Below, in pieces: positions 1 to 64,000 of a stretch of 64,000 bases of DNA. A program made the position numbers and the translations under genes. The stretch covers positions 334 to 64,333 of the forward strand of contig JBKCJE010000013.1 of NCBI GenBank assembly GCA_046301955.1, in the 5' to 3' direction. Origin of the DNA: Bacteroidota bacterium. Its GTDB lineage: Bacteria; Bacteroidota; Bacteroidia; NS11-12g; UBA955. Within the stretch, counting starts at the first letter, position 1; each line of letters opens with the position of its first letter. The notes under the pieces were generated by a model. The model was given only the letters and a program-made list of their open reading frames with translations. It was not told the origin of the DNA and did not search any database.

Positions 1-4
1 AGAA

Positions 5-613
5 GTGAAAATGGAGAAGCGTTATTCGGCCAAAGCCGATGCTTCAGTCATGGCAACCTTCAACACAAATATGCTTGATACCAATGTATGGAAAGCGGAT
101 CCTAAAGGAACGTATTCTTTGGCTACAGCAACGGTAAAAACGGTGAAAGCTGCAGATGCTGAGACGGATTCAATGGTAGCCTTGACAACGAATACTATTG
201 TAGCTGCTGATACTGCCAAGCACGAATGCACAGATTCTTGTATGAGCAGTGGTAATTGTCCGATGCACAACAAAGTGGCTGCTGCACCAGTGATGGGAAA
301 TATCTCGGTGTTTCATTTGAAGGTAATTAAGTCGAACAATAAGTATTTCGACCGTGCTTTGTTATTGAATGATACAACGTTGATCACCCATGATTCTGTG
401 GATGTAGTGACAAATATTGATGGTGTGAAGAAGGCCACAAAGGAGGAGCGTTTGCAGACTTGGAATTTGAAGCCTGAGAAGCCTACTTTCTTTGTAAAGA
501 TTGAGACATTGTATGATTTCTTTATGTTGTTCGTATTTATGGCGGGTGCTGCCTCATTGGTATTGTTCTTCTTGAGCGCGCGTTTGTTGAAGATGATGAA
601 TGGTGTAAGATAA
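5..613 (+). CDS. Hypothetical tail-anchored membrane protein; the 5' end may lie outside the window because the frame is open back to base 2
   Basis: Long ORF with GTG at 5 and no upstream in-frame stop. It has a C-terminal hydrophobic helix (FFMLFVFMAGAASLVLFFL) and a His/Cys/Met cluster HECTDSCMSSGNCPMH. A strong hairpin terminator follows. Confidence 0.45.
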   Translation: MKMEKRYSAKADASVMATFNTNMLDTNVWKADPKGTYSLATATVKTVKAADAETDSMVALTTNTIVAADTAKHECTDSCMSSGNCPMHNKVAAAPVMGNISVFHLKVIKSNNKYFDRALLLNDTTLITHDSVDVVTNIDGVKKATKEERLQTWNLKPEKPTFFVKIETLYDFFMLFVFMAGAASLVLFFLSARLLKMMNGVR

Positions 614-630
614 TTTGACTAGCAAGTTGC

Positions 631-662
631 GCAAAAAGGCGGCCCAGAGGCCGCCTTTTTGC
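631..662. terminator. Bidirectional intrinsic terminator between convergent genes
   Basis: Perfect 14-bp stem gcaaaaaggcggcc / ggccgcctttttgc with loop caga. A-run and T-run flanks give a U-tract on either strand. It lies between the stop at 613 (+) and the stop at 690 (-). Confidence 0.8.
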
Positions 663-689
663 GTTTATACCGCGTAGGATGAATGTAAT

Positions 690-1943
690 TTAAAGAGACT
701 TAAGCAAATCACCCACCACAAAAGTGCTTCCGCCCACGTAAATGATGTCTTTGATGCTTGCTGAGGCCAATGCGGCTTCATATGCGAGCAATACGGTATT
801 GAAGTGATTTCCGTGTAGTTGGAGTGTTTTGGCTTCGTCAGCGAGCGCCTGTGCGTCAAATCCACGAAACACATCTGGCTTGCAGAAATAATACGAGGCA
901 TCCCGCGGTAACAAACGAAGGATCTTTTCTCGATCCTTATCGCTAACCATCCCCCAAACCATATGCAACTTGGCATCTGGTTGCTCTTTGCGCAGTTGTG
1001 AAATTTGTCCCATCGTAAATTGAACCCCAGGTTCGTTGTGGGCCGTGTCTGCAACCGCAAAAGGCGACTCATTCAACACTTCCCAGCGACCCCTTAATCC
1101 AGAGAGTGATCGAATATTCAACAATCCATCCAATACCTTGGAACGCTTGATGGGTATCCACAAATCTTTCAATGCTTCTAATGCACATGTAAAGGTTTGT
1201 AAATTTTCTTTTTGATAATCACCATGTAGCGGGATGGCTTTTGCAAAACCTATATCTACAGGCCAATCGCGGTAAATCTTGGCTTGTTTTTCCTGAGCAA
1301 TGGCAAGAATCTCTGCCAGAGGTTCATCGAGCATGGGCCCAATGGCAACAGGCGTCCTGTGTTTGATTATACCTGCTTTTTCCCTTGCGATGGCTTCCAA
1401 AGTATCACCCAATAAATCCATGTGGTCCCAACCAATATTGGTAATCACAGAGAGAATGGGAGAGATGACGTTCGTACTATCAATCCGCCCACCCAAACCC
1501 ACTTCAATAACGCCATAATCCACATTCTCTTGGGCAAAATGATAAAAAGCCAACGCCACCGTAATTTCGAAAAAACTGGGCTGAATATCGATAATGGCAT
1601 CGTGAATGAGCTCCAAGAAATCCAATACCGTGGATTCCGGGATACAAACACCATCAATGCGAATACGTTCACGAAAATCCACCAAATGGGGCGATGTGTA
1701 TAAGCCTGTTTTGTATCCATGGGCCGATAAAGTGGCCGCCAACATACTGCTCACGGAGCCTTTCCCATTGGTTCCGGCAACATGAATCCACTTTTTACCC
1801 AAATGAGGATTGTCTAATCGCTCCAAAAGCCCAATGGTGTTGGTTAAATCAGCTTTGAATGCGGCCTTTCCAATGTTCTGAAACATCGGCAGCTGTTTGT
1901 ACATGAAGTCTAACGCTTCTTGGTAAGAGGCGAACCCCGACAT
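690..1943 (-). CDS. folC: Folylpolyglutamate synthase / dihydrofolate synthase (Mur ligase family)
   Basis: P-loop HVAGTNGKGS and overall FolC-like sequence. ATG at 1943 (MSGFASYQEALDFMY) lies 2 nt after the upstream gene's stop codon (1946-1948), so the longer ORF-track start at 1994 was rejected. Confidence 0.85.
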   Translation of the reverse strand: MSGFASYQEALDFMYKQLPMFQNIGKAAFKADLTNTIGLLERLDNPHLGKKWIHVAGTNGKGSVSSMLAATLSAHGYKTGLYTSPHLVDFRERIRIDGVCIPESTVLDFLELIHDAIIDIQPSFFEITVALAFYHFAQENVDYGVIEVGLGGRIDSTNVISPILSVITNIGWDHMDLLGDTLEAIAREKAGIIKHRTPVAIGPMLDEPLAEILAIAQEKQAKIYRDWPVDIGFAKAIPLHGDYQKENLQTFTCALEALKDLWIPIKRSKVLDGLLNIRSLSGLRGRWEVLNESPFAVADTAHNEPGVQFTMGQISQLRKEQPDAKLHMVWGMVSDKDREKILRLLPRDASYYFCKPDVFRGFDAQALADEAKTLQLHGNHFNTVLLAYEAALASASIKDIIYVGGSTFVVGDLLKSL

Positions 1944-1945
1944 AA

Positions 1946-2782
1946 TTAATAAGTTTTCTTGACGTCCAAAGTCACCAACGCACTTTCTCCACAACCTTCG
2001 CCATTTTTTTCAAAATGCGACCGCTTGAGGAAGCTGTTGAAGGTCGACATCATATCCGCATCTGACCCATTCCAGGTGGTACCACTCACAGTCCATTCTA
2101 TCACATTCCATTTTCCATCGCAGGCGACACGGACCCGTGCGATGATTTTACCAAAGGCATCCGTGCTAGGATTGTCATAATCGGAAGACATTGTATACTT
2201 GGTGAATTTTGAACTAAAATTCGCACCGCCTTTGCTTCCGGTCACTCGGTCACCGTAATTTCCCGTAACGCCTCCATTGTTTCCTCCTTTGCCAGAACCT
2301 GTGCTACCAATGCCATTCTTGACACCATTGGGATCACCAGCACCGCCCGTTCCATTGCGTTTGCCAATCTTCGTAAAGTCCACCTTGATTTTTGGGTTGT
2401 CACTCGGCGGACGATCTGAACTTGGAGGATCAATAGGGGGAAGGCTAGGTGTTTCAGGCTGGGCTTCACTGGTTACTACCGGACCTACACCGCCACTTTG
2501 GGGTTGATTGCTTGCTGGTCCCTGAGAAGGATCGCCACCCAATTTCGGAGCAGTAGGTGATGGACCGCCATCCGTTGGTCGGCCAGCACTCGTCTCTTCA
2601 ACCATACCAAAATCCAAAATCAATGAACCTTTCTTGTTTTCAAAAGGAGGGTTGGGTATGGAGATGTGAACAAACCACAACATACCTAAAATGATGGCAG
2701 ATGCAGTTAAGCTAATCGCCCAAGAAACAACGCGTTGATTCGTTGTTGTGGTGAGGTTTTCTTCAATTTGATAATGCGCCAT
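1946..2782 (-). CDS. TonB-family energy-transducer-like protein (N-terminal TM anchor, Pro/Gly-rich linker, small C-terminal domain)
   Basis: TM helix VVSWAISLTASAIILGMLWFV, a long P/G/S-rich linker (PTDGGPSPTAPKLGGDPSQGPASNQPQSGG... PPIDPPSSDRPPSDNP) and a C-terminal mixed alpha/beta-looking ~80 aa. No exbBD is visible in the window. Confidence 0.5.
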   Translation of the reverse strand: MAHYQIEENLTTTTNQRVVSWAISLTASAIILGMLWFVHISIPNPPFENKKGSLILDFGMVEETSAGRPTDGGPSPTAPKLGGDPSQGPASNQPQSGGVGPVVTSEAQPETPSLPPIDPPSSDRPPSDNPKIKVDFTKIGKRNGTGGAGDPNGVKNGIGSTGSGKGGNNGGVTGNYGDRVTGSKGGANFSSKFTKYTMSSDYDNPSTDAFGKIIARVRVACDGKWNVIEWTVSGTTWNGSDADMMSTFNSFLKRSHFEKNGEGCGESALVTLDVKKTY

Positions 2783-2783
2783 G

Positions 2784-3932
2784 TTATTTCCATTCTAACG
2801 CCACATCCGATACGGATAATGTGCCAGTGGGCATATTTTTTATCGATTCAGCAAAATGCGATGCTTGGGTTTCGTCGTTGAACTTGCCCAAAACCACCTT
2901 GTTTAAACTACTTCGTTTAACGGGAACTACACAAGCGTCAATACCCATTTTTTGCCACAACAAACATTCCCTTTTTGCCAATTCCAACGTAATGTATGAT
3001 CCACCCGTTACTGTGTATTTGCCTTTCATGTCCTTCAAGGCTTGAAGAGTTGACTCTATGCCTTCAATACCCACCCCAAAGTCAATATTGTGAGAGATGC
3101 TGCTGTCGCTCTTAGCCACTTCAGCGATGCTATGAACTTCTGCTGCCTTTGTTTGCTTGAGTGGCGCATTCATCGCTTGTGATTGCGTGTCTTGTGGCAT
3201 CAAACTCGCGAGGTCTTGGCCTGAACTAACCGACCAAATCTGTGCCATGGTCATCAATATACCCGCACCGATGCTTATGATAGCGAAGGAAGCCGCGGCA
3301 CGCCAAAGCAGTGGTTGTGTACGCTTGGTTATCGTAAACTCACTGTGATGTTCATCGTTCTTTTCTTCGATCGGTGATTCAATCTCAATGCCGGATGGAA
3401 TTGTTTCAACAGCCGAAACTATGGCTGCGGGTTCCAGGAGTATTGGTTTTTCTGTGGATGCAACAGATTGCGCAGGAACATTGGTTATTGGTTGTGGAAT
3501 GGTTGATTGTTTCCACTGCCAATGAATTACGGGCAATCCGTAACTTGATAAACTCAAATTTAGATTCACATCAGCCAAGAAGAACAATTCGCCAGATGGA
3601 TTTTTATGAAACCCACCCAGTGGATTCATCTTGTAAGAACCGCCATGCCGACAAGTTTGATCTATTTCGTGTGCAAAATCAATCAATAATTGACCAGCTT
3701 GTTTGAAAGAATAGCCAAATTGTTCTTTGAGCGCATTGGCCACAAATCCGTCGTCTTCGATGATGTCAGCGTTGAAGTACACACTGTACGAAGCTGGTTT
3801 TATTTGACCTGAAAAGGGATTTGCAATGCCAAAATTCTTTCTCAGGATAAATGCCCCAAATCCAGGAACCACAGCACACTCATGCTCATGAAGAACATGT
3901 GTTATTGCCAATATCACTGGTTGAGGATTCAT
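2784..3932 (-). CDS. HU-like (HU-CCDC81 type) N-terminal domain / central TM / C-terminal SPOR domain protein
   Basis: The N-terminus (VVPGFGAFILRKNFGIANPFSGQIKPASYSVYFN) is typical of the bacterial HU-CCDC81 domain. The C-terminus (YTVTGGSYITLELAKRECLLWQKMGIDACVVPV...VVLGKFNDETQASHF) is SPOR-like. The stop is 1 nt from the next gene's start. Confidence 0.65.
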   Translation of the reverse strand: MNPQPVILAITHVLHEHECAVVPGFGAFILRKNFGIANPFSGQIKPASYSVYFNADIIEDDGFVANALKEQFGYSFKQAGQLLIDFAHEIDQTCRHGGSYKMNPLGGFHKNPSGELFFLADVNLNLSLSSYGLPVIHWQWKQSTIPQPITNVPAQSVASTEKPILLEPAAIVSAVETIPSGIEIESPIEEKNDEHHSEFTITKRTQPLLWRAAASFAIISIGAGILMTMAQIWSVSSGQDLASLMPQDTQSQAMNAPLKQTKAAEVHSIAEVAKSDSSISHNIDFGVGIEGIESTLQALKDMKGKYTVTGGSYITLELAKRECLLWQKMGIDACVVPVKRSSLNKVVLGKFNDETQASHFAESIKNMPTGTLSVSDVALEWK

Positions 3933-3961
3933 ACTACAATATTACGCCTTTTTTACAAAAC

Positions 3962-5677
3962 TTAGAGGATCGATATGGCGAGGCCGCCCATCAGTGTTAG
4001 GCCGTAGTTGCGATATCCATACCATTGCTGATATTGGTTGTTTAAAAGATTGCTTCCTTGAACCCAGATGCGTCCTTTACCAGAGAGGCGATAATCGATG
4101 CGTGCGTGTAAATCGAAGAACCCTGGCATCTCAGTAGTTTGTGGCTTACCCATGACATACACTTGGTTTCTGCGTTTGCTCATCCCGTCAAAACCCGCAT
4201 TCAATTCGATGTTTTTACCGAGGTTGTAGTTCGCATTTAAACTGTAGGTAAGACCGGGTAAGTGCCAAGCATGGGCATTTCCATCAACAGTGTAATTGGT
4301 AACTTTGGCGTGTGCACTCACTTTCAACTGTTCACCAATGTGGTACTTTACGAATGTCCGGAAATACACACTGCTCAAATTGTTGGTGTAAATCATCTGC
4401 AAACTACCCATGCTGTCATTGAACTCTCCACCGCCCATCGATCTCTTCTCTATGTTAGATACAACCAATCCATAATCGGCACTGCTGTTGCCCCCCATGT
4501 CCAAAGCGAATTCTGCGTTTTGGGTTATTTTGCCTTTGATTCCTAAAAACAAATTGAATTCGTCATATGTGTTCTTTACCGAAATAGAATCGCCAAAGAA
4601 AGGCATCGTTGCATTGAGTCTTCTGAAGCTATTCTTTTTCAAACCACCGTCTAAACCGCCGTAAATATTGAGGTTGAGTCCAGTCAAGGTCTTTTCAAAG
4701 TTCAAATAAGGATTGATTTTGAAATTATTTTCACTTGGCATGGAATCCAAGGTTGATACATTGTAGGTTGTAATAGCACCCACCTTCAAGTTGAGTTTGG
4801 TAGGAGCGTGGGTGAATTGAACGTAGGGAAATATATCCACGAACAACTGCTTATTTTGCGATTTGCCTTGGTATTTCAGCGTATCGAGCGACTGCGTCAT
4901 GTCGATATAATTGCTGCTCAAATCCAAGCCCAACCGGGTGTTTTTTACATTCTGTTTGATGTTTACGTAGCCACTCAATTCTTGTTCGTCCTGTCCCATG
5001 TTGCTTTTGAAGGATTGCGCAGCAAGTCCCGTTCTAAAACTTGGCTTCTTTCCACTACCGATGTAATCGTAGTCTACACCCAATCCGTAATTTTCAGTGA
5101 TCCGGCCGGTCGTTAAAATGCTCGCGTTCTTGTACGAAGAATCGGAAGCAAAGAAGTTTACCTTGTCGCGGTTGTAGAAAATTTTGGTTTCCAAACCACT
5201 GCTTTGGTAATATTTGGCACCTTGCAATTGGAATTTATTGGTTGAGAATTCGCGAAAGGAATTGGCGGGGTTGGCCGACAAATGCAATCCACTGAAGTTG
5301 TAGCTGTAATTGGCGCTGGGTTTACTGCTTATGTACAATTCGCCCAAGGCATGTCCGAAGTTACCGCCACCGATACGGGCATAATTGCTCAGATACACAG
5401 AGTCAGATACACGATCTTTTAATTTCTCAGGTTGCACTGGACGCGTAATCTTACGGGTATTCCAAGCAAATTCTGGCGTTTCAAACTTGACGTTGAGCTT
5501 TGGATTTTCGGACCGCGGTACGATGGGATCTAACAGCAATTTGGATGCTGGCATCAATTTGGGTTCGAATTTCGTGGTTACTTGTTTGGAGGAATTGTCG
5601 ATTCCGCCTCTGCCAGGCTGGGCACTCAAAGTTGAAGCCAAGCCAAGGATTGCGCCTAATACAATTGCACTTTTCAT
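3962..5677 (-). CDS. Outer-membrane beta-barrel protein (porin / plug-less TonB-dependent-receptor-like barrel)
   Basis: Signal peptide MKSAIVLGAILGLASTLSAQ from the ATG at 5677. The sequence has alternating amphipathic strands rich in Y/G/N/S throughout and an aromatic-rich C-terminal region. Start at 5698 (MDIF...) is also possible. Confidence 0.55.
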   Translation of the reverse strand: MKSAIVLGAILGLASTLSAQPGRGGIDNSSKQVTTKFEPKLMPASKLLLDPIVPRSENPKLNVKFETPEFAWNTRKITRPVQPEKLKDRVSDSVYLSNYARIGGGNFGHALGELYISSKPSANYSYNFSGLHLSANPANSFREFSTNKFQLQGAKYYQSSGLETKIFYNRDKVNFFASDSSYKNASILTTGRITENYGLGVDYDYIGSGKKPSFRTGLAAQSFKSNMGQDEQELSGYVNIKQNVKNTRLGLDLSSNYIDMTQSLDTLKYQGKSQNKQLFVDIFPYVQFTHAPTKLNLKVGAITTYNVSTLDSMPSENNFKINPYLNFEKTLTGLNLNIYGGLDGGLKKNSFRRLNATMPFFGDSISVKNTYDEFNLFLGIKGKITQNAEFALDMGGNSSADYGLVVSNIEKRSMGGGEFNDSMGSLQMIYTNNLSSVYFRTFVKYHIGEQLKVSAHAKVTNYTVDGNAHAWHLPGLTYSLNANYNLGKNIELNAGFDGMSKRRNQVYVMGKPQTTEMPGFFDLHARIDYRLSGKGRIWVQGSNLLNNQYQQWYGYRNYGLTLMGGLAISIL

Positions 5678-5826
5678 GTATGTTACAAATATGTCCATTT
5701 CCAAATTGGGGTTAACCACCATTTTCTGCACTGTCTAATAAAAGAAACGAAAAAAGACCATCTTTCATATTTCTTGATTTTTATGATAAAATTCCAAGAA
5801 TAGTTGTTGTGTTCACTGAATTTTGC

Positions 5827-5834
5827 TATCTTTG
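5827..5834 (+). promoter_or_regulatory. Bacteroidota -7 box TATCTTTG for rplU-rpmA
   Basis: Exact match to TAnnTTTG, 18 nt upstream of the rplU ATG. Confidence 0.55.
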
Positions 5835-5852
5835 CAGCCCAAATCACGGATT

Positions 5853-6161
5853 ATGTACGCCATTGTTGAAATAGCCGGAAGGCAATACAGGGTAGAAGAG
5901 AACAAGCATCTTGTTGTCAATCGCCTTCAAGCAGAAGCAGGCTCTACCATTGAGTTTAATAAAGTTTTATTGGTAGGCGGAGAGAAAATCAAAGTAGGAG
6001 CACCCACAGTTGCTGGAGCATCAGTTACCGCCACGGTAAAGGAGCACGGTAAGGGTGACAAAGTACTGGTTTTTAAGAAGAAGCGCAGAAAAGGTTACCA
6101 AAAAATGAACGGTTTTCGTCATTATTTGACATTGTTGAAAATAGAAAGCATCAAATCTTAA
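5853..6161 (+). CDS. rplU: 50S ribosomal protein L21
   Basis: MYAIVEIAGRQYRVEE... is the canonical L21 N-terminus. The TTG at 5823 in the ORF track was rejected because it precedes the -7 box. Confidence 0.95.
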   Translation: MYAIVEIAGRQYRVEENKHLVVNRLQAEAGSTIEFNKVLLVGGEKIKVGAPTVAGASVTATVKEHGKGDKVLVFKKKRRKGYQKMNGFRHYLTLLKIESIKS

Positions 6162-6174
6162 TTAGTAAAACGTC

Positions 6175-6432
6175 ATGGCACACAAAAAAGGTGCGGGTAG
6201 CACAAAAAACGGTAGAGAATCACACAGTAAACGCCTTGGAGTTAAAATCTTTGGTGGTCAGGCGGTGAAAGCAGGTAATATCATCGTACGTCAGCGTGGA
6301 ACTAAACACCATGCAGATGTAAACGTAGGTATTGGAAAAGATCACACTTTGTTTGCATTGGCAGATGGTGTTGTTGTTTTCCGCAAAGGAAGAGAAGGTA
6401 GAAGCTATGTTTCTGTAGCAGGACAAGCTTGA
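6175..6432 (+). CDS. rpmA: 50S ribosomal protein L27
   Basis: [24 protein letters not shown] is the canonical L27 sequence. Confidence 0.95.
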
Positions 6433-6454
6433 TATTATAAAAATTTTTAAGTTT

Positions 6455-6485
6455 AAAGGGGAAGGCAACTTCCCCTTTTTATTTT
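6455..6485 (+). terminator. Intrinsic terminator of rplU-rpmA
   Basis: 10-bp stem aaaggggaag / cttccccttt, loop gcaa, followed by a T-run. Confidence 0.8.
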
Positions 6486-6487
6486 TG
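6480..6487 (+). promoter_or_regulatory. -7 box TATTTTTG for the thioesterase gene
   Basis: Exact TAnnTTTG, 8 nt upstream of the ATG at 6496. It overlaps the T-tract of the preceding terminator. Confidence 0.45.
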
Positions 6488-6495
6488 TACCCACT

Positions 6496-7014
6496 ATGAC
6501 ATCTCTCGCACCCAAAACACCTTCCCATTCGTTCACATTGATGAATGAACTCGTACTTCCCAACGATACCAATACCTTGAACAATCTTATGGGGGGGCGT
6601 TTATTGCATTGGATGGACATCTGCGCCGCCATTGCCGCACAAAAACACAGTAACAATATCGTTGTTACGGCCGCTGTTGATAGTGTATCATTTAAAGAAA
6701 GCATCAGATTGGGTGATGTTGTAACGCTTAAGGCCTATGTTACCCGTGCTTTTAATTCAAGCATGGAAGTGTTTATTGAAGTCTTTGCAGAAAATCTCCC
6801 CAAAGGTGAGCGCCTAAAATCCAATGAGGCCTATTATACATTCGTGGCTTTGGATTCACGCCACCGTCCGGTGGCTGTTCCTCCGCTTGAGCCGGAAACA
6901 GAGATTGAGCATGAAAAATATGCGGGTGCTCTGCGACGTAGGCAAGTGCGATTGATCCTCGCTGGCAAAATGAAGCCAGAAGACGCACAGGAACTCAAAA
7001 ACTTATTCTTATAA
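6496..7014 (+). CDS. Acyl-CoA thioesterase (hotdog fold, YciA/Acot-like)
   Basis: LPNDTNTLNNLMGGRLLHWMDICAAIAAQKH...VTAAVDSVSFKESIRLGDVV is typical of acyl-CoA thioester hydrolases. Confidence 0.8.
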   Translation: MTSLAPKTPSHSFTLMNELVLPNDTNTLNNLMGGRLLHWMDICAAIAAQKHSNNIVVTAAVDSVSFKESIRLGDVVTLKAYVTRAFNSSMEVFIEVFAENLPKGERLKSNEAYYTFVALDSRHRPVAVPPLEPETEIEHEKYAGALRRRQVRLILAGKMKPEDAQELKNLFL

Positions 7015-7962
7015 CTACTTGATCAATCCGATTTCTCGCAATCGCTGAATCAAGAATTCCATCGCGCTGCAATCCTCATACTTTTTTGGGGATTCCTCAC
7101 TGATACACTGAGGCAAACAGTCTAAACGAACCTCAGGCCTCGGATGTAAGAAAAAAGGAATGCTGTATCGCGGCGTTCCCCAAAGTTCTTGTGGAGGATT
7201 TACCACGCGATGGGTGGTACTCTTCAGTTGATCATTGGTTAATCGTTGTAGCATATCGCCCACATTTACAACAATGTGATCTTCCACTTCAGTAACACCA
7301 ATCCAATCGCCATTTTTATTGAGCACTTCTAATCCATCTGCACTGGCTCCCACCAACAGTGTGATGAGATTGATATCTTCGTGTTCACCTGCGCGAATGG
7401 CATCCTTGGGGTCACCTGTAATGGGAGGGTAGTGAATGGCGCGCAGTATACTGTTTCCATATCGTACTTTGTCATCAAAATAATTCTCATCCAAAGCCAA
7501 ATGCAACGCTATCGCACGCAATATTTGAATCCCAGTTTCTTCCAATGCTTTGTAAATGGTTTCACCCGCTTTATTGAAAGAAGGCAACTCCGCAACCACT
7601 TTGTTTGCGGGATAACTTGGAACTTCTACTGTAGCTCCCTCCGTGTACTGACCAAAATGCCAAAATTCTTTGAGATCACCCGCATTCCGGTTCTTGGCAT
7701 GTTCTTTACCGAAACCTGTATAGCCCCGCTGTCCGCCACCCATACTATCGTCGTACTGCATTTTTACTCTTTCCGACAAATCAAAGAAGTTCTTAACTTC
7801 ACGATAAAGGTCGGTTAGAACCTCATTGGGAATACCATGATTGCGAATAGCTACAAAACCGATGTGTTCGTAGGCGTATCCCAGCTCATTGACAAAGTTG
7901 TGCTTCTGTGAATCAGAGCCATGGGTAAAATGCGATAAGTCCAGTTTGGGTATTGACTGCAT
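7015..7962 (-). CDS. 2-oxoglutarate/Fe(II)-dependent oxygenase (isopenicillin N synthase-like family)
   Basis: HxD...H facial triad context (GEHEDINLITLL ... STTHRVVNP) and an N-terminal DIOX_N-like region. Confidence 0.75.
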   Translation of the reverse strand: MQSIPKLDLSHFTHGSDSQKHNFVNELGYAYEHIGFVAIRNHGIPNEVLTDLYREVKNFFDLSERVKMQYDDSMGGGQRGYTGFGKEHAKNRNAGDLKEFWHFGQYTEGATVEVPSYPANKVVAELPSFNKAGETIYKALEETGIQILRAIALHLALDENYFDDKVRYGNSILRAIHYPPITGDPKDAIRAGEHEDINLITLLVGASADGLEVLNKNGDWIGVTEVEDHIVVNVGDMLQRLTNDQLKSTTHRVVNPPQELWGTPRYSIPFFLHPRPEVRLDCLPQCISEESPKKYEDCSAMEFLIQRLREIGLIK

Positions 7963-7996
7963 AATGCGAAATTAATCAATCTCGCGCAGTTTGTTG

Positions 7997-8230
7997 TTAA
8001 ATGGAATGGTAAAGCTTTGAGTCGCTTTCTTCCAGAATAATTGACAATGTTGTGGGGGCAGGGGAGATCATGAGGCGATCAAAGTCAGAAGTAGCCTCGT
8101 ACAATTCATTCAAATAGTTCGACCAATCCGGGTTCTCAGCAATGTTGGCTTGGATAAAAGCAACAGTGTCAGCTTCCGCTTCACCATAAAAATACAACAA
8201 TAAATCTGAGTGGGATAGTGGTTTTGCCAT
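7997..8230 (-). CDS. Small acidic hypothetical protein downstream of the ECF sigma gene (possible soluble anti-sigma-like partner)
   Basis: ATG at 8230 (MAKPLSHSDLLLYFYGEAEADTVAFIQANIAENPDW...). There is no TM helix and no Cys. A -7 box lies 17 nt upstream. Confidence 0.45.
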   Translation of the reverse strand: MAKPLSHSDLLLYFYGEAEADTVAFIQANIAENPDWSNYLNELYEATSDFDRLMISPAPTTLSIILEESDSKLYHSI

Positions 8231-8247
8231 ATTGTTCGCTTTAACAA

Positions 8248-8255
8248 CAAACATA
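8248..8255 (-). promoter_or_regulatory. -7 box (TATGTTTG on the minus strand) for the small ORF
   Basis: Exact TAnnTTTG in the 44-nt gap between the sigma gene stop and the ATG at 8230. Confidence 0.4.
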
Positions 8256-8274
8256 TAACGCACCCTAAATCAGA

Positions 8275-8856
8275 TTATTTTATCCGAACTACACTTTTTT
8301 GCATCTTTTTTCTCAAATTGAGAATTGCATAATGCATGCGACCAATACACGTATTGATGTTTGTTTCGGTCAATGCCGCGATTTCTTTGAAACTCAAATC
8401 AGCGTACTGACGTAAAATTAACACTTCACGCTGGTCTTCGGGGAGCTCCCAAATCCATTGTTTGAGAATTTCAATTTCGTCTTTAGCAACACGCTGGTCC
8501 TCTTGACTGCTTACGCTAATGCCCATGGCATCAAATACATCCCTGCCATCTGTATCAACAACAACTGGCATGCGCTTGCGAGAGCGAATGGAATCAATGC
8601 TCATGTTACGGGCTATACGCAAAGCCCATGGAAGGAACTTATCCTCGTGGTTGTACTTTCCGTGTTGAATACTGTGAATAACCTTAATGAACGTTTCCTG
8701 GAAAATGTCTTCTGCCAAGTAGCGATCACCCACAAGCAAGTAAATGCTCGAGAGAATCCGAGTTCTATGGCGTTTTAGAAGTGTTTCAAATGCTGCGTTG
8801 TTACCGTCGATGTAACGTTTAATCAGCACGCCGTCTGAGATCAATGGTGTAGTCAT
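8275..8856 (-). CDS. RNA polymerase ECF-type sigma-70 family factor
   Basis: Region 2 (AEDIFQETFIKVIHSI...FLPWALRIARNMSIDSIRSRKR) and region 4 (REVLILRQYADLSFKEIAALTETNINTCIGRMHYAILNLRK) are both present. Confidence 0.85.
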   Translation of the reverse strand: MTTPLISDGVLIKRYIDGNNAAFETLLKRHRTRILSSIYLLVGDRYLAEDIFQETFIKVIHSIQHGKYNHEDKFLPWALRIARNMSIDSIRSRKRMPVVVDTDGRDVFDAMGISVSSQEDQRVAKDEIEILKQWIWELPEDQREVLILRQYADLSFKEIAALTETNINTCIGRMHYAILNLRKKMQKSVVRIK

Positions 8857-8860
8857 AATA

Positions 8861-8868
8861 CCCTCCTT
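8861..8868 (-). promoter_or_regulatory. Strong Shine-Dalgarno AAGGAGGG upstream of the ECF sigma gene
   Basis: The minus strand reads AAGGAGGGTATTATG. The GGAGG core ends 5 nt before the ATG at 8856. Confidence 0.6.
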
Positions 8869-9011
8869 GCAGGTTAAAAAGTGGTTTTAATAAAGCAAGA
8901 TTTTAGTTGAGTATTTTTCGACTTATAGGCGTTTTGTTTTGATTAACAGCCGTAAAAGAATACTATAAATTTGGTAAATGCAAATTTTTACCACATAAAC
9001 AGCCAAAAAAA

Positions 9012-9932
9012 TTATTTTTTCAATCCATTGATGAAATCTTTGGCCAACATTTTGGGTTTCCCCGCAGGTTGTAATTCCAATATTTCATAATCCCCATCAT
9101 AGAGATGAACAATCAGTTTTTTCTGATTAATTTCAATTCCCGTGGCCTGGTTACTGTTCGATTTTTCCAAACGCCTACCTCTAAACAATTTCATATCGCC
9201 AAAGGTTGTTTTCATCCATGCCCCAGGACTTGGCGATAATCCACGAAGTTTGTTGTGAAACGCTTGCTGATTGAGATCGAAATTCAATTCACAGAAGTCT
9301 CTATTTAATTTCGGTGCAGATCTCACCACTGTGATGTTCGGCTGAGGGTGCGACTGATGCTCGTTATTTTGAATCTTTCGCAGCGTATCCACCATGAGTG
9401 TTGCGCCAATAACCATCATTCTATCATGCAATTCTCCTACGGTCTCTTCCTCACTCACAGCAATTTCCGTCGATGAGATAATATCGCCCGTATCGATTTC
9501 ATGCTTCAAGAAAAAGGTTGTAACTCCAGTGGTCGATTCTCCATTAATAATGGCATGGTGAATGGGTGCAGCACCGCGGTAATTGGGCAAAAGAGATCCA
9601 TGTAAGTTGATAGTCCCCAATCTCGGCATGCTCCAAACTACTTCTGGTAACATCCTGAAGGCAATAACAACGCCCAAATCAGCTTGGTAGTTACTCATTG
9701 TTTCAATAAAATCGGGTGCTTTTAAATTGGGTGGTTGCAATATGGGTATTTTCAATGCCAAAGCCGTTTTCTTTACCGCGCTTTCACTGATTTTTTGGCC
9801 ACGTCCCGCAGGTTTGTCTGCGGCCGTTACTACACAGACAACACTTAGTCCAGCAGCCACTATCGCTTCCAAAGAGGCAGAGGCGAAATCAGGGGTTCCG
9901 AAGAAAATAATCCGAAATGGAGTGACCGACAT
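9012..9932 (-). CDS. fmt: Methionyl-tRNA formyltransferase
   Basis: IIFFGTPDFA...NLHGSLLPNYRGAAPIHHAIINGE is the canonical Fmt sequence. Confidence 0.92.
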   Translation of the reverse strand: MSVTPFRIIFFGTPDFASASLEAIVAAGLSVVCVVTAADKPAGRGQKISESAVKKTALALKIPILQPPNLKAPDFIETMSNYQADLGVVIAFRMLPEVVWSMPRLGTINLHGSLLPNYRGAAPIHHAIINGESTTGVTTFFLKHEIDTGDIISSTEIAVSEEETVGELHDRMMVIGATLMVDTLRKIQNNEHQSHPQPNITVVRSAPKLNRDFCELNFDLNQQAFHNKLRGLSPSPGAWMKTTFGDMKLFRGRRLEKSNSNQATGIEINQKKLIVHLYDGDYEILELQPAGKPKMLAKDFINGLKK

Positions 9933-9936
9933 GACA

Positions 9937-9944
9937 CAAAGATA
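9937..9944 (-). promoter_or_regulatory. -7 box (TATCTTTG on the minus strand) 4 nt upstream of the fmt ATG
   Basis: Exact TAnnTTTG. The spacing implies a leaderless transcript. Confidence 0.5.
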
Positions 9945-10050
9945 ACATTACCCACGGCAACTTGAATGTTGTTATCCCCGTCTATTCATCGAACAAATTG
10001 CAGAAAGCTGCACGAAATCACCGAAATTTGTATTGGGTCCAAAATAACCT

Positions 10051-13000
10051 ATGCCAAAACAATCAACCATACAAGCATTGTATCGTGACATCCTTATGTG
10101 TTTGGTATTTGCTTTGTTGGTTGTATCGGCTCATGCGGCAAGACAACCAGAGTCGAAAATTGGGGAGCCCGTATTTTTTGTTAATCAAGGACAATGGGAG
10201 CAGCAAGTACTGGCAAAAGCACCACTCAATGTGGGTGATTTATGGATTACCCAGCAAGGTTTTATCTTTAACTTACTCGATACTGCCGCTACAGAACGCG
10301 TTCATGATCGGTCAACTGCTATCACCCGTGTGCAAACGCATGCCGTGTTTTTGAAATTTGTAAATCCAAACAAAGGTTTAACCTGTGAATATGATGGCCA
10401 ATTGTCTGAAGCATATTACAATTTCTACAAGGGAAACAAACGCAAGTCTGTTGTAAAGGCCCGAAAATACAGCACCATCCGCGTAAAGAACGTTTGGCCC
10501 GGAATCGACTTGGAAATCATGTCGCACCAAGGCACGATCAAATACAACTGGATATTATCGCCCAATGCAAATGCCGCACAGATTCAATGGCAATACCAAG
10601 GTCATAACCAAATAGAAATCACTGCAAACCACTGTGAAATTCAAACACCCTGGTTGTCATGGCAAGAATCAATCCCCGCGGTATACTGGCAAAACACCCA
10701 ATCAAATGGAATTCAACCCAAAACAGAAGAATCGTTAAGTAATGTAGCCTTCGATGTTGTTTCCACTGTCTCTCAAGGCGATGGGCTAGGTTTTATCAAT
10801 ACCATTACATTTAAAAACATTCCCGATGTCAGAAAGCAAACCTTGGTCATAGATCCCATTTTGGTTTTTAGCACCTACACAGGTTCTCGCGCTGATAATT
10901 TTGGATGCACAGGTACCTATGACGATTTGGGTAATGGATATGCGGGTGGTACCGTGTTTGATATCGGACTTCCAGTCACACCAGGGGCGGCACAATTTGA
11001 TTTTGGGGGCGGGGTAGACGAAGACCTTGGCTATGGGGGCTCCCGTGATGCGGCCATTTTAAAGTTCAATAAAACCGGCGATAAGTTGCTGTACTGTACC
11101 TATTTGGGTGGCTCTAACAACGATCAGCCTCACTCTATGGTTACCGATTCTCTTGAAAATCTTTATGTTATGGGCTCTACCAGAAGCAGTGATTTTCCGG
11201 TGTCTCCCAATGCTTATGATATCACTTTCAATGGCGATTATGATTTTTTTGTCACAAAATTCAATGCGGCAGGCACCAGTATGGTTGGTACTTACGTGGG
11301 TGGTAGTGGTTTAGACGCAGTGGGTGCGGATCGAAGCAATACGCCGGTAGATGATTTTCCGCTGATCTACAATTATGCCGATGAGTTTCGCGGAGAAATT
11401 ATCACTGATCAACAGAATGTGTACATTGCAGGCGTTACATATAGCCTAAATTTTCCCAAAACCGGCACCATGGTTTACAATGGAAAATCGGAAGGAGTGG
11501 TTTTCTCATTAAATAAGCAACTGTCAAGTTTGAATTGGTCTCACACGTTTGGTGGTGGTGGATATGACGCATTGTATGGCGTGGCCTTGGGTAAAGCTTC
11601 CGATGTTTATGTTAGTGGTGGATCTTCCAGTTTAGACCTTCAAGCCAAACTGGGAACAAATTGGTTAAATACCTACATAGGCGGGATTGCCGATGCCATA
11701 TTGCTTCGCCTCGATAAATCGAATGGCTCACTCATTCAAGGGCGATACCATGGCACCAATTTGTATGAACAGGCACATTTTGTACAAACCGGACAGTCGG
11801 GTAGGCCATACATCTACGGCCAGACAGAAGCAAACATGCCCAATGTGAATGCGCGGTTTTATCAAGCGGGCGGTGGACAGTTTATCACGACCTACAGCAA
11901 TGATTTACAGACTGTTGAAATGCAAACCACCTTTGGGTACAATGGCAACAATACCATCATGCCAAACATCAGTCCTAGCGCATTTTTGGTGGATCGATGC
12001 GAGCGCATTTTCGTATCTGGATGGGGTGGTGCAACAAACTCAGCGTTGTATGATGTAAATACATTTGCAACGAAGCAACACAGGAATAAAGGACGCACAA
12101 CAGGTTTACAGACTACAACGGATGCGGCGCAAAAGAACACCGATGGCAGTGATTTTTACATCGCGGTGTTTTCAAAAAACTTTTATTCTTTGGCTTATGC
12201 AACCTTCTTTGGCGGGGTGTCAACCCCAGGAAAACCAGCAGAAGAGCATGTAGATGGCGGGACTTCACGATTCGATGCCAAAGGCATTATCTATCAATCG
12301 GTTTGTGCGGGTTGTCGGCGAAATGGTCTATTCCCAGTAACACCTACGGCATATAGTAGAACCATGAACAGCGATAACTGTAACAATGCGTTGTTTAAGA
12401 TTGATTTTGAGAACTTGAATCTCAAACCACGCTTGAAGGACACATTTGTGCAGGTGATCGCTACGCAGCCCATTAGTTTTCAAATCAAGGGAACGGATCC
12501 CGATCCTTTTGATACCATGTATCTCAAAGTGAAATGGTTAAAGCGAGGCGGTATGTTGGGCAGTGATTCCGCTATTGTTACGTGCACTCCTGGTATCGGA
12601 CAAGCAATTTTGGCATTGAATTGGCCAACCCGCTGTAGCAGTTTTTCTAAGGATACCGCGGATTTGTTGGTCTATGTAATGGATAGGGGCTGTCCGAAAG
12701 CCGATACCACATTCGCTCGAATAAGGATCCTGGTTACCGAACCTCCCAAAGTCATTCCACCTGAAGCGATTTGCGTGAGTTTTGACCGGCAAACGGCCAA
12801 GATGTCGATTGCTTGGGATAACATCACTGTGCCAACGGGCTTCTTTAAGTACTTCTTGTTGCGGAGAACCAATCCTGATGGTACAATCAAGATCCTGGAT
12901 ACCATCTGGGTGAATACCGCCAGCAGCTTTATTGATGCCAATGTGGTAAATCCCAGGGTGAATAATTATTGCTACGAACTCATTGGCGTAAATATCTGCG

Positions 13001-13887
13001 ATGTACAAGTTTTTGCAAAGAATGTCTTTTGTACGGTGAAAGAATTGAATACCCCCATTAATGGTGTCCCTTTGTATACTACAACCATCGTGAATGACCG
13101 ATATGCAGAGGTGCGATGGGCAAAAAGCGACGAGCCTGATTTTAAAGAATACGAATTATACCGTGTACCACGCGGCGGCAAATTTGGATCCGTACCATTA
13201 GCCATACTGACCGATACATTTTACCGCGACTCGAGCTTCGACGTCGACAATATTTCAAACTGTTACCAAATCATGGTGGTAGACCAATGCGGACATGTGA
13301 GTAAGGGAAGCAACGAAGGCTGTAATGTGGTTATTGGTGGTACGGCTACCGAAGCCCCGTATTATTATTTTGATTTGGATTGGCAGGATTATCAAGGTTG
13401 GAGCGATGGTGTAAAAGATTGGAAGTTGGAGCGGAGAGACGACGCGCATCCATTTCAAACCATTGCGCCATCGCTATTGGTACAGGGTTTTCGAGACAAT
13501 CAACTCGATTATGATTGGGGTGGTTATTTGTATCGTGTGACCGCCACCAGAAATCAACTTAGCGCACCTGAACAATCACAGAGTGAAAGCAACTGGATCT
13601 ATTTAATCCAACCGCCAGAAGTTTGGGTACCGAACGCGATTACCCGCAATGGTGATGGTAGAAATGATGTATGGGGCACATTCCCATTGTTCGTGAGAGA
13701 ATACAATATGAAGGTTTTCAATCGTTATGGCGAGAAAATATGGGAGAGTTCCTATAAAAAGAATCAGTGGGACTGTATCTATCGCGCTGAAGAAATCCCC
13801 GATGGCGTATACGCTTGGTATTTGCAATTTTCTGGATGGAATGAAAAGGAATACCGCAAGACTGGGGTAGTGCATGTATTGCACTGA
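10051..13887 (+). CDS. Large secreted protein with SBBP-like beta-propeller repeats and a T9SS type B (gliding-motility-associated) C-terminal sorting domain
   Basis: Signal peptide (LMCLVFALLVVSAHA). Repeated LY(V/I)xGxTxSxDFP-type segments are present. The C-terminus (VPNAITRNGDGRNDVWG...MKVFNRYGEKIWES...DGVYAWYLQF) matches the type B CTD pattern. Confidence 0.8.
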   Translation: MPKQSTIQALYRDILMCLVFALLVVSAHAARQPESKIGEPVFFVNQGQWEQQVLAKAPLNVGDLWITQQGFIFNLLDTAATERVHDRSTAITRVQTHAVFLKFVNPNKGLTCEYDGQLSEAYYNFYKGNKRKSVVKARKYSTIRVKNVWPGIDLEIMSHQGTIKYNWILSPNANAAQIQWQYQGHNQIEITANHCEIQTPWLSWQESIPAVYWQNTQSNGIQPKTEESLSNVAFDVVSTVSQGDGLGFINTITFKNIPDVRKQTLVIDPILVFSTYTGSRADNFGCTGTYDDLGNGYAGGTVFDIGLPVTPGAAQFDFGGGVDEDLGYGGSRDAAILKFNKTGDKLLYCTYLGGSNNDQPHSMVTDSLENLYVMGSTRSSDFPVSPNAYDITFNGDYDFFVTKFNAAGTSMVGTYVGGSGLDAVGADRSNTPVDDFPLIYNYADEFRGEIITDQQNVYIAGVTYSLNFPKTGTMVYNGKSEGVVFSLNKQLSSLNWSHTFGGGGYDALYGVALGKASDVYVSGGSSSLDLQAKLGTNWLNTYIGGIADAILLRLDKSNGSLIQGRYHGTNLYEQAHFVQTGQSGRPYIYGQTEANMPNVNARFYQAGGGQFITTYSNDLQTVEMQTTFGYNGNNTIMPNISPSAFLVDRCERIFVSGWGGATNSALYDVNTFATKQHRNKGRTTGLQTTTDAAQKNTDGSDFYIAVFSKNFYSLAYATFFGGVSTPGKPAEEHVDGGTSRFDAKGIIYQSVCAGCRRNGLFPVTPTAYSRTMNSDNCNNALFKIDFENLNLKPRLKDTFVQVIATQPISFQIKGTDPDPFDTMYLKVKWLKRGGMLGSDSAIVTCTPGIGQAILALNWPTRCSSFSKDTADLLVYVMDRGCPKADTTFARIRILVTEPPKVIPPEAICVSFDRQTAKMSIAWDNITVPTGFFKYFLLRRTNPDGTIKILDTIWVNTASSFIDANVVNPRVNNYCYELIGVNICDVQVFAKNVFCTVKELNTPINGVPLYTTTIVNDRYAEVRWAKSDEPDFKEYELYRVPRGGKFGSVPLAILTDTFYRDSSFDVDNISNCYQIMVVDQCGHVSKGSNEGCNVVIGGTATEAPYYYFDLDWQDYQGWSDGVKDWKLERRDDAHPFQTIAPSLLVQGFRDNQLDYDWGGYLYRVTATRNQLSAPEQSQSESNWIYLIQPPEVWVPNAITRNGDGRNDVWGTFPLFVREYNMKVFNRYGEKIWESSYKKNQWDCIYRAEEIPDGVYAWYLQFSGWNEKEYRKTGVVHVLH

Positions 13888-13897
13888 TGCGTAACTC

Positions 13898-14848
13898 CTA
13901 GTGTGATCGCCCTGAAAGGAAATCCAAAATTTCAGTCAATCCATCGGTTTTAACACCCTGTTCCGTCAATGCAGACAAAATTCTAAGTCCTTCTTGGTTG
14001 TATTCACGGGCTTTTTGCAGAATCAACTGATCCAATCCCATATTTATCCATTGCGATTTTACCGCGATAACGCGCTGTTCATGTTCATACTGCGCAAACC
14101 AAGACGGTGTTTCTGCATTGATTTCACACGATTTGATATACAACCAGGTTTTTTTGCCCTCCATGATATCACCACCAGATACTTTCCCTGTTTTTGAAGC
14201 ATCTCCGAAAGCATCTAAATAATCATCCATCATTTGGAAGCTCATTCCTATGGCGATTGCAAAGTCATATAATCCCTGAACGATTTTATCTTCTGCATTC
14301 GCAACCAATGCTCCGGAAGCTAAGCTACAACCCAACAAAACGGCGGTTTTATTCTGGATCATTTGAAGGTATTCCGCCTCGCTCACTTCGTTCCGCTCGG
14401 CAAAATCCATATCGTCTTGCTGACCTTCACATACTTGGGCAGCCGTTCTAGAAAACAACCTCAAAATCGCATCTTTGCCCTCGCCCTGAAACGCCAATAT
14501 GGATTCATAGGCCTTGACCAACAAATTGTCGCCGGCCAAAATCGCCGTGGGCTCATTCCATTTTTTATGAACCGTAGGCAACCCCCTACGCTGATCTGCC
14601 CTGTCCATGATATCGTCATGTACCAAACTAAAATTGTGAAAAACCTCCATCGCGTGGGCCACTTCAATCGCATGCTCAGCCTCGCTGCCACATGCCTCAG
14701 CACCCGTCATACACAAAATCGGACGTATTCGCTTGCCTCCCAATTCCATGATGTAACGCATGGGTTCATACAAGTTGTTTGGCGCACCCGAAAAAGCATT
14801 TTGATGCAAATAATCAACGTATAAGTTGTGTAGCTTGGCGATACTCAT
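13898..14848 (-). CDS. Polyprenyl diphosphate synthase (trans-isoprenyl diphosphate synthase family)
   Basis: First and second Asp-rich motifs are present (LVHDDIMD, MMDDYLD). The start lies 1 nt after the rnr stop. Confidence 0.85.
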   Translation of the reverse strand: MSIAKLHNLYVDYLHQNAFSGAPNNLYEPMRYIMELGGKRIRPILCMTGAEACGSEAEHAIEVAHAMEVFHNFSLVHDDIMDRADQRRGLPTVHKKWNEPTAILAGDNLLVKAYESILAFQGEGKDAILRLFSRTAAQVCEGQQDDMDFAERNEVSEAEYLQMIQNKTAVLLGCSLASGALVANAEDKIVQGLYDFAIAIGMSFQMMDDYLDAFGDASKTGKVSGGDIMEGKKTWLYIKSCEINAETPSWFAQYEHEQRVIAVKSQWINMGLDQLILQKAREYNQEGLRILSALTEQGVKTDGLTEILDFLSGRSH

Positions 14849-14849
14849 G

Positions 14850-16958
14850 TCAGTCTAACAAATTAAAATCAATAATTCTTTTCTGTGGATCTGTTTTTTT
14901 AACGGAAACCGTCACGGGATCACCCAAATGATAACTGCGCTTCGTTCTCTGTCCTACCAGTTTCTTTTCCGCTTCAAAATACGCAAAACGATCAGTCTTG
15001 ATATCCGTAATTCGAATTAAGCCCTCGCAATGATACTCAGTAGCCATGGCATAAATACCCCATTCTGTAATGCCCGTAATAGTGGCTTCCATCACCTTGC
15101 CAATATGCTGCTCCATCATCAATGCCAACGTGTATTTCGTACTGGCACGCTCGGCCTCTGCAGCCTTCTGCTCCATGTTGCTGCTATGTTTTGCAATCAT
15201 CTCGATTTCAGATTCGCTCGTGCTTGGCTTGGGCGATAATAGATATTGTTGCAACAATCGGTGAACCAATAAATCTGGATAGCGACGGATGGGAGAGGTG
15301 AAGTGTGTGTAAAAATCAAATGCCAATCCAAAATGGTCTGATCGATAGGCTGTGTAAACTGCCTTCGACATGGTTCGGATAGCCATCTGTTGCAACATCT
15401 CCGCACTAGGGTCGTTTGCCGTACGCTCCATCAATTCATTGAAAGACTTACGCATCTGTAACTCATTGTCGATGTTAATCGGATATCCCATCAATTTGCA
15501 AAAACGTGCGAAGTCTAACAACTTATCCTGAGGCGGCAAATCGTGTGAACGATAAATGAATGGCAATTCTGGCTTCTTCAACAATTTTACATGCTTAGCA
15601 ACCGCCTGGTTTGCCATGAGCATGAATGTTTCAATCAGTAAGTGAGCGTCAAAACGGGATTTGACGTAAGATTCTACGGGACGTTTATTCTCGTCGAATT
15701 TGAAACGAATTTCCTTGGATTCAAATCGCAATGCCCCATGTTCAAATCGTATGGCTTCAAAATGCTTTGCGATTTTATTCAATAACAGCAATTCATCAAT
15801 GAAATCACCTTGTTTCGTTTCAATAACGGCTTGGGCTTCCTCATAGGCGAAGCGTCGTTTACTGTTGATGACGGTTTTGCCAAACCACTCGCCGATGATT
15901 TCATATTGAGCGTTTAATGTGAAAATCACACTAAAAGCCAATCGATCTACATGGGGTTTTAGTGAACACAGGTCATTGCTTAATTTTTCTGGTAACATCG
16001 GAATTGTTCGATCAACCAAATAGACGCTCGTTCCACGCATCAAGGCCTCTTTGTCAATGGCCGTTCCCGGAGTGACAAAATGAGAAACATCGGCAATGTG
16101 TACACCCAACAATATATTGCCTTTGGCATCCTTGCCCAAAGAAATCGCATCGTCAAAGTCTTTCGCATCGGCAGGGTCAATGGTGATACAAAATGCATCG
16201 CGCATGTCCGTCCTTTCGCCCCAATCCTTCGATAAAATCTCATTGGGAATAAGATCTGTTTCTTCTAAAACTGCGTCGGGAAACTTTGTGCTAAAACCAA
16301 ACTCCGCAACGATGGCATGCATTTCGGTATCTGCTTCGCCCACCACGCCCAGAATATCCACAATTCTACCCAGCGGATTGCGGCTATTGTGCGGGAAATC
16401 ATATACTTCGATTATGGCTTTGTGTCCATCGTACTTGGGATCAACGCGATCAGTCAGCTTAATGTCCTTCAGCCCATTTTTCTGCAATAGTCCAAAGGCA
16501 TTCTTTTCAAAAACATCCAATATGGCACTGTAGCGTTGGGGGATGCGCTCTAGTAAACCAATCGACTTCACATAGGTGCGTTTGCCTTTGGTTTTGATTT
16601 CGCAACGCACTTTATCGCCAGGGAGCAATTTGCCCACCATGTCGTTGTCCATGTACACCTGTTGTATTTCACCCTCAATATCCATCCGAACATAATAATC
16701 GCCCCGGTTGGAAAGTACGAGTTCGCCTTCTGATTGAACAGTGGGTTGGATGGGAGAGAAGATGCCTTTTGATGGTTCTCGAATCAAGCCGCGATTGGCA
16801 AGCTTGATAAGGGCTTGATGCACCATTTCCTTGGTGAAATTCGCTTCGATTGGAATGCGGGAATGTACTTGATTGGCATTGTAGGCACCCTTGCCTGCAT
16901 TTTCTATTATGGCCAGAACTACGCGCTCTGGGAAGGTGATTTTACTGCGGTTCGACAA
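14850..16958 (-). CDS. rnr: Ribonuclease R (3'-5' exoribonuclease, RNB + S1 domains)
   Basis: RNB catalytic region (ITIDPADAKDFDDAIS, YTHFTSPIRRYPDLLVHR) and a C-terminal S1-like domain. The start is TTG at 16958, so the N-terminus is uncertain. Confidence 0.88.
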   Translation of the reverse strand: MSNRSKITFPERVVLAIIENAGKGAYNANQVHSRIPIEANFTKEMVHQALIKLANRGLIREPSKGIFSPIQPTVQSEGELVLSNRGDYYVRMDIEGEIQQVYMDNDMVGKLLPGDKVRCEIKTKGKRTYVKSIGLLERIPQRYSAILDVFEKNAFGLLQKNGLKDIKLTDRVDPKYDGHKAIIEVYDFPHNSRNPLGRIVDILGVVGEADTEMHAIVAEFGFSTKFPDAVLEETDLIPNEILSKDWGERTDMRDAFCITIDPADAKDFDDAISLGKDAKGNILLGVHIADVSHFVTPGTAIDKEALMRGTSVYLVDRTIPMLPEKLSNDLCSLKPHVDRLAFSVIFTLNAQYEIIGEWFGKTVINSKRRFAYEEAQAVIETKQGDFIDELLLLNKIAKHFEAIRFEHGALRFESKEIRFKFDENKRPVESYVKSRFDAHLLIETFMLMANQAVAKHVKLLKKPELPFIYRSHDLPPQDKLLDFARFCKLMGYPINIDNELQMRKSFNELMERTANDPSAEMLQQMAIRTMSKAVYTAYRSDHFGLAFDFYTHFTSPIRRYPDLLVHRLLQQYLLSPKPSTSESEIEMIAKHSSNMEQKAAEAERASTKYTLALMMEQHIGKVMEATITGITEWGIYAMATEYHCEGLIRITDIKTDRFAYFEAEKKLVGQRTKRSYHLGDPVTVSVKKTDPQKRIIDFNLLD

Positions 16959-16997
16959 TGGATTGATAAAAAAGTGTGTGTGAAATAAAGCGTAAAG

Positions 16998-18344
16998 TTA
17001 CGCATTATTCTTGGCTTCTGTGGGATGGACGTCATCTTCGAAGTAATCCAAATCCTTGTGGAAGGCTTCCTCTACATTGTATGTACCCCAAAAAGCCAAC
17101 ACCAAGCATATCGCACCGATAATCAATGCTGCAACACTAAAATATCTTCCGTCAAAGGATTGACTCACTTGGAATTGATGCGAGAAATACTCGAATCCCA
17201 TGTTGATCAACAACACACCCCCGCGAACAAAATTGGGAACGGTGGCGGCCACCGTGCTTCTAATGTTGGTGCCAAATTGCTCCGATGCATTGGTCACAAA
17301 GATGGCCCAGTAACCCGTTACAGCGCCTAGTGAAAAAGCGATGAAGCGATAATAATTCTGGTCTCCAGTAGGTCCGTATAAATACACCAAGGTCATTGCA
17401 GCAATGCCCATGAGATTGAGGTAAATTACTTTTTTACGACTCTTAAATAGTTGGCTCAATAGTCCGGATAGCAGGTCGCCCGTACTTAAGCCTACATAAC
17501 TCCACATGACCATTTCAGGAGTAGCTACGGAAAATGCTTTAACGGATTCCGCATCCACTTTCACGCCGTTACTGGCCAAAATTTCCGGGAAGAACTTGTG
17601 TGATAGGGCAATTAAAATGCCAACCACGAACCAAACAGGCAATCCAATCACAATACAAGCCAAATATTTGCGGAAGTGGGCTTTGCGAAATAGCATAAAG
17701 AAATTGCCGCGCTTCACATTGGTTGTTGTGGCATTCTCGAACAAAGCGCTTTCAAAGGTCCCAGCGCGCATGAGCAACAGTAAAAGGCCCAAAACGCCCC
17801 CAACGATGTATGCGGTTTGCCAGTTCTCTAATTCTCTTCCCATGATTTGACTCACGATGGTGGTAATGCCTTCGCCATTTTTCGCCACAAAAAAGGCAAA
17901 TACAGCGCCCAATGCGCCAAAGGTTACAATTATCATTGTTCCTATGCCTCGTTTTTCCTTGGGCATCAATTCACTGACAAGGGTAATCGCAGCGCCGAGT
18001 TCACCGGCCAATCCAATACCCGCAAGCAAACGCCAGAATTTGTAGGCCTCGACTGTTGTGACAAACGCATTGGCCACATTTGCCACACTGTAAAGAAGGA
18101 TGGACCCAAACAAAACGCTCACACGTCCTTTCACATCGCCCAAAATACCCCAAATTAAGCCACCTATCAACATGCCCGCCATCTGCCAGCGAAACAAAAC
18201 AGTTTCATACGTATTAACATCGATATTAAGCGATGAAAGACTGTCTTTCTTAATGATATTAAATAAAATTAGGTCGTATATATCCACGAAATACCCCAGC
18301 GAAGCCACAGTAATCAGTAGGGCGATGTTCTTTTTTTGTTTCAT
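16998..18344 (-). CDS. MFS transporter
   Basis: About 12 predicted TM helices and the MFS loop motif GDVKGR. The ATG at 18344 (MKQKKNIALL) overlaps the upstream stop as ATGA. Confidence 0.75.
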   Translation of the reverse strand: MKQKKNIALLITVASLGYFVDIYDLILFNIIKKDSLSSLNIDVNTYETVLFRWQMAGMLIGGLIWGILGDVKGRVSVLFGSILLYSVANVANAFVTTVEAYKFWRLLAGIGLAGELGAAITLVSELMPKEKRGIGTMIIVTFGALGAVFAFFVAKNGEGITTIVSQIMGRELENWQTAYIVGGVLGLLLLLMRAGTFESALFENATTTNVKRGNFFMLFRKAHFRKYLACIVIGLPVWFVVGILIALSHKFFPEILASNGVKVDAESVKAFSVATPEMVMWSYVGLSTGDLLSGLLSQLFKSRKKVIYLNLMGIAAMTLVYLYGPTGDQNYYRFIAFSLGAVTGYWAIFVTNASEQFGTNIRSTVAATVPNFVRGGVLLINMGFEYFSHQFQVSQSFDGRYFSVAALIIGAICLVLAFWGTYNVEEAFHKDLDYFEDDVHPTEAKNNA

Positions 18345-18835
18345 GATAGGATGATTTCCAAAGAACGACAAAATTTCTCTAATTCAATTTGATCCAAGGT
18401 ATCGAAATGCGCCAAATGTTCACTGTCAACATCCAAAACACCCCAAAATGAACCATCTTTTCGCCACAATGGCACAACGATTTCACTTTTGCTCGCTGCG
18501 CTACAGGCAATGTGTCCGGGGAATGATTCTACATCCTCGACAAGCAAAGTGCGACTTTCTTTCCAACTCGTGCCGCAGACGCCTTTTCCATACCCGATGG
18601 TGGTGCAGGCCACAGGTCCTTGAAAAGGTCCCAGTACAAGAGAATCATTGATTTTTCGATAAAAGCCAATCCACCACCAACCAAAAGCCTCTTTGAGCAA
18701 CGCGCAAGCATTGGCCAAATTGGCGACGGCATCTACCGATGGATCCATCAAGCCCGTCCATTGAGTATGTATTTTTTCGTATTTCTGCGCTTTGGAAAGT
18801 TCATCCCAGTGCATCGGGTTCATGTTAACACTCAT
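18341..18835 (-). CDS. GAF domain protein (free methionine-(R)-sulfoxide reductase-like, YebR/MsrC family)
   Basis: GFYRK...LVLGPFQGPVACTTIGYGKGVCG...VEDVESFPGHIACSAASKSEIVVPL is typical of this GAF family. ATG at 18835 was preferred over TTG at 18880. Confidence 0.7.
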   Translation of the reverse strand: MSVNMNPMHWDELSKAQKYEKIHTQWTGLMDPSVDAVANLANACALLKEAFGWWWIGFYRKINDSLVLGPFQGPVACTTIGYGKGVCGTSWKESRTLLVEDVESFPGHIACSAASKSEIVVPLWRKDGSFWGVLDVDSEHLAHFDTLDQIELEKFCRSLEIILS

Positions 18836-18882
18836 GACTGCGAAATAAGCCGATTTATGGGATTTCTGCGCTAATGGCAAAG

Positions 18883-18890
18883 TATTTTTG
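18883..18890 (+). promoter_or_regulatory. -7 box TATTTTTG upstream of the SNF2 helicase gene
   Basis: Exact TAnnTTTG, 52 nt upstream of the ATG at 18943. Confidence 0.35.
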
Positions 18891-18942
18891 GTTGGCCCTT
18901 GATTCCATTGTAAATTGCGGGTTTATTATATAAAAATTATCA

Positions 18943-21927
18943 ATGGAGGTAATAAACACCAAGCCGTTTGAGGTAGTATTCACCTTCGTAAGACATGCTC
19001 ATTTGGGCGTGTTGGTTGAGGCGAATGCAGTGCAGTTGTTGGAGAATGGCAATCCATCATTGACATATCAACGAATTAGAGAAAAGACCGCAGATTATTT
19101 TGGATTGAATCCAGAACAAAAAAAGGTCGTTGAGATATTGGAAGGCTTCGAAAATGAAGCCATCATGAAGCGATATTACAAGGGTACGCGCAAAATCAAG
19201 CCAGCCGATTTCTTCATCAAACAGTTCGATGAAGAAATGAAAAAGCAAATTTTGGCCTTTGTGGAAGCTGAATTGCTCAAAGTCATCAAGGAAGTTAAGA
19301 ATTATCCCATGTATTGGTCCGGCAAAACGGGAGAGCCTATGGGGACGAAAATTGACTTTTTCAATGAGCCTGCCACGCCATTGTTTCATTTCCGTCGAGA
19401 TGAAACTGGGATGAACTACTTTGTGACGATCAAACACCGTGGCGAAAAAGTTCATTTCTGTGACCCAGAAAGCGAATTGCTCATCGCCCAGCCTGCGTGG
19501 TTACTTACGCCGAATCAGCTGTTGTTTTTTGGCGCCAATGTGGAAGGTAAAAAAATCAAGCCCTTCTTGCGAAAGAAGTTCATCCACATCGACCCACACC
19601 AAGAAGCAACATACATGCAGAAATTCGTAGGTCCGCTGTTGGAAAACCATGATGTTTTTGCCTTAGGATTTGACATCGTAACGGATCAATTAGAGGTGCA
19701 ACCACTGCTCAAATTGACATCCGCATGGGAAACGCCGCACCTTGTTCTGTACATGAAATACGGAAATTGGGTGTTCCCATACCATGTAAACAAGAAAGTT
19801 AATGTGCGCTTAGAGGAAACGGCCGATACTTATACCTTTCATCGAATTAAGCGATTGTATTCTGTTGAAAAACAGAAGATTGAAACTTTGAAAGAATTGG
19901 GTTTGCTACAGACAAATGGCAGTCTTTTCACCCTTGAAAATTCAGAAACGGATGCTTTGGATATTGTGGCTTGGGTTAATGAAAACCGTGGCACTTTGGA
20001 ACGAGCGGGATTTGAACTTCAACAAGAGGAAGGACCAACCCAATTTTATTTGGGTAGTATCCAATTGCTTGTTACTGTTAAAAATGGCATTGACTGGTTT
20101 GATGTGCATGCTGTGGTTAAGTTGGAGGGATTTGAAATTCCATTCATCAAATTGCGCAAGCACATCATTGAAAAACGTCGGGAATATATATTGCCCAATG
20201 GGAAAGTTGTAATCTTACCGGCAGAGTGGTTTACACAGTTTGCGCAAATTGTAAACCTTGCCGATGTTCATGATGAGGCTTATCGCGTTCGAAATATCCA
20301 TGTTTCATTGTTGGCTGACTTGGATGAATACCTCAACGAAGCACCACCAACACCAGACTGGACGGAAGCTTTGCATCGCGGAACTGTTCCTGGTGCTGAG
20401 TTACCCAAAGGATTTCATGGTGAACTAAGGAATTACCAAATGGAAGGGTTTAGTTGGATTCGATTCATGCAACAAAATCGATTTGGAGCCCTTTTGGCTG
20501 ATGATATGGGACTTGGAAAAACCATTCAAACCCTTGCACAGCTTCAATGCTTGGCTATGGAGTATCGCCAAGAAAAAGAATTGAATCAGAAAGTAGGGAT
20601 GACATCGAGCGGACAGGCCAATAGCGCGGCGGAATCAGCACCTATCGCTTCAGAAGGAAAGCCATTGCCTCCAGAACCCACACACAATGGTCCAATCCTC
20701 ATCATTGCGCCCAAATCATTGTTGTACAACTGGATGTCGGAATCCGCCAAATTCTGTCCCGAATTAAAATCGGCTTTGTATTTGGGTTTAAGCCGTCAGA
20801 AACTCATACCATCATTTGGTAAACTCGATTTGGTTGTAATGTCTTACGGTACCATGCGAAACGATGTTGAATTATTGCGCAACTACCGATTCAATTGCAT
20901 CGTATTAGACGAAAGTCAAGCCATCAAGAACCCATCATCTCAAACCTCGCGGGCTTTGTTGAAGTTGCAGTCAAGAAGTCGAGTGGCATTGACGGGTACT
21001 CCCATAGAAAACACCCTGCTCGACATTTGGAGTCAAATGAATTTCTTGAATCCAGGTTTATTGGGTAGTTACACCTACTTTGAAAAGCAATTCATCCGTC
21101 CGATAGAAAAAGGAGCCAACCCCCAGAAAACGGAGGAATTACGCAAACTGATCGATCCTTTCGTACTTCGCCGTACCAAAAAGCAAGTGATGAAGGAATT
21201 GCCACCGAAAATTGAAAAGGTGCATTTCTGCGAAATGAGTGTTGAACAGGCTGAATTGTATGAATCGGTAAAGAACCAATACAGGAACGAGATCTTAAAC
21301 CACGTTACAGAACTGGGCATTTCTAAGTCTCGCTTGAAAATCTTCAATGGTTTGATGCACTTGCGACAAATCGCCCTAAACCCCACACTCAAAGACGTGA
21401 ATTACGATGGTGGGAGCGGTAAAGATGATGAAATTATGCGCATGTTGCTTCGGGCTGTGGCGAACGGACACAAAGTGTTGTTCTTCTCCCAATTCGTGGG
21501 CTATTTGAAGGTGTTTGAAGATATTTTTGAGCAACAAGGTGTTGAATATTGCTATTTGGATGGATCGATGGACGAGAAGGAGAGACAGGTCCAAATTGAT
21601 TTATTCCAAAACGACGATAAAAAGCGTGTTTTCTTGCTGAGTTTGAGAGCTGGAAACAGTGGGTTGAATTTGACCGCGGCGGATTACGTGTTCTTGGCCG
21701 ATCCATGGTGGAATCCATTTACCATGAAGCAAGCTGAAGATAGGGCCCACAGAATTGGTCAAGACAAGCCGGTGTTCTCTTATAAGTTCATCACGAAAGA
21801 CACCATCGAAGAAAAGATTTTGGCCTTGCAAGCGAAAAAAGCCGCTTTGGCTGAAAGCGTAATTCCAGACGAGGACTCTATTTTATCGAGTTTGAACCTG
21901 GAAGAACTAGAAGACCTCCTGAATTAA
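18943..21927 (+). CDS. SNF2-family DNA-dependent ATPase/helicase with a large uncharacterised N-terminal domain
   Basis: Motif I (LADDMGLGKT), motif II (LDESQAIKN) and helicase-C (FLLSLRAGNSGLNLTAADYVFLADPWWNP, EDRAHRIGQ) are present. About 480 aa of N-terminal region precede them, and a low-complexity insert follows motif I. Confidence 0.85.
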   Translation: MEVINTKPFEVVFTFVRHAHLGVLVEANAVQLLENGNPSLTYQRIREKTADYFGLNPEQKKVVEILEGFENEAIMKRYYKGTRKIKPADFFIKQFDEEMKKQILAFVEAELLKVIKEVKNYPMYWSGKTGEPMGTKIDFFNEPATPLFHFRRDETGMNYFVTIKHRGEKVHFCDPESELLIAQPAWLLTPNQLLFFGANVEGKKIKPFLRKKFIHIDPHQEATYMQKFVGPLLENHDVFALGFDIVTDQLEVQPLLKLTSAWETPHLVLYMKYGNWVFPYHVNKKVNVRLEETADTYTFHRIKRLYSVEKQKIETLKELGLLQTNGSLFTLENSETDALDIVAWVNENRGTLERAGFELQQEEGPTQFYLGSIQLLVTVKNGIDWFDVHAVVKLEGFEIPFIKLRKHIIEKRREYILPNGKVVILPAEWFTQFAQIVNLADVHDEAYRVRNIHVSLLADLDEYLNEAPPTPDWTEALHRGTVPGAELPKGFHGELRNYQMEGFSWIRFMQQNRFGALLADDMGLGKTIQTLAQLQCLAMEYRQEKELNQKVGMTSSGQANSAAESAPIASEGKPLPPEPTHNGPILIIAPKSLLYNWMSESAKFCPELKSALYLGLSRQKLIPSFGKLDLVVMSYGTMRNDVELLRNYRFNCIVLDESQAIKNPSSQTSRALLKLQSRSRVALTGTPIENTLLDIWSQMNFLNPGLLGSYTYFEKQFIRPIEKGANPQKTEELRKLIDPFVLRRTKKQVMKELPPKIEKVHFCEMSVEQAELYESVKNQYRNEILNHVTELGISKSRLKIFNGLMHLRQIALNPTLKDVNYDGGSGKDDEIMRMLLRAVANGHKVLFFSQFVGYLKVFEDIFEQQGVEYCYLDGSMDEKERQVQIDLFQNDDKKRVFLLSLRAGNSGLNLTAADYVFLADPWWNPFTMKQAEDRAHRIGQDKPVFSYKFITKDTIEEKILALQAKKAALAESVIPDEDSILSSLNLEELEDLLN

Positions 21928-21935
21928 TCGCCCAA

Positions 21936-22631
21936 ATGGAAAGCCCCAATTCACCGACGCAATTGTTGAATTCGGATTGGCTGATCCATCTTTCACCCTA
22001 TTTTGATGGTCCTGATTACCAGCGGGTGATGGACCAAATTCGTGCCCACGAAATGGCCAATATTCGTGTGTTCCCCCTCGTTGCGGAGCGATATCGTGCC
22101 TTTGAGTTGACTCCCCTAGGAAAGGTTAAATGTGTGATTGTCGGCCAGGATCCATACCACGGTGAGGGTCAAGCCAACGGACTTGCATTTTCTGTTAACA
22201 AGGGCATGAAATTACCACCATCGCTGAACAACATTTTCAAAGAGCTTCAGTCTGATTACCCGAATCAAATGCCTGCTGCTATCGGTGAACAAGGCGATTT
22301 AAGCGTATGGGCCAAGCAAGGAGTTTTGTTACTCAATGCTGCGCTAACTGTATGTGAATCGGCACCTTTGTCGCACCAGAATTGTGGATGGGATCCCTTG
22401 ATCCAACAAGTTATTGCCACAATCAATTCTCAGTGTTCAGGGGTGGTTTTTTTACTATGGGGTAAATCGGCCCAACGATACAAGTCATTTGTGGATTCCA
22501 AGATACATGCTGTGATTGAAGGTGTTCACCCAAGTCCACTATCGGCTCATCGCGGATTTTTCGGATCAAAACCCTTTTCAACAGTCAATGAGTTGCTCAA
22601 CAATCAGGGAAAATCGCCTATTGACTGGTGA
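21936..22631 (+). CDS. ung: Uracil-DNA glycosylase (family 1)
   Basis: VIVGQDPYHGEGQANGLAFSV and HPSPLSA motifs. Confidence 0.92.
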   Translation: MESPNSPTQLLNSDWLIHLSPYFDGPDYQRVMDQIRAHEMANIRVFPLVAERYRAFELTPLGKVKCVIVGQDPYHGEGQANGLAFSVNKGMKLPPSLNNIFKELQSDYPNQMPAAIGEQGDLSVWAKQGVLLLNAALTVCESAPLSHQNCGWDPLIQQVIATINSQCSGVVFLLWGKSAQRYKSFVDSKIHAVIEGVHPSPLSAHRGFFGSKPFSTVNELLNNQGKSPIDW

Positions 22632-22702
22632 GTGGGAAGTCCAATAAATCAAACAATCCAAAACTGTGTAAAACTGATTCGCACAAAAAAGTATCGCCTT
22701 GA

Positions 22703-22710
22703 TAACTTTG
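22703..22710 (+). promoter_or_regulatory. -7 box TAACTTTG 4 nt upstream of the ftsE GTG
   Basis: Exact TAnnTTTG with leaderless spacing. Confidence 0.45.
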
Positions 22711-22714
22711 GAGT

Positions 22715-23410
22715 GTGGAAAATCCCATCAGTATTACCAAGGCTATCATTCATCAGGGCACTACGGCTGTGCTACAGGACGTGAATCTTCAAGTGTCTGA
22801 AGGTGAATTTGTGTACTTGATCGGTCGCACCGGGTCTGGCAAATCCTCTTTGTTAAAAACATTGTATGGCGAGTTGCCCTTGCAAGAGGGCGAAGCCAAT
22901 ATTGCGGGTTATAATTTGAAAGGACTGTTGAAGAAAGATGTCCCTTTCTTGCGTCGTAAATTGGGAATTGTTTTTCAGGATTTTCAATTACTAACCGACC
23001 GCAATGTCTTAGAGAATTTGATGTTTGTTCTTAGGGCTACGGGGTGGACGAACAAGCACGAAATGTTGGATCGATGCAAAGCTGTTTTGGAAAAGGTAGG
23101 TTTACAAACCAAAGATTACAAAATACCCGCTGAATTGAGTGGTGGAGAGCAACAGCGGTTAGTTATTGCTCGCGCATTGCTGAATGAACCCAAAGTAATG
23201 CTTGCCGACGAACCAACGGGTAACTTAGATCCAGAGGTGAGTGACGAAATCATGGCTCTTTTGAAATCCATCGCCAGAGAAGGGACAGCAATATTGATGG
23301 CTACACACGATTATCGATTGATTCAGAAATTTGGTGGTAGTATTTACAAGTTAGAAAATCGCAGTTTGCGTGCGATTGAAGCCTACGAATTCAATCAATC
23401 ACTTTCTTAG
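22715..23410 (+). CDS. ftsE: Cell-division ABC ATPase FtsE
   Basis: Walker A (GRTGSGKSS), signature (LSGGEQQR) and Walker B (MLADEPTGNLD). Size and sequence are FtsE-like. The start is GTG. Confidence 0.8.
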   Translation: MENPISITKAIIHQGTTAVLQDVNLQVSEGEFVYLIGRTGSGKSSLLKTLYGELPLQEGEANIAGYNLKGLLKKDVPFLRRKLGIVFQDFQLLTDRNVLENLMFVLRATGWTNKHEMLDRCKAVLEKVGLQTKDYKIPAELSGGEQQRLVIARALLNEPKVMLADEPTGNLDPEVSDEIMALLKSIAREGTAILMATHDYRLIQKFGGSIYKLENRSLRAIEAYEFNQSLS

Positions 23411-24919
23411 TCGCTCCAAGGATATTTCCCTCCTCGGTGATTCAATGTAGGTTGTTTGCCAAGGATCCCATTGTTGACTCTCTATCCAATGCAATGTAAT
23501 CGGATTTCGCATGGCAGAAGCTCTGCTATGAATTGGGCTAACGATATAAATATTGTGAGTGAGTATCTGCACCTGTGAATCCTTGGACAGGATTTTGATT
23601 TCTTGAATGTCTTTTTCCGATGAACCCAGATTGAATATGATATTCTTTGGTGGTTCATTGCCATTCATTCTGGCTTGATACTCCCAAGCATTTTCAATTG
23701 CCTTGGCATCGTTTGATATCAATACAATTTTCTGGGTGTTGTTGGAGGGTATTTTTTTGTTTAGGATCTCTGCAATACGTTCCACATCGGAATTGGATCC
23801 AAGAAACATCGGTATCAAAACAAAAACCATGTGATAAACCCATGTCCCGATGGCCACACCCATCAGTGGCTTTGTGGATTTATCGTCAAACGAAAACAAT
23901 CTTGCCTTCGCCATCAAAAGGGTAGCTACAGGTAGCAACATCGTCATGAATTCTGCATTTCCTACGCTGTAGAAGGCAAATCCCAAGTGAAGATAGAAAA
24001 CCCAAGATAGGGTACCGCTAAAAATGCGAATTGTGGTGGTTTGTTTTTTTCGATTTGAAATGTATCGCCAAACAAAGGCCAAGGACGAGATTGCCAACAG
24101 CAACAATCCAACCAAACCAATGATCGAAAGCAAAGGCCAAGCGACGATGAGGAATAAAATAAAACCATGGATTTGGAATATGGTGCGAAAGAGGTTGACG
24201 ACTGTAAATAAAAAGTTATATAGACCTATTCGGGTCTCAACGAGCCCTTGGTTGACATCATGTAAGATAAAGTTAAAGATGCTTTCATTGCTTGCGTAAG
24301 CAGCCAACATATATGCAAATAGGATGAGGCCGCCCGACAAAATTGGGGCTACCCATTTCCCTTTCTTCATGGCCGCTAATGCGTAGGCTATGAACCAGAA
24401 AATATATGATTGATGAAACAATACGGCGAAGGCGAGCGACACCCAGCCGGCTGAAGCAACTCTTTGTAGATTGTTTTCAATGAGATAACTCCCAAAAATG
24501 GCCAAAAACAGTGGCGCAATATAGGTTTCGTTATCGATGGCAAATCGTAAAATGCCGAACGAACCCAGTAGCAACCAAATAAGCCATTGTGCATTGGATT
24601 GGGTCGTATTTAATTTCAGCAGCCATGTGCGTAAAACCTCTAAGGTGAGTACACACAAACCGAGATTTAAAACAGTAAAACCAGCAATGGGATCGATATG
24701 AAGGAACTTGATTAAAGGTAGCCACAGGGAACACCATGGCATGTAAAGCAAGTGGTGCGGTGATAACATAGATTTGAAGTCGCCCTCAAATTCCAAAGTG
24801 TCTGCGGCATAACCCCAACCATCGCCTGAATGAGTGATTGGAAATAGCAAAATACTCACCATCAAAATGGCGATAAATGCAAAATAAAATCCGCGGTTTG
24901 CATTTATTGAAATTCGCAT
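23399..24919 (-). CDS. Polytopic membrane protein with a C-terminal soluble domain (GT-C-like glycosyltransferase candidate)
   Basis: At least 10 hydrophobic helices followed by a ~130 aa hydrophilic tail. The ATG at 24919 (MRISINANRGFYF) is supported by a -7 box 5 nt upstream. The longer ORF to 25120 overlaps the cca gene. Confidence 0.5.
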   Translation of the reverse strand: MRISINANRGFYFAFIAILMVSILLFPITHSGDGWGYAADTLEFEGDFKSMLSPHHLLYMPWCSLWLPLIKFLHIDPIAGFTVLNLGLCVLTLEVLRTWLLKLNTTQSNAQWLIWLLLGSFGILRFAIDNETYIAPLFLAIFGSYLIENNLQRVASAGWVSLAFAVLFHQSYIFWFIAYALAAMKKGKWVAPILSGGLILFAYMLAAYASNESIFNFILHDVNQGLVETRIGLYNFLFTVVNLFRTIFQIHGFILFLIVAWPLLSIIGLVGLLLLAISSLAFVWRYISNRKKQTTTIRIFSGTLSWVFYLHLGFAFYSVGNAEFMTMLLPVATLLMAKARLFSFDDKSTKPLMGVAIGTWVYHMVFVLIPMFLGSNSDVERIAEILNKKIPSNNTQKIVLISNDAKAIENAWEYQARMNGNEPPKNIIFNLGSSEKDIQEIKILSKDSQVQILTHNIYIVSPIHSRASAMRNPITLHWIESQQWDPWQTTYIESPRREISLERLRK

Positions 24920-24924
24920 CGCAA

Positions 24925-24932
24925 CAAATATA
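24925..24932 (-). promoter_or_regulatory. -7 box (TATATTTG on the minus strand) for the membrane protein gene
   Basis: Exact TAnnTTTG, 5 nt upstream of the ATG at 24919. Confidence 0.45.
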
Positions 24933-24940
24933 GGGTGTGC

Positions 24941-24948
24941 TATCTTTG
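24941..24948 (+). promoter_or_regulatory. -7 box TATCTTTG for the CCA-adding enzyme gene
   Basis: Exact TAnnTTTG, 4 nt upstream of the in-frame GTG at 24953. Confidence 0.45.
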
Positions 24949-24952
24949 TGCC

Positions 24953-26359
24953 GTGCAATCTCCCCTTGATAATCCCATTTTTGAACTCATTGGCAAAACA
25001 GCCGATGAAATGAAGCTCAAAGCGTGGGTGGTAGGTGGTTTTGTAAGAGATTCCATTCTCAAGCATGAAAATAAGGACATCGACATTGTGGTTGTTGGTA
25101 ATGGTGTCGATTTTGCCCAAGCTGTCGCTAAGAACTTTAACAACGACTGCACGTTAAGTGTATTTCGGAATTTTGGAACTGCACAAATCAAATTCGATGA
25201 TTGGATTATTGAATTTATCGGTGCAAGAAAAGAAAGTTATCGTCGTGATTCTCGGAAGCCCATGGTTGAAAATGGCACATTGGAAGATGATCAAAATAGG
25301 AGAGACTTTACCATTAACGCCATGTATCTATCGCTAAATAGCGATCATTTTGGAGAGTTATATGATCCCTTTAACGGGGTTCAAGATTTACAGAACGGGG
25401 TGATTAAAACTTGCAATAACCCTGACGTTACCTTCGATGATGATCCACTCCGCATGTTGCGTGGAATTCGTTTCGCTTCAAGGTTAAACTTTCGAATTGA
25501 ATTAAAAACATTTGAAGCCATTAAACGGAATGTCAATCGGATTGAAATTGTATCTCAAGAGCGTATTACCGATGAAGTAAATGCCATGATCATGGCAGAA
25601 AAACCTAGTCGCGCCTTTGATATGATGTCGAAAACGGGTTTGCTTACATTGATCTTCCCTGAATTGATGGCACTACATGGGGTTGAAACCAGAAATGGCA
25701 AATCTCACAAAGACAATTTTTATCACACCTTACAGGTACTTGACAACATATGTGAACTAACAGATAACCTATGGTTGAGATGGGCCGCTATTTTACATGA
25801 TATCGCCAAACCAGCAACCAAGCGGTTTGATAACAAAGTTGGGTGGACATTTCACGGACACGAAGACAAAGGCTCACGGATGGTTAAAAGCATTTTCAAA
25901 CGAATGCGATTGCCATTGGATGAAAAAATGCGCTATGTGAGTAAGCTGGTATTGCTCCACTTGCGTCCTATTGTACTTTCAAAAGAAACCGTTACAGATA
26001 GTGCGGTGCGACGTTTAATTGTGGATGCCGGTGAACATGTGACAGATTTGGTGACATTATGCAGGGCCGATATAACGAGTAAAAACGAAGCCAAAGTAGA
26101 GAAACACCTTAGAAACTTGGTTTTGGTTCAAGATAAAATCAATGAAGTGCTAGCAAAAGACGAACTGCGGAACTGGCAGCCTGTTTTAACCGGTAATCAC
26201 ATCAAGAATCACTTTGAAATCAAGGATCCCCAGGACATTGGGAAAATCAAAGAGGCGGTGAGAGAGTTGATTTTAGACGGACACATACCCAATGAATTGG
26301 ACATTGCCTTAGAAAAAGCCCACGAGATTGCTCAATCTATGAACATATCGCCTCGCTAA
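24953..26359 (+). CDS. CCA tRNA nucleotidyltransferase / poly(A) polymerase family with HD domain
   Basis: VVGGFVRD...DIDIVV nucleotidyltransferase head, RDFTINA, and an HD region (ILHDIAKP...FHGHEDKG). The start was moved from GTG 24935 to GTG 24953 because the -7 box lies inside the longer ORF. Confidence 0.85.
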   Translation: MQSPLDNPIFELIGKTADEMKLKAWVVGGFVRDSILKHENKDIDIVVVGNGVDFAQAVAKNFNNDCTLSVFRNFGTAQIKFDDWIIEFIGARKESYRRDSRKPMVENGTLEDDQNRRDFTINAMYLSLNSDHFGELYDPFNGVQDLQNGVIKTCNNPDVTFDDDPLRMLRGIRFASRLNFRIELKTFEAIKRNVNRIEIVSQERITDEVNAMIMAEKPSRAFDMMSKTGLLTLIFPELMALHGVETRNGKSHKDNFYHTLQVLDNICELTDNLWLRWAAILHDIAKPATKRFDNKVGWTFHGHEDKGSRMVKSIFKRMRLPLDEKMRYVSKLVLLHLRPIVLSKETVTDSAVRRLIVDAGEHVTDLVTLCRADITSKNEAKVEKHLRNLVLVQDKINEVLAKDELRNWQPVLTGNHIKNHFEIKDPQDIGKIKEAVRELILDGHIPNELDIALEKAHEIAQSMNISPR

Positions 26360-26421
26360 GAAGTTGTAGTAAAATCAACCACGAATACCTCAAAATAAAT
26401 CACGAAATTTGCCCATAGTTT

Positions 26422-27693
26422 ATGTTACAGATTGCCAATATTAGAAAAAACGCCGCCGACTTGGCCTCACGACTAGCCATCAGAGGCTTGGATGGAAACG
26501 CCTTGATTGCTCAAGTGTTGGAGATGGATGAGAAAAATCGTGCCAAGAGAACTGAGATGGAAACGCTCCAATCTAAAGGCAACCAGCTCACAGCGCAGAT
26601 TGGTGAAATGTACAAATCCGGACAACGTGAAGCGGGTGATGCTTTGAAAATTACATCGGCGGAAATTAAAGATCAGTTAAAGACATTGGAAGCCGATGTT
26701 GAAGCGGGCGACCAAGCCATGACTCAGCTTTTATTAACCATCCCCAATACACCATCGGTGGAAGTTCCCAAAGGGAAAACGCCGGAAGAGAACATAGAAG
26801 TTTTGCTATGGGGTAGCAAACCCGATTTGTCGGCCCAATGTATACCACACTGGGAGCTGACTGCCAAATACGACATCATTGATTTTGAATTGGGCGTTAA
26901 ATTGACGGGTGCGGGATTTCCTGTTTACAAGGGCAAAGGGGCTATTTTCCAGCGAGCACTCATTCAATTCTTTTTGAATGAAGCAGGAAAGGCAGGCTAT
27001 ATGGAAGTACAACCGCCCCTTTTAGTAAATGCAGATAGTGGCTATGGAACAGGTCAGCTTCCTGACAAAGAAGGTCAAATGTACCACTGCGGTGTTGATG
27101 ATTTGTATTTGATTCCAACCGCAGAAGTGCCCATCACCAACTTGTATCGCGATGTGATTTTGAATGAAGCACAATTGCCCGTCAAAAATGCCGGTTACAC
27201 ACCTTGTTTCCGTCGTGAAGCAGGTAGTTATGGTGCTCATGTTCGCGGTTTGAATCGTTTGCATCAGTTCGATAAAGTAGAAATTGTACAAATTGTTAAG
27301 CCTGAGAGTTCGTATGGTGTATTGGAAGATATGTCGAACTATGTGCAGGGCTTATTGCAGAAATTGGGATTGCACTACCGCGTGCTGTTGCTTTGTGGGG
27401 GCGATATGGGCTTTACCAGTGCAAAAACCTACGACATGGAGGTTTGGTCTGCGGCCCAAGAAAAATGGTTGGAATGCAGCTCTGTTAGCAATTTTGAGAC
27501 CTTTCAGACCAATCGTTTGAAATGTCGGTATCGCAATGCGGAAGGCAAGACCGAATTGGCGCACAGCCTGAATGGTTCAGCTTTGGCATTACCGCGTATT
27601 GTAGCCGCATTGCTTGAAAACAATCAAACGCCCGATGGCATCAAAGTGCCAGATGTTTTGGTTCCATATACTGGGTTTGAGTGGATCAATTGA
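26422..27693 (+). CDS. serS: Serine--tRNA ligase
   Basis: N-terminal coiled-coil arm and class II motifs (TPCFRREAGSYG, GSALALPRIVAALLEN). Confidence 0.93.
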   Translation: MLQIANIRKNAADLASRLAIRGLDGNALIAQVLEMDEKNRAKRTEMETLQSKGNQLTAQIGEMYKSGQREAGDALKITSAEIKDQLKTLEADVEAGDQAMTQLLLTIPNTPSVEVPKGKTPEENIEVLLWGSKPDLSAQCIPHWELTAKYDIIDFELGVKLTGAGFPVYKGKGAIFQRALIQFFLNEAGKAGYMEVQPPLLVNADSGYGTGQLPDKEGQMYHCGVDDLYLIPTAEVPITNLYRDVILNEAQLPVKNAGYTPCFRREAGSYGAHVRGLNRLHQFDKVEIVQIVKPESSYGVLEDMSNYVQGLLQKLGLHYRVLLLCGGDMGFTSAKTYDMEVWSAAQEKWLECSSVSNFETFQTNRLKCRYRNAEGKTELAHSLNGSALALPRIVAALLENNQTPDGIKVPDVLVPYTGFEWIN

Positions 27694-27694
27694 T

Positions 27695-28216
27695 ATGTCG
27701 GAAGGATTAATATTGCCTGAATTTGATTGGGATGCATCCTGTTCCTTGGGTTCCCTGCTCAACGATGTGATGATAATACAGCAGTTTCCTACAGAGCTTG
27801 CCAAAGTGATTTCTGTTGTGAAAGAAGACCAATGGGAGATTGGATATAGAGAGGGTGGTTGGAATTTACGTCAAATCGTGCACCACCTGGCCGATGCGCA
27901 TTTGAATGCCTACGTAAGAACGAAGCACATTCTTATCCAAGATCAAGACATGATACAACCTTGGGATGAAAACAAATGGAATGAAACGCCAGATGCACAA
28001 TTTCATCAGGAAGCTAGTTACCTGATTTTGTTGGGTTTACATCAGAAGTGGTCATTGTTGTTGTTGGAATCCTTGAAAGATCCAGCGACCCATTTGGCCA
28101 AAACGTTACTACATCCAGAATCTGGTAGAATGGTCAGTCTCAGTGATATTATTCGATTGTATGCTTGGCATGGTGAGCACCATTTGGCGCAAATGCGTTA
28201 TGCTTTGTCGCTCTAA
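27695..28216 (+). CDS. DinB/YfiT-like metal-dependent hydrolase or thiol transferase
   Basis: His triad context (VHHLADAHLNAY ... WHGEHHLAQM). The ATG lies 1 nt after the serS stop. Confidence 0.7.
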   Translation: MSEGLILPEFDWDASCSLGSLLNDVMIIQQFPTELAKVISVVKEDQWEIGYREGGWNLRQIVHHLADAHLNAYVRTKHILIQDQDMIQPWDENKWNETPDAQFHQEASYLILLGLHQKWSLLLLESLKDPATHLAKTLLHPESGRMVSLSDIIRLYAWHGEHHLAQMRYALSL

Positions 28217-28237
28217 CGACCAAAAAATACAATTCAA

Positions 28238-29080
28238 TTATTTTTTATAGGCGCGGAATACCCGCCATATTTGATAGGGGACTTTGATAAAGTCTGACCA
28301 ACCAATCTTTGATCCTGCTACGTCGGTCCAAGTGCGAATAGGGACCTCCAAAACCATGGATTCAGCGTTTTTACCAAAGTGCTGTTGCATGCGCAACAAC
28401 ATTTCAACATCAAACAACCATGAAGTATAGAATGGTTTGCTGAAGCAAACTGGAATCAATTCGGGCTGCATTAATTTGGCACCGCATTGTGTGTCGTGGA
28501 CTTTCCAGCCAAGACCTTGACTGATCAAAGTGGCAAACAATCGTCCAGAATAATGTCGGAATAGAGTTCTCTGTATATTGGCACCCAATCGGGCTACTCT
28601 GGACCCTATGATTAATATTGGTTTGGTCTGAGAATTCTCTTTAAAACGATAAAACCATTCAACTTCACTGAATGGAGTTGCCAAATCCGCATCCCAAAAT
28701 CCAAAGTAATCGGCTTGAATATTGTCGAAACCGACCATGTCAATTTCAGATTGATATTGGGTTGACGTTGAATGGCCAATCATGGTACTGTAGGCGATAT
28801 TCAATCCCAATGAAACTGCGTTTGATTTGCCTTTATTGTTTTTATACGATAAAATATGAATCCGAGATTTTATTGGAGAATCTTGTGAATCACGCAACTG
28901 TTTCAGCACAGGAAATGTCTCGTCTTTGCTGCCATCATTGACAAAAACAAATTGCAAAAATGCATCTTGCTGCAAGGCATGGGTATATTCCGCTAAAGGA
29001 ATTCGCGTTGCTTCGTTATAACAAGGGATGATTAAGCAGGTTTTCATCAGACGCAATCTATCGGCCAAATTACCACTCAT
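28238..29080 (-). CDS. Family 2 glycosyltransferase (dolichyl-phosphate sugar synthase-like)
   Basis: IIPCYNE ... VNDGSKDET ... WDADL motifs. An alternative start is the ATG at 29047. Confidence 0.75.
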   Translation of the reverse strand: MSGNLADRLRLMKTCLIIPCYNEATRIPLAEYTHALQQDAFLQFVFVNDGSKDETFPVLKQLRDSQDSPIKSRIHILSYKNNKGKSNAVSLGLNIAYSTMIGHSTSTQYQSEIDMVGFDNIQADYFGFWDADLATPFSEVEWFYRFKENSQTKPILIIGSRVARLGANIQRTLFRHYSGRLFATLISQGLGWKVHDTQCGAKLMQPELIPVCFSKPFYTSWLFDVEMLLRMQQHFGKNAESMVLEVPIRTWTDVAGSKIGWSDFIKVPYQIWRVFRAYKK

Positions 29081-29157
29081 TTCCTTGCCAACCTATTCAT
29101 TGAAATCGATTCGCTCATAGAAATTTGGATTTTTCTAAAAAAGCCAACGGAGAAGGG

Positions 29158-29165
29158 TAAATTTG
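29158..29165 (+). promoter_or_regulatory. -7 box TAAATTTG for the cystathionine beta-synthase gene
   Basis: Exact TAnnTTTG, 7 nt upstream of the ATG at 29173. Confidence 0.45.
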
Positions 29166-29172
29166 CATCCAT

Positions 29173-30555
29173 ATGCGGGTCTATCAGAACATTTTGGAAA
29201 CCATTGGAAATACCCCAATGGTGAAACTCAATACCATCACAAAGGATTTGCCTTGTACGGTATATGCAAAGGTAGAAACCACCAATCCTGGTAACTCCAT
29301 CAAAGATCGAATGGCATTGCAAATGATTAAGGATGCTGAGGCTAGCGGCTTGTTAAAGCCTGGAGGGGTGATTATTGAGGGAACCAGTGGTAATACCGGT
29401 ATGGGTTTGGCCATTGCAGCGGTAATCAAAGGATATCGTTGTATTTTCACAACAACCGATAAACAAAGCAAAGAGAAAGTGGATGCTTTGAAGGCCTTCG
29501 GAGCAGAAGTTATCGTTTGTCCAACCGATGTTGACCCAGAAGACCCCCGTAGTTATTATAGTGTGAGTACCCGATTGGCCAATGAAATTCCAAATGCTTG
29601 GAAACCAAATCAATACGACAATCTGAGTAATTCTAAAGCCCATTATGAGCAAACAGGTCCTGAAATATGGGATCAAACCGAAGGTAAAATCACCCATTTG
29701 GTGGTTGGCGTTGGCACAGGTGGAACTATCTGCGGAACCGGTAAGTTTTTGAAAGAGCAGAACCCAGACATTCAAATTCTAGGGATTGATACCTATGGGT
29801 CTGTGTTTAAAAAGTACAAGGAGACAGGCATTTTTGATAAAAATGAGATTTATCCTTACATCACAGAAGGGATTGGTGAGGATTTTTTGCCTGCCAATGT
29901 GGACTTTGGCATCATCGACCATTTTGAAAAGGTTACGGATAAGGACGCAGCGGTGATGACCCGAAGAATCCCACGTGAAGAGGCCATTTTTGTTGGAAAC
30001 AGTGCGGGGTCAGCCATTGCTGGGTTACTTCAAATGAAAGATCGCTTCAAGGCTTCGGATGTGGTTGTGGTGATTTTTCATGACCACGGAACCCGTTATT
30101 TGGGTAAAATGTACAACGAAGATTGGATGCGCGATCGCGGTTTTATCGCCCCTAAACCTTTAACCACGGCTTTGGATTTGATTGCCGGGCATGCACAATT
30201 GCCTCTATTGAGTGTAAAGCCCACAGATACCTGCGAACATGTAATAGGTTTGATGCAGAAATATAGCGTTTCTCAGTTGCCAGTAAAGGACGATTCCAAT
30301 CAGTTTGTTGGTGCGGTTGAAGATGCGCAGCTGTACGCTGAATTGTTGAAAAACCGTGAACTTATGGAAAAGCCAGTGGCTGATATCATGGGAAAAGCCT
30401 ATCCAATTGTATCTCATATGGCTACCATCGAAGAAGTATCCACAAAAATCAATCAAAGCAATGCAGCCGTTTTGATGATGGATATGGGCGGCAATTGGCA
30501 TATTATCACCAAGCAAGACGTCATACAAGCCATTTCTAAAGGCAATTTATCGTAA
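29173..30555 (+). CDS. Cystathionine beta-synthase-like PLP enzyme (CysK/CBS fold plus C-terminal CBS-pair/Bateman domain)
   Basis: NPGNSIKDR PLP-lysine motif, GTSGNTG, GVGTGGT, and a C-terminal tandem CBS region. Confidence 0.85.
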   Translation: MRVYQNILETIGNTPMVKLNTITKDLPCTVYAKVETTNPGNSIKDRMALQMIKDAEASGLLKPGGVIIEGTSGNTGMGLAIAAVIKGYRCIFTTTDKQSKEKVDALKAFGAEVIVCPTDVDPEDPRSYYSVSTRLANEIPNAWKPNQYDNLSNSKAHYEQTGPEIWDQTEGKITHLVVGVGTGGTICGTGKFLKEQNPDIQILGIDTYGSVFKKYKETGIFDKNEIYPYITEGIGEDFLPANVDFGIIDHFEKVTDKDAAVMTRRIPREEAIFVGNSAGSAIAGLLQMKDRFKASDVVVVIFHDHGTRYLGKMYNEDWMRDRGFIAPKPLTTALDLIAGHAQLPLLSVKPTDTCEHVIGLMQKYSVSQLPVKDDSNQFVGAVEDAQLYAELLKNRELMEKPVADIMGKAYPIVSHMATIEEVSTKINQSNAAVLMMDMGGNWHIITKQDVIQAISKGNLS

Positions 30556-30560
30556 TATCC

Positions 30561-31328
30561 GTGTCATCCATTGTTATTAAAACCGCTGAGCAGATAGAAG
30601 GCATTCGAAAGAGTGCTCATTTGGCTGCCGAAACATTAAAATACTTGGAACAGTTTGTTGTTCCAGGGATGAAAACCATCGATATCGATAAGAAGTGCGA
30701 AGAATTTGTGCGTGATCACGGCGCTATTCCGGCGACCAAAGGCTACCGTGGATACAAGTACTCCTGCTGTATTTCTCCCAACGATGTAATCTGTCACGGC
30801 GTACCCAACGATACCATCATTGAACATGGGGACATTGTAAATATTGACGTAACAACAATTTTGGGTGGATTCTATGGCGACACTTGCAAGATGTACTACG
30901 CAGGAGAGGTGAGTGATTATGCCAAGCGCTTGGTGGAAACCACCAGAGAATGCCTTCGAGTTGGCATGCAACAGTGTTTTCCCGGCAATCGCCTGAATAA
31001 CATTGGTTACCACATAGCCCAACATGCCCAAAAGAATGGGTATTCTGTGGTGTATGAATTTTGCGGACACGGTGTGGGTTTGAAATTCCACGAAGCACCT
31101 GACGTAGCCCATATCGCAGATGCCAATACAGGTCCGATTTTGAAACCTGGTATGATTTTCACCATTGAGCCCATGATTAATGCAGGTAAGGCAAGGGCCA
31201 AGGTGGATCGCAAAGATGGGTGGACAGCTCGAACCATCGATGGCAAATTGAGTGCACAGTTTGAACATACCATTTTGATTACCGAGGAGGGACATGAAGC
31301 CCTAACCGATGTCTATCATGATTTCTAA
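30561..31328 (+). CDS. map: Type I methionine aminopeptidase
   Basis: Metal ligand context (VNIDVT, DTCKM, GHGVG, TIEPM, QFEHT). The start is GTG. Confidence 0.9.
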   Translation: MSSIVIKTAEQIEGIRKSAHLAAETLKYLEQFVVPGMKTIDIDKKCEEFVRDHGAIPATKGYRGYKYSCCISPNDVICHGVPNDTIIEHGDIVNIDVTTILGGFYGDTCKMYYAGEVSDYAKRLVETTRECLRVGMQQCFPGNRLNNIGYHIAQHAQKNGYSVVYEFCGHGVGLKFHEAPDVAHIADANTGPILKPGMIFTIEPMINAGKARAKVDRKDGWTARTIDGKLSAQFEHTILITEEGHEALTDVYHDF

Positions 31329-31329
31329 G

Positions 31330-32175
31330 ATGAAAATTCACGTAGTTCATAGCGGAAATTTCAAATTGGATGGCGGGGCGATGTTTGGGGTAGTTCCTAA
31401 AGTGCTTTGGCAAAAATGGGTGCCCGCGGATGATAATAACTTGTGCAATTGGGCGATGCGATGTCTGTTGGTTGAAACCCTTGATCGCAAAATCTTGATC
31501 GATACAGGAATAGGGGATAAGCAGAGTGAAAAGTTCTTCGGACATTATTATTTGAACGGCGATTATTCACTAGATGGTTCTTTGGCTAATATAGGTATCC
31601 GTCCATCGGACATTACCGATGTTTTACTAACGCACTTGCATTTCGACCATTGTGGGGGTGCTGTGATTCGCAACGAAGCAGGGGCGTTGTTGCCCAAATT
31701 TCCCAATGCTCAATACCACGTAACGAAAGCACAATGGGAGCATGCGAATCACCCAAACGACAGAGAAAGACCTTCTTTTTTGACAGAAAACTTCTTGCCG
31801 CTAAAGGAGCATGGCGTTTTGAATTTCGTGGACGATGGTGACATTTTGTTTGATTGCATTGAAGTGAGAGTATTCAATGGACACACCTTGGGGATGATTG
31901 CGCCCGTAATACACGGTTCCAATTACACATTGATGTATATGGCGGATCTCATTCCAGCTGCAGCCCACGTCCCTGTGAATTATGTGATAGGCTACGATGT
32001 TCAGCCCTTAATTACGATGGAAGAGAAGAAACAGATTCTTCCGTGGCTCAAAGAAAAGGGTGCTTGGTTATTTTTTGAGCACGATGCAGCCTTTGCTGTG
32101 GCTCAATTGGATGTCAATGAAAAGGGACAATATTTGGCGGTGAATCGCACCAACGATTGGATATTTAACGATTGA
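31330..32175 (+). CDS. MBL-fold metallo-hydrolase
   Basis: THLHFDHCGG motif. The ATG at 31330 (MKIHVVHSG) lies 1 nt after the map stop and is preferred over 31309, which overlaps map. Confidence 0.75.
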   Translation: MKIHVVHSGNFKLDGGAMFGVVPKVLWQKWVPADDNNLCNWAMRCLLVETLDRKILIDTGIGDKQSEKFFGHYYLNGDYSLDGSLANIGIRPSDITDVLLTHLHFDHCGGAVIRNEAGALLPKFPNAQYHVTKAQWEHANHPNDRERPSFLTENFLPLKEHGVLNFVDDGDILFDCIEVRVFNGHTLGMIAPVIHGSNYTLMYMADLIPAAAHVPVNYVIGYDVQPLITMEEKKQILPWLKEKGAWLFFEHDAAFAVAQLDVNEKGQYLAVNRTNDWIFND

Positions 32176-32183
32176 TTTCGTTC

Positions 32184-33554
32184 CTATTCCCCAATAAAAG
32201 CGTCTACAATTTCTTCTTTTTGCAAGGTTACCTCACCAGGTGCGGCATTCTTGGGCTTGGAAACAAACTTTCTCGCTACAACAATGACCGGAACCACTTG
32301 TTGCGTTTTGGCTTTGGAATTTTTCGCTGCCAAAGTAGCTGCATATTGGATAATGGCCTGAGGGAACTGTGCACCCTTCTTTTTAATAATCACGTGAGAA
32401 CCAGCAACATCTTTTGCGTGCAACCACAGATCATTCTTTTGGCTCATTCTCAACATTTGATCGTTTGACTTATTGTTTTTTCCTACCCAAATTTGGTGGC
32501 CTTGAAATTCGTGCAATCGATAGGGTAAGGTGTCTGACTGCGCTTGAACCACAGGCACAGTCTTTTGATAGGACTTTAGCCCACGGAAATCCTCAGCTTT
32601 TAACACGCCATCCAGTTTTAATAAGGTTTCTTCTAAATTGGATTCGGTCAAAGCGAGTTGGTCTTGCAGTTTTTTCTGTTCAATGACTTCGTTTTTCGCT
32701 TTGCCATAGTATTTTTTGGCATTATCGGTGGCAGACAAATCAGGATTGAGCTTAATCCAAATGCGTTGATCCGTGTAATAATCTGTTACAAGGGCCTTAG
32801 ATAAACCGGGTTTAAGGGAATGTGCATGTGCGAGGATCAAGTCGCCAATCTCTTTATAACTCCGACGCTCAGCAATTTCTACCAGTCGACGTTTTGATTC
32901 AGAGAGTATTTTTTTTAGGTGCTTTGCCTTCCGCTCTAACTGATCCTTGAGCTGTGCTTTGTTTTTTTCAAAGAAGTACGTTCTCAGGAAATTGTGTTGG
33001 GCCGTCAATAAATCTGTTATACTGAAAGGTTGGCTCAAAAATCCCAAGACACTCCATTCTTCAATGGTTGGAACGATGCTTACCGCGGCAAGTTCATTCT
33101 CAATATTGATATCTGGATACTGAAAATCCCAATCGGACTTTAACGATAGTTTGAATATAGACAGTGTTTCCCCCGTATTGGTGTCGCGCAATAGAATGTT
33201 GCCGAATTTGCCAAACCCTTTGATCCAAAGTTGATGTTGCTGTCCTACAGATAAACAAATCCACCGATCCTTTGGATTGTAGTGCACCTGTCTGATAGAT
33301 TGGTTTTCAATTTCCTTGAACTGCAAAATGCCCTTTTTATTGGCGCTGCTATCGAAAATTTTATCGCTAAGAAACAGAATCAAATGACCTTCAATGAATT
33401 TACATTCAATGGTATAGGTTTCTCCGTTCTGTTCAATAAACTGAAGGTAAAGCGTGTCTTTGTCAAAACTAATCGCACCTTGAAAACAACCACCGATCAA
33501 CCGTTTACGGAATTCATCAGCCCACATGCCATATACCCAATTCACGCTAAACAT
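32184..33554 (-). CDS. NFACT-family (DUF814 / RqcH-like) RNA-binding protein
   Basis: C-terminal NFACT-R region (LWLHAKDVAGSHVIIKKKG ... AAKNSKAK) and a central coiled coil. The start is ATG 33554 or GTG 33557. Confidence 0.65.
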   Translation of the reverse strand: MFSVNWVYGMWADEFRKRLIGGCFQGAISFDKDTLYLQFIEQNGETYTIECKFIEGHLILFLSDKIFDSSANKKGILQFKEIENQSIRQVHYNPKDRWICLSVGQQHQLWIKGFGKFGNILLRDTNTGETLSIFKLSLKSDWDFQYPDINIENELAAVSIVPTIEEWSVLGFLSQPFSITDLLTAQHNFLRTYFFEKNKAQLKDQLERKAKHLKKILSESKRRLVEIAERRSYKEIGDLILAHAHSLKPGLSKALVTDYYTDQRIWIKLNPDLSATDNAKKYYGKAKNEVIEQKKLQDQLALTESNLEETLLKLDGVLKAEDFRGLKSYQKTVPVVQAQSDTLPYRLHEFQGHQIWVGKNNKSNDQMLRMSQKNDLWLHAKDVAGSHVIIKKKGAQFPQAIIQYAATLAAKNSKAKTQQVVPVIVVARKFVSKPKNAAPGEVTLQKEEIVDAFIGE

Positions 33555-33571
33555 CACGCAAATTTCGTCTA

Positions 33572-36500
33572 TTAGGGTGATTTTGGACGCATCAATGTGA
33601 GAGAACTTCTCGCAAATCGTTTTGATTGCCTCAAGCTCTTGTATTCAAGGATAACAGCATATACGCCTTCGGGGCAATCTTGGTTGTTTTTGGTGCCATC
33701 CCAGAGGATTTTCTTGTCTTTCGATTCATACACAATTTCACCCCAGCGATTGAGAATCATCAGTCGATAATCGGAAGACCCATAAATGTCTGGTTGAAAC
33801 GCATCATTAATACCGTCGCCATTGGGTGTAAATGCGGTTGGGAGATACAAGATCACCGTATCATGGTAGCAGATGTTTTTGATTACAGTGTCAGCACACC
33901 CACCTTCGTTCTGAATCGCCAACATGACTTTGTAATTGGGTAGCAATCCATTATACTGATGGGTGGGGTTGATACTGGGTGAGAATGGAGTTTGTGTTTC
34001 ATCGCCCCAAAACCACTGTCCTTTAGTACCACCGCTGCTTTGATTAATGAACAGGGCAGTTTCGTCGAGCGGCGACAAACAATCACCTTGACTTTGTTTT
34101 TGAATGCTAAAACCCGCTTGAATGGCTTTGTATCCAGGGATTTCGATGGTGGTATCTGTCTGACAACCAGTAATTTCGTCTCGAATGGTCACCCGATATA
34201 GATTGTCGGCAAAGGCATGTAACGTATCTGCCATGTATCCAAGATCATGGGCCCAAGTGCGTTTCGCAGGGTTTCCATTTCCCAATTTCAGCAAAGCCCA
34301 ACCCTTTAACCCCCTACAAACGGTATCGCTCACAGTTGTTATTGACCAAACACGCGGATGAACATAAATGTTGGCGGTATCTTGAGCGTCGTCTGAACAT
34401 CCGTCACTCACTGTCCCAATCAATCTTCCGCCTTGATTGGCGATAAAAAAGGTTTTATTGCCTGTCTGACCATGAGACCATTTTAAGGAATAATTGGCGA
34501 TCAACCCCCCGTTCGCGATAGCATCGAACGTCAATATTTTACCGTAGCACGCACTATCGCTTTTGGGCGATAGAATTATTTTTAGTCTGGAATTAACATC
34601 CATTGACTGACTGTCATTGTTTGTGCAGGCACCTTGTTGAACTTGGTAAAAAATTCGATGTCGACCTTCGCCTGCAACGGCTGGATTGAACGTTGAATCC
34701 AAAATGCCATGACCAGACCAACTACCCTTGCTAGGGATTGCAGTCAAGGCAAATTGAGAATCTTTAAAGCAATACCATTGGGGATGGTTAAATACGATTT
34801 TTACCAAGGTATCTACACGAATCTTGGTTGAATTTAGACATCCTTCAGACGATTTATAATTGATCGTATGCAATCCTGCCCCAGCGGTGATTGTATTAAA
34901 AATACCGCTAGATTGTGTGATTCCAGGACCCCAAAACAATCCATTTTTATCTTTTTTAAACAAATTTAATTGTTTGACATTTAAACAAATAGATGTGTCT
35001 AATTGAATAATTGGTTTAGTTTTAACCCAAACAACAAGCGTATCATCACACCCTTTGTTAATATATCGAATAGTAAACACCCCGGGTCCGGATATCCTGG
35101 GATCGAATCCATTTTTCTTAACCGCTGCGTGCCCCATCCACTGTCCGCCTGGGATAGAAACACGTACACCTTTCGATACAAATGTTGTAAAGGTATCTTC
35201 CAAACAGAATTTCAAGGTGTCAGGCTGTAATACCTGTACTGGAAGTATATAAACAAACTTGCGATCACTACACTTTGGTGTTTTTAAGATCAGTGTATCA
35301 ATACTTGATTTTGAAGTGGCATTCCACCAATCCGGGCTATATTGATTACCGCTGCCATTGATCCCCTTGCTCGTCCATGTGTAACTTGAATTGGGCCTGA
35401 ATGGTTTTAGTGTTTGTTTACCAGCGGTTGGACAGAATGTATCATTCAATCCTGCATCGCCCGGCAAAACAGTGAGAACGGTTGTATCACGACAGCCCCC
35501 TTGGGCCGCATAAATGATGTTATAATTCTTTGGACCACCCATGAGCGACGGATTGTAGGTGCCATAGTAGTAATTCACCAGCCCCGCGAAGTAGTTAGGG
35601 TACAAACCCTTGGGAGAGAAGGTGAGGGTAGCAGACGTCACCGACTCACAAACTGTATCGTATTGGGGGACTTGAATGGGTTGAACAAAGACGGTTTTCT
35701 TTGATGTACATCCCTTCCAGGTATATGTCAGAATATAGGTCCCTGCGGTATCTGGGGTAAATAAACCATTGATTGTGGTTTTGGGACCAGTCCATGTTCC
35801 GCCTGCTGGCCCATACCAATATAGGGGGAATGAACTTTTACTTGGACAAAAAACGTTTTCGTAGTTGTAAGGGGCGGTTACAGTTACATTGACAGTATCC
35901 GCACAATTGCCGATTTGATACCAAACTTTTACAGTACCCCAAACACTGTTTGGTTTGAACTCACCGGTTTTGGCATTTACAATCCCACTGCCTTTCCATG
36001 TGCCGCCCACAGGTGTCGCACGAAGCTTAAAATTGGGATTGTAGTAACAAACCGACGTGTCTGATTGCGCTTTTGGAGGATCTAATACCACAATATCGAT
36101 TGTGTCATAACCGGGGACAGAAGACCCATCTTCTATCTTTATCGTGTACTTACGATTGGCATTTAAGCACTGCGTGATAGGGCCTTTTCCAGAAAGACCA
36201 GCGGGTGTCCATGTATATTTGTATTTTGTACTGTCACCGCCGGTTGCTGTTAATGTGAGCTTTACACAATCGCCTTTGCATATGGTATCTTTGTTGCTTT
36301 TAAGGTCAACGAGGATTGGGCAGTTGGAGATGGAGAAATTGTAGAGACTTTGTAAAAAATACACACTATCGCAGTAGTCGCGATAGCCATGCTGGTGGGT
36401 GATTTTATATAATCCGTTTAGTGTAAGTCCGCCAGTAACAGTCAATTCAAACAACTTTGACAGCCCATTACTACAGTTCAGTGCCTTGATTTTGGTAATT

Positions 36501-37081
36501 TTTGCCGCATTGGGCCCTGACATGGAGGTGTTATTCAAATTGACAGAATCACAAGGTATGGCAACATCTGTCGCCAATTTGATCGTAGAATCTTTACAGC
36601 TTGGAAGCGATATACCAACGCTGGCTTGTAGAAATTTAAATGGGGAAGGCTTGATTGTTTGAACTACAACGGATGCTTTCCAACCAGAACAAGTGATACT
36701 TTTGTCTGACTTGAAGTGAATTGTGATAAAACTGTCTGTTGAACTCACAGTTCCGGGGCCAATATTTCCGCTCCATGCCCCGAGTAAATTGGCAAAAGTA
36801 TCCTTTCCATCAAAAATCCGCATGACATCATTGTCTTTCTCCGTACAAAAGCTTGAAAACTTCAGGATGATGGATTTTGCACCGGGAATTGAAAGGGTAA
36901 GAGTCGTGTTTTCATTGTGGTCATAATCAGACTTATTTAGTGCTTTGTCTGAATCAGTGACAGTGCCTTTGCAAATTCGAAACCGACCATTTTGTTGGGT
37001 TATGGTAGTTTGGGATACAGCATCACTGCCGTAGCTTAACCACAATAATCCAATAATCCAAAATTTCCAGTTGTCTAACAA
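33572..37081 (-). CDS. Giant T9SS cargo: signal peptide, CUB-like domain, about 8 Cys-framed Ig-like repeats, T9SS type B C-terminal sorting domain
   Basis: CUB-like segment (TLTLSIPGAKSIILKFSSFCTEKDNDVMRIFDGKD...FITIHFKSDKSITCSGWKA). A repeated G(G/S)xW(x)G.G...G.F.P...G.G...I.Y...C motif is present. The C-terminus reads LPTAFTPNGDGINDAFQP...LMILNRWGEIVYES...EGVYAVILEY. The start is TTG, 5 nt after the upstream stop. Confidence 0.8.
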   Translation of the reverse strand: MLDNWKFWIIGLLWLSYGSDAVSQTTITQQNGRFRICKGTVTDSDKALNKSDYDHNENTTLTLSIPGAKSIILKFSSFCTEKDNDVMRIFDGKDTFANLLGAWSGNIGPGTVSSTDSFITIHFKSDKSITCSGWKASVVVQTIKPSPFKFLQASVGISLPSCKDSTIKLATDVAIPCDSVNLNNTSMSGPNAAKITKIKALNCSNGLSKLFELTVTGGLTLNGLYKITHQHGYRDYCDSVYFLQSLYNFSISNCPILVDLKSNKDTICKGDCVKLTLTATGGDSTKYKYTWTPAGLSGKGPITQCLNANRKYTIKIEDGSSVPGYDTIDIVVLDPPKAQSDTSVCYYNPNFKLRATPVGGTWKGSGIVNAKTGEFKPNSVWGTVKVWYQIGNCADTVNVTVTAPYNYENVFCPSKSSFPLYWYGPAGGTWTGPKTTINGLFTPDTAGTYILTYTWKGCTSKKTVFVQPIQVPQYDTVCESVTSATLTFSPKGLYPNYFAGLVNYYYGTYNPSLMGGPKNYNIIYAAQGGCRDTTVLTVLPGDAGLNDTFCPTAGKQTLKPFRPNSSYTWTSKGINGSGNQYSPDWWNATSKSSIDTLILKTPKCSDRKFVYILPVQVLQPDTLKFCLEDTFTTFVSKGVRVSIPGGQWMGHAAVKKNGFDPRISGPGVFTIRYINKGCDDTLVVWVKTKPIIQLDTSICLNVKQLNLFKKDKNGLFWGPGITQSSGIFNTITAGAGLHTINYKSSEGCLNSTKIRVDTLVKIVFNHPQWYCFKDSQFALTAIPSKGSWSGHGILDSTFNPAVAGEGRHRIFYQVQQGACTNNDSQSMDVNSRLKIILSPKSDSACYGKILTFDAIANGGLIANYSLKWSHGQTGNKTFFIANQGGRLIGTVSDGCSDDAQDTANIYVHPRVWSITTVSDTVCRGLKGWALLKLGNGNPAKRTWAHDLGYMADTLHAFADNLYRVTIRDEITGCQTDTTIEIPGYKAIQAGFSIQKQSQGDCLSPLDETALFINQSSGGTKGQWFWGDETQTPFSPSINPTHQYNGLLPNYKVMLAIQNEGGCADTVIKNICYHDTVILYLPTAFTPNGDGINDAFQPDIYGSSDYRLMILNRWGEIVYESKDKKILWDGTKNNQDCPEGVYAVILEYKSLRQSKRFARSSLTLMRPKSP

Positions 37082-37086
37082 TTTGC

Positions 37087-37527
37087 TTATTTGTTGATAT
37101 TGACTGATTTAGACGTCAAAGCGTTGCTCCAATGCTGCGCTCTGTCTTTTATCCGAACCTGAAATTGTGTACTTTCTGAGCTTCCTGCACCCAATAAGAA
37201 TATGTTCTTCAGGGTGATGCGAACACTGCCCGATATCGCCACTTTCGCTGTAAGGGGTGCCAATGGCTTCAAATGATAATAATCTGGTTTCCCAAAACGA
37301 ATGTCTTTCACCTCAACCGACAAAGAATCGGCGCTCTCAAAACCCAAATCACCGTCGCCATCGCTGTAATCGAAGGTGAGCACAACCGTATCTGTAAACT
37401 GCTTAAAATCAGATTTATTGAGTGTTAATTTGGAAATGCTTGGCTGCGGATCACCGGTATATCGGTCTTCATATTTACATGAAAAAAACAAAATAGAAAT
37501 TATCAATATATTGAAAATCAATTTCAT
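37087..37527 (-). CDS. Small lipoprotein with a DxDGDGD acidic loop
   Basis: Lipobox (ILFFSC) and beta-rich sequence with TFDYSDGDGDLGFE. It lies within the operon. Confidence 0.55.
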   Translation of the reverse strand: MKLIFNILIISILFFSCKYEDRYTGDPQPSISKLTLNKSDFKQFTDTVVLTFDYSDGDGDLGFESADSLSVEVKDIRFGKPDYYHLKPLAPLTAKVAISGSVRITLKNIFLLGAGSSESTQFQVRIKDRAQHWSNALTSKSVNINK

Positions 37528-37535
37528 AAAATACA

Positions 37536-38498
37536 CTACTTATACTTTATGGCGAAGTATGTCTTCAGTAGGAACATACTGTTGTTATTGGGTATTTGAT
37601 AATTGGTATTTTTCGCATCGCTAAGCGTAATTCTAAACCAAATCACATCATTTTCAATGTGTTTGCTGCCGTCGTAGAGGAAATTCCAATAGTAATCGCA
37701 ACTGCTTGCAAAAAGACCAGACAAATTCTTATTCGGGCCACCTGTCATACTCATCTCCTTGGCTGGATCAAAGTTAGCCGGATCCGAAGACCAATTGACA
37801 GTTACATTTTTTAAACCGCTGACTACAGTATTGTCATCGCTCAACGATACCCAAAGTGTAGGAGATTGTCCAACTGAAATTTGCGCCGCTTCATACTTAC
37901 CTGCCCGAAAAAGCGGAACTCCACCAACCAAGAATTGAACACCCAGCACTTGCGGTGGAAAATCTACGGTTTCTGGAGTTTTACCAAGCCAATCCTTGGC
38001 TCCAGCATTTATCCAGTCGTTCAAACGAACCATCCAAGAGTCTTTTTGAACAGGGTAGTTGCTATTGGGCTCCAACGAAAGCGGCATAATTCCCGAATTT
38101 CCGTTTAAATCAATTAACAGTCTTTGGGGCAGCATGCTACTGGTTGAGGAAAAAGGCACCACGCGATTTTTGAACTTACCTGCAAAATCAGGCTTTGTTA
38201 CAGAATGATTCACCAACGAGTAATAACTACTTTCAACGGTTCTAAAATCTGGCTCAAAGTTCCCATCATGGCACCCACTGTTGGCGCAAGTGGGTTTGAA
38301 AAGCCCTGCATGTAATCCTTGAATTGTGCGATAATTCCACGTATCCTTGGTCGTTTGGATGGTATCGCTAGCTTTTTTGAAAGGGTTTTTAATTACAGGC
38401 CCATCCGATTCACATCCCACAGCGAACAAAGCCACAACAACAACAATCGAATTGTATAAGTTGATTTTCTTGCCGCTGATCGATGGACGTTTATTCAT
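37536..38498 (-). CDS. Lipoprotein with a PSCyt1-like (Planctomycete cytochrome-c-like) domain carrying CX4CH
   Basis: Lipobox (LFAVGC). The domain reads LFKPTCANSGCHDG ... GIMPLSLEPNS...LNDWINAGAKD, the same layout as the PSCyt1 consensus (C..CH ... MP ... WI..GA). A C-terminal beta-rich domain follows. Confidence 0.55.
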   Translation of the reverse strand: MNKRPSISGKKINLYNSIVVVVALFAVGCESDGPVIKNPFKKASDTIQTTKDTWNYRTIQGLHAGLFKPTCANSGCHDGNFEPDFRTVESSYYSLVNHSVTKPDFAGKFKNRVVPFSSTSSMLPQRLLIDLNGNSGIMPLSLEPNSNYPVQKDSWMVRLNDWINAGAKDWLGKTPETVDFPPQVLGVQFLVGGVPLFRAGKYEAAQISVGQSPTLWVSLSDDNTVVSGLKNVTVNWSSDPANFDPAKEMSMTGGPNKNLSGLFASSCDYYWNFLYDGSKHIENDVIWFRITLSDAKNTNYQIPNNNSMFLLKTYFAIKYK

Positions 38499-38500
38499 GG

Positions 38501-39841
38501 TTATATTCTTTGGTATAGGCTTCGTGCTAACGGGTCAATCAAGCCACTATTGTTCACATCGTCGAGGATACCGAAAACATCCGCTATTGTCGGCACAATG
38601 TCTGTGAGTCTGCCCACAGGTTGTGCTTCGCCACCAACACGAATGTTTGGAACACTCTTACCCATCATTAAACCCCAAACACGAAGTGCATTGGCATCGC
38701 TGTGGTCGTAGGCTACCCAGTCGTTCTGATCCAAAATGGGATTCGGATTTTCATTCCTTCCACATTCAGGCGCTACGATAAAAATGGTATTGCCCGACAT
38801 TTCAGGAATGTTGTTTTGAATATGCTGCCACAACCAACCTGTAATGTGGTCCGCTCTGTGTAACATCTGTAAATAACCGGTAAAATTGGAATGACAAGAA
38901 TCTACTCCTGAGATATTGACCGCAAGCATTTTGGGTTTGAATTCCCGCAAGACTTCCGCGGCATACATGATATTCACAGCGTCTCCTGTATCCGTTACTG
39001 GGGGCATCGCTAACTGCCCAGCCTGTTGTTTAGCAAAAACACTTTTGATAAAGTCCTTGATTTGGGTTTTCTCTTCGTCTGTGTTACTTACACTGCTTAT
39101 TTGATCTTTGGTCAGTGCGAAACTTTGGTCCAAGAAGTTCTTCATGAAGTACATGGGTTCCAAATCTGTGCGTGTATAGGTCTTCGCATTACCTAATACC
39201 TCTTTGCCTGCTGATGAGAAAGTAACAGGTGCTGCGAACATATTACCCCCATACGACAATCCATAATCTTTGTGAGTGCTTGAGTTTAACAATGGGGTAG
39301 AATTGCCAATCCCGTTACCAATAAACCATGTATCCGTGGCTTTAAATCCCGCGTGTTTCCTGAGATATTCAAAGATAGTTGGGTAGGCAGGTCGAACCTT
39401 TAAACCCTGGTTGGTTCCCGGATTTCCTGTGAGTAACGTATTCAAACCGACGTAGTGTCCTGCGCTTTGTGCACGCATTTCGGGAAATAACAGACCCGAT
39501 TTTTCCATCGATTGAGTCAATAACTTGGGAATAGGCTCGGAGCCGTTGGGTTTTCCTGCGACACTGGTGCCATAGGCGATTTTCTTGTTGGGCGCGTTGC
39601 CTTCAAACAGGTTGGGCATGATGTTTCCAGCCGCACCCGTAACACCTTGACTATCCTCTAGGTATCGCCCTAAAACACTCTCCTGCTGTCGAACCCCACC
39701 TGCAAACATCACTAAAACAACGTGATCGGCCTTCACTGAGCCTGTTTTTGCGAATAGCCTACCTGACGGAAGAATATAGGGTGCTAATAAGCCTCCACCT
39801 AGGGCGATGCCTGATTTTGTGATAAAATTCTTTCTATTCAT
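38501..39841 (-). CDS. DUF1501-type protein (alkaline phosphatase/sulfatase superfamily fold) with a Tat-like signal
   Basis: N-terminus MNRKNFITKSGIALGGGLLAP (RK variant of the twin-arginine motif). Further matches are HVVLVMFAGGVRQQES; ISGVDSCHSNF; and IFIVAPECGRNENPN...YDHSD, which parallels the DUF1501 signature blocks (GG.s; WDTH; EFGRTP..N..GRDH). Confidence 0.6.
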   Translation of the reverse strand: MNRKNFITKSGIALGGGLLAPYILPSGRLFAKTGSVKADHVVLVMFAGGVRQQESVLGRYLEDSQGVTGAAGNIMPNLFEGNAPNKKIAYGTSVAGKPNGSEPIPKLLTQSMEKSGLLFPEMRAQSAGHYVGLNTLLTGNPGTNQGLKVRPAYPTIFEYLRKHAGFKATDTWFIGNGIGNSTPLLNSSTHKDYGLSYGGNMFAAPVTFSSAGKEVLGNAKTYTRTDLEPMYFMKNFLDQSFALTKDQISSVSNTDEEKTQIKDFIKSVFAKQQAGQLAMPPVTDTGDAVNIMYAAEVLREFKPKMLAVNISGVDSCHSNFTGYLQMLHRADHITGWLWQHIQNNIPEMSGNTIFIVAPECGRNENPNPILDQNDWVAYDHSDANALRVWGLMMGKSVPNIRVGGEAQPVGRLTDIVPTIADVFGILDDVNNSGLIDPLARSLYQRI

Positions 39842-39853
39842 TTCGCCTCTGTC

Positions 39854-40354
39854 TTAATAATATTGATACTCTTCACTACATGCAAAAGCGGTGTAAACCA
39901 TTTCTACTGTTACTGCTTTGTTATTGGTTATGTATTGCTTAAAAAATGCTTTTTCACCCTCACTCGGGTATCGCAAATAGAATCGCTTGAAAGTACTAAT
40001 GATAAATGCATCAATATCCATGCGCATCACCGCATCTTTTGGAATGGTAATGCCTGAAGTGTTGAAGTAATTGCTCAACAACATCTCGTTGGCAACATCC
40101 TGGTCGCCGATGGAGTAGAGTACGTTCTGGGTTTTATATAACTGATTGGGGGAAATAGCCGTTTGGTATAAATTTGTGTAGAGGATCGAAATGAACTCGG
40201 CGTCATTTTTCTTTTTGGTCTTACGACTCTTATCCTCCAACACATTGACTTGATCAACCTCGTAACCAATAATTCGCTCCTTTGTGCATGCTGAAGTGCA
40301 CAATAACAATCCATAAATAAACCAAGGACGCAATTTAAAACTGGGCATATTCAT
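39854..40354 (-). CDS. Lipoprotein with two DUF1549/DUF4214-like helical motifs
   Basis: Lipobox (LCTSAC). Motifs are FISILYTNLYQTAISPNQ and FIISTFKRFYLRYPSEGEKAFF, and the protein ends in FACSEEYQYY. It overlaps the upstream gene by 20 nt (14 nt if the ATG at 40348 is used). Confidence 0.5.
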   Translation of the reverse strand: MNMPSFKLRPWFIYGLLLCTSACTKERIIGYEVDQVNVLEDKSRKTKKKNDAEFISILYTNLYQTAISPNQLYKTQNVLYSIGDQDVANEMLLSNYFNTSGITIPKDAVMRMDIDAFIISTFKRFYLRYPSEGEKAFFKQYITNNKAVTVEMVYTAFACSEEYQYY

Positions 40355-41261
40355 CTCCTATGATTACATTTTTAATGACTTGTTCAATTTGATGACTCTG
40401 ATAGAATGCATGAAATAGGTTACTCACCTCGGCAGTTGTGGCTTCACGCTGAAGCAAGACATAGTAAAACCAGCGAATTTGAGCTTCGTGAAACGCATCG
40501 GAATTCACAACGGCATCGCAATATTCATTTTTATTCGCTGCCCATCGAGAAAATATGGCTGCGGGTGCATTTTTTTCAATAATCGTATAGGAGCGATCAA
40601 ATTCGTCTTTTGTTGGATTACGGAGTAAGCAATTATCGAAAACAGCATTGATGTAGTTAAAACTATTCATATTAATACCGTCGTAAATAGAATTGTTCAT
40701 CATTACAGCGCAAATGTTGCGGTAGTCTTTGATGCGCTTGCGAAATACATATCGGCTGTTCAAGACATCAAAGTATTTGGTCTTTGCATCGGTGTAACGA
40801 TACACCCCTATAGAATCGCCATTGAGTCGGGCAACCGTAATGCCGAAATTCAAATTACCAATAAACTGTGCAATGCTGGGATCAGACGCACCTTCCAAAA
40901 AACGGGCTTTGGAAATATCATATATTCTCTGTGCAAAGGCATGTCGGTAAGAAGAATCTCCTGAACGATATGTGGTATCAAACATCAACATACTCACCAA
41001 TCGCTGTCGACAAGAATCATGCAATTCAGCCAATTTTAATTGATTTGTAAAAGAAATACGCTCGGTTTCGGTGGCTTCTCTACCCAAAAGGTCGATAAAC
41101 ATTCGCTGCACATAATTCTCAACCCTAAGGGTAGAAACTCCCTTGTAGTTCGGGGGTTGGTTGTTTTTTACCGCGATATTTTCTGTTTCCGTGCACCCAG
41201 CCAAAAACAGGTGGAACACGCCCAAATACAGAAGCCGCTTCGTGAGTTTGAAAATGTCCAT
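40335..41261 (-). CDS. Lipoprotein with three DUF1549/DUF4214-like helical motifs
   Basis: Lipobox (LFLAGC). Motifs are YVQRMFIDLLGREATETE, YINAVFDNCLLRNPTKDE and IRWFYYVLLQREATTAE. It is the first gene of the operon. Confidence 0.5.
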   Translation of the reverse strand: MDIFKLTKRLLYLGVFHLFLAGCTETENIAVKNNQPPNYKGVSTLRVENYVQRMFIDLLGREATETERISFTNQLKLAELHDSCRQRLVSMLMFDTTYRSGDSSYRHAFAQRIYDISKARFLEGASDPSIAQFIGNLNFGITVARLNGDSIGVYRYTDAKTKYFDVLNSRYVFRKRIKDYRNICAVMMNNSIYDGINMNSFNYINAVFDNCLLRNPTKDEFDRSYTIIEKNAPAAIFSRWAANKNEYCDAVVNSDAFHEAQIRWFYYVLLQREATTAEVSNLFHAFYQSHQIEQVIKNVIIGDEYAQF

Positions 41262-41265
41262 ATCT

Positions 41266-41273
41266 CAAATGTA
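41266..41273 (-). promoter_or_regulatory. -7 box (TACATTTG on the minus strand) 4 nt upstream of the first ATG of the lipoprotein/DUF1501 operon
   Basis: Exact TAnnTTTG with leaderless spacing. Confidence 0.5.
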
Positions 41274-41366
41274 CTTGTTCACAATTGGGATTGCAAGTTT
41301 ATGACATCCGTCATTTTCAGTTGACGATAAAATCATGTAGTTTCGCATTCAAAGATTTTCAATAAT

Positions 41367-42524
41367 ATGGCATTTTATCATAGGTCTGGATCCGTTCCCG
41401 CAAAACGACATACACAATTTCGCAAACCTGATGGAACCTTATACTCAGAGGAGTTAGTGAGCACCGAAGGGTTTAGCAGCTTATACTCTTTAATATACCA
41501 TTGTCACCCACCCACATTGGTAAAGAATATCGAGGAACCATACAGTGTAGAGCCCAAAATTGCCAAGGAGAAGAACATGCAGCATCGCAGTTTTTTAACT
41601 TTCAAAACCAAGCCAGAATCGGATTACATCAAGAGCCGCAAGACCCTGTTAATGAACAGTGATGTGATGATGGGCTCTGCTGCGCCGACGCAAGGATTTT
41701 CAGATTATTTCTACAAGAATTCAGACGCCGATGAAGTCTTGTTCATCCATGAAGGCTCAGGGGTGTTGAAAACCATTTACGGCAATATCCCCTTTGAATA
41801 CGGTGATTATCTGGTTATCCCAAGAGGCACAATATATCAATTGCATTTTAACGATAAAGACAATCGGATCTTCTTTGTAGAAAGTCCTACACCCATTCAT
41901 CCGCCCAAGCGTTATCAAAATTCGGTAGGACAGTTAATGGAGCATTCCCCTTATTGCGAACGTGACATAAAGTTGCCCGAAAACTTGGAAACCCATGATG
42001 AGATAGGGGAGTTCAAAGTACTAATTAAAAAACAAGGTTTAATATATCCATATACCTACGCCACACACCCCTTTGATGCTATTGGTTGGGATGGTTATTT
42101 GTATCCATATGGATTTAGTATTCACAACTTCGAGCCGATTACTGGACGATTGCATATGCCGCCTCCGATTCACCAAACCTTTGAAGGACGGAATTTTGTG
42201 ATTTGTAGCTTTGTTCCTCGAATGTACGACTACCATCCACTGAGCGTTCCTGCGCCTTACAATCATTCAAACATCGATTCAGATGAGATTTTGTATTATG
42301 TTGATGGCGACTTTATGAGCCGCAAACACGTTGAGCGGGGTATGATTAGTTTGCATCCCAAAGGGATTCCGCACGGTCCACACCCGGGTACTGTTGAAAA
42401 AAGTTTGGGTAAATTGGAAACCAAAGAGCTCGCAGTTATGATCGACCCATTCTATCCTTTGATGATTACCACCGACGCGATGGAAATGGAAGATCCTGGC
42501 TATTGGAAATCTTGGGTAGAATGA
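41367..42524 (+). CDS. hmgA: Homogentisate 1,2-dioxygenase (short bacterial type)
   Basis: N-terminus MAFYHRSGSVPAKRHTQFRKPDGTLYSEELVSTEGFS and a cupin core with His ligands (HNFEP, ISLHPKGIPHGPHPG). Confidence 0.8.
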   Translation: MAFYHRSGSVPAKRHTQFRKPDGTLYSEELVSTEGFSSLYSLIYHCHPPTLVKNIEEPYSVEPKIAKEKNMQHRSFLTFKTKPESDYIKSRKTLLMNSDVMMGSAAPTQGFSDYFYKNSDADEVLFIHEGSGVLKTIYGNIPFEYGDYLVIPRGTIYQLHFNDKDNRIFFVESPTPIHPPKRYQNSVGQLMEHSPYCERDIKLPENLETHDEIGEFKVLIKKQGLIYPYTYATHPFDAIGWDGYLYPYGFSIHNFEPITGRLHMPPPIHQTFEGRNFVICSFVPRMYDYHPLSVPAPYNHSNIDSDEILYYVDGDFMSRKHVERGMISLHPKGIPHGPHPGTVEKSLGKLETKELAVMIDPFYPLMITTDAMEMEDPGYWKSWVE

Positions 42525-42540
42525 TGAACTTTGGTCTTTT

Positions 42541-45500
42541 ATGGCCAGAATTCTCCTCCTAAGCATTGTTTTCTTTTTTCTTTCTCCATTACACGCACAA
42601 TTCAGGCAGCCGCCGTATCACCGATTGGTGAAAAAAACAGAACGTCGTTTGGAACGCGTTGATAAGCGCATAGAATCGGCTAACCGACAGCAATACACAG
42701 TAAAATCGCCGTTGAGAAAATCCGCAGAAACCATTCGTGTGGAAAATCTCTTGAGCATGCCACAAACACCCGATCGCTATTGGCAGCAAGAATGGTTGGC
42801 CACAATGAATCCTGCATTGGGGCGCCCTACACCAGAATTGCTTTTCGCGGAGATGTTGCAGCAGCAAAGTGTTTCTCTTGATCGCAGGGCGATGCCTGGA
42901 ACCACAAAAACAAGTTGGACATCTCGAGGACCTAATAATTTGGCAGGGAGAACACGAGCACTTGCCGTTGATCCAACGGTGACGTCAGGCAAAAAAGTAT
43001 GGGCTGGCGCCGTAACAGGCGGTTTATGGTATAATAACGATATAACCAGTTCGAGCAGTCAATGGAATTTCGTATCTAGCCTTTGGAGTAACCTTACTGT
43101 AACTTGTATTGCTTTTGATCCCAATACACCAGGCACCATGTATGTTGGTACAGGAGAGGGTTGGGGGTCTACTTCATCAAGCAGTCGGGGATTTGGTGTA
43201 TTCAAGAGCATTGATTCTGGAAAAACATTCACCCAATTGGCTGCGACCAAGTCTTATTTTTTTATCAATGATATCGTAGTGCGCTCTGAGTCAGGCAAAA
43301 GCGTGGTTTATTGTGCAACAGACATGCAATATGTAAACGGTGCTTGGCATGGAACAACCACAGGTGGATTAATGAAAAGTACCAACGGCGGAATTTCATT
43401 TACCAACGTTATGCCGAAGATTCCTGGGTATACCTTGTCGATGATACCTGCTGATTTAGAAATTGGAGCCGACAACCGCTTATGGGTTGGTTCGCGTCGA
43501 AATTATGCCCAAACTGCCACGGATAAAGGAGGCGGTCGGGTACTGTATACCGATGATGGTGTGAATTTCACCACTGTGTACTCACATGCTGATAAAGCGG
43601 GCAGGGTAGAGCTTGCTTGTGCGCCGACTTCGGCAAATACGGTATATGCTGTTTTTGAATCCAATGGAAAAGTAGATACCCTATTGCGAACCTTTAATAA
43701 AGGCACCACGTGGTCGGCCATGAAAAAACCCAAAGACGCTGATGCGGGTATTCCGGCAACAGATCCATCGCGTGGTCAGGCATGGTATGATTTGATTTTG
43801 GCTGTATCACCCAAGGATTCATCGGATGTGCTTTTTGGGGCTATTGATGTCTTTCTTTCTGAAAATTCCGGTGGTTCATTCATTCAAGTGGGAAAATGGA
43901 GTGATAATTCTGGGCTTGCCAACCTTTCTTGCTCCTATGTTCATGCCGATCAACACAATATTGTTTTCGTACCCGGCACCAATGCTTGTTTGATTGGGAA
44001 TGATGGGGGTGTATATTATTGTCCTGATATCTTGGACAACCTTTCGTATCAATCCGTAATCTATGAACGCAACAATGGATATATCGTTACGCAGTTTTAT
44101 TGGGGCGATATCAGTCAAACAAAGTCCAAGAATTTGATGCTTGCAGGTGCCCAAGACAATGGTTCGCACCAGTTAAACACATCGGGATTGGTCAATAAGA
44201 ATATGGTTTCTGGGGGCGATGGAGGTTATTGCTTCATCAGTCAAACGAACGACAACAAACAGGTGGTTAGCTACGTTTATAATCAGTTTTTTGCAACGTC
44301 TGACAACTGGGCCAATGCAGCGAAGATTATCGACGACGCGACCACTGGAAAGTTCATTAATCCAGCAGCATGGGACGATGTGAATGGCGCTTTGATAACA
44401 GGAAAAGGGAAATGCACTCTGTATCGCAACAAATTGGGTACATCTGCTACATTGGCGAATACCGTAACGGTTAGCTCAACCACAGCAAATGGAGCACCCA
44501 GCGTGATTACGAGTAGTGTTAGTAGCACGGGAAAAGGACAACTGTATGTGGGAACCGATGTAGGAAAGGTATTTGTAACCACTGACATTGGTGCCTCGAC
44601 ACCGGTTTGGTCCAATATTACGGGTACCATTAATGCTGGTAATATCAGCGATATATTCAGGTTAAGAAAATCCGATACTTTGTTTGTGACATTGAGTAAC
44701 TACGGTGCAAGTGTGAATATCTACATGAGTACAGATGCAGGCAAAACGTGGAAATCCAGGGATGGAAACATTGCCGATATGCCCATTTGGGGAATATTGC
44801 TAAACCCGAGAAAGCTTGGGGAGGCCATTATTGCCACAGAATTGGGGATTTATGGCACTTCGGATGTGTTTGCTGCATCCGTTGTTTGGGCACCCTACAA
44901 CGATGGAATGGGGGCGGTTAAAGTTGCGAATTTAAGATATCGCGATGCCGACCAAACCATCATGGCCACAACGCATGGGAGAGGGGTATTCACCTCAGAC
45001 GCTTGGTCTAAAGCCAGCCCGATCGTAAAATTCGGCGTAAGCAAAGACACTGTGTGTTCCCAAGAAACGCTCACTTTCAAGGATTCTACATTGAATTCAC
45101 CCACTGCATGGAGCTGGAGTTTTTCACCACGGTCCGGAATCGTTTACCGCAATGGCACAGATTCTACAAAACAAAACCCAGTGGTTCAATTTACACGAGG
45201 TGGAACATATTCAGTGACCTTAACTGCGTCCAATGCAATTGGAGAAGATCAATTATCAAAAATCAATCGCATTTTTGTGATAGACTCAATACCATTAACA
45301 ATTTCAATCCAAACGAATCCGGCTGTAGTTTGTGTGAATGATACATTTTCATTGACTTCAACGGTTAATACCAATGGTAAAACCATCGTTGCAGCATATT
45401 CATGGAAGAAAAACGGAACAACCCTGGCGAATACAAATGCCCATTTGCACGGATTAACACCGAACACTGCCGATAAGTACCAATTGTTTGTACAATCCAC

Positions 45501-46026
45501 CACAAGCTGTGTGACGCCGAATCCAGCACAAAGTGCAATAGTTTCGCCAAATACAAAAGGCATCAAAACGATTACTGTCAGTTGCAACATGGATACTTTA
45601 AAAGCAATGCCATTGGGATCAGGTACCTACAATTGGTTTAAAAATGGCGTCAAAGTGGGTACTGGACAGAAGTACAAACCCAGTGAAACAGGACTTTATC
45701 GTTGTGTATATGATGATAATGGCTGCAAAAGCGACAGCAGTGCGATTATTATATTGAAGTCAATCGGTGCCAGGGATTTAGCTGTAGAGGCGGTTAGTGT
45801 ATACCCAAATCCAGCCAAGGGACAATTTTCGATTCAAGGCATATTGGAATTGGGAGAAATTCGGATTTTCAATGCTGTGGGACAGTTAATGAAAGGTATT
45901 ATTGTTGCCAATGGCCAATCAACGCTGGATGTTGATATTCAGGGATGGGTTGCCGGATTGTATTATGTTGAGTGTTACGATGTTTCTGGATCACAGATTG
46001 ACAAACAGATTCTCGTCGTTGAGTAA
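42541..46026 (+). CDS. Large secreted BNR/Asp-box (sortilin/Vps10-like) repeat protein with PKD domain and T9SS type A C-terminal sorting domain
   Basis: Signal peptide, then multiple SxDxGxTW/F boxes (SIDSGKTF, STNGGISF, TFNKGTTW, SENSGGSF, STDAGKTW). A PKD-like segment (FSPRSG...NPVVQFTRGGTYSVTLTASNAIGED) is present. The C-terminus reads VSVYPNPAKGQFSIQG...GLYYVE. Confidence 0.8.
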   Translation: MARILLLSIVFFFLSPLHAQFRQPPYHRLVKKTERRLERVDKRIESANRQQYTVKSPLRKSAETIRVENLLSMPQTPDRYWQQEWLATMNPALGRPTPELLFAEMLQQQSVSLDRRAMPGTTKTSWTSRGPNNLAGRTRALAVDPTVTSGKKVWAGAVTGGLWYNNDITSSSSQWNFVSSLWSNLTVTCIAFDPNTPGTMYVGTGEGWGSTSSSSRGFGVFKSIDSGKTFTQLAATKSYFFINDIVVRSESGKSVVYCATDMQYVNGAWHGTTTGGLMKSTNGGISFTNVMPKIPGYTLSMIPADLEIGADNRLWVGSRRNYAQTATDKGGGRVLYTDDGVNFTTVYSHADKAGRVELACAPTSANTVYAVFESNGKVDTLLRTFNKGTTWSAMKKPKDADAGIPATDPSRGQAWYDLILAVSPKDSSDVLFGAIDVFLSENSGGSFIQVGKWSDNSGLANLSCSYVHADQHNIVFVPGTNACLIGNDGGVYYCPDILDNLSYQSVIYERNNGYIVTQFYWGDISQTKSKNLMLAGAQDNGSHQLNTSGLVNKNMVSGGDGGYCFISQTNDNKQVVSYVYNQFFATSDNWANAAKIIDDATTGKFINPAAWDDVNGALITGKGKCTLYRNKLGTSATLANTVTVSSTTANGAPSVITSSVSSTGKGQLYVGTDVGKVFVTTDIGASTPVWSNITGTINAGNISDIFRLRKSDTLFVTLSNYGASVNIYMSTDAGKTWKSRDGNIADMPIWGILLNPRKLGEAIIATELGIYGTSDVFAASVVWAPYNDGMGAVKVANLRYRDADQTIMATTHGRGVFTSDAWSKASPIVKFGVSKDTVCSQETLTFKDSTLNSPTAWSWSFSPRSGIVYRNGTDSTKQNPVVQFTRGGTYSVTLTASNAIGEDQLSKINRIFVIDSIPLTISIQTNPAVVCVNDTFSLTSTVNTNGKTIVAAYSWKKNGTTLANTNAHLHGLTPNTADKYQLFVQSTTSCVTPNPAQSAIVSPNTKGIKTITVSCNMDTLKAMPLGSGTYNWFKNGVKVGTGQKYKPSETGLYRCVYDDNGCKSDSSAIIILKSIGARDLAVEAVSVYPNPAKGQFSIQGILELGEIRIFNAVGQLMKGIIVANGQSTLDVDIQGWVAGLYYVECYDVSGSQIDKQILVVE

Positions 46027-46046
46027 TTACAATGTTTAAGAATTCA

Positions 46047-46061
46047 GCCTAATGATTAGGC
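46047..46061 (+). terminator. Weak hairpin after the T9SS type A cargo gene
   Basis: gcctaat g attaggc followed by gtttctt. The loop is very short, so the call is marginal. Confidence 0.3.
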
Positions 46062-46120
46062 GTTTCTTATAATACGATTCTTTTGTTTCATAATTTACAT
46101 TATGTTAAATAGGCGGAAGC

Positions 46121-46144
46121 AATAAAAGTCGGATCGCTCCGACT
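46121..46144 (-). terminator. Intrinsic terminator of the gyrA-TPR operon
   Basis: On the minus strand, a 7-bp stem AGTCGGA/TCCGACT with a 4-nt loop is followed by TTTTATT, 22 nt after the stop at 46166. Confidence 0.65.
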
Positions 46145-46165
46145 CTTACTGTACAAATAAAATAA

Positions 46166-47377
46166 TTATTCCATTCCTTTAATCAACGACGTGTACTTTT
46201 CAGCACCGGCCGTATCTCCTATCTCAAGACAAGCCGACTTCAACGCTTTACAAATATTAATCTGATCAGTTGTTGAATAATCCACATTGTCCAAGGCTCT
46301 TTCCAAGTATTTCTTGGCGTCAGTAAACAACATTTTCAATTCTTCATCCACCAATTTCTTTTTGGCACCAACCGCAGCACTCCGTTTGTCGTAAAGCTTG
46401 CGACTCTCGTATTTCATTAAGGATAAGCCCAAGTTAAAATTGGCATCATAATTAAATTCGTCCATCTCAACTGCTTTGCGATAATCTGCAATCGCTGCGT
46501 CATATTTCGCCTGGTTTTCGTTCAAATATGCACGTGTGTAGTACAATCGGCTGTTGGGTTCAATGCCAATTTGACGATCAACATCGGCATACAAGCGTTG
46601 TTCTTGTTTAATTCCAACAAAGAAGTTTACCAAAACCTGGAACATCCCATCGCTGTTATTCGAAGCAACCAGCGCCGTACGGATACAATTTTCGGCTTTT
46701 ACAGTATCTCCGTTGGTCAAATAGGCCTTCGACAACCCTTCTACAATGGCAGGAACCGTATTTCCATTGTCTACCAATCCTTGAAGAATCGCAATTTTCT
46801 GTGATTTGTCGCTGTGTAACGTTGCTACCTGCGCATAGGTTTCTGTCAAACTCGCTTTGGTGATTTTGTTGTTTGCCAAGTTATTTGACATCGCCGTATC
46901 CAAATATCCATACATTGAAATCAATTCAGCGTAGTAAATACAGAGCGTATCATAACTTTTAGTGGCAAAAAACGAGATGGCCTCGTTGTAGCCTGCTGCA
47001 AATGCATTTCCGGCCAAAGCTGTTCCATTTTCTTTCTCCTCTGCCTTTTTGGGCATGGTGCTTTCATGAAATTTGCGAATAGAAACCATGGCTTCCAAAC
47101 CTGCTCCATCTGTTAAGCCTTTCAACAGTTCGTTGTTTTTGGCACCGGCGATTCTCGCATAAACATCAGAGCGTACCAAATACATCTTTGGCAATTCAGC
47201 AGACTTTGGATTGATTTTGGCCTTGTCGATTTCTTCTTTGGCCGTAATCAAATCCTCCACAGAATTGCTCATCAACGCATATTCTGCAGAGTTGACAGCT
47301 TTGATTTGAGCAGTGCTGCATTGAGCAAAACCTAAGGTTAACGCAATGCCGAATGTAGTTTTGAATAGATTATTCAT
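46166..47377 (-). CDS. TPR-like helical repeat protein with signal/lipoprotein peptide
   Basis: Signal peptide (LTLGFAQCS). The sequence is all-helical with A/Y/L repeat character ([23 protein letters not shown]). It overlaps the gyrA stop by 8 nt. Confidence 0.6.
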
Positions 47378-49937
47378 CGTTTTGTGGTGTTTCGGTTTCA
47401 GTTGTTATGTCTGGAGCGCTACCCTCACCTGCATCTACACCTTCAATGAATTCGGCCGCTGATTCTTCATCTTCGTCCTCTTCCTTGGGTGATTTTGCCA
47501 AACCTGCGATGGAATCCGAACCTTTCAGGTTGATCAGTCTTACCCCTTGTGTGGCACGACCCATTACCCTCAATTTATCGATTGCCAAACGAATGGTTAA
47601 TCCACTCTTACAGATGATCATCAAACCATCTTCATCGGTAACCGACAGAATTCCTACCAAGCTTCCAGTTTTTTCCGTGATAGAGATGGTTTTAACACCT
47701 TTTCCTCCCCTACCTGTAATTCGGTAGTCTTCCAGATCAGTGCGTTTACCGTATCCTTTTTCACTTAAAACCAAGATGGTGGCTTCACTCTTTCTTGGAT
47801 TTACACAAACCATGCCAATTACTTCGTCTTCGGCAGATTCAAGGGTTACACCACGCACACCAGCCGCAGTTCTGCCCATCGGTCGAACTTTTGCTTCAGG
47901 GAAACGGATGGCTTTACCTTGTTTCTTGGCGATGACCACTTCACTATCTCCATCGGTCAAACAAGCTTGTAACAATTCATCGCCTTCACGAACGGTGATC
48001 GCATTGATACCGTTGGTTCTAGGTCGACTGTAGGCCTCCAGCGAAGTTTTCTTCACAACACCTAGCTTGGTTACCATAATAATAAAGTTATTCTCCAGAT
48101 ACTCTGGATCCTTTAAATTCACGATATTCAGGTAGGCTTTTACTTTGTCGTCGTTCGGGATACTGATCAAATTCTGAATCGGTCTGCCTTTGGTCGCTTT
48201 TTGTCCTTCAGGAATCTCATATACCTTCAACCAGAAACAACGCCCTTGCTCTGTGAACAACAGCAAATAGTTGTGTGTTGAGGCGATAAACAAATGTTCT
48301 ACGAAGTCGGCATCTCGGTGAGTAACACCTCTCAATCCTTTACCACCGCGATGTTGCTCCTTGTATTCGCTCAATTGAGTACGCTTGATGTAACCCATAT
48401 GAGAAATGGTTATCACCACTTCTTCATTGGGGATCAAATCTTCGATATTGAATTCACCTGCACTGAATTCGATGTTGGTGCGACGTGCATCGCCGTATTT
48501 ATCTTTGATTTCAGTGATTTCCGTTTTGATGATTTCCATGCGCAGGTCTTCAGAAGCCAATACACTTTCGTAGTATTGAATTTCTTTCAAAACGGCATTG
48601 TATTCCTCGCGGATTTTATCGATTTCTAGACCGGTCAAACGCTGTAAACGCATTTCCAGAATGGCTTTTGATTGAATTTCCGACAAACCAAACTGGCTCA
48701 TCAAACCTTCTTTTGCTGCATCTGGGGTGCGACTCTCACGAATCAATTTGATTACTGCATCGAGATTATCCAACGCAATGATCAAACCCTCTAATATATG
48801 GATACGCTTGCGTGCTTCGTCCAACAAATACTGGGTTCTGCGCTGTACAATCTCATGTCGGTGATTCACATAATGCTTGATCATGTCTTTGAGATTTAAC
48901 ATCTCAGGTCGACCAGCAACCAAAGCAATATTATTCACAGAGAAACTGCTCTGCAAAGGAGTGTATTTGTACAACTGGTTCAGGATGATATTGGGAATTG
49001 CATCGCGCTTCAATTCAAACACAATTCGCATACCTTGTCTTCCGCTTTCATCCCTAACGGCAGAAATGCCATCGATGACCTTTTCATTGATAAGGTCAAC
49101 CGTTTTAATGATGATTTGCGATGGAGTCACTTGATAAGGCACCTCTGTCACAACAATCATTTCTTTTCCTGTGTGTGTTACCTCTACCTCCGCTTTACCT
49201 CTCATCACAACACGACCCCTACCGGTTTCAAAAGCATCTTTGATACCTTCTACGCCGTAGATGGTTCCTCCTGTAGGAAAATCTGGGCCTTTGATGAAAT
49301 TCATCAATTCAGAAATTTCAATGTCTTTGTTCTCGATATATGCGATCACACCTTCACATACTTCTGTAAGGTTGTGTGGGGCCATATTTGTCGCCATACC
49401 CACGGCAATACCACTGGCACCATTCACCAACAAGTTGGGGATTTTGGCTGGCATCACAGAAGGCTCTTCCAAGCTTTCATCGAAGTTGGGTCTGAAATCA
49501 ACCGTATTCTTGTCGATATCCACCATCATCTCCTCAGCAATCTTTCGCAAACGAGCTTCAGTGTAACGCATGGCAGCCGGCGGATCTCCGTCGATTGAAC
49601 CGAAGTTACCCTGTCCGTCAACGAAGGGATAACGCAAGCTCCAATCTTGCGCCATACGCACCATAGTGTCGTATACCGAGCTATCACCGTGTGGGTGATA
49701 TTTACCCAATACTTCCCCTACGATACGGGCTGATTTCTTGTGCGCGCGATTTGAAGCGAGGCCCAATTCTGTCATTCCGTATAATACCCTTCTGTGTACA
49801 GGTTTTAAACCATCTCTTACGTCAGGCAATGCCCGAGAAACAATCACCGACATCGAATAATCGATGTAGGCTGTTTTCATTTCATCCTCAATGTTGATGG
49901 AGATAATTCTTTCTTTGTTTTCGTTTAACTCATCCAT
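47370..49937 (-). CDS. gyrA: DNA gyrase subunit A
   Basis: [27 protein letters not shown] (catalytic Tyr region), a C-terminal beta-pinwheel and an acidic tail. Confidence 0.97.
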
Positions 49938-50069
49938 GGAAATAGTCGATTATACAAATTACGCTGAAACACCACCAAAACTGAAGAAAGTGCCCTTGAT
50001 GTTGCCCACAAATTTTATACATTTTGGGCGCATTTTTGGATGGATTTCAGTCTGTTTAAAAATCACTTA

Positions 50070-50107
50070 AAAACAGAAAGGGAAGGTTGCCCTTCCCTTT
50101 CTGTTTT
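50070..50107 (-). terminator. Intrinsic terminator after the M16 peptidase gene
   Basis: Perfect 17-bp stem aaaacagaaagggaagg / ccttccctttctgtttt with loop ttgc, 18 nt downstream of the stop at 50125. Confidence 0.8.
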
Positions 50108-50124
50108 ATCGATTCTAAATGATC

Positions 50125-53070
50125 TTATTTACGCAAATCCGCAGGAGGATTGTACGGTGTTTTTTTCTTTTGTAGCGATGTGCTACCGGCCTTTAAATAC
50201 TTGATTTTACCAGCGCCAGTAGGCTCCAATACTTGCATTTTTCCAAGCCCCAAAGTTTCCAATTTGGGCTGTACTTCTAACAAATCACCAGCAACCACAA
50301 CAACCATATTATCGAGGTTCAACTGCTCTTTGGCCAACGAGTTCACTTGCTCTTTGGTCATGCTCTGCAATACACGCAATTGTTGGTCTGCGTAATCTAC
50401 AGGCAAATTGCGGTTGGCCATCTGAAGTATATAGCCCGCTTTTTGTCCGATAGACTCATATTCCAATGCTTCACTGGCGACCAAGGCCGACTTTGTAAAT
50501 GCAAATTCTTCATCGGTGATACCATTGTTTTTGTAGCGAACCAACTCATCAATGATCTCCACAATGGCACTATCGGTTGCTCTAGCTTTTACACCAGCAG
50601 AGATGGTGTATGTGCCTGGCAAGTCCTTGTATGACGATGAGAACCCACCACGGATACCATAGGTCCAAGCTTTTTCTTCACGAATATTCAAATTCAAGCG
50701 ACTATTAAAGTTTCCAGCCAACGCAAAATTCATCACACTGTTTTGGAAGAACTTACCAGTTGCATCGTATGGCAATGATTTGAATCCCACATAGATATCG
50801 CTCTGATCGGCATCCGTATACTTCACACCAAATAACTGAGGTGTTTCAACATTTACGGCTGGTGTTGGCTTCGGAACGATTACGTTTTTCTTCTCCCACT
50901 GTTTCAAGAATGCGAATTTGCTATCAACTTCGGCGGCTGACAGAGGACCAACAACGACCATTTTGGTTAAGTTCGGGGCATAATTGGCGTTGTAATACGC
51001 TTTGCAATGCGCCATAGATACTTTGTCGTAATCCTCAGCCAATACAGATGTACCAAGGGCATTATCGCCATTCATCAAACGTCTCCATGCGTTAGACGCA
51101 CCAACACTGCGGTTTCTCAAAGAACTGTTTGCACCTTCCTTTGCACGAGATTTGCCTTTTTTGAATTCGGCTTCATCCCAGCGGGGTTTAAACATCATTT
51201 CTTCCAATAAAGCCACGGCGGCATCCAATTTCTCCTTTTCACATGACAAGGTGATGCTAGTACCCGTAGAGTTTGCGCCAAAACCAATATTTACGCCCAA
51301 TTTCTCGAATTCTTTTTCCAATTCTGTGGGAGTACGCAATGCAGTACCGGTTTCCATCGCGCTGGCAAGCAATTCAGCAGTTCCTTTCGGAACAATTTTT
51401 CCATCTTCCAGCAAGCGACCACCTTCAATGTTCAACTGCACAATAACGCGCGGAGTTTCATCAAAGTAGGTAGACCAAATTTCCAAACCGTTAGCCAAGA
51501 CGTTCTTTTCCACTTTTGGCGTTTTGGCCGAAGTGATTGCTTTTGGTTGTGGGCGTTGACTGCGGTCGAAATTGTCCTTTATTGTTCGCAATGTTAAACC
51601 GTTGTATTCTGCTTCAGCGATCGCACTCTTAAAGCCCGCATTGGGGTTTACGCTTTGATACTTCGGCTTCTCGGCATCTTCGGCTACTTGTGCAGGGGTG
51701 ATGATCACCGTAGAAGAAAATTTGTTTCGGATATACCGCTCATAAACACGCATGATGTCTGCTTTGGTCAAACTTCTGTAGCGATTGGCATCGTTCTCTA
51801 GGTTATAGCTACTTCCATCGGCATTCTTCGCATCCAAGTACCAAAAAGCGCTCAAGTAGTTGGCTTTGGTGCTTACATCTTCCAAACCACTTGAGTAGTT
51901 ACTCAAAATGTTGGTTTTGGCGCGATCCAAATCTTCATCCGTAAATCCTACAATACCGAATGAATCAATCGTAGATTTCAACATTCGCTGTAATTTAGGA
52001 ATGTCGGAATAAGGATAACCCACTACAGTAAATGAAAATTCACCAGCCAATTCATGGTTGATCATGCTCAGCGGGTTGTTCGAAGCGTCTGCCTGCAAAG
52101 CCCATTCTGCATCCACGAATTTCTTGTAAATGGTAGAATTTCTTGTACCACCCATCAAATAGGCCAATACATCCATGGCTGCTTCATCGGGATGGCCTAC
52201 AGGCACACCCACAAATGTTGAGTAAATCAAGGGTACGTAAGCATTGCCGTCAGGATAAGTTATTACCTTGCTTTCTTTCAAACGAACTGGCGGTACTGAT
52301 TGTTTCTTAACCTCCGGACCGCGTTGAATTGAACCGAAGTACTTATCAACCCAAGCAACTACTTCATTGGCATTCACATCACCTGAAACGATGATACAAG
52401 CGTTGTTGGGTCCATACCAACGTAAGAAGAAGTTCTTCAAATCGTTGCTATCGGCGCGATCTAAATCGTCCACGAAACCGATGGTTGACCAGCTGTACGG
52501 GTGCTCTTTTGGGTACAATTCTTGGTCTTTCACTTCCATCAAGAAACCATAGGGAACGTTGTAACGCTGATCTTTTTCATTCTTAACGGTGCTTCGCTGA
52601 ATCTCAAATTTTTTGTTGGTGAACGCCTCCAAAAAACAACCCATACGGTCTGCTTCCATCCACAGCGCAGTCTCAGTGAAATTGCTCGGGAATGTTTCGA
52701 TATACACGGTTCTATCGCGTGTTGTGTTACCATTCACATCGCCGCCATAATTTTTAATTATTTTGAAATGCTCTTCATCGGCTACGTGCTGAGAACCTTG
52801 GAACAACATGTGTTCAAAGAAGTGAGCAAAACCTGATTTTCCGCGTGTTTCACGGGCAGAGCCTACATGATACGTTACGTTCAAATGCGCCACAGGGTCA
52901 CTGTGGTCTTCACTTACAATCAGGGTAAGTCCGTTTGGATACTGATACTTTGTGTAAGGTACGATGAGTTTTCCAGGCTGTGCATCAACCTTTTCGATGA
53001 GTGTTGCTTGGGCTTGCGCAGTGGGGACCAAAGACCACAAGGCGAAACCTATCAGAAACAGTTTTTTCAT
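50125..53070 (-). CDS. Secreted M16 (insulinase/pitrilysin) family zinc peptidase, double-module
   Basis: Signal peptide, an HFFEHMLFQG (HxxEH) zinc motif, and a second inactive M16 pair in the C-terminal half. Confidence 0.88.
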   Translation of the reverse strand: MKKLFLIGFALWSLVPTAQAQATLIEKVDAQPGKLIVPYTKYQYPNGLTLIVSEDHSDPVAHLNVTYHVGSARETRGKSGFAHFFEHMLFQGSQHVADEEHFKIIKNYGGDVNGNTTRDRTVYIETFPSNFTETALWMEADRMGCFLEAFTNKKFEIQRSTVKNEKDQRYNVPYGFLMEVKDQELYPKEHPYSWSTIGFVDDLDRADSNDLKNFFLRWYGPNNACIIVSGDVNANEVVAWVDKYFGSIQRGPEVKKQSVPPVRLKESKVITYPDGNAYVPLIYSTFVGVPVGHPDEAAMDVLAYLMGGTRNSTIYKKFVDAEWALQADASNNPLSMINHELAGEFSFTVVGYPYSDIPKLQRMLKSTIDSFGIVGFTDEDLDRAKTNILSNYSSGLEDVSTKANYLSAFWYLDAKNADGSSYNLENDANRYRSLTKADIMRVYERYIRNKFSSTVIITPAQVAEDAEKPKYQSVNPNAGFKSAIAEAEYNGLTLRTIKDNFDRSQRPQPKAITSAKTPKVEKNVLANGLEIWSTYFDETPRVIVQLNIEGGRLLEDGKIVPKGTAELLASAMETGTALRTPTELEKEFEKLGVNIGFGANSTGTSITLSCEKEKLDAAVALLEEMMFKPRWDEAEFKKGKSRAKEGANSSLRNRSVGASNAWRRLMNGDNALGTSVLAEDYDKVSMAHCKAYYNANYAPNLTKMVVVGPLSAAEVDSKFAFLKQWEKKNVIVPKPTPAVNVETPQLFGVKYTDADQSDIYVGFKSLPYDATGKFFQNSVMNFALAGNFNSRLNLNIREEKAWTYGIRGGFSSSYKDLPGTYTISAGVKARATDSAIVEIIDELVRYKNNGITDEEFAFTKSALVASEALEYESIGQKAGYILQMANRNLPVDYADQQLRVLQSMTKEQVNSLAKEQLNLDNMVVVVAGDLLEVQPKLETLGLGKMQVLEPTGAGKIKYLKAGSTSLQKKKTPYNPPADLRK

Positions 53071-53077
53071 AAGTGCA

Positions 53078-53085
53078 CAAATGTA
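53078..53085 (-). promoter_or_regulatory. -7 box (TACATTTG on the minus strand) for the M16 peptidase gene
   Basis: Exact TAnnTTTG, 7 nt upstream of the ATG at 53070. Confidence 0.45.
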
Positions 53086-53163
53086 ATGAATTCAACGTTT
53101 TCAATGAAGTGGAATAGACCAATCAACGAAAATATTCGGTAATTTCACCTTGGCCTTCCTTAC

Positions 53164-53192
53164 AAAATTGCAACCATCAAGATTGCAATTTT
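53164..53192 (-). terminator. AT-rich hairpin spanning the uvrA stop codon (possible terminator)
   Basis: 10-bp stem aaaattgcaa / ttgcaatttt with a 9-nt loop that contains the TGA (53177-53179). Confidence 0.35.
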
Positions 53193-55969
53193 TCCAATAA
53201 ATACGGCGCCGTAATGCTATTTTTAGCATTGACCATATCTTCAGGAATTCCCTGAAAAACAAGCTCTCCGCCTGCATTTCCTGCCTCAGGACCCAAATCA
53301 ACAATCCAATCGGCGCATTTCACCACATCCAAGTTATGTTCAATACACAATACTGTATTTCCTTGGGCAATCAATGCATCAAAGGATTTCATCAATTTTT
53401 TGATGTCGTGAAAATGCAATCCTGTAGTGGGTTCATCGAAAATAAAGAGCGTCCCACCTTCTTTGTTTGGACTGGCTTTGCTCAAGAAAAAGGCCAATTT
53501 CACACGTTGCGCCTCGCCCCCACTCAAAGTATTTGAACCTTGTCCGAGTTTCACATAACCCAATCCCACATCTTGTAATGGCTTGATTCGTTCACGGATC
53601 GCTTTGACATCATCAAAAAAGACCATCGCCTCATCCACTGTCATATCGAGGACTTCGAAAATATTCTTTCCATTGTACTCCACCTCCAGCACTTCCTTCT
53701 TGTAACGATGTCCACCACATGCTTCACACTCCAATTTGATGTCGGCCATGAATTGCATTTCTATAATGGTTTCGCCTTCGCCTTGACAAACATCGCAGCG
53801 ACCGCCATCTACGTTAAAAGAAAAGTGAGAGGGCTTGAATCCATTGAATTTCGATGTTGGGGTATTGGCGAACAAATCCCTGATTTCATCGAATGCTTTC
53901 ACATAGGTCACAGGATTGCTTCGACTACTCTTTCCAATGGGATTTTGATCCACCATTTCGATGGATTTTACTAGGGAAATAGCACCAGACAACTTTTTGA
54001 ATTTTCCTGGTTTCGTGGTTGTGAACAAGCCCAATTCGCGGCTCATTGCAGGATATAGAACTTGTTTAATCAGGGTTGTTTTCCCTGAGCCCGATACCCC
54101 AGTTACTACAGTGAATGACTCCAAAGGAAACTTGCAACTCACGTTCTTCAAATTGTTGGCGGTAACGTCTTCGAGTTCAATAAAATGGGGCGATTTCCTT
54201 CTGGTTGAAGGCACCTCGATTTTTTCCTCGCCCGACAAATATTTACCCGTTAAACTGGCATCACATTGACTGATTCCATCGAATGGACCTTGGTACAACA
54301 AATGTCCACCCAACGTACCTGCTTGCGGACCGATATCAATCACATTTTCAGCATTCCGCATAATATCCTCGTCGTGCTCAACAACAATTACGGTATTGCC
54401 TTCATTTTGTAATGCTTTTAAAACGGTAATCAATCGTTCTGTGTCTCTCGAATGCAATCCTATGCTGGGTTCGTCAAGGATGTACATCGAGCCGGTTAGG
54501 TTGCTACCCAAAGAGGTTGCCAAATTGATGCGTTGACTTTCACCACCGCTTAATGTATTGCTTAATCGATTGAGCGATAAATAGCCCAATCCCACATCGC
54601 TCAGAAACTGTAAGCGTCCTTTTATTTCATCGATAATCCGCTCTGAAATCGCATAATCAGTTGGATTTAACGCCAGCGTTGTGACATATTCCAAGGCATT
54701 ATCTACTTCCATGAGCAGCAATTCTTGAATACTGAGTTGCTTGGGTTCCTGGTTCGATAGTATTTTCACATAGGAAGCTTCTTTGCGAAGGCGTGTTCCA
54801 TGACAATCTGGACAAGTTGTTTTTCCGCGATAGCGCGCTGCCAGCACACGATATTGGATTTTATAGGATTTATCCTCGATATACTTAAAGAAATCCAAAA
54901 TCCCTGGAAGTTCTCTACTGCCGTCCCACAACAATTGGAGGTGATGATTGTCTAAATCTCGAATCGCACGATGAATGGGGAAATCCACTTTGTTAGCCAA
55001 ACGAATGAAATCATTGCGCCACTCTCCCATTGTTTCACCTTTCCAGGGCGCCACGGCTCCTTCGAACACACTGAGCGATGTATCGGGGATTATCAAATCG
55101 CGATCCAATCCCAGCACAGAACCAAAACCTTCACAAGTTCTACAAGCACCATGTGGGTTGTTAAAGCTCAAAAAGTCTTTGGTTGGAATTTCAAATTTCA
55201 AACCGTCTAATTCAAATCGGTTATTGAATTCCACAGACTCTTTGCTTTCCATGAAATGCAACGTGCAATTGCCCTCTCCTTCCCAAAATGCCGTTTCGCA
55301 TGCATCGAATAATCTGGATTGGAATTCCTCTTCATCGGGTTGAATGGCCAAACGATCCACAACAATAAAAATGGATTGGTCTAGGCTTGATTTCTCGTCG
55401 AGTAAGGTTTGGACAGAAAACAACTGGTTCTCGCACCAAATCCTACTGAATCCTTTTTGTATGAGCAAATCCCAGTCGCTTTCGTTCCGGGTTTTTTCCG
55501 GCTGAGGTGCCATAATGAGTGCTCGCTCACCAATTTTATTGGCTTGGCAATACTTCAGAATATCTTCGGTGGTTTCCCGCTTCACTTCCCTGCCTGATAC
55601 CGGCGACATGGTATGTCCAGCCCTACTAAAAAGCAATTTGATATAATCGTAAATTTCCGTTGAAGTAGCTACAGTACTTCGTGGATTGCGGGTGTTTACT
55701 TTTTGTTCGATGGCAACCGCAGGACATAACCCTTGGATATCATCAACCAGCGGTTTTTTCATCCGACCCAAAAACTGTCGGGCATAACTGCTCAAACTCT
55801 CTACATACCTCCGCTGTCCTTCCGCAAACAATGTTTCAAATACAAGGCTCGATTTTCCGCTCCCAGATACGCCAGTAACTACAGTGAATGAACCATGATC
55901 GATATCGACATTAACCTGTTTAAGATTGTGTTGTTGTGCATTGATAATGCGAATTTTCTTTTCTTGCAT
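53177..55969 (-). CDS. uvrA: Excinuclease ABC subunit A
   Basis: Two ABC modules (GVSGSGKSSL twice, LSGGESQR / LSGGEAQR), zinc-finger cysteines (CPDCHG, CDVCQGEG) and a canonical N-terminus. Confidence 0.93.
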   Translation of the reverse strand: MQEKKIRIINAQQHNLKQVNVDIDHGSFTVVTGVSGSGKSSLVFETLFAEGQRRYVESLSSYARQFLGRMKKPLVDDIQGLCPAVAIEQKVNTRNPRSTVATSTEIYDYIKLLFSRAGHTMSPVSGREVKRETTEDILKYCQANKIGERALIMAPQPEKTRNESDWDLLIQKGFSRIWCENQLFSVQTLLDEKSSLDQSIFIVVDRLAIQPDEEEFQSRLFDACETAFWEGEGNCTLHFMESKESVEFNNRFELDGLKFEIPTKDFLSFNNPHGACRTCEGFGSVLGLDRDLIIPDTSLSVFEGAVAPWKGETMGEWRNDFIRLANKVDFPIHRAIRDLDNHHLQLLWDGSRELPGILDFFKYIEDKSYKIQYRVLAARYRGKTTCPDCHGTRLRKEASYVKILSNQEPKQLSIQELLLMEVDNALEYVTTLALNPTDYAISERIIDEIKGRLQFLSDVGLGYLSLNRLSNTLSGGESQRINLATSLGSNLTGSMYILDEPSIGLHSRDTERLITVLKALQNEGNTVIVVEHDEDIMRNAENVIDIGPQAGTLGGHLLYQGPFDGISQCDASLTGKYLSGEEKIEVPSTRRKSPHFIELEDVTANNLKNVSCKFPLESFTVVTGVSGSGKTTLIKQVLYPAMSRELGLFTTTKPGKFKKLSGAISLVKSIEMVDQNPIGKSSRSNPVTYVKAFDEIRDLFANTPTSKFNGFKPSHFSFNVDGGRCDVCQGEGETIIEMQFMADIKLECEACGGHRYKKEVLEVEYNGKNIFEVLDMTVDEAMVFFDDVKAIRERIKPLQDVGLGYVKLGQGSNTLSGGEAQRVKLAFFLSKASPNKEGGTLFIFDEPTTGLHFHDIKKLMKSFDALIAQGNTVLCIEHNLDVVKCADWIVDLGPEAGNAGGELVFQGIPEDMVNAKNSITAPYLLEKLQS

Positions 55970-55990
55970 TGAAATACCGGATTGTCCGAC

Positions 55991-56845
55991 TTATTGAATG
56001 GTATCGCGTTGAATGGATGCACCTGCGCAGATCCCTCGGCCATTGGTGATATTGCTGTAAATGGGTGTTGGGTCGGAAAACAAACCCGTTGTTTTGCGGT
56101 AATTGGCCAACGACTGCAGATAGGTGTAATACTCTACGCTGAGCGATCGCACCTCCACCAAATACTTGTACATGTTTCCTGCGCTGCCAAAGCTTGTAAT
56201 AAATTCAAATTGACGGTTTCCGCCGTTAAAGGTTCTGTCATCGAGCAGAAAACCACCAAGGTCTGTTTTGGCCGCGTTTTGGTTCAAAAATGGATCGGTG
56301 GTTGTTGGGGTCATAATCACCCATTCTTGGATGAAATCATCGTAACGATACAGATTGATTTCGTAATAATTTCGTTCATTTTGGGGATCTGCGATGAAAC
56401 AAGTAATTGTGCCTGTTTCAAATCCAAAAGAATCAAACCCTGTATTGTCTTTCCAGGTTGATTTTGGGCTATTCAATTTGTTCGGAAGGGTCATTCTTCC
56501 GGTTGCCTTAGAGAAGTTGGGGACACTTACTTCTACCTTATATTCTTTACCTGCCACCGGCTTAAAATTGGCCACGTATTTGCTTAATCCAAGATTGTAA
56601 CTCAGTGTGTAATCCTGAATCCCATCATTTACAATTACGTTGGCATTTTCGATAAAGTCAGGGAAGGTTGTATCGGTCATTGGTATGGTCTGTGATACTT
56701 GTACAGAGAAAAAATCGTCGCTGTTTACGAAGGAATTCACCACCAACCTAGGTGTAAACTTGATGGAACTATCGTCTAACTCTGTGTCACAGGAGGCAGC
56801 AAACATTGCCACAATCAATCCTAACATCCAAAAATTCTTTTTCAT
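55991..56845 (-). CDS. DUF4249-like lipoprotein partner of the upstream TonB-dependent receptor
   Basis: Lipobox (MFAASC), about 280 aa and beta-rich. Its position directly after a CarboxypepD_reg-type TBDR is the usual DUF4249 context. The family call comes from memory of that context, not from a search. Confidence 0.5.
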   Translation of the reverse strand: MKKNFWMLGLIVAMFAASCDTELDDSSIKFTPRLVVNSFVNSDDFFSVQVSQTIPMTDTTFPDFIENANVIVNDGIQDYTLSYNLGLSKYVANFKPVAGKEYKVEVSVPNFSKATGRMTLPNKLNSPKSTWKDNTGFDSFGFETGTITCFIADPQNERNYYEINLYRYDDFIQEWVIMTPTTTDPFLNQNAAKTDLGGFLLDDRTFNGGNRQFEFITSFGSAGNMYKYLVEVRSLSVEYYTYLQSLANYRKTTGLFSDPTPIYSNITNGRGICAGASIQRDTIQ

Positions 56846-56851
56846 ACGCGA

Positions 56852-59182
56852 TTAAAATTCTAAACGATAAAAACCAGAGGGGATGAATACAAAAGGTGTG
56901 GTTCCAGTCAAAACCAATTTTCCGGCCGTGTTGACTTCCCATCGTGCGTTGATGGGGTTGATCGAACCCAAAACATTGTATACTTGAAGACCCCAGAACT
57001 CGCGATAACCGCGGTTGTAATAGGGTTTAATTTCTTTGGTGAATCCAATGTCAAATCGCTTGTACATTGGCATCCTGTAGTTGTTTTTTCTACTGTAGTC
57101 GAATACCAATTTATTGTCGGTAGTTAGATACTGTCCTGTTGGCACCGTATAAACATTTCCGCTCATCAACATGCCCGACATGTTAATTGTCAACCAAGTC
57201 TGTGCTTGCCAAGTGAATTGCGCTTTCAATTGATGTGGTCGATCCCAACGATAATCGAAGGGTTTGCCATCATTGATAAATTCGAAGGTGCGCTCTGTTT
57301 TTGAGTATGTGTAACTCAACAGACCTGTTCCTGAACCTGTTTTCTTGGTAATCATCGCTTCGAAGCCTCTAGCCCTACCTGTTCCTTGTACGATGCTGCG
57401 CTCCCAGAAGTCTTTTACAAAAGGATCCTCTTCTACCCCTGTGAGATCGGTAATTCCGTCAAACCACTTGTAATAGCCTTCTGCTGAAAATTCAACCCCT
57501 GTAGCCAAGGGAAACAAATAAGCGCAACTAATTTGGGTTGTACGCTGGGGTCTGAAGCTCGCACTGCTCGGAAACCAGACATCTCTGGGCAAAGAGCCGT
57601 TCACACTAGACAATTGATTCAGGCCTTGATTCGCGACAGAAAAGCCCAATTGAATGCGCTTTTTACCTTCTAACAACTGACTAATAATCAGACGTGGCTC
57701 TGGTCTCACATAGGTTTTCGTGTTGGTTACAAAGGTCCATACCCTCAGACCAAAATTCACAGACAGACCAATATTGGGGTGCATATCGAGTTCAGCATAA
57801 TTTGCCCACTCGGCAATATTTTGCACATTGGCTACCCCAAAAGTGGTATCCCTATTGGCCAAATTGGTATTTTCCTGAATGCGGGTTTGTCCGGGACGCA
57901 AATTGTGGTATGTAAAATGACTGCCGTAACGAATGGTGTGTTGCGGTGAGTATACATAGGAAAAATCGCCGTTGGCTGTGTAATCGGTGATTGCGTTTTT
58001 TAATTCTTCGCTAATTTGAGCCGTTTGGGTATTTGCACCTTGGGTGATTGAACCGTCTAAATTGAACAAGTTGCTGTAAACAAAACGAGAATATCCGGTT
58101 GTAAAAGAACCAAAATGGTTGGACTTAAATTCGTGGGAATAGCGACTACCGATTTGGGTATTTTGCCAAGAGGTAAGCAAATCAAAACTGAATACTACCC
58201 TACGATTTAGAGAGTCTACCTCATCTACTTCCGATGACAATCCGTATTTGTCTCTACCATTGTAAACCCAAAAATTCCATTGGGAATGCTGATCAACTTT
58301 GTAATCAACCCTGGCGTTGATGTCATGAATATTGCCAATCAAACCGCTCTCTTGTCCGGCACCCACCAACCAATCCAAATAGCTCCTCCGTATTCCGAGC
58401 GATCCGGTCACTTTACCTCTGTGATCCAAAGGCCCATCCATCGCCACATTGGCCGTTAGTGGATCTACATGCATTTTGCCTGTCCATTCTTTGGCAGCAC
58501 CGCCATCCGTTTGGATATCGATGACCCCTCCGCCCGCACGTCCACCATATCTTGCTGGAGCAACACCCCTATAAAAATCGGCATTCTTCAATACTTCAGT
58601 ATTGTAATTCGATAGAAAACCCCATACATGACCGTTTCCATAAAGGGGTAATCCATTCATCAACAACAAATTCTGGTCAGAATTGCTTCCGCGCACCACC
58701 AAACCCGAAAGTCCTTCAATGCCACCTGTAACCCCCGGTAAAAACTGAAAATATTTCACGGGATCGCTTACCGAGAGCACACTGGGAGATTGAATAATGG
58801 CTTTTTTGGTGGTACTGTAAAACGATGGCTTGAGGTTGTAGAGCGACAGATATTCAGTGGCGGAGTCAAGTTCTCCGAATCCAACGGGACGCAAAAAGAA
58901 GTTCTTTGTCACCGAAGACTGCACATCGATCAGTACCTTTTGTGGTTTAAACCCAGGCGCCGCAACGATGATGGTTTTGTCGCCTTGTTTTGTACCAAAT
59001 TGATAAAATCCTTGTGCGTTGGATTCAACAAAGGTGTATGAAGCGGAATCCACGATGATCGCACCGGGAATTGTCTCCAATGTTTTCTTGTTATACACCC
59101 ACCCTGTAATTGCCGGTATTTGCGCAAAAACACTGGTAGTGGCGCACATTACAACGAGGCTGAAAAATCGCAAAAAACTCAT
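56852..59182 (-). CDS. TonB-dependent receptor with an N-terminal carboxypeptidase-regulatory-like domain
   Basis: Signal peptide MSFLRFFSLVVMCATTSVFAQ from the ATG at 59182, a CarbopepD_reg-like segment (ITGWVYNKKTLETIPGAIIV), a plug (LPGVTGGIEGLSGLVVRGS) and a barrel ending in RLEF. The longer ORF to 59404 overlaps folB. Confidence 0.85.
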   Translation of the reverse strand: MSFLRFFSLVVMCATTSVFAQIPAITGWVYNKKTLETIPGAIIVDSASYTFVESNAQGFYQFGTKQGDKTIIVAAPGFKPQKVLIDVQSSVTKNFFLRPVGFGELDSATEYLSLYNLKPSFYSTTKKAIIQSPSVLSVSDPVKYFQFLPGVTGGIEGLSGLVVRGSNSDQNLLLMNGLPLYGNGHVWGFLSNYNTEVLKNADFYRGVAPARYGGRAGGGVIDIQTDGGAAKEWTGKMHVDPLTANVAMDGPLDHRGKVTGSLGIRRSYLDWLVGAGQESGLIGNIHDINARVDYKVDQHSQWNFWVYNGRDKYGLSSEVDEVDSLNRRVVFSFDLLTSWQNTQIGSRYSHEFKSNHFGSFTTGYSRFVYSNLFNLDGSITQGANTQTAQISEELKNAITDYTANGDFSYVYSPQHTIRYGSHFTYHNLRPGQTRIQENTNLANRDTTFGVANVQNIAEWANYAELDMHPNIGLSVNFGLRVWTFVTNTKTYVRPEPRLIISQLLEGKKRIQLGFSVANQGLNQLSSVNGSLPRDVWFPSSASFRPQRTTQISCAYLFPLATGVEFSAEGYYKWFDGITDLTGVEEDPFVKDFWERSIVQGTGRARGFEAMITKKTGSGTGLLSYTYSKTERTFEFINDGKPFDYRWDRPHQLKAQFTWQAQTWLTINMSGMLMSGNVYTVPTGQYLTTDNKLVFDYSRKNNYRMPMYKRFDIGFTKEIKPYYNRGYREFWGLQVYNVLGSINPINARWEVNTAGKLVLTGTTPFVFIPSGFYRLEF

Positions 59183-59187
59183 TCCCA

Positions 59188-59195
59188 CAAAGATA
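59188..59195 (-). promoter_or_regulatory. -7 box (TATCTTTG on the minus strand) 5 nt upstream of the TBDR ATG
   Basis: Exact TAnnTTTG in the 14-nt folB-TBDR gap. Confidence 0.45.
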
Positions 59196-59196
59196 C

Positions 59197-59574
59197 TCAA
59201 TTGTCTTGTCTTTTGGGATAATTCTGTTCTACTTCTACCCCATGGGCTACCGCCAATACACCCCTTGCTTGAATCTGTGCTTTCCTCACACTGATTTGAA
59301 TTTGCACGAGTCCATGACTGATTTGACTTTCGATGTGTAAGAGAATGTTTTCGGCAAATGTTTCTAACAACTTTACCGGGCGCTCTGCGATGGTCAACAC
59401 CCATTGCGTAATGGTGGCGTAATCTATGGTTTGATTTAATTCATCGCTTAATGACTTTGAATCCAATTTCAACCTAACACTCACCGATAATCCAACTTTA
59501 TTCATGCGCTCTTCTTCGTACCACCCGATAGGTGCATGAATCTGTAATTGGTCAATAAAAATGGTTGTTAACAT
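59197..59574 (-). CDS. folB: Dihydroneopterin aldolase
   Basis: IFIDQLQIHAPIGWYEEERMNKVGLSVSVRL and a size of about 125 aa are typical of FolB. Confidence 0.8.
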   Translation of the reverse strand: MLTTIFIDQLQIHAPIGWYEEERMNKVGLSVSVRLKLDSKSLSDELNQTIDYATITQWVLTIAERPVKLLETFAENILLHIESQISHGLVQIQISVRKAQIQARGVLAVAHGVEVEQNYPKRQDN

Positions 59575-59615
59575 ATTCTTACCCTAAAAATTCAATGCAA
59601 AGAAAACAACTATGT

Positions 59616-59623
59616 TACATTTG
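59616..59623 (+). promoter_or_regulatory. -7 box TACATTTG for the acyl-CoA dehydrogenase gene, embedded in the palindrome GTTACA-N2-TGTAAC
   Basis: Exact TAnnTTTG, 15 nt upstream of the ATG at 59639. A 6-2-6 inverted repeat spans 59614-59627. Confidence 0.5.
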
Positions 59624-59638
59624 TAACAGATAAGTTCT

Positions 59639-60856
59639 ATGAGTTCACAAGAAATTTCAGATTTGCTGTCGGCCAACCAAGGAAAAGACCGCTACAACGC
59701 ACCCGATTTTTATGCCATCGATGATTTATTGACCGATGAACAAAAATTAATTCGCTCATCGGTTCGTGAGTATGTGAAGCGCGAATTGAGTCCGATCATC
59801 GAACACTTCGCCCAGCAAGCTGAATTTCCTCGACATATCGTCAAGCAACTGGGTGAAATTGGGGCTTTTGGTCCACAATTGCCTGTTGAATACGGCTGTG
59901 GAGGGATGGATTATACAACGTATGGTATCATCATGCAAGAATTGGAGCGATGCGATAGTGGCGTTCGTTCTACGGCATCGGTACAAGGTTCCTTGGTTAT
60001 GTATCCCATCCATAAGTTTGGTAGCGAGGCCCAAAAACAAAAATACTTGCCGAAATTGGCTTCTGGCGATTGGTTGGGTTGTTTCGGACTCACAGAGCCG
60101 GATCATGGATCGAACCCTGGTGGCATGACTACCAATTTTGTTGACAAAGGCGATCATTACCTGCTCAATGGCGCAAAAATGTGGATTAGCAATGCTCCAT
60201 TTGCCGATGTTGCCGTTGTTTGGGCGAAGAATGAAGCCGGTACTGTACACGGTTTGATCGTTGAACGCGGGATGGAAGGATTCTCAACCCCTACTACCCA
60301 CAACAAATGGAGCTTGAGAGCGAGCTGTACGGGTGAGTTGGTTTTCGATAATGTGAAAGTTCCAAAAGACAATATACTACCCGGTGTTTCCGGATTGAAA
60401 GGTCCTTTGACATGCTTAAATTCGGCAAGATACGGCATTAGTTGGGGCGCGTTGGGTGCTGCCATGGACTGCTATGACACTGCCGTACGCTACTCAAAAC
60501 AGCGCATTCAGTTTGGCAAGCCCATCGGAGGATTCCAATTGCAACAAAAGAAATTGGCCGAAATGCTGACTGAAATTACCAAAGCGCAATTGTTGGTTTG
60601 GCGATTGGGACAATTGATGGATAAAGGATTGGCCACACCCGCTCAGATCTCCATGGCGAAGCGTAACAACGTTGAAATCGCCCTGACGACGGCCCGGGAA
60701 GCACGTCAAATGTTGGGCGGAATGGGGATCACAGGCGAATTCCCAATTATGCGTCACATGATGAATTTGGAATCTGTGGTGACATATGAAGGAACTCACG
60801 ACATCCATTTGCTCATTTTGGGCATGGAGATCACAGGCGAAAACGCATTTGTATAA
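59639..60856 (+). CDS. gcdH: Glutaryl-CoA dehydrogenase-like acyl-CoA dehydrogenase
   Basis: ACAD fold motifs (GCFGLTEPDHGSNPGGM, YEGTHDIH). The N-terminus (DFYAIDDLLTDEQKLIR) is typical of GCDH. Confidence 0.75.
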   Translation: MSSQEISDLLSANQGKDRYNAPDFYAIDDLLTDEQKLIRSSVREYVKRELSPIIEHFAQQAEFPRHIVKQLGEIGAFGPQLPVEYGCGGMDYTTYGIIMQELERCDSGVRSTASVQGSLVMYPIHKFGSEAQKQKYLPKLASGDWLGCFGLTEPDHGSNPGGMTTNFVDKGDHYLLNGAKMWISNAPFADVAVVWAKNEAGTVHGLIVERGMEGFSTPTTHNKWSLRASCTGELVFDNVKVPKDNILPGVSGLKGPLTCLNSARYGISWGALGAAMDCYDTAVRYSKQRIQFGKPIGGFQLQQKKLAEMLTEITKAQLLVWRLGQLMDKGLATPAQISMAKRNNVEIALTTAREARQMLGGMGITGEFPIMRHMMNLESVVTYEGTHDIHLLILGMEITGENAFV

Positions 60857-60870
60857 ATAAACAACAATAT

Positions 60871-62271
60871 ATGTATCAGATTAAATTTGGAACAGACGGC
60901 TGGCGCGAGATCATTGCGGATGAGTTTACAGTCGCTAACGTGAGACGGGTAGCCAACGCAACAGCCACATGGTTGAATCAAAGCGATTTGCCAAAAAGCT
61001 GTGTTGTAGGATATGATTGTCGCTTCGGTGGGGAAATGTTTGCCAAGGAAACAGCCAGACAGTTGGCGGCACAAGGAATTAAAGTTGTTGTTGCACAAGG
61101 TTTTGTATCTACGCCGATGATTTCATTGGCAGCAAACCAATTGAAAACGGGTGCAGGTATTATTTTGACCGCGAGCCACAACCCTCCTACTTACAATGGC
61201 TACAAGATTAAAGCCAATTATGGTGGTCCAGCCATTCCATCAGAAGTCAATAAAGTGGAAGCATTGATTGCAAACAACTTGGTGGATGCAGGCGCATCTT
61301 TTGAATCGTACATAAGCGATGGATTGATATCTTATGGCGATTTCGAGACCATGTATTACGACCATTGCTTGCGCAGTTTTGACATGCAAGCATTGGATGG
61401 CATCTCTTCTGGTTTGGTATATGACGCGATGTATGGCGCGGGACAGGCAATTGTTAAACGATTGTTGCCCAAATCGACCATTTTGCATGGTGATCACAAC
61501 CCAGGGTTTGAAGGACGTGCACCAGAGCCCATATTGAAGAATTTGCCTGAAATCGGACCGTTGATTGCATCTAGCCCCAACAATTTGTGTGGCTTGGCTA
61601 CCGACGGGGATGCCGATCGCATTGGTTGGTTTGATGAGAATGGGCAGTTTGTTGATTCGCACCATTTGATTTTGTTGTTGATTGAATACCTTACTACATT
61701 CAAAGGTTACAGCGGCAAGGTGGTTAAGAGTTTCTCTGTGAGCGACAAAGTGCAGAAACTGTGCGATTTGAAAGGTTTAGAAGCTATTACCACCAAAATT
61801 GGATTCAAATACATCTGTGAGTACATGGTAACCGATGATGTATTGATTGGCGCTGAGGAAAGCGGTGGAATTGCGATAAAGGGTCATATTCCCGAGCGCG
61901 ATGGTGTTTGGATGGGATTGGTGTTAATGGAATACATGGCAAAAACAGGAAAATCGGTGTCGGAATTGATCCAAGACATGTATGCCAAAGTGGGTTCTTT
62001 TGCTGTTGAGCGATACGATTTACACCTAACCAATGAGTTGAAAGAAAGTATTATAGAAAACTGTAAATCAAGAAGTTACACCAAATTTGGTTCTTACGAC
62101 GTTGTGGATGTTGAGGATGTGGATGGGTATAAGTTTAGACTGAGCAACGGTTCATGGGTAATGATTCGTCCGAGCGGCACTGAGCCAGTACTTCGCGTGT
62201 ATTCAGAGTCCACAGATTCTGCATCATCATTTGCTATTTTGGATGCTACCAAGTCAACCATTCTTTCTTGA
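60871..62271 (+). CDS. Alpha-D-phosphohexomutase (phosphoglucomutase/phosphomannomutase family)
   Basis: Active-site TASHNPPTYNGYK, metal loop ATDGDADR and sugar loop GAEESGG. Confidence 0.88.
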   Translation: MYQIKFGTDGWREIIADEFTVANVRRVANATATWLNQSDLPKSCVVGYDCRFGGEMFAKETARQLAAQGIKVVVAQGFVSTPMISLAANQLKTGAGIILTASHNPPTYNGYKIKANYGGPAIPSEVNKVEALIANNLVDAGASFESYISDGLISYGDFETMYYDHCLRSFDMQALDGISSGLVYDAMYGAGQAIVKRLLPKSTILHGDHNPGFEGRAPEPILKNLPEIGPLIASSPNNLCGLATDGDADRIGWFDENGQFVDSHHLILLLIEYLTTFKGYSGKVVKSFSVSDKVQKLCDLKGLEAITTKIGFKYICEYMVTDDVLIGAEESGGIAIKGHIPERDGVWMGLVLMEYMAKTGKSVSELIQDMYAKVGSFAVERYDLHLTNELKESIIENCKSRSYTKFGSYDVVDVEDVDGYKFRLSNGSWVMIRPSGTEPVLRVYSESTDSASSFAILDATKSTILS

Positions 62272-62278
62272 TTAAACC

Positions 62279-63121
62279 ATGAATAACCAACCGCTACAAG
62301 TGAGTGTTCGAGAGGTAATTGCCTCCAAGAATGCCCGTTTGTTGCGTTGGATTCCCGAATTTCTATTGCGCTGGTTTGAAAGATTTGTACACCAAGACGA
62401 ATTGAACCGCGTATTGAGAAAATACCATGGCTTTGATGGTAGAGAATTCGCCATCAAAGCCGTGGAGGAAATGGGTTGTACGATCAAATCCCACCACACA
62501 GAACGAATACCCAAAGAAGGTCCAGTAGTATTCGTGGCCAATCACCCCATGGCAGGAATGGATGCCTTGTGTTTATTTGCAGAGGTTGGTAGAGTCCGCC
62601 ATGAACTACGCATCATTGCCAATGATGTTTTGGCGAGTATCCCGCAATTCAAAGGTTATTTTATCCCTGTGAACAAATTTGGAAAATCAGCCAAGGAATC
62701 CATGGTGCGCGTTGATGAAGCCTATGCAGAAAAGGAAGCCATGATTGTTTTTCCCTCTGGCATGTGTTCGCGCAAAACCAATGGGATAATCATGGACTTG
62801 GAATGGCAGAAGAGTTTTTTGGGCAAAGCGATTCAATACAACTACAACATAGTGCCTGTGCATATTGACGGATCAAATTCAAACCGATTCTATCGCATAG
62901 CCAATTGGCGTAAGTTCTTCAAAATCAAGTTCAACATTGAAATGATGACGCTGGCCGACGAATTGTTCAAGCAAAAGGGACAGACCATTACACTTACTTT
63001 TGGCCATCCAATTGCGGCGAATCTGTTTAACAAAAGACGCACGATGGAAGAAGTACAACTTATCAAAGACTTTGTTTATCAGCTTCCTTTGGATCCGGAA
63101 GCACGCTTTAAACTCCCCTGA
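62279..63121 (+). CDS. Lysophospholipid/1-acyl-glycerol-3-phosphate-type acyltransferase (OlsA/GlsA-like O-acyltransferase)
   Basis: PlsC-type block (VFVANHPMAGMDAL) and FPSGMCSR. It lies directly upstream of an OlsB/GlsB-like N-acyltransferase gene. Confidence 0.65.
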   Translation: MNNQPLQVSVREVIASKNARLLRWIPEFLLRWFERFVHQDELNRVLRKYHGFDGREFAIKAVEEMGCTIKSHHTERIPKEGPVVFVANHPMAGMDALCLFAEVGRVRHELRIIANDVLASIPQFKGYFIPVNKFGKSAKESMVRVDEAYAEKEAMIVFPSGMCSRKTNGIIMDLEWQKSFLGKAIQYNYNIVPVHIDGSNSNRFYRIANWRKFFKIKFNIEMMTLADELFKQKGQTITLTFGHPIAANLFNKRRTMEEVQLIKDFVYQLPLDPEARFKLP

Positions 63122-63158
63122 TTTTAGGGATTCTATAAATTTTCATTAAATTTACCCC

Positions 63159-64000
63159 ATGAGCCCACAAGCCATGTTTGAACAAATCATTGATCCTATT
63201 GACCGAGAAGTGCTATTAAAAGAGCTCACTTCAGATATATTCATTCGCCCTACAAACAATGCTTCCAACGAAATTTACATTTTCAAAGGCGATGAAAAAC
63301 CCAACTTGATGTTGGAAGTTGGTCGTTTGCGCGAAGTATCGTTTCGGGATGCCGGTGGTGGTACTGGAAAGGCAATCGATGTGGATGAATTTGATTCAGG
63401 CCCCTATTCTTACAGTCAGTTGATCGTATGGGATCCCTCAGAAAAAGCCATTGTCGGTGGCTATCGCGTTGTATTGTGCAATGAAACAAAAGATGAAACA
63501 GGCAAATTCCACCTCTCTACTACTGAAATTTTCCAATTCTCTGAGAAATTAAAAAACAACTACTTTCCTTACGCCATTGAATTGGGACGCAGTTTCGTTC
63601 AACCCGAATTTCAACCCAGCGCAGGAAGTCGGAAAGGCTTGTTTTCTTTGGACAACTTGTGGGACGGCCTCGGCGCTCTCGTTGTGATGTATCCGGAAAT
63701 GAAGTATTTCTTTGGTAAAATCACCATGTATACCGACTTTAATCGAGAGGCCAGAGATACAATTTTGCGTTTTATGCAGTATTACTTCCCTGATCCTGAA
63801 GCACTTGCCGTGGTTGATGCCCCTGTGATTTTGGAATATGATTGCAAGGAATTCTTGGATCAACTTCAAGGATTGGATTACAAAGAGGGACATAAACTGT
63901 TGAATACAAGAGTGAGGGATTTAGGTGAGAATATCCCACCGCTGTTTAATAATTACATGAATTTAAGCCCCACAATGCGCACGTTTGGCACCACAATAAA
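63159..64000 (+). CDS. GNAT-fold N-acyl amino acid synthase (OlsB/GlsB, hemolysin-like family), 3' end outside the window
   Basis: This ORF is absent from the ORF track, which has no entry in this frame; it runs open to the window end with no stop. My own translation reads MSPQAMFEQIIDPIDREVLLKEL...EVGRLREVSFRDAGGGTGKAIDVDEFD...YSQLIVWD...ELGRSFVQPEFQ...NLWDGLGALV, typical of lyso-ornithine/glycine-lipid synthases. Confidence 0.7.
   Translation, partial: MSPQAMFEQIIDPIDREVLLKELTSDIFIRPTNNASNEIYIFKGDEKPNLMLEVGRLREVSFRDAGGGTGKAIDVDEFDSGPYSYSQLIVWDPSEKAIVGGYRVVLCNETKDETGKFHLSTTEIFQFSEKLKNNYFPYAIELGRSFVQPEFQPSAGSRKGLFSLDNLWDGLGALVVMYPEMKYFFGKITMYTDFNREARDTILRFMQYYFPDPEALAVVDAPVILEYDCKEFLDQLQGLDYKEGHKLLNTRVRDLGENIPPLFNNYMNLSPTMRTFGTTI

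Follow-up and report, generated by a model that had tools for sequence, protein, structure and literature searches.

A six-gene cluster in the 64,000-nucleotide stretch of Bacteroidota DNA analyzed here (the window) probably represents a single conserved, co-transcribed cell-envelope module of uncultured Bacteroidota. Profile comparisons indicate that its first four genes (g1–g4) are a taken-apart homologue of a Planctomycetota gene pair, in which a DUF1501-type protein is accompanied by a cytochrome/helical partner. The last two genes (g5 and g6) may form a Bacteroidota-specific surface arm.

Organization and conservation of the cluster

All six open reading frames are on the minus strand, within positions 33572–41273 of the window (Table 1), and are separated by junctions of −20, +12, +2, +8 and +5 nt as calculated from the ORF coordinates. 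The g5 product is 146 residues from its ATG, and a GTG at 37536 would give 149. A first-pass annotation of this DNA had given the same coordinates, gene order and junction lengths, all of which match the ORF table. We also found the other features it had listed, namely the lipobox cysteines of g1, g2, g4 and g5, the CSEEYQYY end of g2, the MNRKNF start of g3 and the DYSDGDGDLG loop of g5.

Table 1. Positions of genes, domains and motifs in the window.
Feature	Position	Strand	Description	Basis
Promoter-like box	41266-41273	-	TACATTTG, Bacteroidota-type -7 promoter-like, 4 nt before g1 ATG	Sequence read, motif match
g1	40335-41261	-	308 aa lipoprotein, lipobox LAGC, Cys23, three DUF4214/phycobilisome-linker-like helical motif units	ORF
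g2	39854-40354	-	166 aa lipoprotein, Cys23, end CSEEYQYY	ORF, alignment
g3	38501-39841	-	446 aa, alkaline-phosphatase/sulfatase fold, unnamed family	ORF, homologues, AF2, Foldseek
g3 Tat-like motif	39818-39838	-	Residues 2-8, NRKNFIT, RK for RR	Orthologue comparison
g3 His129	39455-39457	-	Invariant Gly-His, candidate at sulfatase formylglycine nucleophile position	Alignment, model
g3 candidate metal/catalytic cluster	38696-38902	-	D314-x-x-H317, D331, P358-E359-x-G361-R362, D379-H380-x-D382	Invariant in both phyla
g4	37536-38498	-	320 aa lipoprotein, Cys29, N-terminal cytochrome-c-like domain, C-terminal Ig-like beta-sandwich	ORF, alignment, AF2
g4 haem-c-type motif	38268-38288	-	C71-A-N-S-G-C76-H77 (CX4CH)	Invariant in 27 homologues
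g4 candidate distal ligand	38082-38087	-	Met138-Pro139	Invariant in 27 homologues
g5	37087-37527	-	146 aa lipoprotein, Cys17, acidic loop	ORF, alignment
g6	33572-37081	-	1169 aa, TTG start, CUB, Ig/PKD repeats, T9SS type B	ORF, Pfam, NCBIfam
g6 CUB	36671-36973	-	Residues 37-137	Pfam 3.5e-10
g6 T9SS type B C-terminal domain	33626-33844	-	Residues 1080-1152	CHU_C 6.5e-17 (Pfam), TIGR04131 4.9e-12

Homologues of g1–g6 were found in the same order and on the same strand in 80/80 loci from other species, as far as each contig reaches. These loci are the closest 80 among at least 519. The cluster is thus kept in no fewer than 80 uncultured Bacteroidota species, and probably in several hundred. The carriers are metagenome-assembled genomes throughout. 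Median junctions over the orthologous loci are −20, 9, −1, −1 and 26 nt from g1/g2 to g5/g6, and most are 30 nt or less. The g1/g2 overlap, which is 20 nt in the window, has one of its five commonest lengths (14–26 nt) in 67 of 72 loci, and all of these lengths leave the two genes in the same relative frame. Flanking genes are of housekeeping types and are conserved in close relatives only. The six-gene arrangement is far beyond chance, and the shared order, tight junctions and varying flanks of the 80 loci agree with the original proposal that the six genes are one unit.

Of 70 orthologous loci, 41 have a TAnnTTTG box in the 120 nt upstream of g1, compared to 5.8% of random 120-nt windows. 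Because of this enrichment, the position of the box is meaningful although the motif itself is not rare. The window contains 39 matches, where 59.8 are expected by chance, and four further minus-strand matches lie within the operon. Thus, the first-pass annotation placed the box correctly, but it is not the single copy described there.

g3 has an alkaline-phosphatase fold with altered active-site motifs

g3 is the best-conserved of the six genes, with 55–95% identity across species compared to 30–45% for the other genes at the same distance. All of its 1748 homologues are named "hypothetical" and have no Pfam domain. The AF2 model (pLDDT 80.5) retrieved alkaline-phosphatase-superfamily structures in Foldseek with a probability of 1.0, and the first 12 residues of 80 orthologues contain RR in 53 cases and KR or RK in 26, with R3 and F6 invariant. 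The fold and the Tat-like RK signal predicted for g3 are therefore both upheld.

Direct Pfam and NCBIfam scans of g3 gave no match above threshold, hydrolase families and DUF1501 included, and a few family members have weak Sulfatase or Phosphodiest matches. PDB profile matches to sulfatases, LtaS and ENPP4 are confined to the C-terminal half, which covers the candidate catalytic cluster; here, PE(C/F)GR of g3 faces the sulfatase GDHGR. In contrast to sulfatases and phosphatases, g3 has no CxPxR or Ser/Thr nucleophile motif and carries an invariant Gly-His instead. His129 of this pair is a candidate for the nucleophile position of the fold and is invariant in the Bacteroidota and Planctomycetota families alike. 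It lies opposite the Cys of sulfatase "CSTAR" in a weak N-terminal stretch of the PDB profile match (3.4 bits), and begins a helix after a strand in the AF2 model. The sequence "FAGGVR" at a strand end places "GG" where sulfatases have the metal-binding "DD". About 34 invariant positions are shared with the Planctomycetota homologues and cluster in the D-x-x-H, PE-x-GR and DH-x-D motifs. Together, these results support the original view that g3 is something other than an ordinary sulfatase or phosphatase.

g4 resembles monohaem cytochromes, and g1 and g2 resemble linker proteins

The 796 homologues of g4 also have no Pfam domain. In its AF2 model (pLDDT 82), four helices make up a cytochrome-c-like domain at the N-terminus (about residues 55–175) and the C-terminal part is an Ig-like beta-sandwich (183–320); Foldseek returned beta-sandwiches only, all weak. 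In the PDB, the N-domain profile matches best to cytochrome c PccH (4rlr, E 0.013), followed by the hydrazine synthase alpha haem domain (5c2v, E 0.28); both matches are marginal, yet aligned in register at the CX4CH motif. This motif is unusual for haem attachment compared to canonical CXXCH; Planctomycete homologues have CA(T/I)(S/A)GCH or canonical CAGCH at the same position. We infer from sequence and model that the N-domain is monohaem c-type-cytochrome-like and would bind haem. The PSCyt1 layout ascribed to this domain gave no match above threshold in direct Pfam and NCBIfam scans, but its haem-type character is retained, with c-type cytochromes ranking first in the PDB.

The helical motif reported in three copies in g1 and two in g2 is present, but is looser than originally written. 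Its first copy in g1 has the form Y-x4-F-x2-LL-x-R-x-A-T-x2-E, whereas g2 starts with a degenerate copy. Cys23 of g1 is invariant in 29 homologues, 21 of which match DUF4214 and 13 PBS_linker_poly; sub-threshold matches to PSCyt2 and PSD1 occur in nine and four members, respectively. Phycobilisome linkers were the only PDB profile matches to g1, and were weak. DUF4214 also matches 18 of 29 g2 members. Matches to DUF1549 (about positions 19–70 of 209) and DUF1553 (217–243 of 244) are sub-threshold and cover only a short motif, which is common to DUF4214 and the phycobilisome-linker domain. Because the latter two score better, g1 and g2 are best described as DUF4214/phycobilisome-linker-like, and the kinship with DUF1549/DUF1553 suggested for the lipoproteins is not supported in the form proposed.

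g5 and g6 encode a proposed Bacteroidota-specific surface arm

g5 has an invariant acidic loop, Y-x-D-G-D-G-D-L-G. A Pfam scan of 29 members returned no family, and profile comparison showed no relation to EF-hand proteins, g4 or g6. In g6, a signal peptide is followed by CUB, roughly ten Ig/PKD/SprB-like repeats with Cys pairs, which recur regularly between residues 345 and 1062, and the T9SS type B domain. When the six proteins were scanned directly against Pfam and NCBIfam, CUB and T9SS type B of g6 were the only domains confirmed. Both CUB and CHU_C are found in 21/21 orthologues, with PKD_4 in 11 and SprB in four, consistent with the architecture first assigned to g6.

A single Planctomycetota protein corresponds to separate Bacteroidota genes

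The g3 family profile matches a Planctomycetota Tat family with an E-value of 3.6e-39. The two align end to end with invariant residues in common, and the Planctomycete proteins carry RRxFLK, with Pfam TAT_signal matches in some. Its scores against DUF1501 are 28.6 and 28.0 bits, where the Pfam cut-off is 27 bits. None of g1–g4 reaches the Pfam thresholds for DUF1501, PSCyt1, DUF1549 or DUF1553. The initial DUF1501-type label for g3 thus fails at the level of direct matches, but captures a clear relation to a family just past the cut-off. The Planctomycete relatives belong to a sister lineage bordering on DUF1501 and are distinct from the canonical pair as Pfam defines it. The function of the DUF1501 + PSCyt1/PSCyt2/PSD1 module is unknown (PMC3542564), as the first-pass annotation stated, but its assertion that the fused protein "always pairs" with DUF1501 overstates that literature.

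A partner gene lies directly upstream of the g3 homologue in seven Planctomycete loci (L081–L086 and L089), in five distinct versions. In L088, three intervening genes separate a sixth version, about 2.9 kb upstream, from the g3 homologue, and no partner-type protein was found upstream of the g3 homologue in L090 and L091. The partner consists of a CX4CH/CXXCH N-domain, a PKD domain and a linker-like helical region; the shortest version (L082, 342 aa) is without the N-domain and PKD domain, and all versions end in S-x-EYQ-x-Y. In hhalign comparisons, the C-terminal 125 residues match g2 at 98.5% (E 1.6e-15, 125 columns; 96% in another run), the N-domain matches that of g4 moderately at 75.5% (E 2.4e-5, 117 columns), and the segment immediately preceding the g2-like part matches g1 weakly at 42%. 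Modules that are separate in the window are therefore fused in Planctomycetota, as had been proposed. Planctomycete clusters also contain a multihaem cytochrome/LVIVD protein and an EF-hand protein, and no homologues of g5 or g6.

Discussion

We propose that g3 is a metal-dependent enzyme that would fold in the cytoplasm, probably gain its cofactor there and be exported by the Tat pathway. In the periplasm, it would act in complex with three lipoproteins anchored in the membrane. Of these, g1 and g2 would be DUF4214/phycobilisome-linker-like helical scaffolds, and in g4 an Ig-like stalk would hold a monohaem, c-type-cytochrome-like domain. Because g3 has His at the nucleophile position, lacks DD and CxPxR, and has a constant haem-type partner, redox-assisted or otherwise non-canonical chemistry seems likelier than simple ester hydrolysis. 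g5 and the T9SS-exported g6 would form a surface arm linked to this periplasmic core, presumably binding the external substrate or surface where the module acts. Because g5 and g6 have no Planctomycete counterpart, it is synteny that ties them functionally to g1–g4.

That tie bears on an unlikely alternative, in which g1–g4 are a periplasmic module and g5–g6 an unrelated pair of surface adhesins, sharing a promoter but doing no joint work. The Planctomycete clusters fit such a division, having the g3 homologue, mostly with its partner, and multihaem/LVIVD and EF-hand proteins in place of g5/g6. The g5–g6 gap is also the loosest junction, with a median of 26 nt and 59% of loci at ≤30 nt. However, g5 and g6 follow g4 in every sufficiently long locus as g3 identity falls from 95% to 55% and all other neighbors change. 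Moreover, the median g4/g5 junction is −1 nt, and no minus-strand terminator-like site was found at the g4/g5 or g5/g6 junctions.

Bacteroidota usually capture substrates at the surface and hydrolyze them in the periplasm. The cluster would fit this logic if g3 were simply a sulfatase or phosphoesterase that has diverged and scavenges nutrients, with the lipoproteins as accessories in substrate binding. The g4 Cys motif would then be a structural, non-redox disulfide or metal site. The fold and its only solved relatives (sulfatases, LtaS, NPP and alkaline phosphatase) are those of hydrolases, as are the weak Pfam matches of a few family members. We nonetheless regard this explanation as quite improbable, given the invariant Gly-His and "GG" at the catalytic positions and scores below every Pfam hydrolase threshold. 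Neither the ten flanking genes scanned nor the recurring flank ORFs include SusC/SusD, other polysaccharide-utilization or transport genes, and the partner domain carries either CX4CH or canonical CXXCH, with His next, as in haem sites, and has cytochromes as its first PDB matches. Absence of the canonical catalytic residues could instead mean that g3 is a catalytically dead binding module in an envelope or surface scaffold, such as a gliding or adhesion accessory; g6 is similar to T9SS type B surface proteins of the SprB type, and phycobilisome linkers, which g1 and g2 resemble, are purely architectural. This is very improbable, because g3 is much better conserved than any other gene of the cluster, its positions shared with Planctomycetota show an active-site-like pattern, and its Tat-type signal suggests a cofactor.

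We therefore favor a single working module. The cluster is a new, split form of the DUF1501/PSCyt-type module, coupled in these Bacteroidota to a surface protein, and its chemistry would probably be non-canonical.

Organization and conservation of the six-gene cluster

The six minus-strand ORFs reported by the first-pass annotation were recovered at the same positions and with the same junctions (-20, +12, +2, +8 and +5 nt). They encode two helical lipoproteins (g1 and g2), a protein of alkaline-phosphatase/sulfatase fold (g3), a lipoprotein with a cytochrome-like N-domain (g4), a small lipoprotein (g5) and a T9SS cargo protein (g6). The details that had been quoted from these genes are all present in the translations, including the lipobox cysteines, the CSEEYQYY end of g2, the DYSDGDGDLG loop of g5 and the MNRKNF start of g3. 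The helical motif of g1 and g2 proved looser in its actual copies than the pattern that had been written for it. The TAnnTTTG box (TACATTTG) does lie 4 nt before the g1 ATG, but it is not single as claimed, because the pattern occurs 39 times in the window (59.8 expected) and four further minus-strand matches fall within the operon. Of 70 related loci, 41 have the box in the 120 nt preceding g1, compared to 5.8% of random windows. Scans for sigma-70 and terminator consensus sequences gave background-level matches only.

With a profile of g3 homologues, relatives were identified in no fewer than 519 species-representative genomes; the 80 best-matching loci were retrieved and examined. Tblastn with the six proteins showed that the order and orientation of g1-g6 are kept in all 80 loci as far as the contig extends, down to 55% g3 identity, so the gene neighbourhood is conserved in related genomes. 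The carriers are all metagenome-assembled Bacteroidota, with a few records under other names that apparently reflect mis-binned labels. Lake series such as Mendota, Římov and Zürich are among the sources of these MAGs. The odd host labels, on MAGs filed as Bifidobacterium, Chryseobacterium gleum, Rhizobium, Chitinophaga pinensis or Sphingomonadales (L007, L011, L016, L017 and L027), look like database mis-assignments rather than true hosts.

In the window, housekeeping genes flank the cluster (Map, an MBL-fold protein, NFACT, GyrA, UvrA and an M16 peptidase). Beyond close relatives, neither the dioxygenase-like gene upstream nor the NFACT gene downstream is present at the cluster, and clustering of flank ORFs across the fetched loci revealed no further conserved partner gene beyond that range. 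Median junctions across loci are -20, 9, -1, -1 and 26 nt. Given the kept gene order, the tight junctions, the varying flanks and the enriched box, we conclude that the six genes are a real, conserved unit, and this unit is probably co-transcribed. On the upstream side, the dioxygenase-like gene is the immediate neighbour in 25 close loci and is missing from that position in more distant ones. A protein of 1161 aa, encoded two genes upstream on the opposite strand and bearing a T9SS type A sorting domain, keeps its position in 15 close loci and not in distant ones.

The reading frames of g1 and g2 overlap by 14-26 nt with an unchanged relative frame in 67 of 72 loci. In the window the overlap is a 20-nt dual-coding stretch, in which g1 ends with DEYAQF and its stop codon and g2 begins with MNMPSFK. 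About half of the loci carry UUU-UAA-A at the g1 stop, where a +1 slip into g2 is possible in principle. We rejected a programmed +1 frameshift yielding a g1-g2 fusion because this sequence is kept in only about half of the loci; such a fusion is also disfavoured by the signal peptide and invariant lipobox cysteine of g2 itself. Translational coupling is the likelier meaning of the overlap, given that g2 comes with a signal peptide and lipobox of its own.

Coordinates of sequence features in the window and in Planctomycetota loci
Feature	Locus	Coordinates	Strand	Remarks
TAnnTTTG box before g1	window	41266-41273
g1/g2 overlap	window	40335-40354
Lipoprotein N-terminus, g1	window	41193-41261
Lipoprotein N-terminus, g2	window	40286-40354
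Lipoprotein N-terminus, g4	window	38412-38498
Lipoprotein N-terminus, g5	window	37477-37527
Homogentisate-1,2-dioxygenase-like gene	window	41367-42524	+	HgmA_N, 4.8e-08; divergent from the cluster's promoter region
1161-aa protein	window	42541-46026	+	Sortilin/BNR-like region, PKD, T9SS type A sorting domain (Por_Secre_tail)
~970-aa protein, eight to ten CXXCH + LVIVD	L081	8223-11210
~970-aa protein, eight to ten CXXCH + LVIVD	L083	8146-11124
~970-aa protein, eight to ten CXXCH + LVIVD	L086	5195-8128
~970-aa protein, eight to ten CXXCH + LVIVD	L088	8237-11134
~970-aa protein, eight to ten CXXCH + LVIVD	L089	8183-11047
~970-aa protein, eight to ten CXXCH + LVIVD	L090	1850-4768
~970-aa protein, eight to ten CXXCH + LVIVD	L091	8166-11168

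g3 is a predicted Tat-type protein of the sulfatase superfamily adjoining DUF1501

All 1748 homologues of g3 are annotated as hypothetical and have no precomputed Pfam domain, and g3 itself had no match in direct Pfam and NCBIfam scans. Its AlphaFold model (pLDDT 80.5) retrieved alkaline-phosphatase-superfamily structures in Foldseek with a probability of 1.0 and E values down to 1.5e-9, which identifies an alkaline-phosphatase-like fold. The matches include 3lxq, many S1 sulfatases, LtaS and PhoA, at TM-scores of only 0.35-0.47 and 9-15% identity. The DUF1501 profile (PF07394; gathering threshold 27 bits) did not match g3 or 31 family members at E <= 1. Weak Pfam matches to Sulfatase and Phosphodiest appear in a few members of the family, Sulfatase in only 2 of 31 (E 0.059). 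Regular-expression searches for the canonical DUF1501/DUF1549 motifs EFGRTP, GRDHW and RRxxLDxxGxxPT found none in the fetched loci or the window.

An exhaustive search with the g3 profile returned 829 clusters. Two representatives of distant relatives, P0277 and P0292, score narrowly above the DUF1501 cut-off (28.6 and 28.0 versus 27 bits) and also touch Phosphodiest and Sulfatase. P0277 matches the g3 profile with an E value of 3.6e-39 and is part of a family in Planctomycetota whose members carry RRxFLK signals and are annotated variously as DUF1501, Sulfatase or TAT_signal. g3 aligns with this family from end to end at 27-30% identity. Residues invariant in both phyla include G48-G49-x-R51, G128-H129, P154-T155-x-F157-E158, D314-x-x-H317, D331, P358-E359-x-G361-R362, D379-H380-x-D382 and T418. 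The N-terminus is Tat-like, with RR in 53 of 80 orthologues and KR or RK in 26; g3 of the window has RK. Together, the fold, the link to DUF1501 through P0277 and the shared invariant residues identify g3, at the level of sequence and model, as a predicted superfamily member of Tat type that adjoins DUF1501.

PDB searches with the g3 sequence alone or a close-family profile returned nothing useful, and sulfatases were reached only with the cross-phylum profile (1.3e-8), together with LtaS and ENPP4. In these profile alignments the PE(C/F)GR motif of the g3 family lies opposite the sulfatase GDHGR, and His129 lies opposite the formylglycine Cys, the latter in a weaker stretch of the alignment. 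g3 shares the overall fold of the S1 sulfatases, LtaS, NPP and PhoA, and its C-terminal half aligns with them, including the Y...D..vG helix and the strand with a metal-binding acidic residue. Unlike these enzymes, it has no Cys/Ser-x-Pro-x-Arg or Ser/Thr nucleophile, as the C/S-x-P-x-R motif of type I sulfatases is replaced by G128-H129. The DD at the end of the first strand is also missing, with FAGGVR in its place, and g3 has an additional invariant DH-x-D. With neither the canonical nucleophile motif nor DD, g3 is no ordinary characterized sulfatase or phosphatase, in keeping with the proposal that the enzyme is an uncharacterized one.

Another representative from the g3-profile search, P0351 (997 aa), contains three stretches that match the profile; in the best of them, residues 448-537 align with profile positions 278-368 (E 7e-21). 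Cytochrome c7/c3-like matches lie near its C-terminus, and the protein may combine an enzyme segment and haem motifs in a natural fusion.

Planctomycetota encode related modules in a single partner protein

We read the gene contexts of eight P0277-family members and found a recurring cluster that consists of a partner gene, the alkaline-phosphatase-fold gene, a gene for a ~970-aa multihaem cytochrome with LVIVD repeats and a gene for an EF-hand protein. The last three are present in every locus read. The CXXCH/LVIVD gene directly follows the DUF1501-like one, apart from L090 with a small ORF between them, and the EF-hand-repeat gene comes next. The partner gene is immediately upstream of the enzyme gene in seven loci (L081-L086 and L089) and about 2.9 kb upstream in L088; none was found in L090 or L091. 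This four-gene unit appears to be conserved, and we found no prior description of it.

The partner is 597-894 aa long, except for a 342-aa version without haem and PKD domains. Its layout comprises an N-domain with CA(T/I)(S/A)GCH or canonical CAGCH, a PKD domain, a helical region with IRxLFVDLLGRxPxxxEF motifs and an S-x-EYQ-x-Y end. In Pfam, DUF4214 is above threshold, PSCyt2/DUF1549 reaches at most 25.4 bits against a cut-off of 29.8, and there are only faint matches to PSD1 and, over the C-terminal halves, to DUF1800. Hhalign matched the g2 profile to the last 125 residues of the partner with 98.5% probability (E 1.6e-15; 96% against a single sequence). The N-domains of g4 and the partner aligned at 75.5% (E 2.4e-5) over 117 collinear columns that span the Cys motif, the vPG..eS.L segment and the WI.GA helix. 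The match between g1 and the region just before the g2-like part reached 42% only, and no relation was detected by hhalign between g4 and the Planctomycete multihaem/LVIVD proteins. These profile matches point to a fusion/fission (Rosetta-stone) relation, in which one predicted Planctomycetota protein beside the enzyme gene corresponds to g4, g1 and g2 around the enzyme gene here.

The Planctomycetota clusters (L081-L091) hold the nearest demonstrable relatives of g3, g2 and the g4 N-domain, and a helical partner is encoded upstream of the enzyme gene in both phyla. They differ from the window in that the haem, PKD and g1/g2-like regions are fused in one protein, and in that multihaem/LVIVD and EF-hand genes lie downstream where g4-g6 are found here. 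The candidate distal haem ligand is His in Planctomycetota and Met in g4.

g4 is a candidate monohaem lipoprotein

The 796 homologues of g4 are likewise all hypothetical and have no precomputed Pfam domain, and direct Pfam and NCBIfam scans gave no match to g4. The PSCyt1 profile (PF07635), whose layout had been recognized in the g4 N-domain, matched neither g4 nor 27 of its homologues nor the Planctomycete partners at E <= 1. The invariant residues of the family are C71-ANSG-C76-H77, M138-P139 and W162-I163; its motif is an invariant CX4CH (CANSGCH), not the CXXCH of PSCyt1. Two Planctomycete homologues of the N-domain have the canonical CAGCH at the aligned position.

The g4 model has four helices in the order expected of a small, class-I-like c-type cytochrome, followed by an Ig-like sandwich. 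Foldseek with the whole chain returned only weak matches to Ig-like sandwiches, a query uninformative on the cytochrome fold, and a PDB profile search with full-length g4 matched the signal peptide only. For the two-phylum domain profile, the best PDB match was PccH, a monohaem cytochrome (4rlr, E 0.013), and the second best was hydrazine synthase alpha through its haem domain (5c2v, E 0.28); each alignment is in register at the g4 haem motif. The motif, the model and these alignments are consistent, if marginally so, with a monohaem lipoprotein carrying a candidate covalent haem on CX4CH.

Helical lipoproteins g1 and g2 and the small lipoprotein g5

In the window, g1 and g2 match DUF4214 (PF13946; gathering threshold 23.2 bits) below threshold only, at 15.6 and 15.8 bits (E about 0.015). 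DUF4214 matches were found in 21 of 29 g1 orthologues and 18 of 29 g2 orthologues (best E 6.2e-7), and PBS_linker_poly (PF00427; 28.7 bits) in 13 of 29 g1 orthologues (best E 8.4e-9), one of them at 30.1 bits. PDB profile matches of g1 and g2 were phycobilisome linkers. Both proteins carry a repeated helical unit resembling that of DUF4214 and the linker domain, but they are lipoproteins, come from a non-photosynthetic phylum and are encoded together with an enzyme. Neither family reaches the gathering thresholds of PSCyt2/DUF1549 (PF07583; 29.8 bits) or PSD1/DUF1553 (PF07587; 28.5 bits). Sub-threshold matches occur in the g1 family (PSCyt2 in 9 of 29, best E 0.0063; PSD1 in 4 of 29, best E 0.0034) and, for PSD1, in 2 of 29 g2 members; they are confined to a short shared motif at about profile positions 19-70 of 209 and 217-243 of 244. 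DUF1800 did not match either family. g1 and g2 are not simple duplicates, because hhalign aligned only one 32-column motif between them, at 61%.

g5 had no match in direct Pfam/NCBIfam scans and no detectable relatives beyond its own family. Hhalign comparisons of g5 with EF-hand proteins, of g5 with g4 and g6, and of g4 with g6 detected signal-peptide similarity only.

The lipobox cysteine is invariant in each of the g1, g2, g4 and g5 family alignments, with [S/A/G]-C lipoboxes across 69-78 orthologues per family, which establishes the four as lipoproteins by this measure. The residues after this cysteine are mostly Lys-Lys, then Glu/Asp. For lipoproteins of Flavobacteriia, K-(D/E)2 has been described as a surface-export signal, which the Lys-Lys-Glu/Asp stretch resembles. 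If a signal of this kind is real, some of the four proteins could face outward rather than the periplasm.

g6 is a predicted T9SS type B surface protein

g6 is the only one of the six proteins confirmed by Pfam/NCBIfam, with CUB (PF00431; residues 37-137, 3.5e-10, 40.6 bits versus a gathering threshold of 21.4), CHU_C (PF13585; 6.5e-17, 61.9 versus 27 bits) and the type B sorting domain TIGR04131 (4.9e-12, 45.8 bits versus a cut-off of 35). CUB and CHU_C are found in all 21 orthologues analyzed, PKD_4 in 11 and SprB repeats in 4. Regular Cys pairs between residues 345 and 1062 indicate about ten predicted Ig-like repeats.

Type B cargo genes usually adjoin a gene for a PorP/SprF-like outer-membrane partner. 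No such gene lies beside g6, which is followed by an NFACT-family gene and preceded by g5, the gene of a 146-aa lipoprotein. g6 resembles the SprB-type cargo of Flavobacteria in its C-terminal type B sorting domain, its tandem Ig/PKD/SprB-like repeats and its predicted cell-surface location. It differs in having an N-terminal CUB domain, in being much shorter than SprB and in lacking the adjacent PorP/SprF-like gene.

Discussion

The architecture proposed by the first-pass annotation was essentially right, but the family labels attached to it are not reached at the Pfam level. The known module to which the cluster is closest is the pair of DUF1501 with a PSCyt/DUF1549/DUF1553 protein, which is among the most expanded modules of Planctomycetes and Verrucomicrobia and whose function has been unknown since 2012 (PMC3542564). 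Kamneva et al. (2012) described DUF1501 with PSCyt1/PSCyt2/PSD1 as PVC-centred and of unknown function; in their account, some DUF1501 genes stand without these partners, and DUF1501 also occurs in a few Bacteroidetes (PMC3542564). He et al. (2017) reported the same domains in freshwater Verrucomicrobia (PMC5615132), and a DUF1800-DUF1501 operon occurs in Proteobacteria (PMC5122149). Within the incomplete coverage of our literature search, we found no description of the six-gene Bacteroidota cluster or of a split arrangement, and no paper that names both DUF1501 and DUF1553.

The module of Planctomycetota, Verrucomicrobiota and Lentisphaerota encodes a Tat-signal alkaline-phosphatase-fold protein beside a partner in which a c-type-cytochrome-like N-domain is joined, optionally through Ig/PKD domains, to a helical region with LLGRxPTxxE ... 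SxEY. The cluster resembles it in encoding an alkaline-phosphatase-fold protein with a Tat-like N-terminus, tied through P0277 to the margin of DUF1501, beside proteins like the parts of that partner. In the window, however, the partner is split into three lipoproteins, with g1 and g2 upstream and g4 downstream of the enzyme gene, and these resemble its parts below threshold or through Planctomycete intermediates. The haem motif is CX4CH, no protein reaches the Pfam thresholds of the four families, and the cluster additionally encodes a T9SS surface protein and a small lipoprotein. There is one copy per locus in the Bacteroidota host, in contrast to the many paralogues described in PVC genomes. 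The DUF1800-DUF1501 pair also places a helical protein beside a Tat-signal DUF1501 protein, but has no cytochrome-like domain or T9SS component.

The cluster is probably best read as a conserved envelope module made up of four elements. g3 would be a Tat-exported, non-canonical metalloenzyme of sulfatase fold, g4 a monohaem lipoprotein, and g1 and g2 two linker-like helical lipoproteins, while g5 and the T9SS cargo g6 would form a surface arm specific to Bacteroidota. The cluster could also be two independent units side by side, g1-g4 and g5-g6; g5 and g6 are indeed without counterparts among the genes read in Planctomycetota, and all six genes stay together at the 80 Bacteroidota loci as far as the contigs extend, and we regard this division as unlikely. 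A purely structural scaffold would suit the linker-like g1 and g2, and is highly improbable given a g3 family with residues invariant across two phyla.

The chemistry of g3 is the other point on which readings diverge. A plain esterase would fit the alkaline-phosphatase-like fold, and is a rather doubtful assignment for a protein with His129 at the nucleophile position. Redox-linked or otherwise unusual chemistry seems more likely than plain hydrolysis, because a haem-type partner always accompanies the enzyme, with a multihaem protein in addition in Planctomycetota, and because His replaces the nucleophile. In its most specific form, which we consider improbable, the g3/DUF1501 branch would be no hydrolase at all, and would consist of Tat-exported metalloenzymes with His at the nucleophile position that exchange electrons with a dedicated c-type haem domain.

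Relatives of the DUF1501 module form a single-copy operon that is strictly conserved among uncultured Bacteroidota represented by MAGs only, in no fewer than 80 species and probably in several hundred. The analysis also flags g1-g5 as five widespread families for which neither Pfam nor NCBIfam has a model. The large partner protein is separable into haem, helical and enzyme components, each small enough to be expressed and modelled on its own, and the predicted fusion/fission relation would be independent genomic evidence that the parts work together. If electron exchange with the haem domain did occur, it would represent a new redox chemistry on the alkaline-phosphatase fold, common to Planctomycetota and Bacteroidota, and the Bacteroidota version would provide its haem, scaffold and enzyme parts as individual small proteins wired to a surface receptor.
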